A DNA stretch of 63,800 nt, the filler included, from Reticulomyxa filosa (Eukaryota > Protista > Foraminifera), in NCBI GenBank assembly GCA_000512085.1. It is 23 parts of 23 records of this genome, joined end to end, with 100 filler letters (N's around TTAATTAATTAA, not from the genome) between each part and the next. Parts side by side here need not be neighbours in the genome. Positions count along the whole stretch, not along the records: positions 15,831 to 20,333 come from ASPP01021728.1; 22 more parts are not named here. The stretch is one strand, 5' to 3'. The notes beneath the pieces were generated by a model, which did no database searches, was not told the origin of the DNA, and worked only from the letters and a program-made list of their open reading frames with translations. Every line of letters begins with the position of its first letter. The first letter of the stretch is position 1. The translations under genes and the position numbers were made by a program. Positions 1 through 63,800 of this stretch are shown piece by piece.

Positions 1-42
1 AAAAAAAAAAAAAAAATTTGGAGGGGAGGAAGCAACAAAGTA

Positions 43-1550
43 CCATAGCCTTTCTGCAACGCGCCGACAGCTTCGGCGGTGTAATGGGGTGTAATCAAAG
101 CAATGAGGATGCCCCATTTCTTGCGTCTGCGCAACTCGAAAGCTTGTCCTAACAAATCGCCAATTGCAGAGTGAGGAAGCAATGGCAGTTTGGAAATCAA
201 TTTGTTGATCAAATCTTCGTGCAGATTTCCTTTGAAGTCGCCCATTCGCCGACGCTTAATAGACAGGAAAGCGGGATCAGCGTAATACAATACACTCGCC
301 AAAACGTCTCCCATGATGAAGTCCATCACATAGGTACACAGCTCTCGAACCAAGGGATTGGACTGTGATATTTAATACAAGAGTTGTACATACTAATTAT
401 GTTATATACATACATATACATATATATGTATATGTACATATATATATCAAAGGACTAACAAAAAAAAAAAATAATAATAAAGTACCAAATGTTGCGAAAT
501 GTGCGATTTTAAAAATTCCAAGCGAAACGAGGTGGATTTGTTAGTAGTGGTTGGACTGATAGACGACGATGTAGAGGAGATGGGGGAGGTAGGGGACACA
601 CTGGACGACGACGACGACGACGACGACGAGACGAGATAATTGCGAATGGGTTCGCCGTCGGAGTCGATAATGCTTTTAACAAAAGAATGGAACGCCAAAG
701 CGCCCAGCTTGGACACACGTTGCAAAATGGGGATATACGTGGTGACATTGTCGGGGAAGTCTTTCCACAAGGCTACAAACTCTGCCGAAGTATTGCGAGC
801 AGGCATTTTGCCAGAGGACAAAATGGTATTCATTTCTTTTCCAACATCCCCAACCAAGGCTAATAACATGTTGCCAAGCATGCCCTCGCTGCTGACGATT
901 TCCGTTTCTCCTAATTGCATATTACTTTGAATGGGGATTTTTTTGTCATTTTCAGGAACATTTTTTTCTTCTGTTTTCGATTCGTTTGCAGCATATGCAA
1001 AAAATAAACGGCCAAAGAGATTGCCTCGGTTTTGTTGTGCCGTGTCATTTGTCTTTTCATTTGATTTCAATTCAATTTCCTTGATTTGTTTTCCCAGGTC
1101 GTCGTGTTCAGTTTGAGCTGTTTTCAAAGCTTTTTTCATATCTGCCGTTTCGCTTTTCAGCCGTTCAAAGATTTCGTTTCTTTGCTTGCAATTGGCGGCC
1201 TCATTCTCCAGCGCCTTCATCAACGCATTTGTTTCCATGGTGCGCACCACCATCAAAGCATCGTTGATGCCATAGATGTTCACAGCATCTTTGGCCGCCG
1301 CCAGCAGCTGCAGCAGTTCAGTTTTCGTATCGTGACCACGAATGCATTCGGACATGAGCTTCTCCGCCTTTTCGCCACGTCCCAATTGTTCCAAGATTGG
1401 AATCACCTTCACCACGATATCTGTATTCTCGTCTTCTTGCGGCTCGATCACGTCGACACTGTTACTAGTGCTACCACTCAGTGAGGCCCTTTGTGTCCTC
1501 CTCTTTGTTGTCGCATTGTTATTGTTATTACTATTATTATTATTATTATT
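43..1550 (-). CDS. Partial spliced gene, coiled-coil protein of unknown function
   Basis: Long ORF 447-1451 with a coiled-coil segment and Ser-rich tract. A GT..AG intron (~365-485) containing (TA)n leads to a further open exon reading SNPLVRELCTYVMDF...ALQKGY. Confidence 0.6.
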
Positions 1551-1650
1551 NNNNNNNNNNNNNNNNNNNNNNNNNNNNNNNNNNNNNNNNNNNNTTAATT
1601 AATTAANNNNNNNNNNNNNNNNNNNNNNNNNNNNNNNNNNNNNNNNNNNN
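1551..1650. other. Artificial contig-joining spacer (first of 22)
   Basis: N44-TTAATTAATTAA-N44 (stops in all six frames). Identical copies start at 1551, 3362, 6080, 10395, 13654, 15731, 20334, 22004, 24520, 26222, 27323, 30009, 31369, 35417, 39695, 41052, 47691, 49928, 52227, 53940, 58877 and 62492. Confidence 0.98.
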
Positions 1651-2152
1651 CATGTGCATGTTTTTCTTTGTTGTTGGTCTTTACAAATATGGAGAAAAAA
1701 AACATCCATTTTAGCAATACATCCTCAACTTTCTTTTTTGAAGTTAGCAGTTGATGTTGAAAGAGTCTCAAAAATCAAATGGATTAAGCTTTCTTGCCCT
1801 GTGGATTAAATTAACCTTTTTTTTTTTTTGACAGTCTCGCCGAAGTGACAGTACAATTCTAAATTACTCAGATTAACTTTCAAAAAACAAACAATTACAA
1901 TTTCCTTGTAGATTCAGATGAGCAATTGAGGAAAAAGTATTGATTGCAAAGAAAAGTGATTAGTTTGTTTAGGACGGAATTGACAAAGAGTGGTAAATTT
2001 TTTAATGATCCAAAATTTATTTGTATGTATCAGGTATTCACAAAAGAACAATTGTAATGACATAAAAAGCCATGCGCAAACCAGTAACAAGTGATAAAGA
2101 TTGACAAAGGAGGAACAAAAGAAAATGACAACAACAATTGTCTGATATAGAA

Positions 2153-3224
2153 TCAAATTTTTGATATGCGTGCTAATTGTGCAAATATTTCTTTGAAGGA
2201 AGGCCGCGCAAAAGAAGACTCATCCCAGCAGTCTTTCATTAGTTGATCTAGACCAGGAACGCAAGTAATTTTGGAATTTGTGACGACAGGACGTAGTCCT
2301 TTGGTCGCGACCAAAGCGGCGACTTGTTGAATTTGTAAGTGATCGTAAGGTCTTTCTTCGGCAAAGAGTTCATACAAACTAATGCCAAACGCGTAGACAT
2401 CGGACTTACGACTGTAGTGATTGCGCGTAATGCACTCTGGAGCCAGCCAACGGATAGGAACCCCAGCGGAGCCATCATTGGGATCACTCTTTTCTTCTTT
2501 ATCTTTTAATTGACTCATTCCAAAATCGGCAATTACAACGCGATAATTTTCCGATACAAGCAAATTCCGCGTCTGTAATAAATTGTGTTAATGTGTGTTA
2601 TTTATACATATATACATATACATATATGTATATATATATATATGTATATGTGTATATATGTATATATTGGTGTTGTGTATATATTCAATTGTTTCATAAC
2701 GCTAATATCTCGGTGAATCACGCCAAATTCGTGCAAATGCATTATTCCTGAGGCCTATGTGTCGACCATCCACAAATATAACACAATTCCAAAAAAAAAA
2801 AAAAAATATATATATATATTTATATGCATATATGTATGTATACAAACTGCTTGCTTTGCCATATCTAATTTGGTATTATTATTCAGTTTCAACTTATTTT
2901 TTGAATGAAACAAAATATCGTATAACGACCCCTTGGCATAGTATTCGGTGACAAGGCAAATGTGCCCTTCGCTGGTGCAAATGCCGACAAATCGCACAAT
3001 GTTTTGATGTGGGCCGACCAACTTCATGATTTTGGCTTCTCGACGAAATTGTTCGATCTGAGCCGGCTTCATATTCTGGTTATGCAACACCTTCACCGCC
3101 ACAGTCTCATTTCGATATGTGGTCTTAAACACCTTGCCAAATCGTCCCTGTCCAATCTGTTGTGCCTTTGACATATTCAGTAATTCGTATTTGATTTCAT
3201 CTTCCGGTCCTAATGTCCGATGCA
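2153..3224 (-). CDS. Protein kinase (TKL/tyrosine-kinase-like), 3' part
   Basis: Exons 3224-2848, 2754-2701 and 2572-2153 joined by GT-AG introns give GQGRFGKV, VAVK, HRDISTRN, DFG, PIRWLAPE, SDVYAFG and CW...RPSF. Confidence 0.9.
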
Positions 3225-3307
3225 CTGATAACATATATATATATATATATTTTAAATTTATTTATTTGTTTGTTTATTGTTATCTCTTGCTAATGCATAT
3301 ATGTATA

Positions 3308-3338
<31 letters not shown>

Positions 3339-4527
3339 GTATAACGTAAAAACCTTTTAGTNNNNNNNNNNNNNNNNNNNNNNNNNNNNNNNNNNNNNNN
3401 NNNNNTTAATTAATTAANNNNNNNNNNNNNNNNNNNNNNNNNNNNNNNNNNNNNNNNNNNNGAAAGAATTGTGATTTCATCCAACAAAAAAAAAAGTTAT
3501 TAAAAGACCAATTTCATATTAAAAAACTACAATATTTGTATATATTTTTTAAAAAAATAATTAGGTCTAAATGTTGATTTTTCATGGAGAAAATCAATTA
3601 TCATCATAAGATATCGTTTTATGCGTTCAGTTTTCTTTGCAACAACTGTACTTACTTAATTATATGTGCTTTTAAATGAATTATGCTTCAGAACAAAATT
3701 TACACTTACATAAATATAATTTTAAAGTTGTTGGCTATTAACAAATTAAAAAAGTAAAAGCCTAAAAAGAATAAAAAAGGAAAGCGATGAAAGGAAAAGG
3801 AGTTTGTGTCAGGCGGCACTGACCAAACTTGAACTTTTTTTCTTTTCTTTTCATCACTTTCCTTTTTTATTTTTTTAGGTGCCGAGGGCAACAAAAATGG
3901 TTTGTTTTGTAATTTTCGAAATCTGATATAGTTTTGATAAAAATTGAATTTACTATAGAAAATTTTTTGTGGATAAAAAAATTGAGTGGTGTGGTTGTTT
4001 GCTGCGTTTTGTGTGATCTTTAATTATTTTTGTTGTTATGTTATTTGAACGATGATAATTTGTTTTGTGTTATTAATTTAGTGATTGTATTCAAACTAAG
4101 CTTTTTTTTTTGTGAAAACTTTTCTAGTGAGAAAGTGAAAAGGATTTTAATGTGTAAAAAATGATTTTTATTTTTTGGTGTTTTTTGCGCTCATTCTACT
4201 TGTAGTGTAAATCTTGTTAGTAATAAAAATTGGAATATAAGCACAGACTGAAGCTTTCAGTATTTGTTGGTATACCAGAATCACTTTGGTGAATGACATT
4301 GTAAGTGAATTAAACGTGTGTCAAATTAACCAACGTAAAAAACAAATATTTGACAATCACAAGACCTAAAAGCTGAACATACTCGCAAACAGCTTGAGAT
4401 TCGATTTCAATTCACTGAAAAAGTAAAAAAATACCTAGAGCAAGATAATATGAAATAGCTAAAAAAAACAAAAATAAAAGCAGAACGAAAACAAAAAAAA
4501 CAAAAATAGGGAAGAAAGGAATACATA

Positions 4528-6052
4528 TTATGCAATGTTTTGATCATCCAATTTAACAATTTTGGTTCGTTTCTCCTTTTGCCTAGGTTTATTATCAGGT
4601 GTGGTAGTAGTACTTGATTTTTCAGATTTATCAATAGAATTAGTTGCTTGTATAGCTTTCGGACTATTATTTGAATCAATGCTGGTCCTATGTGTTCTGG
4701 GTTTTGCATTGGCATTTTGAATTCTCTCACGAATTTGGCGTCGAACACTTATGTAATGTTGCTGCAGTATGTCTTGATCTCGTTTCTGTGCACTTATCAG
4801 TGCTTGCTTCAATGCCTCCAACTGCTCACGTCCAGGATTTTCTGGCAAGAATTGATCAATAGTCTATGAACATATTTATTCATGTATGTACATTATATGT
4901 TATATACACATGTATATATACATATATATGTATGCGCATAAAAATGTATATCCTTTCAAAAAAAAAAAGTAAAAAAAAAAAAAAATAAAGATAAATACCA
5001 AAGTGTCCAAATTCGAAGGTTCCAAAACGCTTCTAACAATCCATTCCTTAGATCGGATGTTGTCGTCCTTGTTTATTTCAAACAGTTGCCAATTTTGAAG
5101 TGGTTCATTTTCATTGGCTATTTTGAAAAGTTAACAAGTATATATTTTCGAGTTATGTTAAAAATGGCCAAGCCATTGAGGAAAAAAAAAATTTGTGGCA
5201 TGATACATAAGTATTATCAATATACGTACATCATTTTCCCCTCCCCCCCCCCCCCCCCCCCTCCCTCTCCCTCTCCCTTCATCCCAACGTAACAAAAATA
5301 AGGGGACGACTTGAATTGAGGATTATCGGAATCGAATTTGGGGAGTGTTGTAATGTGTCCCTTTGTTGAATGAGGAGGAAGAAGAGGATGCGAAGGAGTT
5401 TGCGTTGCAGCAGGTGTGGGTGTGTTTGTGTTTGAGTACGAAGGAGTAGGTGTAGTAGTGGCGGAAGTGGAGATGGAATTTGCGGATTTGCCATTTGCAT
5501 TGGATCCATTCGATTGGATTTGGTTTTGGATCGTAGCCACGTCCATCCGAATAATCGTTTGCCACTCGTTGGGACTAGTCACACCGCTGGAGCGCTTTTC
5601 ATTATTGTGAGCACGACCACTGTGATGGTCTTTTTTTTTTTGTTGCTATTGGGACCATGACTATGACGATGACTACTATGGTCGTGATCATGCGTATGAT
5701 TATGATCATGCGTATGAGTATGAGTGTGGGAATGAGTATGAGAATGAGAATGGTCATGGCCGTGACCATTATCAGTACAAGGCTTGGGGTCACTAACTTT
5801 TGGATTTGAATGTTTGCCTCTTTTTTGCATGCGAAATTGTTCAATCAAAGGCATGGAGTTGACTACCAACGCCTCCGTGATCGACCGCTTTCCCGCGCCT
5901 TTAATGAATTTGTGTTGCAGCAGTTCCTCCGCGCTGGCGCGTTCATTCGCATTCATCATCAAGCATCTCCGCAGAAAGTCGTGCAGCGCGCTGCTCCACT
6001 TTTTCTTATCGTACAGTGTTGGTGGATCGTTCGTTGGAATTTTCAGCAACGC
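4528..6052 (-). CDS. STE20-family (MST/Hippo-like) kinase, C-terminal part with His-rich tract and SARAH-like coiled coil
   Basis: ALLKIPTNDPPTL...WSSALHDFLRRCL...ERASAEELLQHKFI matches STE20 subdomains X-XI. Several spliced exons, with a probable slip in the poly-T near 5631-5642. The last exon (4863-4528) resembles a SARAH domain. Confidence 0.75.
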
Positions 6053-6403
6053 CTATTTTTTTTATAAAAAAGAAAAAAANNNNNNNNNNNNNNNNNNNNN
6101 NNNNNNNNNNNNNNNNNNNNNNNTTAATTAATTAANNNNNNNNNNNNNNNNNNNNNNNNNNNNNNNNNNNNNNNNNNNNAAAAAAAAAAAAAATTTTCAA
6201 CTTAATCATTGTGCTATTCTTTGAAACATTGAGACATTTTGGTTTCCAGCAAGCTTTTATCGATATATCTTTGCAATATATAGTGATCTTGTGTGTAAAA
6301 CAAAGAAACTTTCCAGAACAAACAGCCAAGAACACTATCAGAACAATATATAAGATATATATTGGCGTCTCTCTGGAACGTGTAGCAGCACATTGAGGCT
6401 ACA

Positions 6404-7987
6404 ATGACTTCAAATAACACTCAGTTTATGAGGTCAGTGTATGCAACTAAATCACTGAATAGGAAAAGGAAAAGATTACCAGATAATGAAAACGATAGTA
6501 CAAATCAATTGTATCAACATAATAATAAAAGGTATAAGATGGAATTTAAAACAAATCATTTAGAAAAAATAGTTGAGACCAATGAAGAAGAAGAAAAAAT
6601 AGATAAAGGAAATGATATAAAGTGTAATATAAATGAAGAAAAAAAGAATGAGGAAATAAATGAAGAAAATGTTTGGAAAAAAAGCAGAAAAGTTAGACGA
6701 CAATTTTTTTGCAATAATTTTCCAACACTAGTTATAACACCTGTCAAAGGACGGATGCTGCTATCTGCATCATCTTTAATCCGTTTTATGAATATAGATT
6801 CAAAGTATATTAGGCAAAAAATAAAAGCACATACACACTCAGAAAATTGGAGGACTCTTTATGTTCATTTGTACAAAAGTGTTCAAAATTCAGAGCTAGA
6901 AGAGATTGCAAGTCGATTCAATGAGATACACAATAAAGAACTTGCTCAAAATCTTCCAAAAGATGATAATGAAATGCAATTTGTGACACCAAAATGCTGT
7001 ATATTTCAAAAATCATATCAAGAAGAAGTAAAAAAGAAGAGGGTTGAAGATGTAAACAATCCAAATGTGAATCGTTATGTACTTCTTAAAAATATAAATA
7101 TACGAGAATCAGAAAAAGAAATTCTCGACTCACTAGCAGAGTATAAATATAATGTACAACAAATTCAACGTTTCAAAGGACTTCCAATAGTAAAAGTGTT
7201 AATGCCATCAGCGGAAGAAGTAAAACGTATTCTAGATGACAATAACATTTTTATTGGATACAGACAAGTGAAATGTGAAATATTTGACCAAAATCGTCGC
7301 CGCCCAAGGAAAGCATTCAAACAATGTCGGAAATGTTATGGTTTAAATCATATTGCAAATGATTGCAATAAAAAATCAATATGTAAGTACTGTGGAAAAA
7401 TGAATCATAGCTCAGATCAATGTAAGTTCAAGAAATCACCAAAGAAGCACCATTGTGTGTTATGTAAAGGCAATCACAGAAGTGATTCATTGATCTGCCC
7501 AAAAACTAAGGATATCAGACATAAACTTGGAATATCTTTTACGAGACGTGAAAATGAAATAATTAATAAAAAAACGAATCAAGCAAATAGTCAAAATCAA
7601 AATAATAACAAGTCTGTTATAAAATTCAAGACAAGTCCAAACAAAACACCACATTTTCAAAATACTGATAAACAAAAATTACCTCCAAATCAAAATAATA
7701 ATCACAAAAAAGAGTCTAAAGACAAATTGGGGTCTACATCTAATATTAGAGCCAACAAAAAAGATAATACAAATAATAACTCATATACCAGCTATAAAAA
7801 TGATGAAATAGCTTCTCTGCGCGCAGAAGTTGCAAATTTAAAAAGTACAGTTGAAAAATTAAATATATTCATTGATAAAATGATACCACTGATTGAGAAG
7901 AATTCAAAGTTTGGAGCCATTAATTTATCAAATGATACACCTAGTAATGCAAGTGAAACAACAGATGAAAATATGGATCAATGGTAA
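6404..7987 (+). CDS. LINE ORF1, gag-like nucleic-acid-binding protein
   Basis: Three zinc knuckles (CRKCYGLNHIANDC, CKYCGKMNHSSDQC, CVLCKGNHRSDSLIC) after an RRM-like region, plus a C-terminal coiled coil. Confidence 0.9.
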   Translation: MTSNNTQFMRSVYATKSLNRKRKRLPDNENDSTNQLYQHNNKRYKMEFKTNHLEKIVETNEEEEKIDKGNDIKCNINEEKKNEEINEENVWKKSRKVRRQFFCNNFPTLVITPVKGRMLLSASSLIRFMNIDSKYIRQKIKAHTHSENWRTLYVHLYKSVQNSELEEIASRFNEIHNKELAQNLPKDDNEMQFVTPKCCIFQKSYQEEVKKKRVEDVNNPNVNRYVLLKNINIRESEKEILDSLAEYKYNVQQIQRFKGLPIVKVLMPSAEEVKRILDDNNIFIGYRQVKCEIFDQNRRRPRKAFKQCRKCYGLNHIANDCNKKSICKYCGKMNHSSDQCKFKKSPKKHHCVLCKGNHRSDSLICPKTKDIRHKLGISFTRRENEIINKKTNQANSQNQNNNKSVIKFKTSPNKTPHFQNTDKQKLPPNQNNNHKKESKDKLGSTSNIRANKKDNTNNNSYTSYKNDEIASLRAEVANLKSTVEKLNIFIDKMIPLIEKNSKFGAINLSNDTPSNASETTDENMDQW

Positions 7988-10394
7988 ATCATCTTAAAAT
8001 ATATCAAAACAATATAAATGGCTTCTATTCGAAGTCACTAATTTTAGAACAAAATCTATCTAATTCACAACCGCATATTTGTCTGCTTCAAGAATGTTTT
8101 CGTTCTGAGAAGCATAATACAGATTATCACTTTCAATATTTGTATAATCATTATTGGAGCGAAACAGGAAGAACTGGAATTCTTTGCAGAAGAGATATTC
8201 ATTCAACTAAAAGATCGTTCTACTCACATCCATACAAGTTTGATATGTTAGGATATGAATCTTGTTGGATAGAAGTATCATATCCAGGTCAAAATAAACC
8301 ACTATTATTCTGTAGTATTTACAGAAATATTCAAAAACACGAAGTAATTCTACAAGAAGATACAAAAGAAAATAAGGAGGACAGTATACCTTTTAATAAC
8401 CAAGCATTCTATTTGTGTGATTTCGAAAAAGAATTGTCAGCTGCCAAAAAAATTAGTGACAATATTATAATAGGAGGAGATTGGAATGCACATCATCCCG
8501 CATGGCTAGATAAAAATGTCGATAAAATCGGAGAGTCCATTCTTGATTTCATCATTGCAAATAATTTGCATATCTTAAATTCATATCCATTTGATTGCAC
8601 ATATTATAAAGAAAATTCTTCATCATGCATTGACGTAACACTATGTTCTTCATCACTGGCAGGTCTTTGTTGCGATTGGAGAACAGACGATTATGAACTA
8701 GATGCGCACTCTGATCATTTACCTATCTCTTTCAATATTCTTGCACAATGGGCACCTCAACATATTAAACGACAAAAAATTGTTACTTGGAATCTATCAA
8801 GTAATGGTTGGGAGTTATTTCGACAATATTTAAGTAATAATTTAAAAGAATGGACAAATACACTAATTAACACATCCCAAAATTCACCAGATGCTCTAGA
8901 TCAAGCAGTAGAATCTTGGAGCCAGTATGTTGTTGATACCGGGAAAGCCACAATAGGACAAAAAGTTAGTTGGAAAGGAAACAAACCTTGGTGGAGTAAT
9001 AAACTACATAGGCTACGTAAGAATGTGCATCAATTGAAAAGAAAATTTAGAAAATATAGAACATCGGAAAACTACGAAAGATATAAAGAAGCTGCTCTAT
9101 CATTCAAACGTATACTCCGATGTGAAAAACAAATGCATATTACAAAAAGTATAGAGTCACTACATGAAAATAACACAAAACAAATGTTTTGCCAGTTTAG
9201 GTCTTTAAATTCAAATAAAATTGCAATAATTCCATCATTAATAAGTCCAGAAACAGATGGAGTGAAATACGCAATTGCTGAAACTGATATCGAAAAAGCA
9301 AATCTATTAGCTAACTGGTTTGCCCAACCACCACAACCTCCAAAACCATCAAATGAAAATAAGGAACATTATGAATATGTTGAAGACGAAATTTGCTCAG
9401 TGGTTCAAATGTCAAAAGAAACCGAATTAAGTGAATGGTACTTAATGGATGCATGGTATCAATCAGAGATCACTGAAGAAGAAGTTATTGAAGCTATAAG
9501 GCATATATCTGCATACAAATCACAAGGTCCTGATAATATTCATAATTTGATGTTAAAAAATGGAGGGCAAAGCTTGATCAATTCACTAGTGTTACTTTTT
9601 GGATGGAGCTACAAAATTGGTTATTTTCCAAAGGCATGGAAAATAGCAAATATTGTTGCGATACCAAAACCAGATCGTGATCCAACAATTTGTAAAAATT
9701 ACAGGCCAATATCATTGCTATCATGTGTAGGAAAACTGATGGAACGAATTATAACAATGAGACTAATGAAATATTTAAATGAAAATCAAATGCTTCACCA
9801 ATGTCAAGCAGGTTTTCAATCTTGGCACAATACATCAGAATTACTGCTGCGTTTATCAGAATCAATACATGCGTCGTTTGATAAAAATGGAGTGACTTAT
9901 GCAGCTATGTTAGATATTTCATCAGCATATGATAGCGTGTGGCGCGATGGCCTACGATATAAAATGCGGAATGAATTTAACCTTTGTGGTAGGCTATACT
10001 GGTGGATTGATAGTTTTCTGTCAGAAAGAAAAGGACATGTTGTCATAAACGGGACCAGTTCATCAATATATAATTTCAACACTGGAGTACCTCAAGGGTC
10101 ATCATTGTCCCCATTATTGTTTCTACTGTACATTAATGATATATCATATGAGGTCCATGAACCAATTCAATGTGGGATGTTTGCAGACGACGTAGCGCTG
10201 TGGACATCAATTTATACGTCAAACATGACAGAAATGAACCATCAACTGCAATTACTTCAACAAAGCCTTGATAGGATTTCATTATGGGCATCAAAATGGA
10301 AGCTAGTATTATCTTCAGAAAAATCACAGTGCATTACATTTCGTAATAAAAATAAAAGAAAGTATCCTGCAATATCCCTTCGTCTTAAGGATGC
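7981..10394 (+). CDS. LINE ORF2, AP endonuclease + reverse transcriptase (partial)
   Basis: APE motifs QNNING, LLQE, GGDWNAHH, IDVTL, SDHLPI. RT motifs KSQGPDNI, YRPISLLS, QAGF, LDISSAYD, GVPQGSSLSPLLF, FADD. Confidence 0.97.
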
Positions 10395-11811
10395 NNNNNN
10401 NNNNNNNNNNNNNNNNNNNNNNNNNNNNNNNNNNNNNNTTAATTAATTAANNNNNNNNNNNNNNNNNNNNNNNNNNNNNNNNNNNNNNNNNNNNTTTGGA
10501 GAACAAATGAGATAATGCAAATATTAAGTTATCCACAGCAATAAAAAAAATTTATTCCAATAGATGAAATAACATGCACAACAAGTTATTTATTGTTTAA
10601 AAAATTTTTAAATTTGTTGAAATAGATCATTACAATTCAAAATTTGGATAAAACTTGAATTATTTCATTTTGCATTTTGTGTTAGATGACAAGCATATTA
10701 TATTTAGGAATTATCAATTATGTAAAAGGAGATAAAATGGAAGTGTTATGAACATACATTATTGATTTATTTAAAAATATCGATGAAAATCATCAAGAAA
10801 AAAATCATTATGTAAACCAAGAAATCAAGGCTATTGTGTATTAATTGTTTTTCGACTTTATTGTTTATTTGTAACTCCATTTTTTAAAAAAATATAATAA
10901 AAATGTTTTGGGCTTTTTCTTTTCTTAAACAAGACTTTTTGTGAAAATGAAAAAGATTAAAGAAAAAACCATGTTGCCTTGAATGTGGAGGAGAAAAAAA
11001 AGTTGTAGTTTTTTCTAATTCTTTTATCTTTATTTCATTTATCAAATTTTGTTATTTTTACTTCGGTGTCAATGTCTTTTTTCAAGTGCATACCTTGCTT
11101 CAAATAAGTTTCGAAGCTGATTAAAGGTATTTTACTTTGAAAGTAACAATGCTCACTTTCAAAATTTTAATTTAAAAAGAAAACTATTGAATTTTTGGTT
11201 TGCGCCCATCGATGTCGTGAGGTTTGTGTACCAGTAATTTTGAGTGCGCTGTCAGCACGATAAAAATAGCTATTTCAAGTGAATTTTGTTTTAAAATGTT
11301 TACTGTTTTTTTTTGCAATACAATGAATTGCTTCTTGCATATTTGTGAATAAAGGTAGCAATAAGAAATTAAAAAATTGTCAGTATAGCGCTTTTGAAGG
11401 TTTGAAGTTACTTTTCTACGGAGTTTTTCGTCGGCAAGCCGGGAATAAATTTTTTTTTTCCTAATCTTTGATTTGAAGGAACGAGCTCAATGATGCTAGA
11501 TAAAAAAAGGAAAAAACTGGAACTATGCATTTTTTAAGAAACTCTTAAATTCATCATAATTTATTGTTGCATTTTCAATTTTAAAATGTATTATTATTTA
11601 TTAATTTGTTGAATTTGTTGTTATGGAGTATTTTATAAAATCAATTAAAATTATAGGATTACAAGGGATGGTTCAGTTTTTTTTGTCTTTTGGTGACAAA
11701 CTACAAAAACTTGTTTTGTGGCTCTAAGTAAAGTTTTGCTCTTTTGTTAAAAGTTGACGTCAGTTTCTGTTATGGTAACATTAGGAAAAAAAAGACTGAC
11801 AAACTTCTCTT

Positions 11812-13283
11812 ATGTCCGAAATAATGGACAATGGCAAAATACCGCAAATGCGGAAGCTTACTCCACCAGACTTGGAGACCACTCTCAAATTCAAAAGAAA
11901 CGAAGACGCACACACAACAGTAATTTGCACTTGCCTCCCTTATCTCAGAATACACACTAACAACAATAATGCAAATCGATCTACCGAAAATTCGCAAAAC
12001 TTCTCTAACCGTGAGCCAAAAGAAAAGAACCATATTCATTCAACATTTCCAGATTTCAAGGAGATTGATCCCACAAGTGCACAAAAACATCAAGAATACG
12101 AAAGTGAATTCGACCCCATCAACTATATGGACCTGGACAATGGGCAACAGCAAACCGACCGTCATATCCACATCAAACAAGTCTGTCCAGTCCCCAACTG
12201 CAGTAACACATTCCCAAAAGACACATGCATTATTCATGCATGTCGACAAACATGCAACCGGCCAGCTGGTTAGAACAATTCCAAAAGAATTTTTCCAAAA
12301 GCACAATCGAATCATTTGTACCTATTGCAAGAAAACTGTATTCAAGGGCAGATCCACCAACAACATGCACACCAAATGCGCCACATCGCATTAACAGCAG
12401 ATCCGAATGAACAAGCCAACACAGCGCCTGCACAAATAGACAACCAATTATCCTGGTCTGACATAACTCTAATCCATATCGCCAAATAACTCACCAAACT
12501 CATTGCAAGAACTCCAAAAGAAACAAGGTCCTTTTCGTTGCTGGTATCTCATCTTGTCTTCGCAATATCATACCGAACAATAACACAAGCATGGGTATCA
12601 TGGATGCAATTCATTTGGGTAATATTGTGGCAACCCGAAAGAAGCAACAAACTGCACATTAAAACACTCACAGTCACAATCGTCAACTGAATAAACAGAT
12701 GGAAGGCAGGGGAGAAGCAACAATTGCTTCGAATTTCTATCACATTCACAAAAAATCAAAAACAGACAAATGACACACAACAATACCAAACGTTCCGAAA
12801 ATGCAATGCGTACGACCTGTATGAAATACGCATTACTTGGCGAATATTCCAAAACACTACAATCGCTGACACCAACACAACCAATATTATACGAAAAGCA
12901 GACAATCTCTGCATCGCAAGCCAAGCATCCATACGAAGACCTTCCGCAAATCCCCATTACAGAGGAAAAAACAGCAAACACAAACACAAAAGTACCAGCA
13001 ATCACAGCCAAGGAAATAAAAGATTACACACAAAAACTTTCCCGCACACATCAGTCAAACAATGGACATCAAAATGGACGCGTGGGACAAAGAATTTGAC
13101 GAGATCAAAAACATCAACCACGCACAGACCACACTCATGCCCCTTCGCTAGTCGTTACAAGCCTCTAAGGTCAACTATTATTTACGTGCCAACTATACAG
13201 ATCCTCGTGACAACTGGGCTCAAAGATTCGACAACAGGTTGAAAGGAACCACAGGATTGATTGTAAATCAAAAAAATTCTTGA
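11812..13283 (+). mobile_element. Decayed CRE/SLACS-like non-LTR retrotransposon with RT core apparently deleted
   Basis: Frameshifted segments read CPVPNC...HVDKH, IPKEFFQKHNRIICTYC, INRWKAGEKQQLL, ALLGEYSKTLQSL, then directly the post-RT-like HAQTTLMPLR*SLQASKVNYYLR...FDNRLK. The stretch is intronless and C/A-skewed. Confidence 0.6.
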
Positions 13284-13570
13284 GCGGCTTCTTAACGATA
13301 TAAATCTAACCTTTCGCACATCAAAATACTCGCACACAATAATTGGCAACTTCGGCACATGTCTTGTCATCATTTTTTGCAAGCGGTGTTTCAAAGAATT
13401 TATTTGCAAATGAACAAAATAAATGTATGTGTCCAAACGACACCTAAAATGTGCAATTTGCATCAAAGTAAACTCTTCAAAAAATGCTTCAATAAAAAAT
13501 TTAAAAAAAATATCTTTAAAAGTTTTATTAAACATTTTCAAACTAAAACAACTTGTAGTTCCAAACACTA

Positions 13571-13653
13571 TCAATTATTTTGTTGAATAATCAATTATTC
13601 TTTTGAATAATCAATTATTTTGTTGAATAATCAATTATTCTTTTGAATAATCA
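13571..13653. repeat. Tandem repeat of two alternating 20-mers (40-bp period)
   Basis: TCAATTATTTTGTTGAATAA and TCAATTATTCTTTTGAATAA in order A-B-A-B, running into the contig end. Confidence 0.9.
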
Positions 13654-14683
13654 NNNNNNNNNNNNNNNNNNNNNNNNNNNNNNNNNNNNNNNNNNNNTTA
13701 ATTAATTAANNNNNNNNNNNNNNNNNNNNNNNNNNNNNNNNNNNNNNNNNNNNCCCAACAATGTGAACAAAGAAAGAAGAATACGGGGTAGAACCACCCC
13801 GTCTCCGAAAGGAGAAATAAAGGTTTGTTATATATTTATATATTTTTAAATATGTTTAAGTTGTTGTATGTTGCTATAACATAGGTTCCTCCGTCCACCA
13901 AAGTCGTTACCTTATTTGTTCCCATCCGTTCACACAAAAGAAAAAAAATAAGGGGTTGAAACTACCCCCGTATCCTCAAAGAGGAATAATTGTATGTGAT
14001 GTTTATTTATGTATACATATATATTATTTTGTTATATAATGTTTGTGCTTGTGTTTGTGATTTAATAGGTTCCCCCTCAAAGAAAAAACATATATATACA
14101 TATATTTATTTGTACACATTCCTAAAAAAAAAAGATTGTAAGTGTTCTTATAGGAAAAAAGAAAAAAAGAGATGAAATTTCAAATAATAGTTATAAATAT
14201 ATATTTTTTAACATGTTCTTAAAAAATTATAAATGTAACTTTGTTTATGCATATAGGTCCGGCGTAACAAAGACTGGAGGAGTGTATGTGATATCTTGAA
14301 AAGGGGTTGGAAAATATGGAGAAAGGGAGGAATAAGGGGGGGAGAAAGAAAATAATGGAATAATAAAAAGAAAAAAGGGGAAGAAAGAAAAGGTGAATAA
14401 AAAAAAAGGAAGAATAAAGAAAAAAAAAGTGGATGATAAAGAAAAAGTAAAAAAAAAAAAAAAGAAAGAAGGAAAAGAAAAAAAGAAAAAGATAAAAAGG
14501 TAAAAATTTAAAAAAGTTGACCTTTTTTATAAGAAAAAAATAATGAAAAAAAAAATGACAAAGAATGAAAAAGAAAAAAAAAAGTTGGATTTTATTTTTT
14601 AAATATTGGAATATCCCGTACGGGACAACAACATGTTAAGTAGGTTTTTTCCTTGTATATGTTTGTTCAAAAAAATATAATGT

Positions 14684-15730
14684 GTGGATATCGTGTGTTG
14701 TCTCTTACTTTATAGGAAACATCGACAACTGGAATATATTAGTACAGTCAATCGTTCGAATGTGGTAGCTTCAATGGACAAACATGCACTTCAATATCAT
14801 CATTCCAAAAGCAAAAAATTTGCTCATCGATTGCTTCTTGAAGATAATCTCAACACAAGATTTTCCTGGGACAACATAGCTCAAAAGGAATCAACTGATC
14901 ACTAGAGACAGTTGCACCATCAACTACTATCGGTCCAAACTTGATATGCATTCATTTGCCAAAAAAAATTGGTATGATGAACAACAACTTGCATTTCCTG
15001 ATCATTGTCAATGCAATTTCAGTCTCTTACGTCCGCAACTTTGTTTAGAGCGTATAGATATAAATCCTCAAATTGGCTATCGATTATCCCACATTTGCCA
15101 AGGAATTTAGTTTTATCTATTTTCAGCACCAGCGGGCCGTGTAAGATCGAACAAGTATTATAACACTAATGCTTTTACCTTCAAGTCGAAGAAATGTACA
15201 AACCGACATTTAAATGCTTATAAATTGAACCTTGCCTCCAAGATGCAATACTGAATCTTGTAATCAAATGGAGAAAAAAGATCAATCAATTGAAGTATGT
15301 TTGGAACAAGTATTTACCAGAGTGAATGCCTTTCTTTTTGAATAACATACTAGTTGAAGCGTTAGTACTGTGGATATCGATTGAAACAAAAAAAAAAGAT
15401 GTTCAAGCTAACGTGAAGATAATAACAATTTGTCCAGAGCAGAATTGGCATTTAACAAGTATACATCGCTGACTCTATTTTGGATGAATAATCAAGGTCT
15501 GAATCATGAATTGGAAGTATTGAATATCTTATCATCGGCGACAGATGGTATTTGCACTATTTGTGAGCCACATGAGTTCATTCGATAATAGAACTTCTCA
15601 AATTGCATCTTTCCAAATTGTGTTGCTGTGAGTAATCAAATATTGGACATATCCAATCAACTTATTAACATGTGATTATGTTCAGCAATCTTGGAATCGA
15701 CTCCCACAAGTTGACCAATTGGCATCCGAT
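14684..15730 (+). pseudogene. Decayed coding-like sequence of an unknown multicopy family
   Basis: Multiple stops and shifts. Translated pieces LNHELEVLNILSSATDGI and CVAVSNQILDISNQLI resemble pieces in 26995-27310. Confidence 0.45.
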
Positions 15731-16602
15731 NNNNNNNNNNNNNNNNNNNNNNNNNNNNNNNNNNNNNNNNNNNNTTAATTAATTAANNNNNNNNNNNNNN
15801 NNNNNNNNNNNNNNNNNNNNNNNNNNNNNNTATCGTACGGTGTTCTGAAGAGAAAAAATTATTTGAATAAAAATATAATATTTGATTTGATTACCATTTT
15901 GTTTGTTTTTATTGTTTATAGGTAGCAAAAATGTTTGATCCAACAAATGAGCATTCGCAAAAGAAATGTTGTGGTGCGAAAAAAGGTGCGTGATTTTGTT
16001 TTGATATGTAATTTTCTTTGTCTACGTTAATTCAATGAAGAACATTTAGCGCATTGAACCTAGTGATATGACCTCTTTCTGATTTTTTTTAAGAAATAAA
16101 AATCCTGACAAAAAACAAATTTAACCAAAGTTATTTTGTTGAAAATTATAGAAATGTATCGATGAAAATGACCTGCAAATTGTTAAAATATCAAAAAGAT
16201 TGACAGTCCGTAATTATTGTACAAACTCAGAAGTGAATCAGTCCTCTTGGGGATCGGACAGTTTCGAATTTAAAATGTAAATAACAACTTCAAGCCGAAA
16301 CAAATTGTGCAGGACTTTTAAACTTATTGAAAAAAATAAAAAAGGAATAGTATTTATCTCTTTTGGTTTATACTTTTTGGATTGCGTTTTTTCATAAACA
16401 TCAGAAGCCAGGTTAAAATCAATTAACTAAAATTTTTTCATGCCTTCCTAATGCTTTTATACCCGAACATTACCTTTTTTTAGGGAGGGTAAAACTCGTC
16501 AAGCCAAAAAAACTAAAACAGTTGTGCATTGTACACAAATCACAAATTCGAGAACTGCCAACAATAACAAAAAAAATCATCATACAAGTGTTGTTTACAG
16601 TG

Positions 16603-17745
16603 TCAGCATCCACAATTGAAATAGGAAGTAGAATTATTTTGTGTTTTTTCTGCTTCACGTTCAGCCAATATTTGCAGGTTCAATCCTTTTCCACTGTACC
16701 TGCTTGCAGTGTTTTGCATACGAGAATCAGTGCTATTTGCACTTTTGGTATTTTTATCAATATTCTGTTCATTGGTATTTTTGATATTGGCAACATCAGT
16801 GATCGTGAATCGATTTTCTTCCGATGAAGATTGGTTTATTCCACTTGCCTTGTAGATTAATTCCAAAAATGCCTTTTCGACGTTCGTGCCATCCAAGGCA
16901 CTTGTTTGATAGAACAACATACCTTTTTTAAAAAAAGAGGACACGTTTACTGCGATAATCGCAAAATTCAATCGATCTACGTATACATACATGTACAAAA
17001 TACGTACCATAGTGATCTGCAAAACTCTTGGCTGCAATCATATTGACAGACGTGCCAAAAGGTTTGGTACTAGACCGTGGCATTTTGACGTCGCCAATAC
17101 CATGGATACTCATGTTATCATCTTCGGAGTCACTGGCATCACCACTGTCATCGCCCGTGTTGCCTCCTGTAGTCTCCTCCGATCCTTTTTGCGTCGATTT
17201 TTTGGTATTTTTGTGCGTTGTTTTTTGTTGTTTGTCTTCGTTTATGGGCTTGTTTATATTTGCTCCCTTCGGTCTGTTGCTTGCTGTTTTGACCATTGTC
17301 ACCGTTGGTGTCAGTGTGGGAATACGTGGGCTTAATAAATCGCATTTGTTTCCACAAAGCAAGAATGGAAACGTTTTGGGATCAAAAGAACCGAAATCGT
17401 GAATAAAATGATTTCGCCAAGCTCCTATATTTCGAAAGGATGATTCGTTGGTACAATCAAATACCAGCACACATGCATCTGCGCCCCGGAAAAATGCACT
17501 TCCCAACGATAAATGACGCTCTTGTCCGGCTGTGTCCCAAACCTGTACATTAATGCCTCCTGTATCCGTACCTGTTTGGCTCCCTCCTATTCCATTGCTT
17601 GATATTGTGTATGATATAAAATCACACCCAATTGTTGGTTTGTGAATTTGGTCAAACGGTTTCCTGCAAAAGAATTTAATAGCGCCGTTTTTCCAACTCC
17701 ACTATCACCCAACACGATTATTTTCAACATGGTATTAGGTTGCAT
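16603..17745 (-). CDS. Rab7-like small GTPase with a large insertion
   Basis: GDSGVGKT, PTIGCDF, WDTAGQE, SLGSAFFRGADACVLVFD, FPFLLCGNKCD, QTSAL and C-terminal CGC. Intron at 17007-16923; one 1-nt slip near 17660. Confidence 0.9.
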
Positions 17746-18709
17746 TCACTATTTCTTTTTTTATTGATAATAATCAACTGCAAAATTACTGAAATTTTGT
17801 CCTTTATTCCCTTTCATGTCATGTTTGTTGCTTTTCGTTCTTTTTTTAAAAAAAAACTTTGCATAGAGATATTTGATAACCACTTAGTTGTTTACAATCT
17901 GATAGCTATTGACTTTAGTAATGTCAAGAAAACAAGTACATAACATTGCAGATTTTAAGCAAGATCATCGTAAAGGCTCAGCATTTAATTAATAAAAAAA
18001 TAAACCAAAAAATCAACACTAAGCAAAAAAATAAACAAAAGTAAAGCATACTCACCAACTTTGAATAAACTTAACATGAGATTAATTTTTTTAAGATATA
18101 TAAAGTAGTTGAATTAGTTTGAAAAAGAATAACATGGCCGGTTGCGATGGCAGAAGATAATTTTTTCAATCAAAGCAAATTAATTTTGTTTATAGAAATA
18201 ATTGAAAATATAAAATAATAAGCAAATTAATTTCGAACGTACACAAAAATTAAAGAGAACATAAGACAGCGAAAAAGTGAAAAAAGAAAAGATTGTATTC
18301 GGTTAAAATGATTGCCCTTTTGGGCGATTCAACAAAAAACAAAAGAATTTAAATAAAGTGCCGCTAATATGAAAAGTATATTGACAAAACTTGACATAAT
18401 ATACAACCGCCGCAAAAAAAACTTATGTTTGTTGTAGAGTGATTTCCATATTTTCTTTCAAAACTATTTAACGGCATTCTTTTTTAAGAAAAGGTAAATC
18501 TTATTGTCGAGTAAAAAATGATTTTGCAACTGAACATTACATGTATTTTTTTATTTGAATTTTAATCAGTTTTAACTTTTATGCAAATTACGGTCATTTG
18601 TGATGTACTTTCTATTTATTGAACGTTTGATCAAATTGAAAATAAGGATTAGAGGAAGTTTGCAAATAAAGCAAAACATTATCTTACAAAATTCGTTTTA
18701 CAGTCCCTT

Positions 18710-19615
18710 TTATGAACGAGAGCGTTTATGCCACAATTCAACAGCTTCCTGAATTTGTGGCTCTGGTTTTAAATCTTGGAGTTTGAGTCTGCAACTAGTG
18801 TCGATTGGATCAGTATCGTGGTCACAGAGCCAGGTCTCAATCATATTTTTTTCGTACACCCTTCCTTGCGGAGTGACGACAGCAGTTTGGAAAATATCTT
18901 GCGAAAGTGGACAGATCAAGTAATCTGGAGGAGTGAGTCCATTGTGTTGGAACATTGTCTCTGTGTCTTTTTGGGTAATGGTATTGGACTCTTTCATATC
19001 ATGTGAATTATGGCGGTTGGTCAATAAGTTTTGTACACTCAAAAAATCGACTTTTTCTTCGTCGTATATACTTTGTCCAGAGCTGTGAAAAATATTGAAA
19101 GATCCACGTACTGCTCCAACGTGCGTATTAGTGTCCAACATACGATGGTACTTTCCTCCAATGTTGGAGCCACATTCCGGACACTTTCCTAACTCCACTG
19201 GAATGCGGCACTCTCCAATCACGTACAAGTGTCCATTTGGACAGGTATACCAATCACAATTACCAAACATCTCTTTCAGGCTTTGCATTGTTGTTTTTTC
19301 TTTTTGTTTTTTTCCAAAACAAGTTTTCCAAATCGGAAATGGATCTTTCAACAGTGATGTTGCATGCTGTAACTCCGACCACCTCTCCAAACATTTTGGC
19401 TTCCATATACTTTCGGCACTTGCGCATTTATGCAAGATTGTGCATATTTGTGACAGTTGGCATATACTTTTCTCGTCTAAGTATTGACATACTTCAATAA
19501 AAAGAGAGATTGATTCTTGTTCAAGCGAAGATTTTTCGCTTTCTTTTTTTATTGTGAATCTGTCCGACTCACATTGCATCATGGTTTTGCATAATTTATG
19601 CAACAAACTAGACAT
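18710..19615 (-). CDS. F-box + RZ-type zinc finger + U-box protein (putative E3 ubiquitin ligase)
   Basis: aa ~36-79 F-box-like (FIEVCQYLDEKSICQLSQIC...ESIWKPKC). aa 122-159 WYTCPNGHLYVIGECRIPVELGKCPECGSNIGGKYH. aa ~229-298 PPDYLICPLSQDIFQTAVVTPQGRVYEKNMIETWL...TDP. Confidence 0.88.
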   Translation of the reverse strand: MSSLLHKLCKTMMQCESDRFTIKKESEKSSLEQESISLFIEVCQYLDEKSICQLSQICTILHKCASAESIWKPKCLERWSELQHATSLLKDPFPIWKTCFGKKQKEKTTMQSLKEMFGNCDWYTCPNGHLYVIGECRIPVELGKCPECGSNIGGKYHRMLDTNTHVGAVRGSFNIFHSSGQSIYDEEKVDFLSVQNLLTNRHNSHDMKESNTITQKDTETMFQHNGLTPPDYLICPLSQDIFQTAVVTPQGRVYEKNMIETWLCDHDTDPIDTSCRLKLQDLKPEPQIQEAVELWHKRSRS

Positions 19616-19885
19616 GCTTTGGACGAGTTTTTATGCGTTGCCCCCATTAGAGGAAAAAGCTGGACAAAAGAAGCGAAAACTTGCGCCGCTATAATACAAA
19701 ATACTTGAACAAATTCTACTTAAAACTAGAGAAATAAGTTTGGAATTGCAATAGTATTTTTTTTTGGTCGAAAACGAAAATACAGAGTTTTGTGAGATAG
19801 ACATAGAACAACGAGAAATTTCCAAACTTTCCTTTTTTTTTTTTTTTTTTTTTTTAGTTTTGGTTCTCCCTGCGTAGATATTCTA

Positions 19886-20304
19886 ATGGCAAGCGATAAA
19901 AAAGAGGTAACGTTTATATGCTTGACATTTCTTGCCAATAACTTACTTTTGTTTGTTTGTTTGTTTTGCTCAGACTGAAAAGAAAAAAAGTAAACTGGAC
20001 GTTAACGTGAAAGAACTTGATGATTGGATAGAGATATTATACAAGTGTGAACCTTTACCAGAAGCAGCAGTTGCTAAATTATGTGCAAAAGCAAGAGCTC
20101 TTTTAATTGAAGAGAAGAATGTGCAACATGTGAAATGTCCTGTAACTGTTAAGTATTGATATTTTTATTTTTATTTATTTATTTTAAAAAAAATGAATGA
20201 ATTTTTATTTAAAAAAGGTTTGCGGAGATATACATGGTCAATTTCATGATTTAATGGAATTGTTTAGAATAGGTGGACAACCACCTGATACAAATTATCT
20301 TTTT
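19886..20304 (+). CDS. Ser/Thr phosphatase PP2A catalytic subunit, 5' part
   Basis: Exons 19886-19906, 19974-20147 and 20218-20304 give ELDDWIE...LCAKAR...[42 protein letters not shown]. Confidence 0.92.
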
Positions 20305-20433
20305 GTTAAGTTATTTATTTAATTTTAATTTAANNNNNNNNNNNNNNNNNNNNNNNNNNNNNNNNNNNNNNNNNNNNTTAATTAATTAANNNNNNNNNNN
20401 NNNNNNNNNNNNNNNNNNNNNNNNNNNNNNNNN

Positions 20434-21962
20434 TATTGGCGACAGAGTGCAAATTGACACCGGAAAAAAAGGAGTTGCGTTGGGATATTTGTCTGCTTGT
20501 TTCTTGTTGTTATTATTATCGAATACAAACATTGCCATACATAAACGACAACAACTTTACAGGTCATACGATACATTGGAAAAGACACGAAAGGAGAAGA
20601 AGTTTATGGAATAGAATTAGATGAAAAAATACTCAAAGGAACAGACGGACGTCATAACAACATGAGATACTTTAGTTGCAGGTTTTTATTTATTGAAAAA
20701 AAAAAAAAAAGAATAAGAATAATAACAATAAGTGCTCCCCCCCTCCCCCTTTGCAAATAAAAATGTTTTATGTTGTCAATTATCAATTTGTAAAAAAGAC
20801 CTGGACGCGGTATATTTGTACGAAAGCATGTAATTGTCGGCGTGGTGCAAGAAGATGATCTTCCAAAATTCGTCGCCGGAGACAGAGTGAAGTTAAGCCG
20901 CGGACGTTATGGTTATATCAAGTATATCGAAGAAGTAGACGAAGGCGAAATATTCGGCATTGAAATTGGTATATACATATATATATATACTTTTATTTTG
21001 TTGGAAATGAACAAAAACACTCACAAATAACATCCAATAATTTTGTATATGTGGATCTGAACAGACGTGTGGGGCGGAGACATAGCCAATGAGGAAGCAG
21101 GGAGAACAAGACGCTTCAGCATGAAATATGGACACCCGATAACGCGATCTCGTCTGAGTTTAGCAGCGAATTTATTGCCTCCAGAGTTTGATGAGACCGC
21201 CCCCTCCACACCCACGGACGACAAGAAAGAAACCAATGCAAAAGGATTTTCGTTGGGAGAGACAGTGGAATTGACAAATGGATTAATCGGCACGATACGA
21301 TTTATTGGACCCATGTACTTTGCCAAAGACGAGGAATGGATTGGTGTTGAACTTCACGATGGCTGGGGCAAACACGACGGAGCGTATCAAGGAGTGAGAT
21401 ACTTCACTTGTCCTCCCAAGCGCGGTGTGTTTGTCAAAGAGGTAAAACGTCTCCGAGAAGACGATCCAAGCCGACAGTACCTGAAACGTCGATGTCCGGA
21501 ATGTGAAGGCCAATTTTTGAAGTTGCGTAACCCTGGGAAAGCTTATCGAGGTATGGGCATGGTGTGCGATCGTTGCCATCGCCACGGAACCAAATTCTCG
21601 GAAAATGATTGGTTTTTCCAATGTTCGAAATGTGAACAAATCGATTTGTGTATGGACTGTATGTTGAAGCTGCATCCTTCGGAGCCCCAACGAGAGGATG
21701 ACATCTCCGAAATCCGAGCCAAATGCCGCTTACTCGATGGACAATGGGTGTTTGAGGAAATTGATATTGATGACGCCATTTCTGAATTGTCCCAGAAAGA
21801 TCAACAAACAAAAGAGGAACAGCAACCAGCAGCGCCAGCTGAATCGCAAAAACCGCAACAAAATATCATTTCCACTATTATTGAAGAAGATAAGGAGGAT
21901 GACAATGATTTCGACACTTTTGCTTCAAAGGCTTCGCAATCATCCAAATTCCATTTATCCGA

Positions 21963-21963
<1 letters not shown>
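20434..21963 (+). CDS. Multi-CAP-Gly protein with ZZ-like zinc finger (partial)
   Basis: Spliced exons give IGDRV...GVIRYIG...GIELD...GTDG...RYFSC...GIFV, a second partial unit (GDRVKL...GYIKYI...FGIEI) and a canonical unit (GTIRFIG...WIGVEL...GKHDG...RYFTC...GVFV). These are followed by CDRC...FQCSKC...DLCMDC. Confidence 0.88.
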
Positions 21964-22003
<40 letters not shown>

Positions 22004-24665
22004 NNNNNNNNNNNNNNNNNNNNNNNNNNNNNNNNNNNNNNNNNNNNTTAATTAATTAANNNNNNNNNNNNNNNNNNNNNNNNNNNNNNNNNNNNNNNNN
22101 NNNGTATCATCGAGCCTACCATAAAAAGATATGACGCCACAATCCGAATAATGTGTTACCCCAGAAGAAATGGAAGATGAATCTATTTAAGATGAGAAAG
22201 ATATGAATAAGAAAAAGAACCGACAAAAGAGACAAGCTCATAATTGTCTCAAAGCTTGAAAGAAGAAAAGAGATAATACTATGTTATCGTCACCTTTTCT
22301 ATAGAAAAGGGTTATTGATTGCTATTTCCCTTTTGTTGAACCGGATTGTTAAAACACAAATATATGTCTTTAACTATCAAAAAATCTTATCAAATCTACA
22401 TATTGAACATTTTAAAACATCAAATACTTGACTTTTTTTTTTAAAAAAAGATATATGAATTATTTATTGATCATTATTAGATAAAAAAAGGAAATAATGT
22501 ATTTTTTTTAATTAACGAAATACTTGTCAACTCAAAGTGTTGAGACTCAAGTTCTAAACCACTTTCCAAATTGTGATGTTCTATTTGTTTTTTTAACAAA
22601 ACAAATCAATCCAATTATACTCTTGTGCAAAAGATCATTTTCGTTCCATTTGTATTATTGACTGGTCAAAATAATCGATGATATTCAGATATCAAATTGA
22701 TCATTCTTCAGTATAATTTTTCCTCTTTTGATGGATTTCTTTTTTTCCTCATTCTGGTTGAAATTTTCTTAAAGATATTTTATCCGATACAACTTTTTTT
22801 GTAATTTCTCTTTTTTCTTTTTTCCAATTGAAATGATTTAGGGTAATGAGTTAAGAGGATGAAAAGCAGATTATTAATAACTCGTTTGTTTCTCTTATTT
22901 CTTTTTTATTTGAAGACATATCGCAATAATATTATTTAAAACAAGGACTGAATATTTTTTATAAGTTTTTCTTTTTTAGTGGTGCAATTTAAGGCAGTAC
23001 TTTATTACTTGATATCAGTAAAAAAAGTTGAAGGATGAACTTTTTCGCCTCTTTTTTGAAGCTGTTACTTGTCTTTATTCCTTTTCCAGTGGTTAATGGT
23101 GAGATTACGATTGACAGTGATGTCGATATCGTCCCGTTCAAGTAAAATTAATTACTGTTCTTTTTTTTTTTTTTTTCTAAAATACTCAAGTTTGGAGTGT
23201 AGCGAAGACGCCACATTAAACAAAAAAGGATTTGATTGTCCCAGTATCTTGCATTTGTTCCTGGTAGATTATGGTGGATGGTGGATTGGTGGATTGGTTG
23301 ATTGGTTGATTGGTTGATTGGTGGGTTCCTGTGTTTGGTGGAGCCAGTAGTCAGCCACTGATGTATTATACGTTTATTATGACTGCGATGAATGATCGCA
23401 ACACAGCGTGCAGTAGGCAGGCCGATGATGGAATCAAACCAGTGCAATGTCGACGACCACGACATCTTCGTCAAGGTTTGTATAAATATCATCGTGCCAT
23501 TGAATTTGCAGGATTGGTGGCAGTGTCCATCTGTGATGGACATGATAATGTCTCCCCCCTTTGTTGCAGATCATGTGATCGTGTCAATCGAGGGGTCGAG
23601 GCCCATTCATACTAACGATGCCTACATTCTTTATCTGGATGATGACGGTCGTTGTTGGAATTTATTCAATTGTTTTGGAGTTATCATTTTTATTACTTTC
23701 TAATCTAATTTATGTTTTTTAATTCATTGTAAATGATTTGATCTTTTTTTTCTTGTGAACAGGTTCGTGATTATCGATTGAATCCCGATCATGGTGGAAT
23801 ATTCTTATCGATATTAATTAGTGTTTTTTTTGTTATTATTTTTGCTTGATTGTGAGTATTTGTGTAATCCTTGCATTTTCTCATCCTTTTGCATTTTTTT
23901 CCCCTTTGCATTTTTCCCCATTTGCAATGTTTTTCAAAGGATACCCTTTTGCATTGTTATTAGTTCATGTTATTTTTGAATCATTTTTTTTTGTACACTT
24001 GTTTTCTTTGTTTGTTTTTTTTGCATTAATTGCTGCGCTTGGTTATTTTATTATTCGTGGTTGTGATTAATCTTGTCCCTGCATTGTATCCAGATATTTG
24101 GCTCCTTCATTGAAGGTTTTTTGTTATGTTTTGCACGCGTATGCAGACAACTATGATGCAATGATTTGCATCTCTTGGAGTCGAAATTGCCATCGATCCT
24201 GCAAATATAGTCCACTGATGTGGACATAATCATGGTGACTCCAATACAGTGTGGCTTATCTATTGCCGGCCATGTGGCTTGTTCAATAGGTATTGAACCA
24301 CCTTGGGATGCATTGACATCCCCTTCTATATTGTCTGCGCTTGTTTGGTACTCAAGAATGTACAAGTACTCATTTGATTATGTAGTGTCTTGTCATCCTT
24401 GAGTGTGGTCGATTTTAATGCTGCGAAAACAACGACCGTCGAATGTGACATCACTCGCTTTCGTCAAGTTTACAATTCATGACAATTTACTTTTTTCATT
24501 TGGTCCTTCGATAACACTTNNNNNNNNNNNNNNNNNNNNNNNNNNNNNNNNNNNNNNNNNNNNTTAATTAATTAANNNNNNNNNNNNNNNNNNNNNNNNN
24601 NNNNNNNNNNNNNNNNNNNATATATATATATATTTACATATATGTAATCTATTTATTCAAAACAG

Positions 24666-25518
24666 AACCAGATGACAAGACTCGCAACTCAGGACAATCT
24701 CCTTCAACATCGGAAAAGAATGGAACCAATCAAAACCACAGTCATGACACAGCCACAGAGAACAATAAAAGGACCACAGGACCTCCTCCTCCTCCCCCTC
24801 CTCCTCCTCCTTCTTCTTCTTCTTCTTCTTCTTCTTCTCCGTTATCCGCTCAGCGCAGATTGGAAAATTTCAAGGCGCGATTCGATTTTTTGGGGTTTTT
24901 GCTGCAAAACTCGCGCCTTCAGTTGAAACGCAAGCAATTGGACGATCTGTGGAAAATTGTGATTGGGGACAAATTGGACGAGTCCAACGAACATCATATA
25001 TCCAGCATTGGCAAAACAGAGCACGACTACTTCTTTCATTGGCTGAAAGAAATATGTCCAAGTAACAATAAAAGCAATATAAGCGCTATGTCGCAAGCAA
25101 TGACATTGGACGATGCTGTGCATCTCTTTCAAACACAGTTGCTATCGATGCCAAGAAAAACAATGACTTCGGAGTCTTTGGAATGCTTGCATCGCTATTT
25201 CGAATTGGTTCATTCCATGCCCGTCGCCAATACACAATCGACGGGACAATTGTTTCAAAGCTCGGTGCTGTCGAGTGCCATTGACATGATGTGGGAAATC
25301 GCCATCGAAGCGGAAGAAGACAGAGTGGCGGAAAGCTGCGGAGTATTTGTCACTACGTTTTACATGAAACCGACACCAAGCGTTGGCAATAACTCGGCCA
25401 ACTCGGCTTTTAATATGTTCAATGGAGCGCTCATCAGTGGTTTGACACGTCTTTTTCAAAACGCCGGGAACACCACTACCAACAAAGGCGGAACAAGCAA
25501 CGATATAAATAACAATAA

Positions 25519-25550
<32 letters not shown>

Positions 25551-26127
25551 CTAATAATAGTAATAACAATAATAATAATAATAATAGCAATAATAATAAC
25601 AATAACAACGTACAACCGCCAGTCAACAAATGGCAGTCCCGACACGACTTTGTTGAAAAGTGCATGGGCTATATGCAGCAACACGGCTTGAATGACAGTC
25701 CTTTGGCTTACTTACATAGGTTTTTTGCTTACTTTGTTTTGTATAAAATAAATACATAAATAAATTTATTTATTTATTGTTGTTATCATTGTTTTATACA
25801 GGTGCTTGAATTTGCTGGAAACATTTGTGGAATGTACACGACCAGGAACAATGTCCGGGGACAACAGCGCCGCGTCCGGATTGAATGACATGTGTTCGGA
25901 CCCATCTTCGGGGATAAACTTAGATATCAATGCCACCTCGCGTTGGGACTTGGGACGCTATCGCATGACCGGGTGGTCGCTGCCTATTGGTCGCAACGTG
26001 TTCACTCACATCAACTTATCCGTGAATATGAACAAAACTCGTAAGAATTTCAAACTGATTATCAGCAATCGCGCCACTGTCGACGAGCTATTGGAATTGG
26101 TCGCCGGGACCATTAAAATTCCCAAAG
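24666..26127 (+). CDS. USP9X/USP24-like deubiquitinase, internal fragment
   Basis: RFDFLGFLLQNSRLQL...LWK...FFHWL...LECLHRYFELV...IDMMWEIAI...HDFVEKC...CLNLLETFVEC follows the USP9X/FAF N-terminal region, then a ubiquitin-like segment. Contains a poly-Asn insert; intron ~25720-25801. Confidence 0.75.
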
Positions 26128-26479
26128 TTATGTCAGGATGCTAAAGCCGTTGATTGCATCTATTTTTACTTGTTTGCTTATTCATTGAGTTGATTTAATT
26201 TGATTTGATTTGATTTGATTTNNNNNNNNNNNNNNNNNNNNNNNNNNNNNNNNNNNNNNNNNNNNTTAATTAATTAANNNNNNNNNNNNNNNNNNNNNNN
26301 NNNNNNNNNNNNNNNNNNNNNCAATTTGATAGCACACAAGCAAACAAATAAATATTTTTAAAAAGTGTTCGGATAAATTAGAAATGAAAACAAAACAGTT
26401 GTTTTGCAATTGCATTTGAATATCTTTTTTTAAAGACGCTTAATCAATAAAGCAAATAATAAACAATCCAATCATCTCC

Positions 26480-27322
26480 TTTCTAATATTGTTCAATGAT
26501 GATGACCGGTTTATTGTATCCGAAAAACGATCTGACCATGATTTCAATATTTCATCACTCTTGGTGTGTGACATCGGAAGTACATACTACATAATTGCAG
26601 TACATGTGAAGGTATATAACACCAATATCCAATCAACAGGACATTTTCACATAATTAACTTTGGGATTGAAAGTAATGTCCATTGCCATTTGTGTTTGAA
26701 TTTCATACATACCATCCATAACGCATATCCGACATCTTCAAGATTTATTGCGTCGATTCTCTCATCCAAATTGTTTCTGCGTGTTATCTCTTTCATTTCT
26801 TTTGATTGTGCAATATAATCACAAAATACACTTTTGATATGTAATTGTGACAAGCACCAAGAGAAGACCGAGTTGGATAATGACACGTTCTGTCGATAGA
26901 CATGGACTCATGTTGTCTCCTTCATCCTCGATGTAACGACGATGCAATTGTTACTTGCTCACGAGATACCGATTTGCCAATTTGCTAATAGGCTTCAGAA
27001 ATTGCTAAGCCTGATTCCAATCTCTCTGTTTGCCGGACGTTGTTGCATGTAATTGCATCCAAATAGTATCCCAGCAGTGCCTTTACCCAATAACACGCTT
27101 ATCCGGCGATGATGACGTCGATACATTGGAAGCCTTATTATAATAAGTTGGTCGGTCACATTTGGTATTTGGTTGCTTGTGGCGATACAAATTTGGCGAG
27201 CAAGCAATTTGAGTAGCGATATTGTGGAATATACCCAAGTGTCTGCGAACAGCATCTATACTATTTGTTGTTGAAGACAAAACGCTCAATGCTCCCATTA
27301 CACCATTCAAATCTTGCGGAGT
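26480..27322 (-). pseudogene. Decayed coding-like sequence, same family as 14684-15730
   Basis: LNGVMGALSVLSSTTNSI and CIATSNQIPNVTDQLI, broken by stops and shifts. Confidence 0.45.
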
Positions 27323-27818
27323 NNNNNNNNNNNNNNNNNNNNNNNNNNNNNNNNNNNNNNNNNNNNTTAATTAATTAANNNNNNNNNNNNNNNNNNNNNN
27401 NNNNNNNNNNNNNNNNNNNNNNTTTTTTTTTTTTTTTTTGTTTTCTTTTTGTTTTTCAAGTTACGAGGGATCGATCGTAACTTTTTTTTGGTCATTTTTT
27501 CGGGTAACAGTTTTGTTTTAACTGTTGCAAGTAAGTAGGACACTATTTGCTTACGGACAGGTCACAGATCCCCATTCTCTTGGTTGCACTTTTCCTTCTT
27601 TCAACACATCTGTGCTCCTTTTTTTTTTTTTTTTCTCCCTTGCCTTTTCACTCTCTTTCATTGCAGAAGGAGAAACAAGCCACAAAAAAAAAAGAAAAAA
27701 TTCAAGCCAAAATTTTTTTTGTTTTGTTATTATTATTTTTTTTTTTTGAAAATAAAAATTTTTTTTTTGGTTTGTGCTAAGTTCTCTGGTTCTCTTTTTT
27801 TATTTTTATTTTTTTTTT

Positions 27819-28450
27819 TTAAACAAAATTTGGTTTGCTTGATTGAATGATTATGGCTGGAGTTTGTATTTGTTTGGTTGTAGTGGACTGTTGCATACAT
27901 TTTCGGATTAACAACTTGGATCCTTCCCAACGGGTACCAGTCAGTGCACACGCCAACGTTTGGGCATGCTCGTCGGCGAACGATAGTCTCATAAAAAACA
28001 TGTCCCCGCTTTCACGCATATCTTTCAATGGGCCGTTGCCAACAATTGTTCCGCATGATAACTCAAAGATTGCTATCACCTCTTCCTCTGTTCGTGGCTT
28101 TGGAATGTTCCATACCATCACTGAAAATGGCGTAACTGTATCAATAACCACAATTTGCAAATAAATACAAGATTAAAAATAAAAATTTTTTTTAGCCCCC
28201 TTTTTTTTTTCCGCCCTCCGTCGCTCTCCTTTTCGTCATTGGTTTGGTTGATTATTTGGTGCAAAGCCGGGCTTGGAAGGAAAACATACAAAATGTAACT
28301 TGTTCTTGCGAGGCCTTTTGTGGTATTTGTGTGAAGAGTTCTTGTTGTTGTGCTTGCTAACCTTGGTTCTTCTGTTTTTAGTCGAAGTGCAGAGAACGTT
28401 TGGGATTGTTATTTGGAAAAAGAAAACAAATAAGATATATTTTTAGTACC
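27819..28450 (-). CDS. RRM-containing protein (exon structure uncertain)
   Basis: SVMVWNIP...EEEVIAIF...CGTIV...RLSFADE...ALTGTRWEGSKLLI matches the RRM fold pattern. Confidence 0.6.
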
Positions 28451-29540
28451 ATCTTTTGTCGTCATTTCTTGTAATTTGTAGATAAGGCAAAGTTATGAAA
28501 GAATGTAATAAAAATAGGATTTTGATTTTTTAAGTACAAGTTCAAGGTACTTGCTGTTTTTACGGTTTAAGACTGGGATATGTGTACTTTTTGCGAAATT
28601 ATATTTTAAAAGTCGTGTAAATAACAATTACAAGATTTTCTACTATAGAAAAAAATGGTTGTTGTTAATTCTTGTAAATTTGGTCCAAATATTCAGGATA
28701 ATGTTACGTACCCAAGAACTTTTGCCTATGAATACTACACTGAGCGACCATTGTTTATGCTAACAATCCATTCTGCTTTGTTGTTGTATAGCCTCTGGTT
28801 GTGTAATTTTATGCTGCTTTTTAATCTCGGTAGTGTAAAGATGAGGCCTGATCTTATAGAAAGAAAGAGAAGACATAACTATGTTGTAATTTTAGGATTA
28901 AGTTCATTTAAGCAAAATTTTCAGGCATATTTCAATTAAAATGCACATAAAGCATTGCAAAATGAAGAAAAATTGAAAACTATTCAATTTATTGTTGTTA
29001 ATTTTTTAAATATATGTGCTATAACTTTATTTCAAAGTATTGATTAATCCCTAAACTGAAAATGAAAACACAGAATTCAAAAACTGAAGAAAAGAAGAGA
29101 GCATTTGTTGACAAAAGATTAAAGCTTTTGAAGCAATAAGGAGAGATAAAATAAAGACTAATTTTAAAATTATATTTGGAGACTACATAATTTGTGAATA
29201 TTTTGTTAGATTAAATAATATTTCTTCATAGAGGAAATCAGTATCTCTAAACAAAAAAAAGCTAGGACACACAGAAAATAAAAATATATATTTTTAACCC
29301 TCAATTGGTTTGATCATTGCCGTTGTTGCATGCAAGACGCATCGCTTTTCTGAAATAAGCACTCCATCATTATTATTACACATACACATGCGTATCATCC
29401 ATTCCATTAACAGAATTATGGTTCTTTGTTTTATTTTCCTAGTCAAATTATACACTTTTTTTACTTCAAAAGGATGTTTTTCATGCGTTCTCCCTTTTAA
29501 AAAAATCTAAATTACTTCATAGTTCCTTAACATTAACAAT

Positions 29541-30008
29541 ATGAGCAACGAAATCTTTCAAACTTTGAAGGAGTTGCCCAAACCGCTTTGTAGAATTCAA
29601 TGTGTGCTACACAAACATGAAATCCTCATTTGTGGGGCTGATGATTGTAGATCTTGTTATTCTTATCATATACTCAAAAACGAATACAAATTCATCTGTG
29701 AGTATCCAAGTAATGTTACATTAAACGGGCACTGTGTAGTGAAATTATCAGATAACAACAACAACAACAAAGACAATAATCAAATCACTTTGCTGTCTTT
29801 TGGTGGAATAGGCAGCCATACGTTGGTAATGAAATATGTAAGTATTTGGAGTAATATATCAAATAAATCAGATGAATTGAACAATTATAATAAATGGGTT
29901 CAGTTCACAGATAATCACGATCATCCAATTTTTATTAAAAGAAATGATTATGGTTATGTAGGATTGCGTGCAGTGGTTGGTGGAAGCAATAATCATTTGT
30001 TATTTATC
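29541..30008 (+). CDS. Kelch-like beta-propeller protein, 5' part
   Basis: FQTLKELPKPL..QCVLHKHEILICG...CYSYH..KNEYKFIC, GHCVV...LLSFGG, RAVVGG. Confidence 0.75.
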
Positions 30009-30108
30009 NNNNNNNNNNNNNNNNNNNNNNNNNNNNNNNNNNNNNNNNNNNNTTAATTAATTAANNNNNNNNNNNNNNNNNNNNNNNNNNNNNNNNNNNN
30101 NNNNNNNN

Positions 30109-31368
30109 TGCTTATTATTGTGATAATGATATTGTGAAAATTTTACACAATACACTTCAGCTGAATGTTCATTGAATGATTGAATTTGTTTGTTGTTATC
30201 AACATCCCATACACGAACTGTGTTATCACTTGATCCAGAACAAATGAATTGTCCATCAAATGTTGAATAATCAATACTATACACAAAGTCAGTGTGTCCA
30301 GTGAAATTTTTGAGTAATTTAGATGATGAGCGAAAATTATCAAAATTAGGTGTATGAGTTATTCCTGATGACATAATAGATAAAGAATCATCTTGATTTT
30401 TTGGTTGTTTTTGTTCGTATTTTTCTTCTTTGTCTTGATCAATTGGTTTTTTTGATAATGTTTGAAAATCTTGTGTTAATTGTAAACGTTTGTCTTCTGA
30501 TAATGTAATGGATTGCTCATATTGAGATTGTGATTTTTTTTGTTTGTCATTGAAATATCTTTCCATTTGTTGAATTAACTTAGCTTTATCAATAATTTGT
30601 TTATCTTTCAATTGAATATTTTGGTTTAATATATTAATTTCATTATCTTTGTTTTGTATTTGTATCTTCAATTGACCGATTTCGATATTGTCTTCATATA
30701 ATTTACAATTTAACTCATCAATTTTCAATTTCAGCTGATTTGATTCATTCTTATTATTTTGTTTGTATAAATTATATGTAAATAATATGATAAAGTAATT
30801 AAATGAAATATAACTTGAAATGTATAATTTTGTCTTATGATTTGTTTTTCTTTTTCAATATAATCTTTTTTCAATAATTCAAAATCTGCTCGATATTTGA
30901 GTGATTCTTGTTGGATATCATTTTGTAACTTTTTCATTTCTTTTTCCTTTTCATCCCATTGTTGCTTCTGTTTTAAAAGAGCTTCAATTTGTGAATTTGT
31001 ATTGTCGTTATTTGATTTCAACAATTGAGTTTCATTTTCTTGTTCTTTACTTTTCAATTTTAATTTTTTTATTTCTTCCTAATTTTTTATTTTGTATTGT
31101 TTTATTTAAACAAACAAATAAATAAAAAGCATTATAACAATTGGATTAACTTCATTGAATTGACTCTGTTTTATTTTATTTTGAAGAATGGTAATGTAAT
31201 CTAACAGCAAATCCAAATGTTTCTTCATTTGTAATTGCAAATGTTGTTCAAAATTAAAATTAAATAAAATATCATCGCATCCAAATTCTTTAAATTTACA
31301 TTCCAAATGCTTCAAAGGGCATTTATTTTCTAAATGTTCTTTCATTTCTTCAATCTTTCCTTTAAATT
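30109..31368 (-). CDS. TRAF-type zinc finger + coiled coil + WD40 protein (partial)
   Basis: HLENKCPLKHLECKFKEFGC...H, then coiled-coil exons, then GHTDFVYSIDYS...ICSGSSDNTVRVWD. Confidence 0.85.
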
Positions 31369-31468
31369 NNNNNNNNNNNNNNNNNNNNNNNNNNNNNNNN
31401 NNNNNNNNNNNNTTAATTAATTAANNNNNNNNNNNNNNNNNNNNNNNNNNNNNNNNNNNNNNNNNNNN

Positions 31469-32078
31469 TTATTATTATTATTATTATTATTGTTGTGACT
31501 GTATGTATTCGCCGGACTTGGATTGGCCTCGTATTGCATCACTGTCGTGTTACTCGTCGTATCTGCCAATGTCAATGGATGCTCATTATATCCATCACTT
31601 TCATAACGTCCCGATGGTGTTTCTGCTTCTCTTTCATTCTCATTGTCATTCTCGTTCTCGTTTTCTGTTTCGTACAGCTTTGGATCTAATTGTGGCTTTG
31701 TTGTTTCTTTCACAGTTACTGTCTTATCTTTCTTTTCTTGTGCTTTCTCATCTTTCATTCGTGTCTGTGTCTCCTCGTCGTCTATCGCTTCTTCTTGGCC
31801 TCCTTTTTTTTGCGTTATCTTGTTTATCGCTGCCATTACTGCTTCCGCTTCAACTTCTGCTGTTGTCGGGTCCGGGGACGAGTCAGCCACATTTTCTATA
31901 TTTGTTCCAACTGCTTTATTCTGAGAATTGCTATTTGAATGTCCGCCAGTTAAACGCTTCACAAGGTCTTTATCTCCACCAGAGGTCATAACCGCACCCG
32001 TCCAAGATCTTTTTCCTTCAATTTCAAAAACTCTACAACTTTTGCTTACCTTTACATTTTTCTCTATTAAGAGCACGT
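31469..32078 (-). CDS. Exon of a low-complexity acidic hypothetical protein
   Basis: ~200-codon open frame, more GC-rich than its flanks, with an EN repeat and poly-Asn. Confidence 0.5.
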
Positions 32079-33453
32079 CTTACACTACAAAAAGAAAACG
32101 TACATTTCAAAAGGAAAAAAAAAATGTTAAAAAGACCACAAAATGGACAAACCTAATCAAAATACAACAAATAGGAAGATTTTTTTCTTTCAATACTTCA
32201 TTTCGCCGACTTCATGCTTACTATGGACAAATTTTTAGTCTATCTAAAATCATTGCTTGATATCTACAAAAGATAGTGTTGGAAAAGCAGATCAATACAT
32301 CTGCGTCATAGACCAAACGATAAACTATTCAAGCCACATGAAAAGCACATTGAATTATTATACAATCAATTTTATTTTTAAAAGCATAATCAAAAACATA
32401 AAAATAATGCGACTTAATTTGTTTCATCGCAAATTCTTTTGAACGAAGAAAATAATTAACTTTAATTCATATCAGGAACATGTTTCACTGTATATTTTTT
32501 AATGCATGTAAGTGCATTATGTTTTTCATTCACATTTTTTAAAAAAATTAAAAACAGATTACATTAATAAAATTATCCAAGAATTACTAAACTAACATAC
32601 CATTCGTCTTTTCCGACTATGTCTACTGGGCCAAGGATAACTGGAAACGACATAAGTGCCATTACAGATAATGTGTATCACATTAACCACTCAACCATCA
32701 AACCCATAATCATCAGGCCCATGTTTGCCATGAATGATTATAATCTACAACCACAAATTGTTGTTTTATTTTACAATACCATTTGATTTATATCGTTGAA
32801 ACTATTTTTTTTATCATTTGTTTACATAAATAAATACAAATATATATAATACATAAATGTCTTGGCACCAAAATTGCACATTGTGAAGATGACCGATTTT
32901 CTAAAAATAACATTTTTTCAAAATTTTTTTTTAAAATATCACTGGTAATAGATCTCAATATGTTAATTACAAAACTACTGGATATACATTATTTCTTTGC
33001 CAAAAAAATTATACAGTGTGCTTCTATTTACTTTTGTTTGTAATTTTTCACGTAATAACACTTTATCTATCATTTTATTTGTACTAGAGAAAAACGTTAT
33101 GTAATTCATGAGAACACACTAATTTAAGGTTTAATGTTAAAATCAATGCCATAAATAGTAAGTTTTTGAGTGACCGATTGCAACAGCAAAAAAAAATATT
33201 ATTTCAAATAACGAAACAATTTTGTGTTTACAATCAAAAGTCTCACTTCAGTATTATAAAAAGGCCTAAATGTTGAAATCTAGCAACTAAATCTAAAAAT
33301 AATAAAATCAAAAACATCAATAAAACATAAAATTAGAAGAAAAAATATATTTAATATGTAGTTTTGCAAAGACCTTTAAAGAGTGAGTTTTCTCCTTTTA
33401 AAAAATTTTCTCTAAAAATAGAGCCAACGTTTTTACTCTAATTTCATACAAAT

Positions 33454-35416
33454 ATGGAAATTAAAACAAAAGATATGGATGAAATATACTTATTCTTGAT
33501 AAATGCGGTGAAAATGAAAGAGGAACAAGCGACTCAAGTTTGGAAAGAGCTAAGTGACGGTCAGGACTGCTTGGACATGGAAAACGTGGCCAAATTGGAT
33601 GAAAAAGGTTGGGAGGAAGTGTTTACTAATACAGGATTGAAATCAGGTACAAAATCAAGATTACGTGATGCAATCAGCCAGTATAGGAGTAAAATGGACC
33701 CGAAACCACTCACTTCGTTTGATAAGTGGAGTATATATTCTATGTATGTCTACATTATGGGTTGCAACTAAAAAAAAAAAAAATAATAGGCAAGAAAATG
33801 AGAAGAGTGAAGTTGTGTTGGTTTCCGAAGTGCAAAAGTCTGGGAGTGCATATATAACTTTGAAGGTACTCCTTTTTTTTGTTTCACAATATATTGCTTT
33901 TTGTAAACAAACGTTTCGCATTTTTTTTGGATGCAATGAAACAGGGCAATACACGTGTCAGAGTAGATCTAAACAATGAAAAATGGGAAAGTATGGATAT
34001 TCAATTAGGAGATGAAGTAAAATGCAGTTATTTGATTGACGATAGCGGTCAAGTGGTGATACAAAGTATCAATTTTCCAGAAATGTATTCAGGACAGGTT
34101 CACGTTTCTAATCGTGAGGCCGTAATTGAGATAAGTCCCCTTTCTGCTTCGAAAGAAGGGCCACAAAAAGTAAGTGTAACAACTGTAACGCGTTCTTCCC
34201 AAAATTTTCTTGAACAATTTTTGTCAGCTTGCACAATATGATTTGCCTTGTGTTGATCGATTACAAAATAAAAGGTGATATTTTGGAAATACGCAAGCAA
34301 ATCAGCGATGGAAATATCCCCAAGAGATGGAGACACTCTGAAATTTCGACTCCAATTTGTGAAGAACGAATGGCAGCCAAAAAAAGTGAAACTGGTTCCA
34401 CATAATCCACCGTTTTGTGTTGTTGTTGCCACATTTAATAAGTAGCTACTATTTGCTTTGCTCGGTGTTTAACAGGAGACAAATGGAAAAAGTACCACTT
34501 TCTGGAAGCGCAATGCATGCACTAACACTATTTAACAAGGCCAATCAAGCACCAAAGAATACAAGTAGCTACGTATCTCTTTTTTTAAACTTTGTCTCTA
34601 TTTTCTTATTTTAATCTTTTGTAAACTGTCTTTGAAATCGGGGGTGGTCAAGTCGAAGAAATACCCAGTTATATGATACGAGTGATAGAAGAATGCATAC
34701 AATGCCACTGTGGAATTCCTACAGAAGTACTAAATGAACTGAAAAAAAATCAATCCAGGCAAACTCAAGCAAAAAAGCTCGGGCAAATCGTACAACAATA
34801 CCAAGAGCTAACGGAAGACAAAGAAAACAATATTAAATATCTCTTAGAAGAATATCAAAAAGTCGTAAGTGAATATGAGGAAATAGAGAAGAGGAATAAA
34901 GCACCGAAAAAAAAAAGAGCAAACATGCTAAGGATCTACGTTGTTTGTGACTCTGAGATAAGTGAGCCAGCCATCTCACTCGAAGATGAAACATATAGTT
35001 ATTTGTTGTATTTTTATTATATTTATTTTATCTTTTGGTAACTCAGTGATACACATTTTATGAATATTACAAACAAATAAAAAAAGAATATACGCTGGAA
35101 AAAATTGCTAATGGCATTTTTTATAAGGATTTTAAAGACGTTCAGGAGTTTGTGACCTTTAATGTGCACCAGGGTGAAAGTATAGAGCAGAGCGAAATAA
35201 AAACAGATACTTTCATTGCCTTTCATCAACAGCCGTCCATACAGAAGTACGAAGGGACCATTTTTAATCATATCTTGGAAAATGTCAAAGACCCGACTTC
35301 GTTTGAATTTGCATCTCATGCGCTAAAAGATATAAAACAAACCATTTCGGAAGGACTGGCGCAGGAACAACGAAATATAGAAAGCAGAATTCTACAATTT
35401 GAGGACGAACAAACAA
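33454..35416 (+). CDS. Multi-exon protein with N-terminal SAM-like domain and possible OB-fold-like repeats (partial)
   Basis: ATG at 33454. EIYLFL...WKEL...DMENVAKLD..GWEEVF..TGLKSGTKSRLRDAI, then beta-rich units ending IQLGDEVKC and PRDGDTLKF. Several GT-AG introns. Confidence 0.55.
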
Positions 35417-35516
35417 NNNNNNNNNNNNNNNNNNNNNNNNNNNNNNNNNNNNNNNNNNNNTTAATTAATTAANNNNNNNNNNNNNNNNNNNNNNNNNNNN
35501 NNNNNNNNNNNNNNNN

Positions 35517-35552
<36 letters not shown>

Positions 35553-36140
35553 TCCCCCCCCCATCCACCCATCAACAATCAACAATCAACCAAATCGAAA
35601 CAAGTGTCATAATAAAAGAAAGTTCGTCATATGGCTCACTCCACAAAAAAAGAGTTTGCATCGTTTCCCAATCCTACATAATTGTCAAGAGTTTATTGAA
35701 AATGTTAATCACTTTTTTTTCTCTTGGTAGGATCAAAAAAAGTTTATACAAGTCGGATCTTCTCAGCAAAAAAAAAAATATTATGTATGAATGTATACAC
35801 ATATACATAAATATTTATGTATGTAATAAATGTATTATTTTTGCCTGTTGCTCGCAAAAAAAAAAAGTGTACGCCTTCGCTCATACCGCTGTGAAGGGTG
35901 ATGAATTGTTTTGCGAGACTATTCGTTCATTTCCACCAAACGGCTTTGGATCAAGATGGATTTTTCCTACTTGCTGTTTTTATTTTATTGTTGGCTTCCA
36001 GAGTTATACACACATTTTTATGTGTCCCCCCCCCCCCCCTTCTCATATCTACGTTTTTTCCAAAAAAAAAAAAAAAAAAGGGTGAAAAAACTACTATAAT
36101 TGAACTATTACAACTTTAAAAAAATATAATTTTTTCTTTA

Positions 36141-36500
36141 TTAGTTGAAAACTTGATTTGTTATGTCAGATTTTTGTTGAATGTGTGTGGGATCTTTTCC
36201 AGTTGGGTCAACGCTTCCATGAGAAGCACTCAGACGGGTTGCCGTTATTGACGCGTTAGGTCTCAATTTGGTAGGGACATAAGGATGAGTTACATCTGCG
36301 TATTGTGCCATGTCATTCGGATGATATGTCTGCACGCGCGCATTGCCATCCTTCATTGCTGTTGAAAATTGGGGTAGATTCGAAGAAGGGACTTGGGCTA
36401 TTTGTGCATTTGGATAATTCTTTGATTTTGTTGTAAACTCGATACCAACTCCAGCATTTCCTGGTGGTAATACTTTTTGAGTTTGGGGATGAGTTGACAT
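36141..36500 (-). CDS. Small hypothetical protein (119 aa)
   Basis: ATG after an A-rich leader; clean ORF with coding-like composition between AT-rich flanks. Confidence 0.55.
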   Translation of the reverse strand: MSTHPQTQKVLPPGNAGVGIEFTTKSKNYPNAQIAQVPSSNLPQFSTAMKDGNARVQTYHPNDMAQYADVTHPYVPTKLRPNASITATRLSASHGSVDPTGKDPTHIQQKSDITNQVFN

Positions 36501-36997
36501 TTTTTTGTTTACTCCCGTTCTTCAAAAAGTTCTCCTGAAAGCTTTGAATAGTTTTAGCAGCTCACATTTGTTTCGTTTTGACAGCAATTATGACACTTGT
36601 GTCATCCAAAGTACTTTAGATTGATATAAAAAAAGTGTAAGGTTTGTCGAACTTAAAAAACAAAACAAAAAAGCAAACTGCATTGTGCAAGTGAAGAAGT
36701 ACGCCACTTGAAATACTAGAGGAAACTCAAACAAAGATTAAAAACAAAAATCACAAAACAAAGGAAACAACCAAAAAATTCAAAGGAAAAAAATTAAAAT
36801 ACAGCAGTGTAACCAGCTGTGCCTTGCACGATGTTTGCCTAAAAACCAAAAAAAGACAAAATACAGAATCCCATTCAAGTACATCCGATAAGGACCCAAT
36901 AGTCACAAAAAGAAGATAGAAGAAGCATAAAAAAAAAAATATAAAAAAAATAAACAATAAAAACAAGGACAAAAAATAAACAATAAGAGGCGTATAG

Positions 36998-38300
36998 TTA
37001 TTCTTCAGCAAGCTTCGCATCAGTAATGATCGCCTGCTGATTCAAAGTCAATAATTTTTTGGCTTGTTCAATATCAAGTTCGCTCACATTAGTATCGCTG
37101 GGATAGCTTTGAGAAGCATCACTGCGCTCTTCAAATATGTCTTCTTCGGTGGGAGTGACATGTCGAATCCTTGTAATCTTGATCTCGTGTTGATCCATGT
37201 CATCGTTGATATGGTCTTCTTTGATGTCATGACCGTCTCCTGTTTGTACACAAATCCGATATCCGATTCATCTCCCACACTGTCAGAATGTACTTTTTTC
37301 ATAAATGGCTGAATTTCGTTGATTCTGTGTTCAGTGTCGTCATTGCCGTTGTCATTGCTATCGTTGTTGGAAGTGAGAGGCTTGGGTTGAGCAGAGCGAA
37401 CACGATTGATGGTGAGTTGGGGCGCCGATGTTTGTGATGAGTTTGCTGATGGCGGAACCAGAACCGGAACAAGATGAATATGTGTTGCTTGTGATGTTAT
37501 TGGTATCATTGCCTATTCAAAACAAAAAGGTCAAGAGACAAATTGAGAGAAGAGATTTTGGATCATATAAAGGTTGTACATAAACAACAATAAAAAAAAA
37601 AAAAAAAAGCAAATGTATCCACACATATGTATATAAGTAAATATATTGATTTGCAACTGTTTCTTCATTTTTGGTGATACTCTTTTCGTTTTCAACGTCC
37701 TCTTGTTTTTTTCGTTCGCGCAACACCAAACAGGTAAAGATGCCGGAACAGCAAATCAATAGAACCACACCAACGGAGACAGCGATGATAGCCCAGAACA
37801 ATGACGGTCTTTCCAACAGACCCTTATGTTTGGAGGGGCTTTTGAGATTGGATTGAGTGGTACGTGGGGACGACGTGGTTGATGCAGGACCCACTCGCAA
37901 CACAGCCACCGTGCAGTTTTCGTGGAAGAGGGTAGTGAATACCGAGCTCAGGGCCCCTGAAAACGACGATGATTTGGTGACCGTGACCAATTGATCGGAA
38001 ACGGACTGCTGATGCGACCACACAGAAACGATGCCTGCGACGACGTGAGAAGAGTCACTGCGTTGCATTTGTGTGGAAAGGACACGACGTCGAGAAATGT
38101 CGGTGATGCTTACCATTTGACAACCAAAGTCTTGTTGTTTTCGATACGACGTAAGGCCGGAATAGCTATCTTCGAATGCATTCGCCATTTCGTTTGGATA
38201 GTACTGGCTACTTTCCAGAGATGCCTTGGTTTGTGATGATTCAAGATTAAATTCTACTTCGAATGTTTGAAGATTTTGCCCATCTGCATTACATATGTGT

Positions 38301-38340
<40 letters not shown>

Positions 38341-39694
38341 ATAATACATTTTTGTACAGTGTACAAATGCACATATTTCGGGAGTAATTTTGCTAACACC
38401 CAACTGAACAACCTGTTGTAGTACTCATTTCCGGCGGCAATGTTGTGTGCGATGATGGGGCAGTACTTGGACGAGTCGTCACTGGTGATGTGGTCGGCGA
38501 AAGCGAGCTTGTCGTTTGTTGCGACGGTACTTTCGTTGGTCTTGCACTCGTTGCTGTCACATCCAATCATTGCTTATATGTTCAATTTTTTTTTTTTCTG
38601 TTGTTTGGTTTTTTGGAGAGGAGAAGGAGGGAGGAAAGACACATGTTTGGTTCATACTCGGACTCGAAACGGGACTTACGCTGGGATGAGACGTAGGACG
38701 TAGAGTGGGCTGCATGATGGGATTGGAAGTCGGAGCCGAAGAAGGAGTACGTTGGACAAACGGAGAGAGTGTTGGAGTGCCTGTAATCGATGTCGGATTT
38801 GATGGAGAGGCTGTGACAGAGGATGGACGCTTTGTGGTTGCGGTAGGAGATTGAGATGGCCTTTGAGTTGGATGCAAGGTTGTTGTACTTGCAATCGATG
38901 GACTTGTTGAAGGCAAAGACGTTGTTGTTGTTGTTGTTATTATTGTTGTGGGAGACAAAGGACTGGCTGTTGGTGAAGAGGGACTTTGCGTTGGAAGAAG
39001 AGTCGGTCTCAGTGTGGTCGTTGTAGCTTTACTTGGACCTTGTGTGGGACGAAGGGTTGGATTGGATGTAGGTCGACCTGTTGGTCTTGCTGTGGGCTGA
39101 AGAGTCTGTAGGTTTGGATTTGACGTCGGTTGAATGGTCGGATTTGACGTCGGTTGAATGGTTGGCTTTGCCGTGGGATCAATCGTCGACTTTGATATAG
39201 GTTGAAGAGTCGGAATGAGCGTAGGCCGGAACGTTGGATTTAACGAAGGTTGAAGAGTCGGCTTTGATGTGGGCTGAAGAGTCGGCTTTGATGTGGGCTG
39301 AAGAGTCGGTCTTAATGTGGGCTGAAGAGTCGGGGTGGACGTAGGTCGAAATGTTGGATTTGGCGTAGGTTGATTGGCTGGATTTAAAGTAGGCCGGACG
39401 GTTGGACCTTGAGTTGGCTGTGTGGTTGGTCTCGATGTAGACCTTGATGTTGGATGTGATGTTGGAGGTGTTGTTGGATGTGATGTTGGAGGTGTTGTTG
39501 GAGGTGTTGTTGGATGTGTTGTTGGACGTGATGTTGGATGTGGTGTTGGATGTGATGTTGGACTTGATGTCGATTTTGATGTTGGAGCTGATGCTGGAGT
39601 TGATGTTGGTTTCGATGTTGGCTTTGACGTTGGAGTCGAAGTTGGAGTTAATGTTGGAGCTGATGCTGGAGTTGATGTTGGTTTCGATGTTGGC
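36998..39694 (-). CDS. PT-repeat (mucin-like) single-pass membrane protein (5' truncated)
   Basis: 12-bp repeats encode PTxx from 39694 to ~38640. Later exons contain a hydrophobic helix (LFWAIIAVSVGVVLLICCSGIFTCLVL) followed by RERKK and a cytoplasmic tail. Confidence 0.8.
38990..39694 (-). repeat. Coding 12-bp degenerate tandem repeat (Pro-Thr-x-x)
   Basis: Periodic GTTGG/GTCGG/GTGGG every 12 nt on the + strand. Confidence 0.85.
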
Positions 39695-39794
39695 NNNNNN
39701 NNNNNNNNNNNNNNNNNNNNNNNNNNNNNNNNNNNNNNTTAATTAATTAANNNNNNNNNNNNNNNNNNNNNNNNNNNNNNNNNNNNNNNNNNNN

Positions 39795-40212
39795 TGGGAC
39801 AGGGCCATGGCGTAGCCATCGGCGCCCAGGCCGCAAATGACGCCGACCGCCAGGTCCGAAAAATAGGAGTGGTGGCGGAAGGGTTCGCGGGCGTGGACGT
39901 TGGACAGATGTACTTCGATATAAGGCAGCTTCACGCCGGCCAGTGCGTCGCGCAGCGCCACGCTGGTATGGGTAAAGGCTGCCGGGTTGATGATGCAAAA
40001 GCCGTGCCGTCGGTGAGGCAAGCGTGTACGCGGTCGATCAGGACATGCTCGGCATTGCTTTGCAATATGTCCAGCTCGAAACCGGCGTCAGTGGCTTGTG
40101 CACGCAGGCGCTGGTTGATGTCGTCCAGGGTGTCCCGGCCGTAGTGCTGTGGCTCGCGCAGTCCGAGTAGGTTCAGATTGGGGCCGTGCAGCACGAGGAT
40201 TTTTCGGGTCAA
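39795..40212 (-). CDS. aroQ: Bacterial type II 3-dehydroquinate dehydratase (1-nt slip near 39998; 3' end cut)
   Basis: [64 protein letters not shown] start preceded by AGGGA. Confidence 0.95.
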
Positions 40213-40465
40213 GGTGGTGGTCCCTGTTTTGATATGGGCGCGAGTTTGCAGTAATTGCCGGCAAGTTGTCCAGCAATTGCCGCATTTCAAACGCATGTTT
40301 AAGTTGCAGAGTTGTTGGTAAAATGTTGCTGCTTCGAGTGAAAGCACTAACAAATCGGCCCGCTGTCACGCGGCTGAAACTGTAGCGTGGCCAGTTTTTG
40401 GCTTGTTGATCTGGCACAAGCAAGCTGCATACCGGGAACGCTGCCACGGGAAGTCGCTCGAAAGG

Positions 40466-40471
40466 TATAAT
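40466..40471 (+). promoter_or_regulatory. Candidate sigma70 -10 element for queA
   Basis: Perfect TATAAT ~30 nt upstream of the queA ATG in GC-rich DNA; no clear -35. Confidence 0.45.
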
Positions 40472-40500
40472 CCCGCAGTTTTCCAGAAGATAGCCGCACC

Positions 40501-41051
40501 ATGCACGTATCCGATTTCGACTACCACCTGCCCGAGCACCTGATCGCCCAGCACCCGCCCGCCGTGCGCGGTAGCAGCCGCCTGCTGCTGGTAGCAGGAG
40601 ACACGCTGCGCGACGCGCAGTTCGACGATTTTGCCGACGCCTTGCAGCCTGGCGACGTGATGGTGTTCAACGACACCCGCGTCATCAAGGCACGGCGTTT
40701 GGCGAGAAAGCCAGCGGCGGCAAGGTGGAGGCGCTGGTGGAGCGCGTGCTGAACGAGCATGAAGTGCTGGCCCATGTGCGCGCCAGCAAGTCGCCGAAGC
40801 CGGGCAGCCGCATCGTGTTTGCCGAGCGCTGGGAAGCAGAGATGGTTGGCCGCGACGACGCGCTGTTCCATTTGCGCTTTCTGGACGAGGCCAACGTGTT
40901 CGATATCCTGGACGCTTCCGGCAAGCTGCCGCTGCCGCCGTATATCGAGCGTGATACCGATGCCGACGACGACGAGCGCTACCAGACAGTCTATGCACGG
41001 GAAAAGGGCGCGGTAGCAGCGCCGACGGCCGGCCTGCACTTTACCGATGCC
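40501..41051 (+). CDS. queA: Bacterial S-adenosylmethionine:tRNA ribosyltransferase-isomerase (1-nt slip near 40697; 3' end cut)
   Basis: [59 protein letters not shown]...[12 protein letters not shown]. Confidence 0.96.
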
Positions 41052-41151
41052 NNNNNNNNNNNNNNNNNNNNNNNNNNNNNNNNNNNNNNNNNNNNTTAAT
41101 TAATTAANNNNNNNNNNNNNNNNNNNNNNNNNNNNNNNNNNNNNNNNNNNN

Positions 41152-42833
41152 ATGATATGAACAAAACTCTCTGCATTTATTCCTTGCATTTGCTCTTGTT
41201 GCATTTTTTCTCGCAATTTCTTTGCTTCTTCTTCTAACTTGCGTTGCTCGGGACACACTGCCTTTTGAACCTTCTTTGCGTGATGATGGTGGTGATGTCT
41301 CACATTGGACGGACGATGAGGCTTTTGATGGGTCTTGGTGTTGCGTCGCAAGTCCTTCACTGTCATTCTGTGCTTTTTTGACGCATCTTCGGCCAGATGG
41401 CTATTCAGCAGATGGATGGACGTGGAATGAGTAGCAATAGTATTGATATTAGTGCTAGTGCTAGTGTTGGTGTTGGTATTAGTCAAGCCAGTGCTATTGG
41501 TTGCAATGGTCGAGGTCATCATCGTCGCACTACTTTGACTTTGTTCCGGCGTTTCCATGGCTCCGTCGCCAGGATTAAACGCATTGCCATGACTCGCCTC
41601 TTCATTGGTCGATCGAACACCACCTCGCACATCAATTACAATTGGACTAACGACAATACTAAAATTCTCTTCCATTAAAGTTTCTCCATTACCAATCTCT
41701 TCATGATCATCGTTATCTTTTTCATTCCCTTCCTCTTCCTCTTCTTCTTCCTCTTCTTCTTCTTCTTCTCCTTCTTCTTCTTCTTTCTCTTCTTCTTCCT
41801 CTTCCTCTTCCTCTTCTTCTTTCTCTTCAATTGCAATAGTCGCAAGATTACCTCTGATCACAGACCCATATTTTTCATTACCATTGGCATGTGCGTGCGC
41901 GTTAGCGTCATCCCCTTTGGCTACGCTATCTTTCGTATTGATGGCCGCAATCGCAGCTGCCCCTGTAGCCAAAACCTCGCCCGTCTTGTCTTCGCTCGCA
42001 CTTGCTTGCAACGCCAGCATTTCAATTTGCAAGTCCGAGTGATTGGTCAGTTTGGTGTCCGTGGTGGTGGTGGTGGTGTTGACACGCTGCAACGATTGGT
42101 CCGACGATACCACGTTCAATGACGTTGTGACCGTGGTCGTCTCTCCACTGTATTGTTCGTCCTTATGAGATTTTGTCATCACTTGCTTTGTCGCTGTCTC
42201 CTTTTCCAACTTTTTTTCCTTCTCTTTTGGCTCATCTTTTTTTTTTTTTACAATTTGATAATGAAAAAATAGGCTCAATCCGATCATTTTTATTATCATT
42301 TCGATTACAAATATCCACGTAAACATTGCATCCAATTTCTCCAACACACTTTTTTGTTTGTTTTGTTATTCACACAAAAAAAAAAAATTAATATATATAT
42401 ATATTTTTTATAAACCTTTTCATACACACACACACACATACACACACATACACACGATGCAAAACTTTTGAAAATGGGTGCTCGAATTTGGCTGCTGCAT
42501 CGCTAAAACAATACAGTTAAATGCGATACACAGCATTATAATCGTATCAAAGTGATGCTGTTTCACTATTTTTCGTCGTACAAAATCATGCACCCAGAGC
42601 ACGTAGCTTAATGGTCTATTACTCTCGTAATAATCCTTTGCTTCATATCGCTCTATCCACTTGTATTCTACAATGTTGTCCTCTTCCTCCTCTTCTTCCT
42701 CTTCTTGCTGTCTCTCAAGCAGCTTTTTGGTGCACAACACCAAACGCAAGTTATCCACATCTTCCAATTTGTTCAATTCCTCCCCAAACGCCTCGTTATT
42801 TGCTTCTGCGTAGACATCGCTGCCAACGTGCAT
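41152..42833 (-). CDS. Voltage-gated Ca2+/Na+-type channel, 5' fragment (S1-S2 then a long insert)
   Basis: IVKQHHFDTIIMLCIAFNCIVLAM (S1), intron 42465-42349, LDAMFTWIFVIEMIIKMIGL (S2). Confidence 0.8.
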
Positions 42834-43114
42834 TGCACACAAACGTGTCAGCAGTCAATTCAATCAACAAGAAAAAAATCTCAAGCGGCAAAAACTTTTG
42901 AAAAAACTGGCTGATCACGAAGTGTTACAGATTGGAAAAAAAAAAAGTTTTGCTTTCTACAAAAAGAAAATCCAATTGTGTGTTTCACGGTTTCGATTTT
43001 TGTGAAATTTATAGCCATATTGTTTGGAGTGAGAACTCTTGGCAGGGTCAGCCAAAAAAAAGCGAATGATGAAACGGTATACAGTTATACAGTTAATTGA
43101 GATATTTTTGCTCA

Positions 43115-45099
43115 ATGATAACTGGTTGTCCCTCTCGCCTTTTCAAGAAGTTGCATTCTTTTCCTTTATCTTCCTTGTGTTCCCTTCAAGTGTCAAGACG
43201 CGCGACTTCCACAAAGATAGGCACTGATGGGGAAGTAATAGGAATGATTGGAAAAAAACGGGAAAATGATGACAAATAGCTTGGGCAGAGAAAGCAAATG
43301 GACACCAACTGTATCATCAGTGAATCGTGTGCTTTCAAAGTCGAGGAATGCTGAGTTTCTATTGGATATGATGAAAAGAAATGTGAAATACTTTGAAGTG
43401 ATACAAGACGAATATCACAAACAAACGGAGATACAAAAGAAAAAATTTGAAAGTATAAGACGATTGCATACAGACATATCAGTATACATAGCGGCAATTC
43501 GTGCCTGTGGCCTTAGCCACGGAGGCGAAAGGAGTTGTATGGAACTTCACGAAAAATAAAAGAAGTGAACAAAGCAATAAAATCGATAGTATTGGATGAC
43601 TTGGATATTGTATTGAACGTGGACTACTACAATGCACTGTTGAGTGTATTGGTTGTGAACAAGGATATGAAAAACGCATTGAATATATACAATGAAATGA
43701 CAGTGATGGAGATGTTGAAGCCAAACGTGACAACTTTGAACATGCTACTCGAAGGTTGTGATCGATGTGAATATCATGAATTGGCAAAACATTTCTATTT
43801 CAACGAAATGCTTGCAAAGTACCAACTCACTCCAAACACAGCCACTTTCTTCAATTTGTTTGGTATTTGTGAAAAATTCAAAGATGTGCAGTTGGCTGAA
43901 GAGTTGTTTTATGGACATATTCTAAATAATCGCTTTGGTCCGAATTGTCCCCTTCTCGATGATCTGGACGTCCTTGTCAAGTGCTTATTTTGGTGCTACT
44001 TTCAATTTGATCAACTGAAAAAAATGGAGGGGTTGGTCGCCAATTATTCCAATTCCTTGTATCACATACAATACAAATGGCTTATTCAAACACTCTTGCG
44101 GTTCAATAAGCCATTGCAAGCTTTGAAATATGCAGATACTGTGCCTTCCCTTCAAAATACAGATGACCTGAGTTGTCAATATTTAAAGGGTATATGTCTT
44201 CTTCAAACATTTAAGGAAATGCATATTTTGATATATGTACATATACATATATATATATAAATATATATATATATTTTTTAGTCTATATTTTCGTGTTAAT
44301 ATTTTATTGCTTTTTTTCTTTTTAAATGAAACAAAACAAAAGCGAAGATATATTTGCAACTGTTGAAACAAGGCCTATCCGATAGTGAACAAAATAAAAT
44401 ATACGTGGAAAGCATTGGGCACGTGATTCAACAAATGTGGGCATATTCAACCGAATTGGTAGAACATCGATGGGATGTTGTTCATGAATTCAAAGACAAT
44501 CTTCCACAAACGTATTTGGCCGATTTGATTCATATTTATATCTCAGCTCATATCCTCTTTTTCAAAGAAGATTGGTCACTGTCGATTCCATATTTTGAAT
44601 ATATTTGCAATACTCAATGTCCAAGTGTCAATTGTTTTGTTTTGTTTTTTTTTTTTTACGTTTTTATAAAACAATCATGCTTTGTCTGTTCACTGCTCTA
44701 TATCCTTACTCTTAAATAGAGACCATTGAATACTGGAAATGTGTAAATGATATCCCCAACGTTGACAAGGTACTGGACTTGCGCAGATCGAGTCAGTTAG
44801 AAATCATATTTCTTTTGAGATATGTCGTATGTCACCAGAGACACCTTTTCATGGAGTGCAAGAATACGTTAAACCAAAACTTAGTCATTTTTTGTGGAAG
44901 ACCACAGAACACCGATGTAGATGCTCTTCGATATATTATCACCGAACTTGCGTCGTGGTTTTTTAAAATTAGAGTTGTTGAAGTCACCAAGTACGGTTTG
45001 ATTGAACTAAATTGCCAAGACATGCAAGAATTCTTCAAAAAGTACCCACCAAAAGACTTTAATTTTTGTCCTATGCACTTCAACCTTGAGAACGTATGA
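43115..45099 (+). CDS. Pentatricopeptide-repeat protein with a degenerate SMR-like C-terminus
   Basis: YYNALLSVLV..KDMKNALNIYNEM....LKPNVTTLNMLLEGC and LTPNTATFFNLFGIC PPR units. C-terminal VLDLR...LVIFCGR...YGLIEL. Contains introns and two apparent homopolymer slips (~43255, ~43555); start uncertain. Confidence 0.8.
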
Positions 45100-47067
45100 A
45101 CTTTTGGATTATGTTATTGTTTAACTAAACAAATTTTGCAACAAAAGTACATCTCTTTTTACTTATTCTTAATAGTTCTTTCATTTCGATACATCTGACA
45201 TTTTATTTGCCCAAAAAATTTTTCGAAAACAATGACAAATGCTAAACAAACGATTATGACGTTTTTTCTGCTTAATCTTACAATTACCTTTTTTAGGCCT
45301 TTGTCCTTTTTCGTATCTACACAAACTACGCAAAGCTAGCTGTAATACTAATGCAATTTATAGAATTCTTGACTACAAAGATTTTCTAAATTTTTTAGAA
45401 TCAGCCAATAAAAATACAGTTCCAAAAAAAGTAATAATAAAAAAATTGTTAAAACTAATTGTCACAACAAAAGCGATTTAATTGATTGCTTCTTCAATTT
45501 TTCAACAAGACCATAATGAAATTAATGTAACCTAAAGAGCATAATACTTAACACACAGTCCTATTTAAAAAGAGTAATTAACGCATAAAAAGGTTGAGTT
45601 AGATTTTTCATAATGAAACATTAATATGCTTATTCGCAACAATATATTTTTGGATTTTCAAGCAACAAGTAGTTGTTCAATCAATCTGATAGTAGTCAAG
45701 TATGAATACGTAATATTTTCATAAAATGAAAAACATATTTTGACAAATATACAATTCTTTCGATATATGATATAAGATAAATGAACAAAAAATCTACAAA
45801 ATAGATTACTTTTGTATCTTTTTAAATATTATTATACTGAATTTTCTTGTGTTTTCGATTTTCATTTTATGTTTTTGTTAATTACTAATTATTTATTAGC
45901 TTACAAAATTATCCTTTCATATTCTAGTTTTTGTGTGTCGTTGTGCTGCTTTACGAAAGAATGTACCGATTATCACAAGCATACTGTTTTTTTTAACATC
46001 ATTCCAAATGAAAAAATAAAAAAAATCGAACTACAGCCCCCTTTCCGACAACTGTCAGAAGTTATTTTTTTGAAACGTATTGTTAATCTTTTCAAGGCCC
46101 AACATATTCACAAATATGCTTAAAAAATCAATTGTCTCGCGCGTTATTTTATCTTTTTTTTTATGATCAAGATATGAACAGATTGATAAATGTCTTTCAA
46201 AAAACTATTTTATAATCTTTAAATTATGCAAGCATTGTTATCAATCAAAATTATAGTAGCTGTCATTTTGTAACTCTTGTGAACGACAATTTTTGAGTCA
46301 AACCACTTACAGAGGAAAAAAATCAGAGTCAAGAAGAACTTTGTACATATATGCTAGGATCAAGAATATGTACCCTAAGCCCATAATAAAGGTAGTAATT
46401 GACAAAATCCTACATTTGGAGGCAGTATCCTGAGGATCTTGGAACCTTTTTCACAATTTACAACATGATCATACAAATGATGAGATGATTCCCGGATGTT
46501 TGGAAGTATTATTGGTTGGTTTAATTGCAAACTGGCCCTAATAAAGTGATAAAAAAAGAAAGTAAATGACTTCCTTTCAAATTTACAAATAAAAAGAAAA
46601 CTGTAATAAAAACAAAAGCTACAATATTTTTCCAGTTGTTTGTAGTGGTTTCTTTTTTGTGCAACAACTTCAAAGCTCAAATTAAAAACGTCGGGAACAT
46701 CCTTTTGGAGACAAAAAACTTTTTTCTTTTGTTTCCCTTTCAAGTGGAAACAAGATAAGAAAAAACTCTTTTTTTTATACCTTCGATCCGGTGTCATATA
46801 ATTGCTTTTATTCATCCTTTCTCCGATCTAATTAAAAGTTTGTTGTACTTTTTTTTTTTTTTTTTTTTTGGAGATTCCTTGTGTTGGTGTTGTTGTTTTT
46901 GCATACAAAACGGATTACCTTCTAATGAAAAGAAAAGGAGGAGAGAGGGAAGAAAACAACAAATGAACAAAGGATAGGACTGGTGTGTAGTGTAGCACGT
47001 GTGGTGTGCATGAAAAAGGAGGTCGGGGGGACGGAGGGGGTAAAAAAAAACTAAAACAGTTTTAGAA

Positions 47068-47690
47068 ATGTATGTTCAATCGGAACTGAACGAAGTAAGA
47101 AAGAGCGCAGAAGACGAAAGAGAAGATGAAAACTCATTAAGAGCAGCGAAGAGCGATGAAAAGAAGGAAAAGATGAGCAATGAGTCGAAGACGATAGAAA
47201 TAGGAAATGAAGCATTGAATATGAATAGTATGGCAACGGGGTATATTGAATATGCCCCTTTTGAAGCACTGACGGTGGCAAAGACCCAGCCGATCATAGC
47301 AAAGACGAGAGAAGAAATGGCGAAATGGAAATATGGATCATTTGGGAAGGATGAAGGCGAGTTATTAGCAGTATCAAATGCGAACGACGAGAGCGAGAAC
47401 GAGGACAATGCAAGTCAGCACAATGGCGAAAGTGGTTCAAAGCATCCCAGTAAGACGCAAAAAAAATGGACGACAAATTTGGAGACACAACAAAGTCATT
47501 GGAAAAAGGGAAGTATCGACCATGTTAGCAGTGAAGATTCTGAGGAAGACACACCAAAACAAGAAGAGACAATAACAGAGGAAGCATATCCCAATCAGCA
47601 ATTCAGAGAGATGCTTCAGCATCGATTGTCTTCGCCCATCAAATATCCTCAATCGGACACAGAGCTAATGAAGAGAATAACAGCGACGAC
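47068..47690 (+). CDS. Exon of an acidic hypothetical protein (partial)
   Basis: >200-codon open frame, E/K/S-rich. Confidence 0.55.
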
Positions 47691-47906
47691 NNNNNNNNNN
47701 NNNNNNNNNNNNNNNNNNNNNNNNNNNNNNNNNNTTAATTAATTAANNNNNNNNNNNNNNNNNNNNNNNNNNNNNNNNNNNNNNNNNNNNTAAACTCTTT
47801 CGAGCAGATTTTCAACAACTCAAAGTAATTTAAATAAAGAAAGAAGAAATGGCAAAAACAATAACGAAAGAGTAAAAGGAAAAACACAAGAAAGGTTGTT
47901 AAGAGT

Positions 47907-47970
47907 GGGGAAAGTTTAGCCCACCGGGGGCTCGTCAGCCCCTTTTACTTTATAGGAGCTTCTCCTACAC
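47907..47970 (-). ncRNA. Structured non-coding motif, copy A (hammerhead-like core)
   Basis: Minus strand: GTAGGAG-AAG-CTCCTAT...AAAGGGG-CTGACGA-GCCC-CCGGT-GGGC-TAAAC-TTT-CCCC. A second copy is at 51709-51782. Confidence 0.5.
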
Positions 47971-48715
47971 GAGAGTTTTCACTAAAAAAAGACCAAAAAA
48001 TTGGGTTAGATTCATTAGCTGTGACAAATCAACTAATACTCTTTTGAACTTGTTGACAAATCAAAGCATTATAGATAATAAAATTAAAAAATGGAACTGA
48101 ACCCTTTTGGTGTTCTTTAAATCAAATTTATTTTCATTTTTTAGAAAAAGAAAAATAACGTTCAATACCAGTTCTAAATACAGAAATGTAGCCAAAACTA
48201 AAATTCTGTTGAAAATTCTGAGATAAAATTGAACAACAGAAAAGAGGTTCAAAAGGGGAGTGGTTCCATTTTTTTTATTTTTTTATCTTTAATGTGTCTT
48301 TCTCGTACTTTAAAGTTTTTTTGCAAGTTGCTTCCACTCTTGAAAATTAAGAAAGTATGGTGATTTGATATGTTTGTGTTGTCAAAAGCGCACTTGTTCT
48401 TCATTTTGACGCAACATTAAGACGTGAACAATGCCCAACACCTAAAGGCAATAGCAAGTTATTTCCTTATTAATACTGAAAATTGCATTACATGGTCTAA
48501 TTTTTAATTACTAGTTCAATCTAAATATTCAAAAAAACAAAAACTAGTTGAGTGAAAGGACATAACATTTTCGGTGTTATTCCAAACATGCTTGTATACT
48601 TGCTTCAACAATTCCGCTTGCACAATCAGAGTACAAAGGGCGTTTACCAGATAAGTGCAGCAGTGACACCTTGGCCCAATTACTTCAAGGGCGCATTCAA
48701 CAAGAAAGCACATTG

Positions 48716-49449
48716 ATGAGTCAGAGTAATACGAGGAACAATATAACATCAAATGTTGATACACTTGCAATGGCTCCACATTATTTCTACAGATTTGCAC
48801 TCGTGATATTCTTGTTCCTTACAGTCGTCTTTTACACACTATCATTTTCTGTCAATGGTAAATTTTACATATGCACACACACATGTATATTATCTATATA
48901 TACATTTTTTTGAAAAAAAGAATAGGCATCAAGCTAGGATTGTTATTATGGATGTTGTCAGTGGTAATGTTGATTGGTAGACTATACTTTGGTGCAAGAG
49001 TGTTGCTATCGATAGGTGCATAATGGTGGACTGATATTTTATCAATACCACGACATCACTCACGAAGTACACTCTCCGGAACGAACATGCATTCGCTTCA
49101 TTCCTCATTTCCTTCCATCTCGAACGAACATGCGACTTGCGATGATTTCACCCACCGCAAAGATAAGAATAACCAAAAAGAAGAGCCACTGCCAAAAGTG
49201 AAGGCAATTGAAGACGCAAATGAAAATAAAGTATCCGAGGGTGGAAAGAACAAAGCTTGGAATAACGAAGATGTGGTTATACGTAGCCACAGCAACACAT
49301 CGAAGCGTGCTGAAAAACACAAAATCGAAGAGAGCAAAGAAGACGAAAACAGGGACAAAGAGAAAGATACACCAATTACAATTTGCAAAGATTGGGATAA
49401 TGTAATTGTCATGAAAAAATACAACTTTGTGGTAGAAAATGGCAAATAA
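48716..49449 (+). pseudogene. Two-exon membrane-protein gene interrupted by one in-frame TAA
   Basis: Exon 1 hydrophobic helix, GT-AG intron ~48858-48925, second hydrophobic helix, TAA at 49021-49023, and the same frame stays open to 49449. Confidence 0.45.
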
Positions 49450-50027
49450 AAATCAAAGGATTATCAATTCATTGAGAATTAACGAAAAATTTGCTTTCTC
49501 TTTATAGAACACAGCATTTGCAATTAAAATATCTATGAAATGCACAGACATGCGCAAATAAAAAAGAATATGATAAAACAATCGAATTTATGAAATATCA
49601 TTAATCAGCTACATTTTGTCCTTGCCGCGAATGTGCAAATCAAAAACTTGAGCATCAAATTGATTTATGATTAATATACTTAACTGTTCATTTGTCAACA
49701 AAAACCAACAAGATTTTTTTTATTTCGTTCCAAAAAAAAAACTACTTAAAAAAACTTTTTAGAGCCGACAAGAGTTTTGTATCTATTTGGTGTTTATGAA
49801 AAAATTGTTTTTAAATTCATGTTTACGTGGGTACACTAACGAATGGAAAATGAAATATTTTACTTGAACACGTAATATTCAATATAGTTCAAAAAAACAT
49901 TGACTTTTGTCTGATCGTAATTGAAATNNNNNNNNNNNNNNNNNNNNNNNNNNNNNNNNNNNNNNNNNNNNTTAATTAATTAANNNNNNNNNNNNNNNNN
50001 NNNNNNNNNNNNNNNNNNNNNNNNNNN

Positions 50028-50903
50028 TCTCTGTCTCTGTCTCTGTCTCTGTCTCTCTCTCGATCTCTGCTATCCCTTTCACGTTCTCTCTCTCTTTGTC
50101 TCTCTCTGTCTCGTTCTCTCTCCCTTTCCCTATCTCTTTCCTTCTCTCTCTCTCTTTGTCTTTCCCGTTCTCTCTCTTTTTCTTTTTCCTTTTCTCTTTC
50201 TCGTTCCTTCTCCCTTTCTCTCTCTTTTTCTCTTTCTTTTTCTCTCTCTTTCTCTCGTTCCCGTTCTCTTTCTTTTTCCCTCTCTTTCTCTCGTTCTCGT
50301 TCCCTTTCTTTTTCTTTTTCTTTTTCTTTTTCTTTTTCTTTTTCTCTTTCCCTTTCTTTTTCTCTCTCTCTCTCCCTTTCTCTTTCTCTTTCTCGTTCTC
50401 TTTCTCTTTCCCTTTCACGTTGTCTCTTTTTTTCAAACTCTTTAAAAATGGGTTCGTTGAACATTATCTCCTGTTCTCTCTGTCTCTTGTGTTGCTTCCT
50501 TCTCTTGTTCTCCTCGATCTCATTTTGCAGCATTTGTACCCCACTCGGCTTTTTCACAGTGTTACCACGACGGCCCGTGCCCACGTCATTCGCGTGTCCG
50601 TCCACGAGACCATGGCTGGCGTTGTGGTGGTACATCATACCATTGCTCCCCGCGCTTTGATAGTGATACGTGCTGTGGCTCATGTCACTGCCGTTTTCGT
50701 TTGTTACTTGCATTTGCATTTGCATTTGCATTGGCACTGCCATTGCCATTGCCATTGGCATTGATATTGGCATTGGCAGTTGCATTCCATTTTGATTTTG
50801 ACTTTGACTTTGACTTTGACTTTGGTTTTGAAGCGTTGTTGAGTTTAAAATTTGATTTACATTTTGGTTATTATTGTTATTGTTATTATTGTTATTATTA
50901 TTA

Positions 50904-50947
<44 letters not shown>

Positions 50948-51535
50948 GTGATTAGAATTCTGTTGATTTATATTCTGATTTGAACTTGAATTTGCATTTG
51001 CATTCGCATTTACATTTGCATTTGTGTTTACATTTGGGCTTTGACTTGGTAAAACCAGATTGCTACTAGTATTCATACCCATGCTTGTTGCCATTTGCTC
51101 CAATGAAAAATATGATCGCATTGCTGCAGTGTTTGGATTAATTGAAAATGCTATCGACTTCGAATACAAGTCTTTATTTGTATCAATGCTCTCCAAACTT
51201 GTCAGTCCTCCGTTTTTTTCCATACTGTGCTCTTGATCGTTCATTTCTCCACTCAATGGCTGCTGCAACTCACTCAGCGACGGCGCTACCATGTCCATTT
51301 CCACTTCTGTCGCGGGATAGTGCTCCATATTCGCACAACTCACTTCATACAACGAAGTATCAACATGTTGATCAATACTTTCGCTTACCAAAGGAACTGA
51401 AAATGACTGATTTGAAAAATCAATATCTTTATCTTTGTGGATAGATTCCATCGCTGCCATCATCGGAGGTTCAAAGGAATTTTCATTCGTTATTAATTTA
51501 ATTATTCGGAACAACTGTTCAATTTGAAGGTACAT
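50028..51535 (-). CDS. Low-complexity protein with poly-Asn, QS/MQ dipeptide runs and a long RE/KE repeat (partial)
   Basis: ~500-codon open frame; start uncertain. Confidence 0.65.
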
Positions 51536-51708
51536 ATGTTAGTTGAAGCACAAACACTCTTAAATTTAAACTATGTTTTAATTCCACTGATTACAACATG
51601 TTTTTCTGAATTTTTTTTTTTAATTAAATTTAAGTTGTTTTTTTTTGAATGATAAATAATATTATTTTATCAAAATTATAACTATTTCATCTACACACGT
51701 ACACACAT

Positions 51709-51782
51709 GTAGGAGAAGCTCCTACTATATAGAGAAAACCGTTAAAGGGGCTGATGAGCTCCCGGTGAGTTAAACTTTTCCT
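51709..51782 (+). ncRNA. Structured non-coding motif, copy B (hammerhead-like core)
   Basis: GTAGGAG-AAG-CTCCTAC...AAAGGGG-CTGATGA-GCTC-CCGGT-GAGT-TAAAC-TTT-TCCT. Confidence 0.5.
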
Positions 51783-53486
51783 AACACTTTTCACTCACTA
51801 GTGTTTTCTTTTCTCGTTTTAGTCTGGTGTTTCGGTGTACACATTTCCACACATTTGTTTTCCTTTTCTTATTTAATCTTTTTTCATTGATACTTGCTAA
51901 TTAACCTTTCGTACTACATTTAGTGTAATATTTCATCGGCAGCAATATATCTTTACTTTTCTTTCTTTATGTCTATTTCTTTTTCTCTTTCTCTTTCTCT
52001 GTCTTTGCCCTTCTATCACTATCTGTTTCTATCTACAGTAGAATGCAAAGTAAAGTTGACACCTAAAACGGCAACTTACAGAAATGATTGATTTTCTTCA
52101 TGAAAAAACAACATTCAGACCTAATTTTTTTTTAAATTTAAAAAAATATCTACAAATTGTGTACTTTTTAAATATCATTTTGAATTTAGTTTTTTATTAC
52201 ATCTTTACTAATTGTTTAAAAAATTTNNNNNNNNNNNNNNNNNNNNNNNNNNNNNNNNNNNNNNNNNNNNTTAATTAATTAANNNNNNNNNNNNNNNNNN
52301 NNNNNNNNNNNNNNNNNNNNNNNNNNTACTAAAATTTTTGTTAGAAACACAAAAAGTTCATATTTTAGTTGTGGATAATTTTTTTTTGTCAAAACTGTAC
52401 AATAGAGTAAAAGATAGTACTTTGGATCAAAATGCATGCATTAGCTTCAAAAAATATAAATACTTTATAAACGTAGTTTTGCTCATGTTATTTATTGCAA
52501 AAAATATCACTATTTGCTTCTCATTTGAGATAATAAAAAAAAATTGAACGAGTACACCAAGGGTATACAACGTGGAAAAAAAAAATATTAAATAAAACAT
52601 TCAAAGATTATGAATAAACATTGATTCCATTTGCTTAAATAACCTTGCGTTTATATCTTGCAAAATTACACTTGCTGAATCAATTTTTAACAATTCTCAA
52701 ATTAATATGCCATAACAAAATAAAAACTAAAGTTCAAATTTTTCTTCGTCGTCAAGTTTGGATTAAGAAACCCTGTGACGTACTTACATTTGTTACAACT
52801 TCACGAATTGCAAAAAAAAAACTTGTATCGCTTGTTCAACTCCTTTTTCTGTTTTTCGTTCTTTGTTTTACAATATTTGTCCTTTTTAATGCCAAAGAAA
52901 GTTAAATAAGCGTTGCGGCTATTATTTAAAGCACAAAGTCATTTCATAAAAAAAAATCTAAATGAATGTAAATTTATTCAATAAATTGTTTAGACATAAA
53001 TCTATGTAAATATACATGTTGACAATACACTTAAATACCTATCTACATCCGTTTCCAAATGTGACGGAAATTGCTACGATCAAGATAATATTACCATAGT
53101 TTCGTAATAAAACCTGTATCACACAAAATATATCAAAATAATAATTTATAACTAATATATTCGATTGCTCATTTCAAGAATAATAATTTTAAAAAATTTG
53201 TAAAAACTTTTTTTGTTGGAAAAATTATTTGAAACTCCTGACCACATGAAAACCCTCAAAGCTTTAACAACAAAAATTGTTTGAATGTAATTTACATGAT
53301 ATATAAAAAAATTTCTATGAGTAGATAATTGCACTGTTTTCGTGTTATATAAATAACTATTGACCTACGTATGCTATTTCTGGAAAGAAAGAAAACTAAT
53401 TTCTATTTGTAATTTCTAAGTCAAGTTTCTGGGTCTTCAAAATAAAAAAAAAAGGGCTTTGTTTTGAAGTTAACTTCATCATCGTC

Positions 53487-53939
53487 ATGCTTGAACAACT
53501 TCAACAAACGTTCCCCCAAATAAATGAAGAGATCATTTCAGATGCATTAAAATGGTTTAATCAGAATGTTGAAAAGACAAAGAATGTCTTGGCATGGCTA
53601 ACAGAAAACACGTAACTAGAAATCTCTATATTTTCTTTTTTTTTAAATAATAAACATCATAAATATGTTTTGTAATAGCACAAATTTACAACAACAACAT
53701 CATCTGCTGACTTTATTCAAGTATTTTGGCAATAAAATTGAAAAAACAACAATATCGCAAATATGGAACAATTACAATCAAATTTTTGTTGATACATACC
53801 ATAAATTACAAGAGATTTGTGCAACATCCAATTTGAATGAGTTAAATGCGTATGAAGTGTACATACATTACTATAAAATAAAAAAAAATGATTTTATAGA
53901 TTGAAAGAAGAAAATGAATTAAAAATAAATCGAGAAATG
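53487..53939 (+). CDS. Protein with N-terminal CUE-like domain (5' part)
   Basis: MLEQLQQTFPQINEEIISDALKWFNQNVEKTKNVL fits the CUE FP motif pattern; two short GT-AG introns. Confidence 0.6.
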
Positions 53940-54039
53940 NNNNNNNNNNNNNNNNNNNNNNNNNNNNNNNNNNNNNNNNNNNNTTAATTAATTAANNNNN
54001 NNNNNNNNNNNNNNNNNNNNNNNNNNNNNNNNNNNNNNN

Positions 54040-54379
54040 CTTTTCATCGATTTGGCACTTTCACTTTTTTCTTTTTCATCGTCATTATCATCATTGTCAT
54101 TATTTGCTCCTCTTCCTCCTCCTCCTACCCTTCCCCTCTTCACATCCAAGCCAAAGTCGGTCTCTGTCGCGTCTTCCAAGCTCTTGCGTTTTTCTCGTTT
54201 CAAAGTGTCTTTGGGCTCGAGCATCTCACTTTTGCTCCTTCGCAACATTTCAAAAGACGACAAAGAGGCGCTGGAGGACGACCGGGACCACCACTGATTG
54301 AATTTTTGGATATTGATGGGAGGTGGCAATTGAATGCTGGGTTCTGACTCCAGCATCGACGTGATCATTTTCTCCTCAG

Positions 54380-54410
<31 letters not shown>

Positions 54411-55802
54411 GCTATTTGAATGTTGATCATCAGAGGGATGCGAGAGATAATGATGTGCTCCGAGAGACAGCGCTTCCAATTGTTTAGTGACATTACCAGC
54501 ATTATCTTTGTCTTTTGTCTCACTGTCGGCCGTCATACCCATCGATTTGTGTAGAAACGCTGCTGATTTCATAGTGGCACCATCCTGGCCATTGGAAGTA
54601 ATGTGAGTCTCATTTTTGTTTTTTTCTTTTTCTTTTTCCTTTTCTTTCTTTTTCTTGTTTTCTTCACGTTCGCTGTCGGACGAATCCAACAAGGCATTGT
54701 CATCAATACTGTCGCTATTATCCTCCTCTATCACCTTTCGCGACAGCTTTTTCGAGCTGGCCATATTGGACTTGGTGTCCTCTTTTTTGGAACTTTGTGC
54801 AGAGGACGATGATTTCGTATTCGTATTCGTATTCGTGTTCGTGTTCGTGTTCGCAGCAGCTGTTGTTGCTGTTGTTGAAGACGTAGTAGTGTTAGAATGA
54901 GCAGCAGCATTGCTGCTGCTGCTGCTGCTCGACTTTGCCAATAAAGAGTGACTTGGATGATACGGCTGCTTCGTTCTCCAATCATACATTCCTTTCAAAA
55001 TGGGCTCCAGTTGGTGCAGCAACGCGTGCTTTCCCACCATCTCTTTCACAATCTGCGTGTATTGGTCTGGACACCTTTCGCACAGCAACCCGGCCTCTTG
55101 GTTCAACGGATCACTTCCATTCGGTGTACGTAGCAAAAATGGCATCAACGTTGTCATCATTTGGAACAACGTATAACATTCCTTCCAATCGTGATTCAAT
55201 GCATTAAAACAAACACTACCACTACCTAACGTGAGAGAGAGAGAAGGAGAAGGAGAAGGGAGGGGGGGGGGGGGGGGAATTCACACATACACATATACAA
55301 AACAAACAAAGACATGTTTTCTTCTTCCAATCTTCACTCTCTTCCCCCTCCTCCCCCCGTTTTTTTTTTTTTTTTTTTTTTTTGTAACCAAGTTCATTTC
55401 GGTTAGCCTTTTTACAAAAGTTTAAAACACAAAACATCATTACCCCAATCCACATTTGGATGGTAGATCTTATTCAAGATCCCGACCGATGGCGACTTGT
55501 ACGGATATTCGGGCCCAAAATGGATGCGGATCACATAGAACCCACCTTCGTATAAACTTTCCGTCGGACCCGGCATCACTACGCGTACAGTGTCAAATTC
55601 GTTGGCTTCTTCCAAGCATATCTTTTTTTGTTTGTTTGGCGGTTGCTTTTGACACACTTCACTAATAGTACAAACAACAAAAACATATTTTTCCTTTGCC
55701 TCCTTTCTTGTACTAAACATCATAGTTTGTATTTCTTTCCAATTCTTTCAATTCTTGCACGATACGCTTGACACGTGTAAACTTACTCTTTGTGGAGGTC
55801 AT
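54040..55802 (-). CDS. UBE2H/Ubc8-like ubiquitin-conjugating enzyme with a long C-terminal extension (3' cut)
   Basis: Three exons give KRIVQELKEL...GPTESLYEGG...[37 protein letters not shown]...LLRTPNGSDPLN. The catalytic Cys is present. Confidence 0.88.
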
Positions 55803-56297
55803 CTGTTCCCTATTTTCAAATAGCCAAAATTAAATTTTTCACCGCACAAAACAAAATAATACACATTTTCTCACTTTTTTTTGTAAGCTCTTGGAGAAAG
55901 AAGCTATATCACTTTGACGAATTATAATTTGAAAATTTTATTCTTTTTTCATTTTAAAAAAAAACCCTACAACAGCCAAAACTGTCTTTTTTTTGTTGCT
56001 TTTCTACAAATAACGATTTTGTAAAGGCTTCTTTTTTTTGAGTATATTCTTAAGCTAAAAACAAAAGTCAAAGCTCGGAAAAATAGCAAGGTTTGAATAA
56101 GATATCATTCAATGATTGTTACAAAAGCAATTTTAATAAGTTAAATGTTTTGAAGAAAAATAATTTTACAATGTCACTGCCTAAAATTGTTACTTCAAAT
56201 CTTATGAAATGCTATTTCGTCGTGTCTCCTGCTTCTGTTATTCCTTGTTAAGATTCGGAAAACGATAAACAAGAGTAATGAGATTTTTTCGAAAAAC

Positions 56298-58090
56298 TTA
56301 ATTTTTGTTTTTTTCTTGACCAGAAAGCTTATCTTGAAGAGTTGGAGATGCCAAAATTGGAACTAACTCATCAAATAAAAGATCAATGGTATTGTGGCGC
56401 TTAATCAAGTCGCAGCTTGCATCAACTTGCGTACAAGCATCTGAATTGGTTGTGGACGTCTTTGTGGGAGTGACAGTGTTTTGTGCCACTACTTCGTTTT
56501 CAACTAATGTTTGGTAATCTTTGGTCTTTAGGCACTTTCCTTGTTTACGTTTTTCTTTTTCAAGTGCAGATTTTTGTTCCAATATTTTTTTCTCCAACGT
56601 GTCAATGTATTGAGAGGATTTTTGAAGTTCATACTGCGCCTATTGTAAAAAATATTAAAACTAAAATTCGTTTTGTTTTTTTTTTGGCGCTAAAGTTTAT
56701 AAACAAATCTTACTTTTTTTTTTCTTCGACCATCCATTGTATTCTTCGAACAGCACCATTAAACTTAAGTTCCATCTCTCGTATCTGCTTAGTCAATTCT
56801 TGTATATACTTTTCTGTTTTTTGTTGATTCTCTGCATTTTTGTCTTTCAATTTTTGATTTTGACTTTGATATTCGAACAGCTCTTGTTGCATTTTTTGTA
56901 CTTGGCGTTTCAAAATTGTGTTGTTGGGGACAGCTTCATTTTTTTGCTGTTGTATTTAAATCCTTCTGGAGGCTCGGAATCTTTCAGCAGTGCTTCTTCT
57001 TTCAATTTGTCCCATAAAGCATTCTTTACACTATTGTTTTTAACGCCTTCTTCATTGTTGTTGTCACCATTTTCACGAATAATTTGTTTAACCAATTCGC
57101 GCATACGTTGAACAGAATTGGAAGCGCGATTTTTATCTCTTTGTGTTTGGCGCAACGCTTCAGAAGTGCTGCAGAAACGTTTATTTAGTTCTTCCTTCTC
57201 TTCTTTTAACGTTTGAATTGTTTTGTGCAACTTTTGATATTCTTTTCTTTTTTTTTTTATTAATTTGAACTTGAATTTAAATTTAAATGTATTTGTAGAA
57301 ATACAAAAAACGAGTTTGCAGCATACCTCGTTTCTAAGACTGAGTTAACTTCAATTTGCTGTTCTTTGTCTGCCCGTGACTCTAATTCTTGAAGTCGAGC
57401 CTCCAAAATTTTGACTTTAAGTTCCTGCAAAAGCATACAATCTGTTTACATTTGAAAAAAGGGACCCATTTTTTTTTAGTAAATATGTTTGCAAGCAAAC
57501 ATTAGCAATATTTTGATCGGATAAGGTCTCAAACATTTTCAAAGGATCTTGATTTTCTTTGTTTGGTTGTATATGTTGCAATTGTCTGGTAAGATTTCTT
57601 TGCATTTCCAGAAACTCTTGCTTTTGATTTTCGCATTTTTTCTCAGATTCATTCAGCAACTCTTCTAGTTTTGTTACTTTTTTTTCCAAGTATCGTACAT
57701 GCATATTTTGTAGATTGTCGAGAAGACTACCATTTTGTTGTCCTTTGGACGAATTGTCCTCACTTTCAACACTGTTAGTTTTGCTTTTAGCTTTGGTGTC
57801 TTGAGTCCGCTCGTCAATCTGTGTCGGCGTCTGTGTTTGTCCCTTTGTATACGAGGGAATTCGTTGGCTAATTTGTTTTTTCTTGAGTATCAAGTGCATA
57901 AAATCTTGCATAGAAATTCCAGAATTGGTCGATGTTTGCATTAAATTCATAAGGTCTTCCATTGACAAAGATTCAAGATAACTTAGATCATTGCTACGTT
58001 TTACGTTTGTCATTGATCGGTTGTTTGTGACGATTAACGCACTGTTCTCACCATCCAAAGAGAAAAAGGAATAAGGATTTATAGTAGCAT
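56298..58090 (-). CDS. Multi-exon coiled-coil protein
   Basis: Successive minus-strand ORFs with heptad E/K/Q/L pattern, separated by AT-rich introns. Confidence 0.65.
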
Positions 58091-58635
58091 TTTCAATTCA
58101 TATCTAATACTATGAGCAGTTTTTACTCAAAAACCTCGCATATGAAAATAGATACAAATTTTTTGTGTTGAAGATATTGTCGTACATTGAAAGAAACAAA
58201 TGCATACAATCTATCAATAAGAATGCAGAAAAGTAATCAACAAATTTTTTTTGGCCTCATCTCAACTACCTGACCGAACATCAATATGTTACATTAAAAA
58301 CAAAGCACTGGGAACCCAATTTGAGTGAGCCGTGCGAGCAGGGGAAAAAAAAAGCGAGCACTATACTTTAAAATTCACCAAAAGTACTTGTGAATTAGCC
58401 AAGGTAAATTTGCAATGCGATTGACAGTGAATGTGATAGATGAAGGAGGTGGAATTCACAAAAAAGGTTTAAGTGCAGAGAGTCATGAAAGTATAAGTGT
58501 TGTCAAAGTGAGTAAGAAATCAAAACACAACAAAAACAAAAAAAGCACAGCTCATACATGGTTCATTAAAAGCTGGTTCTTATAACAGTGTTTTCAAGAA
58601 GGCGTTCTTCGTTGTATGCGTGTGTGTGTATACAG

Positions 58636-58846
58636 GTAGCGTTGTTGCAATGGTTAGACAAAGTGGGTTTTTCGGCCTCGACGGACATGTCTTTATTTTT
58701 TCATCACCAAAGTGGGTATTTATTACCAGACACATTAACGGTTAAAGAGGCATGTGACGCAATCAGTAAAAAATGTTGGGCACCGTTGAGTGAAGATGAC
58801 ATTTTGGAGCTAACATTTGCACAATTGATCTTACCTGTTGGTACAG
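58636..58846 (+). CDS. Probable exon of an unknown gene
   Basis: CAG acceptor at ~58635, open frame, GT donor before poly-T. Confidence 0.35.
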
Positions 58847-60149
58847 GTATTTACTTTTTTTTTTTTTTTTTTTTTTNNNNNNNNNNNNNNNNNNNNNNNN
58901 NNNNNNNNNNNNNNNNNNNNTTAATTAATTAANNNNNNNNNNNNNNNNNNNNNNNNNNNNNNNNNNNNNNNNNNNNTTTTTTTTTTTCACAAGTTCCACT
59001 TGGATAGATAAAGTGAGTGCTAGTCTAAGTATAAAATTTTTTTTGCTCGAAAAGAAAAATCATCGCAGTTAAGTAAGGTTTTTTGGATTTGATTTTGTGA
59101 TATTGTGCTGAAAGACACCACAACCAATTATCAATCAGTATTTGTTTCGATACTATCGGGTTACACGCAATCTAATACATTTTTTTTTTTACTTTCTCAG
59201 CGCATAATAAAATTTTATTACGATTGCCAAATACCATTGGTGGACTGATTTCTGTCAATTTCTCTTAATATAAAAAAACAAAATATCCTAAAGCAAATAA
59301 TGTACTGTTAACTTGAAATATGTTTCGTTGTTTGATTGAAGGAAAAAATTTACTTATTTAATCTACTTCGAAAGCAAACAAATCAATTAACAATTCAAGT
59401 TTTTGTGCAAAATTGAAACCAAATATCAAAAAAGGTAAAAAGGTAACATTCAAACATAATATTATTTTTTGGTAAAGTATTCAAATGTTAAATGAAAATG
59501 ATTTTTTTTTTATTGAAAATGTGTCCAATATCAATCTTGTGTTGATCCAACAAAATATATTTTCGTGGATCCACATTTTGTAATGAACTATTTTTTTTTT
59601 TTGCTTATTGTTGACTACAATAACCATCATACGCAAAATAACATTAACAATAAAACGATAATATCTATTAACGCAATTACATACAAAAAATCTCTTGGTC
59701 ACAGTCACGCAACAAACATAAAAGCAAAAACTTCTATTAGATAAAATTTTCTAACCAGTTTTGGGGCATACACAAAAAAAAAAGTGTGATGAATGAAATT
59801 TTATAAAGGCTAAGGGAGCAGGGCAACAATAAGGTTTTTAACTACCTGAATGGTAGTTAAAAAATAATTGATTAGTTTTTCTTACTTGCCATTATCTTTG
59901 CTAATGAGCGGTTTCTGCGACCTGTACGGATTTGGCTGGTCTAGTTTCTGATCTTTTTTTTTCTTTAAAAAATGGTTTTACTGCGAGAATGCCTTTTTTA
60001 TTAAGGATAAACTGAAATATTTGGTAATTTTGAATTTTTCGATAAAAGTGTTTCAAAGGGTTTCTCATTTGAAACGTTTGACACATTTTTATTTTTTTTT
60101 ACAAGAGCAAATTACTCAAAATTCGAACAGAACGAGTGATTTTGCTACG

Positions 60150-61714
60150 TTACAGCTTAAAAGGTGACTGCCTCAGATTTTTCTTGGAGTATTTCCTGGC
60201 AACAAAAAAAGAGGAGGGAAGGGAAAAGGCAATGATGACCCAAAAATCACGCAATTTTTGTTTTGAATCAACTAAACTTTTTGTCTCCCCACACCAATGG
60301 CTCCATACGTTTCCAAGAACTATTTGAACATGGACAGAGAAGTGAGCCGGAAATGTAGAGGAAAAAACAAAGACAAAATAAAAAATAAAATTACCTCAAG
60401 TAAGGGAGTGTCACCTTTATCGAATATGACAGTCACACGTCCCCTTTCTTTTGGTGGACATCCTTTCAGCGAATTTTCCACAGAGCTAATGACGAACTGT
60501 TGTCTTTCCGACCCACTTGGAGAATTTTTAAATTGTTCTTCAATTGTTTCTTTACACTGTATTTTTTTTTTTTTTTTTACAATTCAAATGTGACAAAAAC
60601 ATATACATTACGTAAATAATAACAACAATATAAAAAAAAGAGGTTTGTCTCGCATTTGCCGAAAATGATTTTTGTAAATGTACATAATAAAATTGCAATA
60701 ATTCGATTTCAAGTTTTCAAAACTTTTAACAATTCCCTGCCTGAATTTTTCAAATCTGCCACACGTTTTTTTAAGCGCTCTGTTGTTTCTGTTTCCGCCA
60801 AATACAGTGCATTTTCAAGTTGTTTTCTTCGTGTTATCAAAGCGGTCATTGCTTTATTAAAAAGCTCTTCCAGTTTTTGTCGAATGTCTTCTGCTTGTTT
60901 TTTGACATCTATAATAGGTATATCCCATCCCCCGAAAAAAAAGAGTGCATATGAAAAGTGCGACACAAAAGTGAAGAAGAAGAGGATGATGACGACGACA
61001 AGAAAAAAAAAAAAAGAGTGTGCACTGTTACAAATAATAATAATAATAATAAATTATTTTGTATTTTTAAAATGTTCTTCGCTCATTGTTCCTAACTGAC
61101 TAAGTCATCACGTGACACTCGTAGTTGTTGTGTGTGTTCCTTGATTGTCGATACCAAGTCATTCAACGCTTGCTGTTCTTGTTTTGTTAATTCTTTCACT
61201 TTGCTATTCGTATGTACATTTTTTTTTTTGGTGAACTTTTTTAACAACGGGGGAAGGGGAGGGGGGGGGGAAAGAAAAAAAAGCCCCTTTTGAAATTTTT
61301 TTTTTTATTTAAAAAAGTTTGCCTTTCTTGTTGTGATAAAATCCCATTCATGTCAGCCTCCACACTGATGTCGATCCCGGTGATATCAATGGCATCTGTT
61401 GACACGTTCTTAGTGCTTTTTGTTGAAATGACGGGCTTGCTATTGTTGCTATTACTGTTTACTGTTTCTTCAGTGGACGGCTGGGTAGAATCGGAATTGG
61501 GCTGTGACAGATTTAATACGGCACGCATGAATTTCCTTCGGAATACCACTCCCATATTTATCCCTGAAGGTCCTGCTAGCTCCATAATTTCATTTTCGGT
61601 TTGTAACACTCTTAAATCATCCAATGTTTCTACACCACTCTCACACATCTTTTCATAAAATTGACCGAATTTGTTGCTTTCTAACCATTCCTTTAACGCT
61701 TGTGTTTGTGCCAT
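60150..61714 (-). CDS. SAM-domain protein with coiled-coil exons (3' end uncertain)
   Basis: LKEWLESNKFGQFYEKMCESGVETLDDLRVL...EL...INMGVVFRRKFMRAV is a SAM pattern. Confidence 0.75.
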
Positions 61715-63800
61715 TTGACGCTACCCGGATCAAATATACTTAAAAATAACAATAAAAACTATACTGGAAGTCTACGATATCTATATAAGTGCTTAAAGAT
61801 TTATCTCTCTATTTATATTGAACTTTTCCATGTAATATTGTCCCAAAGTCCTTGCACTGTCCGGAGCTGGACTGTAATATCGCCAGTGAGCTGTGATGAA
61901 AACAGCCTTTACTTGCAAATGGAGTAAATAATTTCTTTTTTTCAATATTTGATTATCAAGAATCTAATTTTAAATTAATTAATCAACGATATGTATTTTA
62001 TGTTACTATCGACAACAGAAAAAAAAAATTGAAGTGAATGTTAATCCTATGAAGAAACTGTTGGAATAGTTTTGTCAAATTGTTGTTAGAGGTAAGAAAA
62101 ATCCCCAACAAGAAACTAGTCAAGTGTCACTGCTGATTTTGACAATACCACCCCAAAAAAAAACACCAAAAAAAAAAAAAAAAATTAAAAAAAAATTGAA
62201 GAACTAGTAATAATTGTTAGTTACCAAACATTCAGCAAACAATATCCAATGAAAAATGGCATTCTGTTTCAAAGAACATTCCAGTATCGAACGTGCAATT
62301 TCACACGATACAACTATTTGATCTTTTTCGTTGTGTTGCTTCGTTTATTGAGTTTCATGTAGTTTCATTCGTTTTATGTTTGCACAAAGGGCAAGTGGTT
62401 TCGGTTTCTTTGGCTGCTTGAGCTTGGAACCACGTGTCAATGCAATTGAGATGAAATTGGTGTACTGTTTCAAGCAGAATAGATAGAATAGNNNNNNNNN
62501 NNNNNNNNNNNNNNNNNNNNNNNNNNNNNNNNNNNTTAATTAATTAANNNNNNNNNNNNNNNNNNNNNNNNNNNNNNNNNNNNNNNNNNNNTAATTTTAG
62601 GTTATCATTGATTTGTCCCTTTCACAAATAATAATACAAAATTGAATACATTTTTATTATTTTGTGATAAAGTAGGATTATCAATATGACATGGTGAAAA
62701 AAAATAATACACTTTATTATAAAGAAATAAAAAATTGCTGTAATTTGAATATTTTTTTCATTTGTTTATCTTTACAATTTTATATTTTTATTTGTATGAC
62801 GATATACCACTCCAAAAAAAATTCACAAAGTGTGTACAATATAACCAAAACATAAATTTGAGTTTAAATATAGAAAATATTTAGTTTAGCAGAATTATTG
62901 AAAATTATATAGTATTGTGAAAATATCATATTACAAAACAATCTGACAATGATTACACGTTGAACACAATCCCTATACGAAAAAGAGAAATATTGAAGAA
63001 AAAAATATTCATTAAGATAAAAAAACAGATACATAGAATTTAGTAAAGAAATTGTGTTTTTTCCTTCAATAAATCAATCAAGTTAATGTGATTATATAGG
63101 AAACATTTGTATAATGAGTGCCACTTTTTATAAAATTTCTCATAAAGATCCAATATAGAAAAATACTACAAAAGAATTTCTATGTCCAGATCAATTACGA
63201 AAGATCATGTTATTAATTTAAATAAAATAACATTTGACTGGTCATCAATCAAACTTTTTTTTTATTGTTATTGATTTTTCAAGTCTACTTTCATTATTGA
63301 TGTTGTACTTCTTTTGATATAGTGGTTTAAATTAAGAGATTGGACTGTCAAAACATAAGTCGCAATCTTTGACACAATACGATTAATATATTTGCGATAA
63401 GTAATAATACTTTTGTGTTTCATTCATTTAAATTGAAACAACTTTCATTATTGTTATTATCAACTCAATCTAAGTTAAATACAAATGAAATATATTATCA
63501 AAATCACAGTAATTATATCTTTATTGATTAAATTGAGTGTTTTAGTATAATCTATATATGATTCTAACAACATTTTTTTCTAAGTAATTGCAATATTAAC
63601 ATGTTATTTTTGTGATTAATATTTCTTTTTTTTTACTAACATATCCATTATATTTGCAATTATGTGAATTTTAATAACCTCAACAAATAAGAAGTTTGTG
63701 TTTATATAACACGTATTGAGAATCAATAAATGCATATTCCTATCAACGATGAAGTATTACAAAAATGAAGCTAAACACTTTTAGTTTTAAAAAAGTCAAA

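Follow-up and report, generated by a model that had tools for sequence, protein, structure and literature searches.

Reticulomyxa filosa, a naked foraminiferan of freshwater, carries an open reading frame (ORF) that raises the question of whether the chemistry of the RZ-finger ubiquitin ligases can be contained in a small protein and, if so, how such a protein would operate. The RZ ligases known so far come from two giants, RNF213 (~590 kDa) and ZNFX1 (~220 kDa), and in these giant ligases cryo-EM does not resolve the RZ domain, which is mobile, and the step of ubiquitin transfer has gone unseen (PMC12075652). The original prediction for this ORF was a compact E3 that joins an F-box, an RZ finger and a U-box, an architecture not known from elsewhere, in which the U-box brings ubiquitin to the RZ cysteine.

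Gene and modular architecture

The window, that is, the whole stretch of DNA analysed (63,800 nucleotides), includes a 4503-bp piece (positions 15831-20333; 33% G+C) of contig ASPP01021728.1 from the R. filosa genome assembly GCA_000512085.1 (PMC11864969). The ligase gene, which is also called on this NCBI contig, runs uninterrupted through 301 codons on the minus strand, from the ATG at 19615 to the TAA at 18710. Shuffling the piece 300 times gave longest ORFs of 71 aa on average and 156 aa at most, compared to 301 aa in the real one, and the alignment with the homologue from the foraminiferan Bolivina argentea (EukProt) spans 87% of the length. The proposed intronless ORF is indeed continuous, unlike two related loci in which an intron separates the RZ and U-box exons. 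A Pfam scan of the whole 301-aa protein reported three domains only, namely, F-box-like, RZ and U-box. By sequence, this is a real protein-coding gene of R. filosa, and its product is a compact ubiquitin ligase with three modules that belongs, by its predicted activity, to the transthiolating RZ class. An AlphaFold2 model of the whole protein, based on a family alignment of 33 sequences, has a mean pLDDT of 79.6, and a second model, of aa 25-172, reaches 86.9; both catalytic domains, RZ and U-box, are modelled with high confidence. The gene comprises the following features:

18710..19615 (-), ligase gene: a single exon that encodes all 301 aa and ends with the stop codon
19388..19510 (-), F-box-like domain, aa 36-76 (PF12937): three-helix domain that begins without Leu-Pro
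19289..19387 (-), helical linker, aa 77-109: motifs W-x-E-L and (DPFP)xWK..[YF].RK from family alignments; structural matches cover aa 28-108
19259..19288 (-), amphipathic helix directly N-terminal to the finger, aa 110-119: probably the RZ-domain helix that binds ubiquitin, by the model and by analogy with ZNFX1 and RNF213
19112..19258 (-), beta-sandwich of the RZ finger, aa 120-168 (PF20173)
19241-19243 (-), zinc ligand C125: invariant in 26 sequences
19229-19231 (-), zinc ligand H129: invariant in 26 sequences
19208..19210 (-), codon of C136, predicted nucleophile: equivalent, at identical spacing, to C4462 of mouse and C4516 of human RNF213 and to C1860 of ZNFX1; invariant in the family
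19181-19183 (-), zinc ligand C145: invariant in 26 sequences
19172-19174 (-), zinc ligand C148: invariant in 26 sequences
19145..19147 (-), codon of H157, predicted general base: equivalent, at identical spacing, to H4483 of mouse and H4537 of human RNF213 and to H1881 of ZNFX1; invariant in the family
18935..19111 (-), spacer, aa 169-227: variable, low-confidence, probably a flexible tether
18719..18934 (-), U-box, aa 228-299 (PF04564)

The RZ finger was called correctly: the ZnF_RZ-type profile PF20173 scores 68 bits against a cut-off of 27 (aa 114-164), and among PDB sequences the nearest matches are RNF213 chains (E 3e-5). Cysteines 125, 136, 145 and 148 and histidines 129 and 157 form exactly the pattern C-x3-H-x6-C-x8-C-x2-C-x8-H, with CPNGH (aa 125-129) and IGG (aa 152-154) at the places claimed. 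The spacing is that of mouse RNF213, where zinc is bound by C4451, H4455, C4471 and C4474, the probe-labelled nucleophile is C4462 and the general base is proposed to be H4483 (PMC12075652), and that of human ZNFX1, with the equivalents C1849, H1853, C1869 and C1872, together with C1860 and H1881 (10.1101/2025.10.14.682297, 10.1101/2025.09.05.674436). From this identity of spacing, C136 is predicted to act as the nucleophile and H157 as the base; the equation of this pair with the catalytic pair of RNF213 was exact. In the family alignment of 26 sequences, Y123, C125, G128, H129, G134, E135, C136, C145, C148, G153, G154, H157 and N163 are invariant, and this conservation argues for catalysis, not merely for a zinc fold.

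Directly ahead of the beta-sandwich strands, the models place a helix at aa 110-117. The corresponding RZ helix of ZNFX1 and RNF213 is predicted to bind the hydrophobic patch of ubiquitin, and the substitution I1835A abolishes the activity of the ZNFX1 RZ domain fragment (10.1101/2025.10.14.682297); the counterpart of I1835 in the R. filosa protein is T109/M110 or L113, depending on gap placement. Residues 84-148 of the model (aa 108-172) superimpose on predicted RZ domains, including ZNFX1-like ones, with rmsd of 2.7-3.1 A. Homology of the F-box to the sequence that precedes the finger in ZNFX1-like proteins was considered and rejected, the similarity being limited to the short helix and the finger.

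The C-terminal U-box likewise stands as predicted, with a PF04564 score of 46.1 bits against a cut-off of 21.4 (aa 230-299). Its closest match among PDB sequences is Legionella LubX (E 2e-13), followed by plant PUB, E4B, CHIP and Prp19, and the model of this domain (pLDDT 92-97) is close in fold to E4B, CHIP and LubX (Foldseek TM 0.85-0.92, by target; rmsd 0.9-1.9 A). There are only three cysteines in aa 228-299 (C235, C264 and C275) and, consequently, no C3HC4 pattern. The C-P-L motif of the domain aligns with C-P-I of the first U-box of LubX, and Thr-Ala occupies the site of the Asp-Pro that is conserved in the relatives. The spacer between the RZ finger and the U-box is modelled with pLDDT of 44-70, falling below 50 at aa 175-178 and 205-215; its length and sequence differ widely among the homologues, and it is here that the intron of the two related loci falls.

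The ligase gene has two recognizable neighbours on the contig. At 19899-20333 on the plus strand lie the first exons of a PP2A catalytic-subunit gene with short AT-rich introns, cut off at the contig end; the exon at 19971-20156 matches residues 5-54 of human PP2A-C (E 4e-12). This gene is divergent from the ligase gene, and the region of ~280 bp between the two contains a run of ~27 T at about 19835-19856. On the minus strand, 16470-17745 is occupied by a Rab/Ras-family GTPase gene with introns, whose called product of 337 aa matches the Pfam domains Ras and Roc; behind the NKxD motif, its ORF pieces encode a long insertion rich in Ser, Asp and Lys, an uncommon feature in small GTPases.

The F-box-like domain and possible Skp1 binding

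Of the three domain calls, that of the N-terminal module was the weakest, and several lines of evidence had to be combined for it. In the whole protein, the F-box-like profile PF12937 scores 22.8 bits (E 7.7e-5, aa 39-76), just under the cut-off of 24.3, whereas the excised segment of aa 33-116 scores 26.1 bits, above the same cut-off. Among the aligned N-termini of 21 relatives, PF12937 is matched in 14 and PF00646 in 9; in full-length relatives, F-box scores reach 31.7 bits, and one of these proteins (P0012) also passes PF00646. A family HMM made from the 21 N-termini produced 20 matches at E <= 0.01 when run against all PDB sequences, every one of them a chain that bears the name of an F-box protein or belongs to a known one. 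The matches are FBXW-type proteins, FBXO3, FBXL5, GID2/SLY1, FBXW7, beta-TrCP, FBXO4 and ECT2L, and the alignments to the FBXO3 and FBXW-type chains extend through the WK motif that follows the F-box.

Structure comparison led to the same group of proteins. A Foldseek search of the N-terminal model against the PDB returned nothing at E <= 0.001, with F-box/WD40 proteins coming first at E 0.04, and therefore an exhaustive search was needed, in which VIA-align compared the model of aa 25-172 with 48,161 representative chains. The top ten chains are all of the F-box type, namely, FBXO3, FBXO31, Cdc4, Fbs2, FBXW8, Elongin A, beta-TrCP (two entries), SLY1 and FBXW7, with Z from 8.0 to 5.1 over aa 28-108, and all come from complexes with an adaptor, Skp1 or Elongin C. 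A Z of ~8 is middling for helical domains, so that the weight of this model-based comparison lies in the uniformity of the top-ten list. An Atlas feature search retrieved F-box clusters only at a low score (0.76), which can be taken as no more than a lead. Taken at the level of the model, the domain displays the three-helix F-box fold with its linker as in Skp1-bound structures. The F-box of the original prediction thus holds, on the evidence of the excised domain, the relatives, the family profile and the fold.

Whether this domain docks on Skp1 is a separate matter. The Leu-Pro motif of the F-box usually contacts Skp1. At the start of helix 1, this motif is absent in all 21 aligned N-termini, where the columns before the I-x-S-F-L-D block are variable. 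Because the family lacks this canonical element, the originally suggested tethering to an SCF complex is something that we infer, and Skp1 binding by the F-box is plausible as judged from sequence.

Relatives and distribution

In the literature searched, we found no description of an RZ finger and an F-box in one protein, or of the F-box-RZ-U-box architecture. The chemistry and each of the single domains are already known, and it is the compact F-box-RZ-(U-box/RING) family that appears to be undescribed. The architecture was also found beyond R. filosa: it is rare, in line with the original prediction, but not unique, with about ten sequences, from foraminifera and environmental samples, sharing it within a wider F-box-RZ family. 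A word-indexed search of 5.8 billion clusters detected seven other proteins, complete RZ plus U-box proteins numbered only five in a profile search, and an exhaustive phmmer search of 1.84 billion representatives yielded 11 matches below 1e-30. Besides the R. filosa protein, the sequences listed with the full architecture are these:

P0002: Bolivina argentea, foraminiferan (EukProt)
P0003: ENA metagenome
P0009: JGI environmental contig
P0011: JGI environmental contig; full length, F-box at 31.7 bits
P0004: JGI environmental contig; N-terminally truncated
P0010: JGI environmental contig; N-terminally truncated
L005: Tara Oceans scaffold; intron between the F-box-RZ exon and the spacer/U-box exon
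L006: Logan assembly contig (SRR32380747); intron position as in L005

In the last two loci, the intron of ~100-120 bp (L005, 3099-3218; L006, 903-1000) lies exactly between the RZ finger and the spacer/U-box part, so that gene callers split these genes into "RZ-only" and "U-box-only" proteins. Protein-database counts of the architecture are, for this reason, too low.

The F-box-RZ core is combined with E2 binders of three forms: a LubX/PUB-like U-box in the R. filosa protein and P0009, both of which have LubX and PUB as the nearest matches; a U-box of the E4A/UFD2 type in P0011, with E 2.6e-16 to human E4A and 26% identity to the R. filosa U-box; and a C3HC4 RING (48 bits) in place of the U-box in P0008. 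Other members of the family end after the RZ finger or carry unrelated tails, and F-box-RZ proteins with neither U-box nor RING are found in Goniomonas pacifica (Cryptista) and Gefionella okellyi (malawimonad); among the relatives, Goniomonas (MMETSP), as well as Gefionella and two others (Trinity), derive from transcriptomes. In a tree of the core (24 rows, P0025 and P0030 having been excluded for their short length), all sequences of the foraminifer-like clade bear a U-box and the backbone is unresolved, so that the topology is equally compatible with one gain of the U-box followed by losses and with several gains. The argument for separate fusions comes from the different U-box types and not from the tree. 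An Atlas shape search found RZ clusters, with no large cluster combining F-box and RZ.

Two further members of the family showed features of their own. The 362-aa F-box-RZ protein P0032 has a Cys-rich C-terminal tail (W-x-C-x2-C-T-F-x-N...C-x2-C) which, by eye, resembles a ubiquitin-binding finger of the RanBP2/NZF kind, Thr-Phe motif included; at E <= 0.01, Pfam reports the RZ finger as the sole domain of this protein. The F-box-RZ homologue P0016 (L003/L004, 4001-4675) belongs to a cluster for which the longest contig on record has 2.66 Mb, and the locus examined lies on 15.8-kb contigs that are very gene-dense, seemingly intronless and of 23-32% G+C, with SIR2, RRM, TerD, DnaJ-like and ankyrin plus F-box genes as neighbours. 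The source is possibly a compact protist genome or a giant virus.

A possible ubiquitin relay and its alternatives

From the domains, the catalytic and zinc-binding residues and their conservation in the family, all of which are observed, we infer a route for ubiquitin that leads from E2 binding to a substrate. The C-terminal U-box would bind a ubiquitin-charged E2, and the flexible spacer of 60 residues would let it reach the RZ domain, whose N-terminal helix would hold ubiquitin; ubiquitin would then pass to C136 as a thioester and from there to the substrate, with H157 serving as the general base. No part other than the F-box and the helical linker behind it is a candidate for a targeting or docking module; most likely, the F-box would bind Skp1, with or without Cul1, and would place the relay on or beside the SCF scaffold. 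Given the sequence features and the analogy with characterized ligases, we consider the chances that the protein works in this way, with ubiquitin relayed from E2 on the U-box through C136 and with the F-box likely docked on Skp1, to be slightly better than even.

The analogy is with ZNFX1, in which ubiquitin passes in cells from UBE2D on the Miz/Z-RING domain to C1860 and then to the substrate (10.1101/2025.10.14.682297, 10.1101/2025.09.05.674436). With transfer from an E2 binder to an RZ cysteine demonstrated there, the "RBR-like relay" suggested for the R. filosa protein becomes a well-founded analogy, and the presence of both ZNFX1-like functions in one chain, across a poorly conserved spacer, makes the relay the likeliest mechanism. 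The strongest support for it in this analysis is the joining of three different E2-binding domains to the RZ core, which points to functional coupling of the RZ finger to an E2 recruiter. Three sequence observations speak against a relay: several members of the family have no E2-binding domain, the RZ finger precedes the E2 binder, which is the reverse of the order in ZNFX1 and RNF213, and the R. filosa U-box has Thr-Ala for Asp-Pro. Against docking on the SCF speak the whole-protein F-box score just below the Pfam cut-off and the family-wide absence of Leu-Pro.

Some of these observations could be accommodated by a protein with two independent ligase activities, in which the U-box acts as an allosteric E3 on lysines and the RZ domain is loaded by an E2 directly or by the Rbx1-bound E2 on an SCF complex. 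F-box-RZ proteins with neither U-box nor RING, as in Goniomonas and Gefionella, are what such an arrangement would lead one to expect, and in vitro the Miz domain and the isolated RZ domain of ZNFX1 are each active alone, so that the relay is not obligatory; in cells, however, ZNFX1 operates mainly as a linear cascade (10.1101/2025.10.14.682297, 10.1101/2025.09.05.674436). Cooperation also explains more easily than independence why the RZ core carries E2 binders of three forms, and we regard two independent activities with no relay as rather improbable. A somewhat more credible alternative, although still an unlikely one, is that the protein is a stand-alone RZ/U-box ligase whose F-box-like helices form a scaffold, a dimerization surface or a substrate-binding element and make no contact with Skp1. 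The missing Leu-Pro in 21 of 21 aligned N-termini, the whole-protein Pfam score under the cut-off, the middling Z of ~8 and the outcome of Foldseek, which on its own gave no significant F-box match, all fit this possibility. It is harder to reconcile with the PDB matches of the family profile, all of which are F-box proteins, with the several relatives that score above the Pfam F-box cut-offs and with a top ten drawn from 48,161 chains that consists entirely of F-box-type proteins solved with Skp1 or Elongin C.

The third possibility is that the RZ finger and the U-box are non-catalytic binders of ubiquitin and E2 in a protein that serves the SCF as a substrate receptor or is itself one of its regulated substrates, or that the gene is decaying and non-functional. 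A binding domain C-terminal to the F-box is the classical layout of F-box proteins, and the R. filosa U-box does deviate at the Asp-Pro position, but C136 and H157, which are not zinc ligands, are invariant in 26 sequences, the ORF is intact over 301 aa where shuffled sequence reached at most 156, and both catalytic domains are modelled at high confidence. This makes the possibility very improbable. The preferred reading is still that of a relay to C136 with the F-box as the docking module.

A natural protein that confines an RZ domain and a tethered E2 binder to 35 kDa would be tractable for crystallography, NMR and the enzymology of the relay from E2 through the RZ domain to the substrate. 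The occurrence of two unrelated types of U-box and a RING on one core provides evidence, by comparison, for joint action of the RZ finger and an E2 recruiter in cis and so supports the mechanism proposed for ZNFX1, and the F-box suggests a previously undescribed link between RZ chemistry and the SCF machinery. The occurrence of the core in distant protist lineages suggests that the RZ finger may predate animal innate immunity. A bolder scenario, which we put forward as a conjecture with a small chance of being right, is that the F-box-RZ core, which occurs in Rhizaria, Cryptista and malawimonads, arose long ago as a transthiolation module for Skp1-Cul1-Rbx1, supplied with ubiquitin by the Rbx1-bound E2 or by its own U-box or RING; it would endow the SCF with RZ chemistry, whose acceptors may be other than lysine or other than protein, as lipid A is for RNF213, and the giant immune ligases of animals would be later elaborations. 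The role in antibacterial defence contemplated in the original prediction is speculation; neither this role nor LPS as a substrate found support in the analysis.

Comparison with known systems places the R. filosa protein apart from each of them. It shares with ZNFX1 the combination of a RING/U-box-like E2 binder and an RZ finger in one chain, the pattern of zinc ligands, Cys and His, and the helix before the beta-sandwich. ZNFX1, however, has ~1900 aa and contains an SF1 helicase and fingers of the NFX1 type, neither of which is found in the R. filosa protein; it has no F-box, and its E2 binder is a one-zinc Miz hybrid located N-terminal of the RZ domain, in contrast to the true U-box located C-terminal of it here. 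RNF213, the nearest solved RZ match with identical spacing of the catalytic Cys and His, has ~5200 aa, responds to ATP as a regulator and uses the CTD, not the RING, for docking of the E2; these parts are absent from the R. filosa protein. Orthology with either giant is ruled out, given that Pfam detects in the 301 aa no SF1 helicase or NFX1 fingers and no dynein-like AAA core, RING or CTD; a real ZNFX1-like match (P0052) carries the AAA_11, AAA_12 and ZNFX1 domains. Cooperation of transthiolating E3s with Skp1 or the F-box/cullin machinery is known for ARIH1 on cullin-RING ligases and for MYCBP2 with FBXO45-Skp1, and their two-step logic, from E2 to a cysteine of the E3 and then to the substrate, is comparable to the proposed RZ relay, but the catalytic domains (RING2 and the tandem-cysteine domain, respectively) are unrelated, and the F-box protein is a separate subunit instead of a part of the same chain. 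Canonical F-box proteins, such as FBXO3, FBXO31, Cdc4, FBXW7 and beta-TrCP, share the three-helix F-box and the helical linker by profile and fold, but the R. filosa protein lacks the Leu-Pro and has, in place of WD40, LRR or any other substrate-binding domain, the ligase modules.

The U-box resembles those of LubX, plant PUB and E4B/CHIP by sequence and fold, with 27-30% identity to LubX. LubX differs in being a bacterial effector, from Legionella pneumophila, with two U-boxes and with no RZ finger or F-box. As the nearest solved relative of the U-box, LubX outranks all eukaryotic U-boxes for both the R. filosa protein and P0009, which fits a protist origin of LubX-type U-boxes. The same homologue search also retrieved a protein of 293 aa (P0034) that contains two LubX/PUB-like U-boxes, as LubX itself does.
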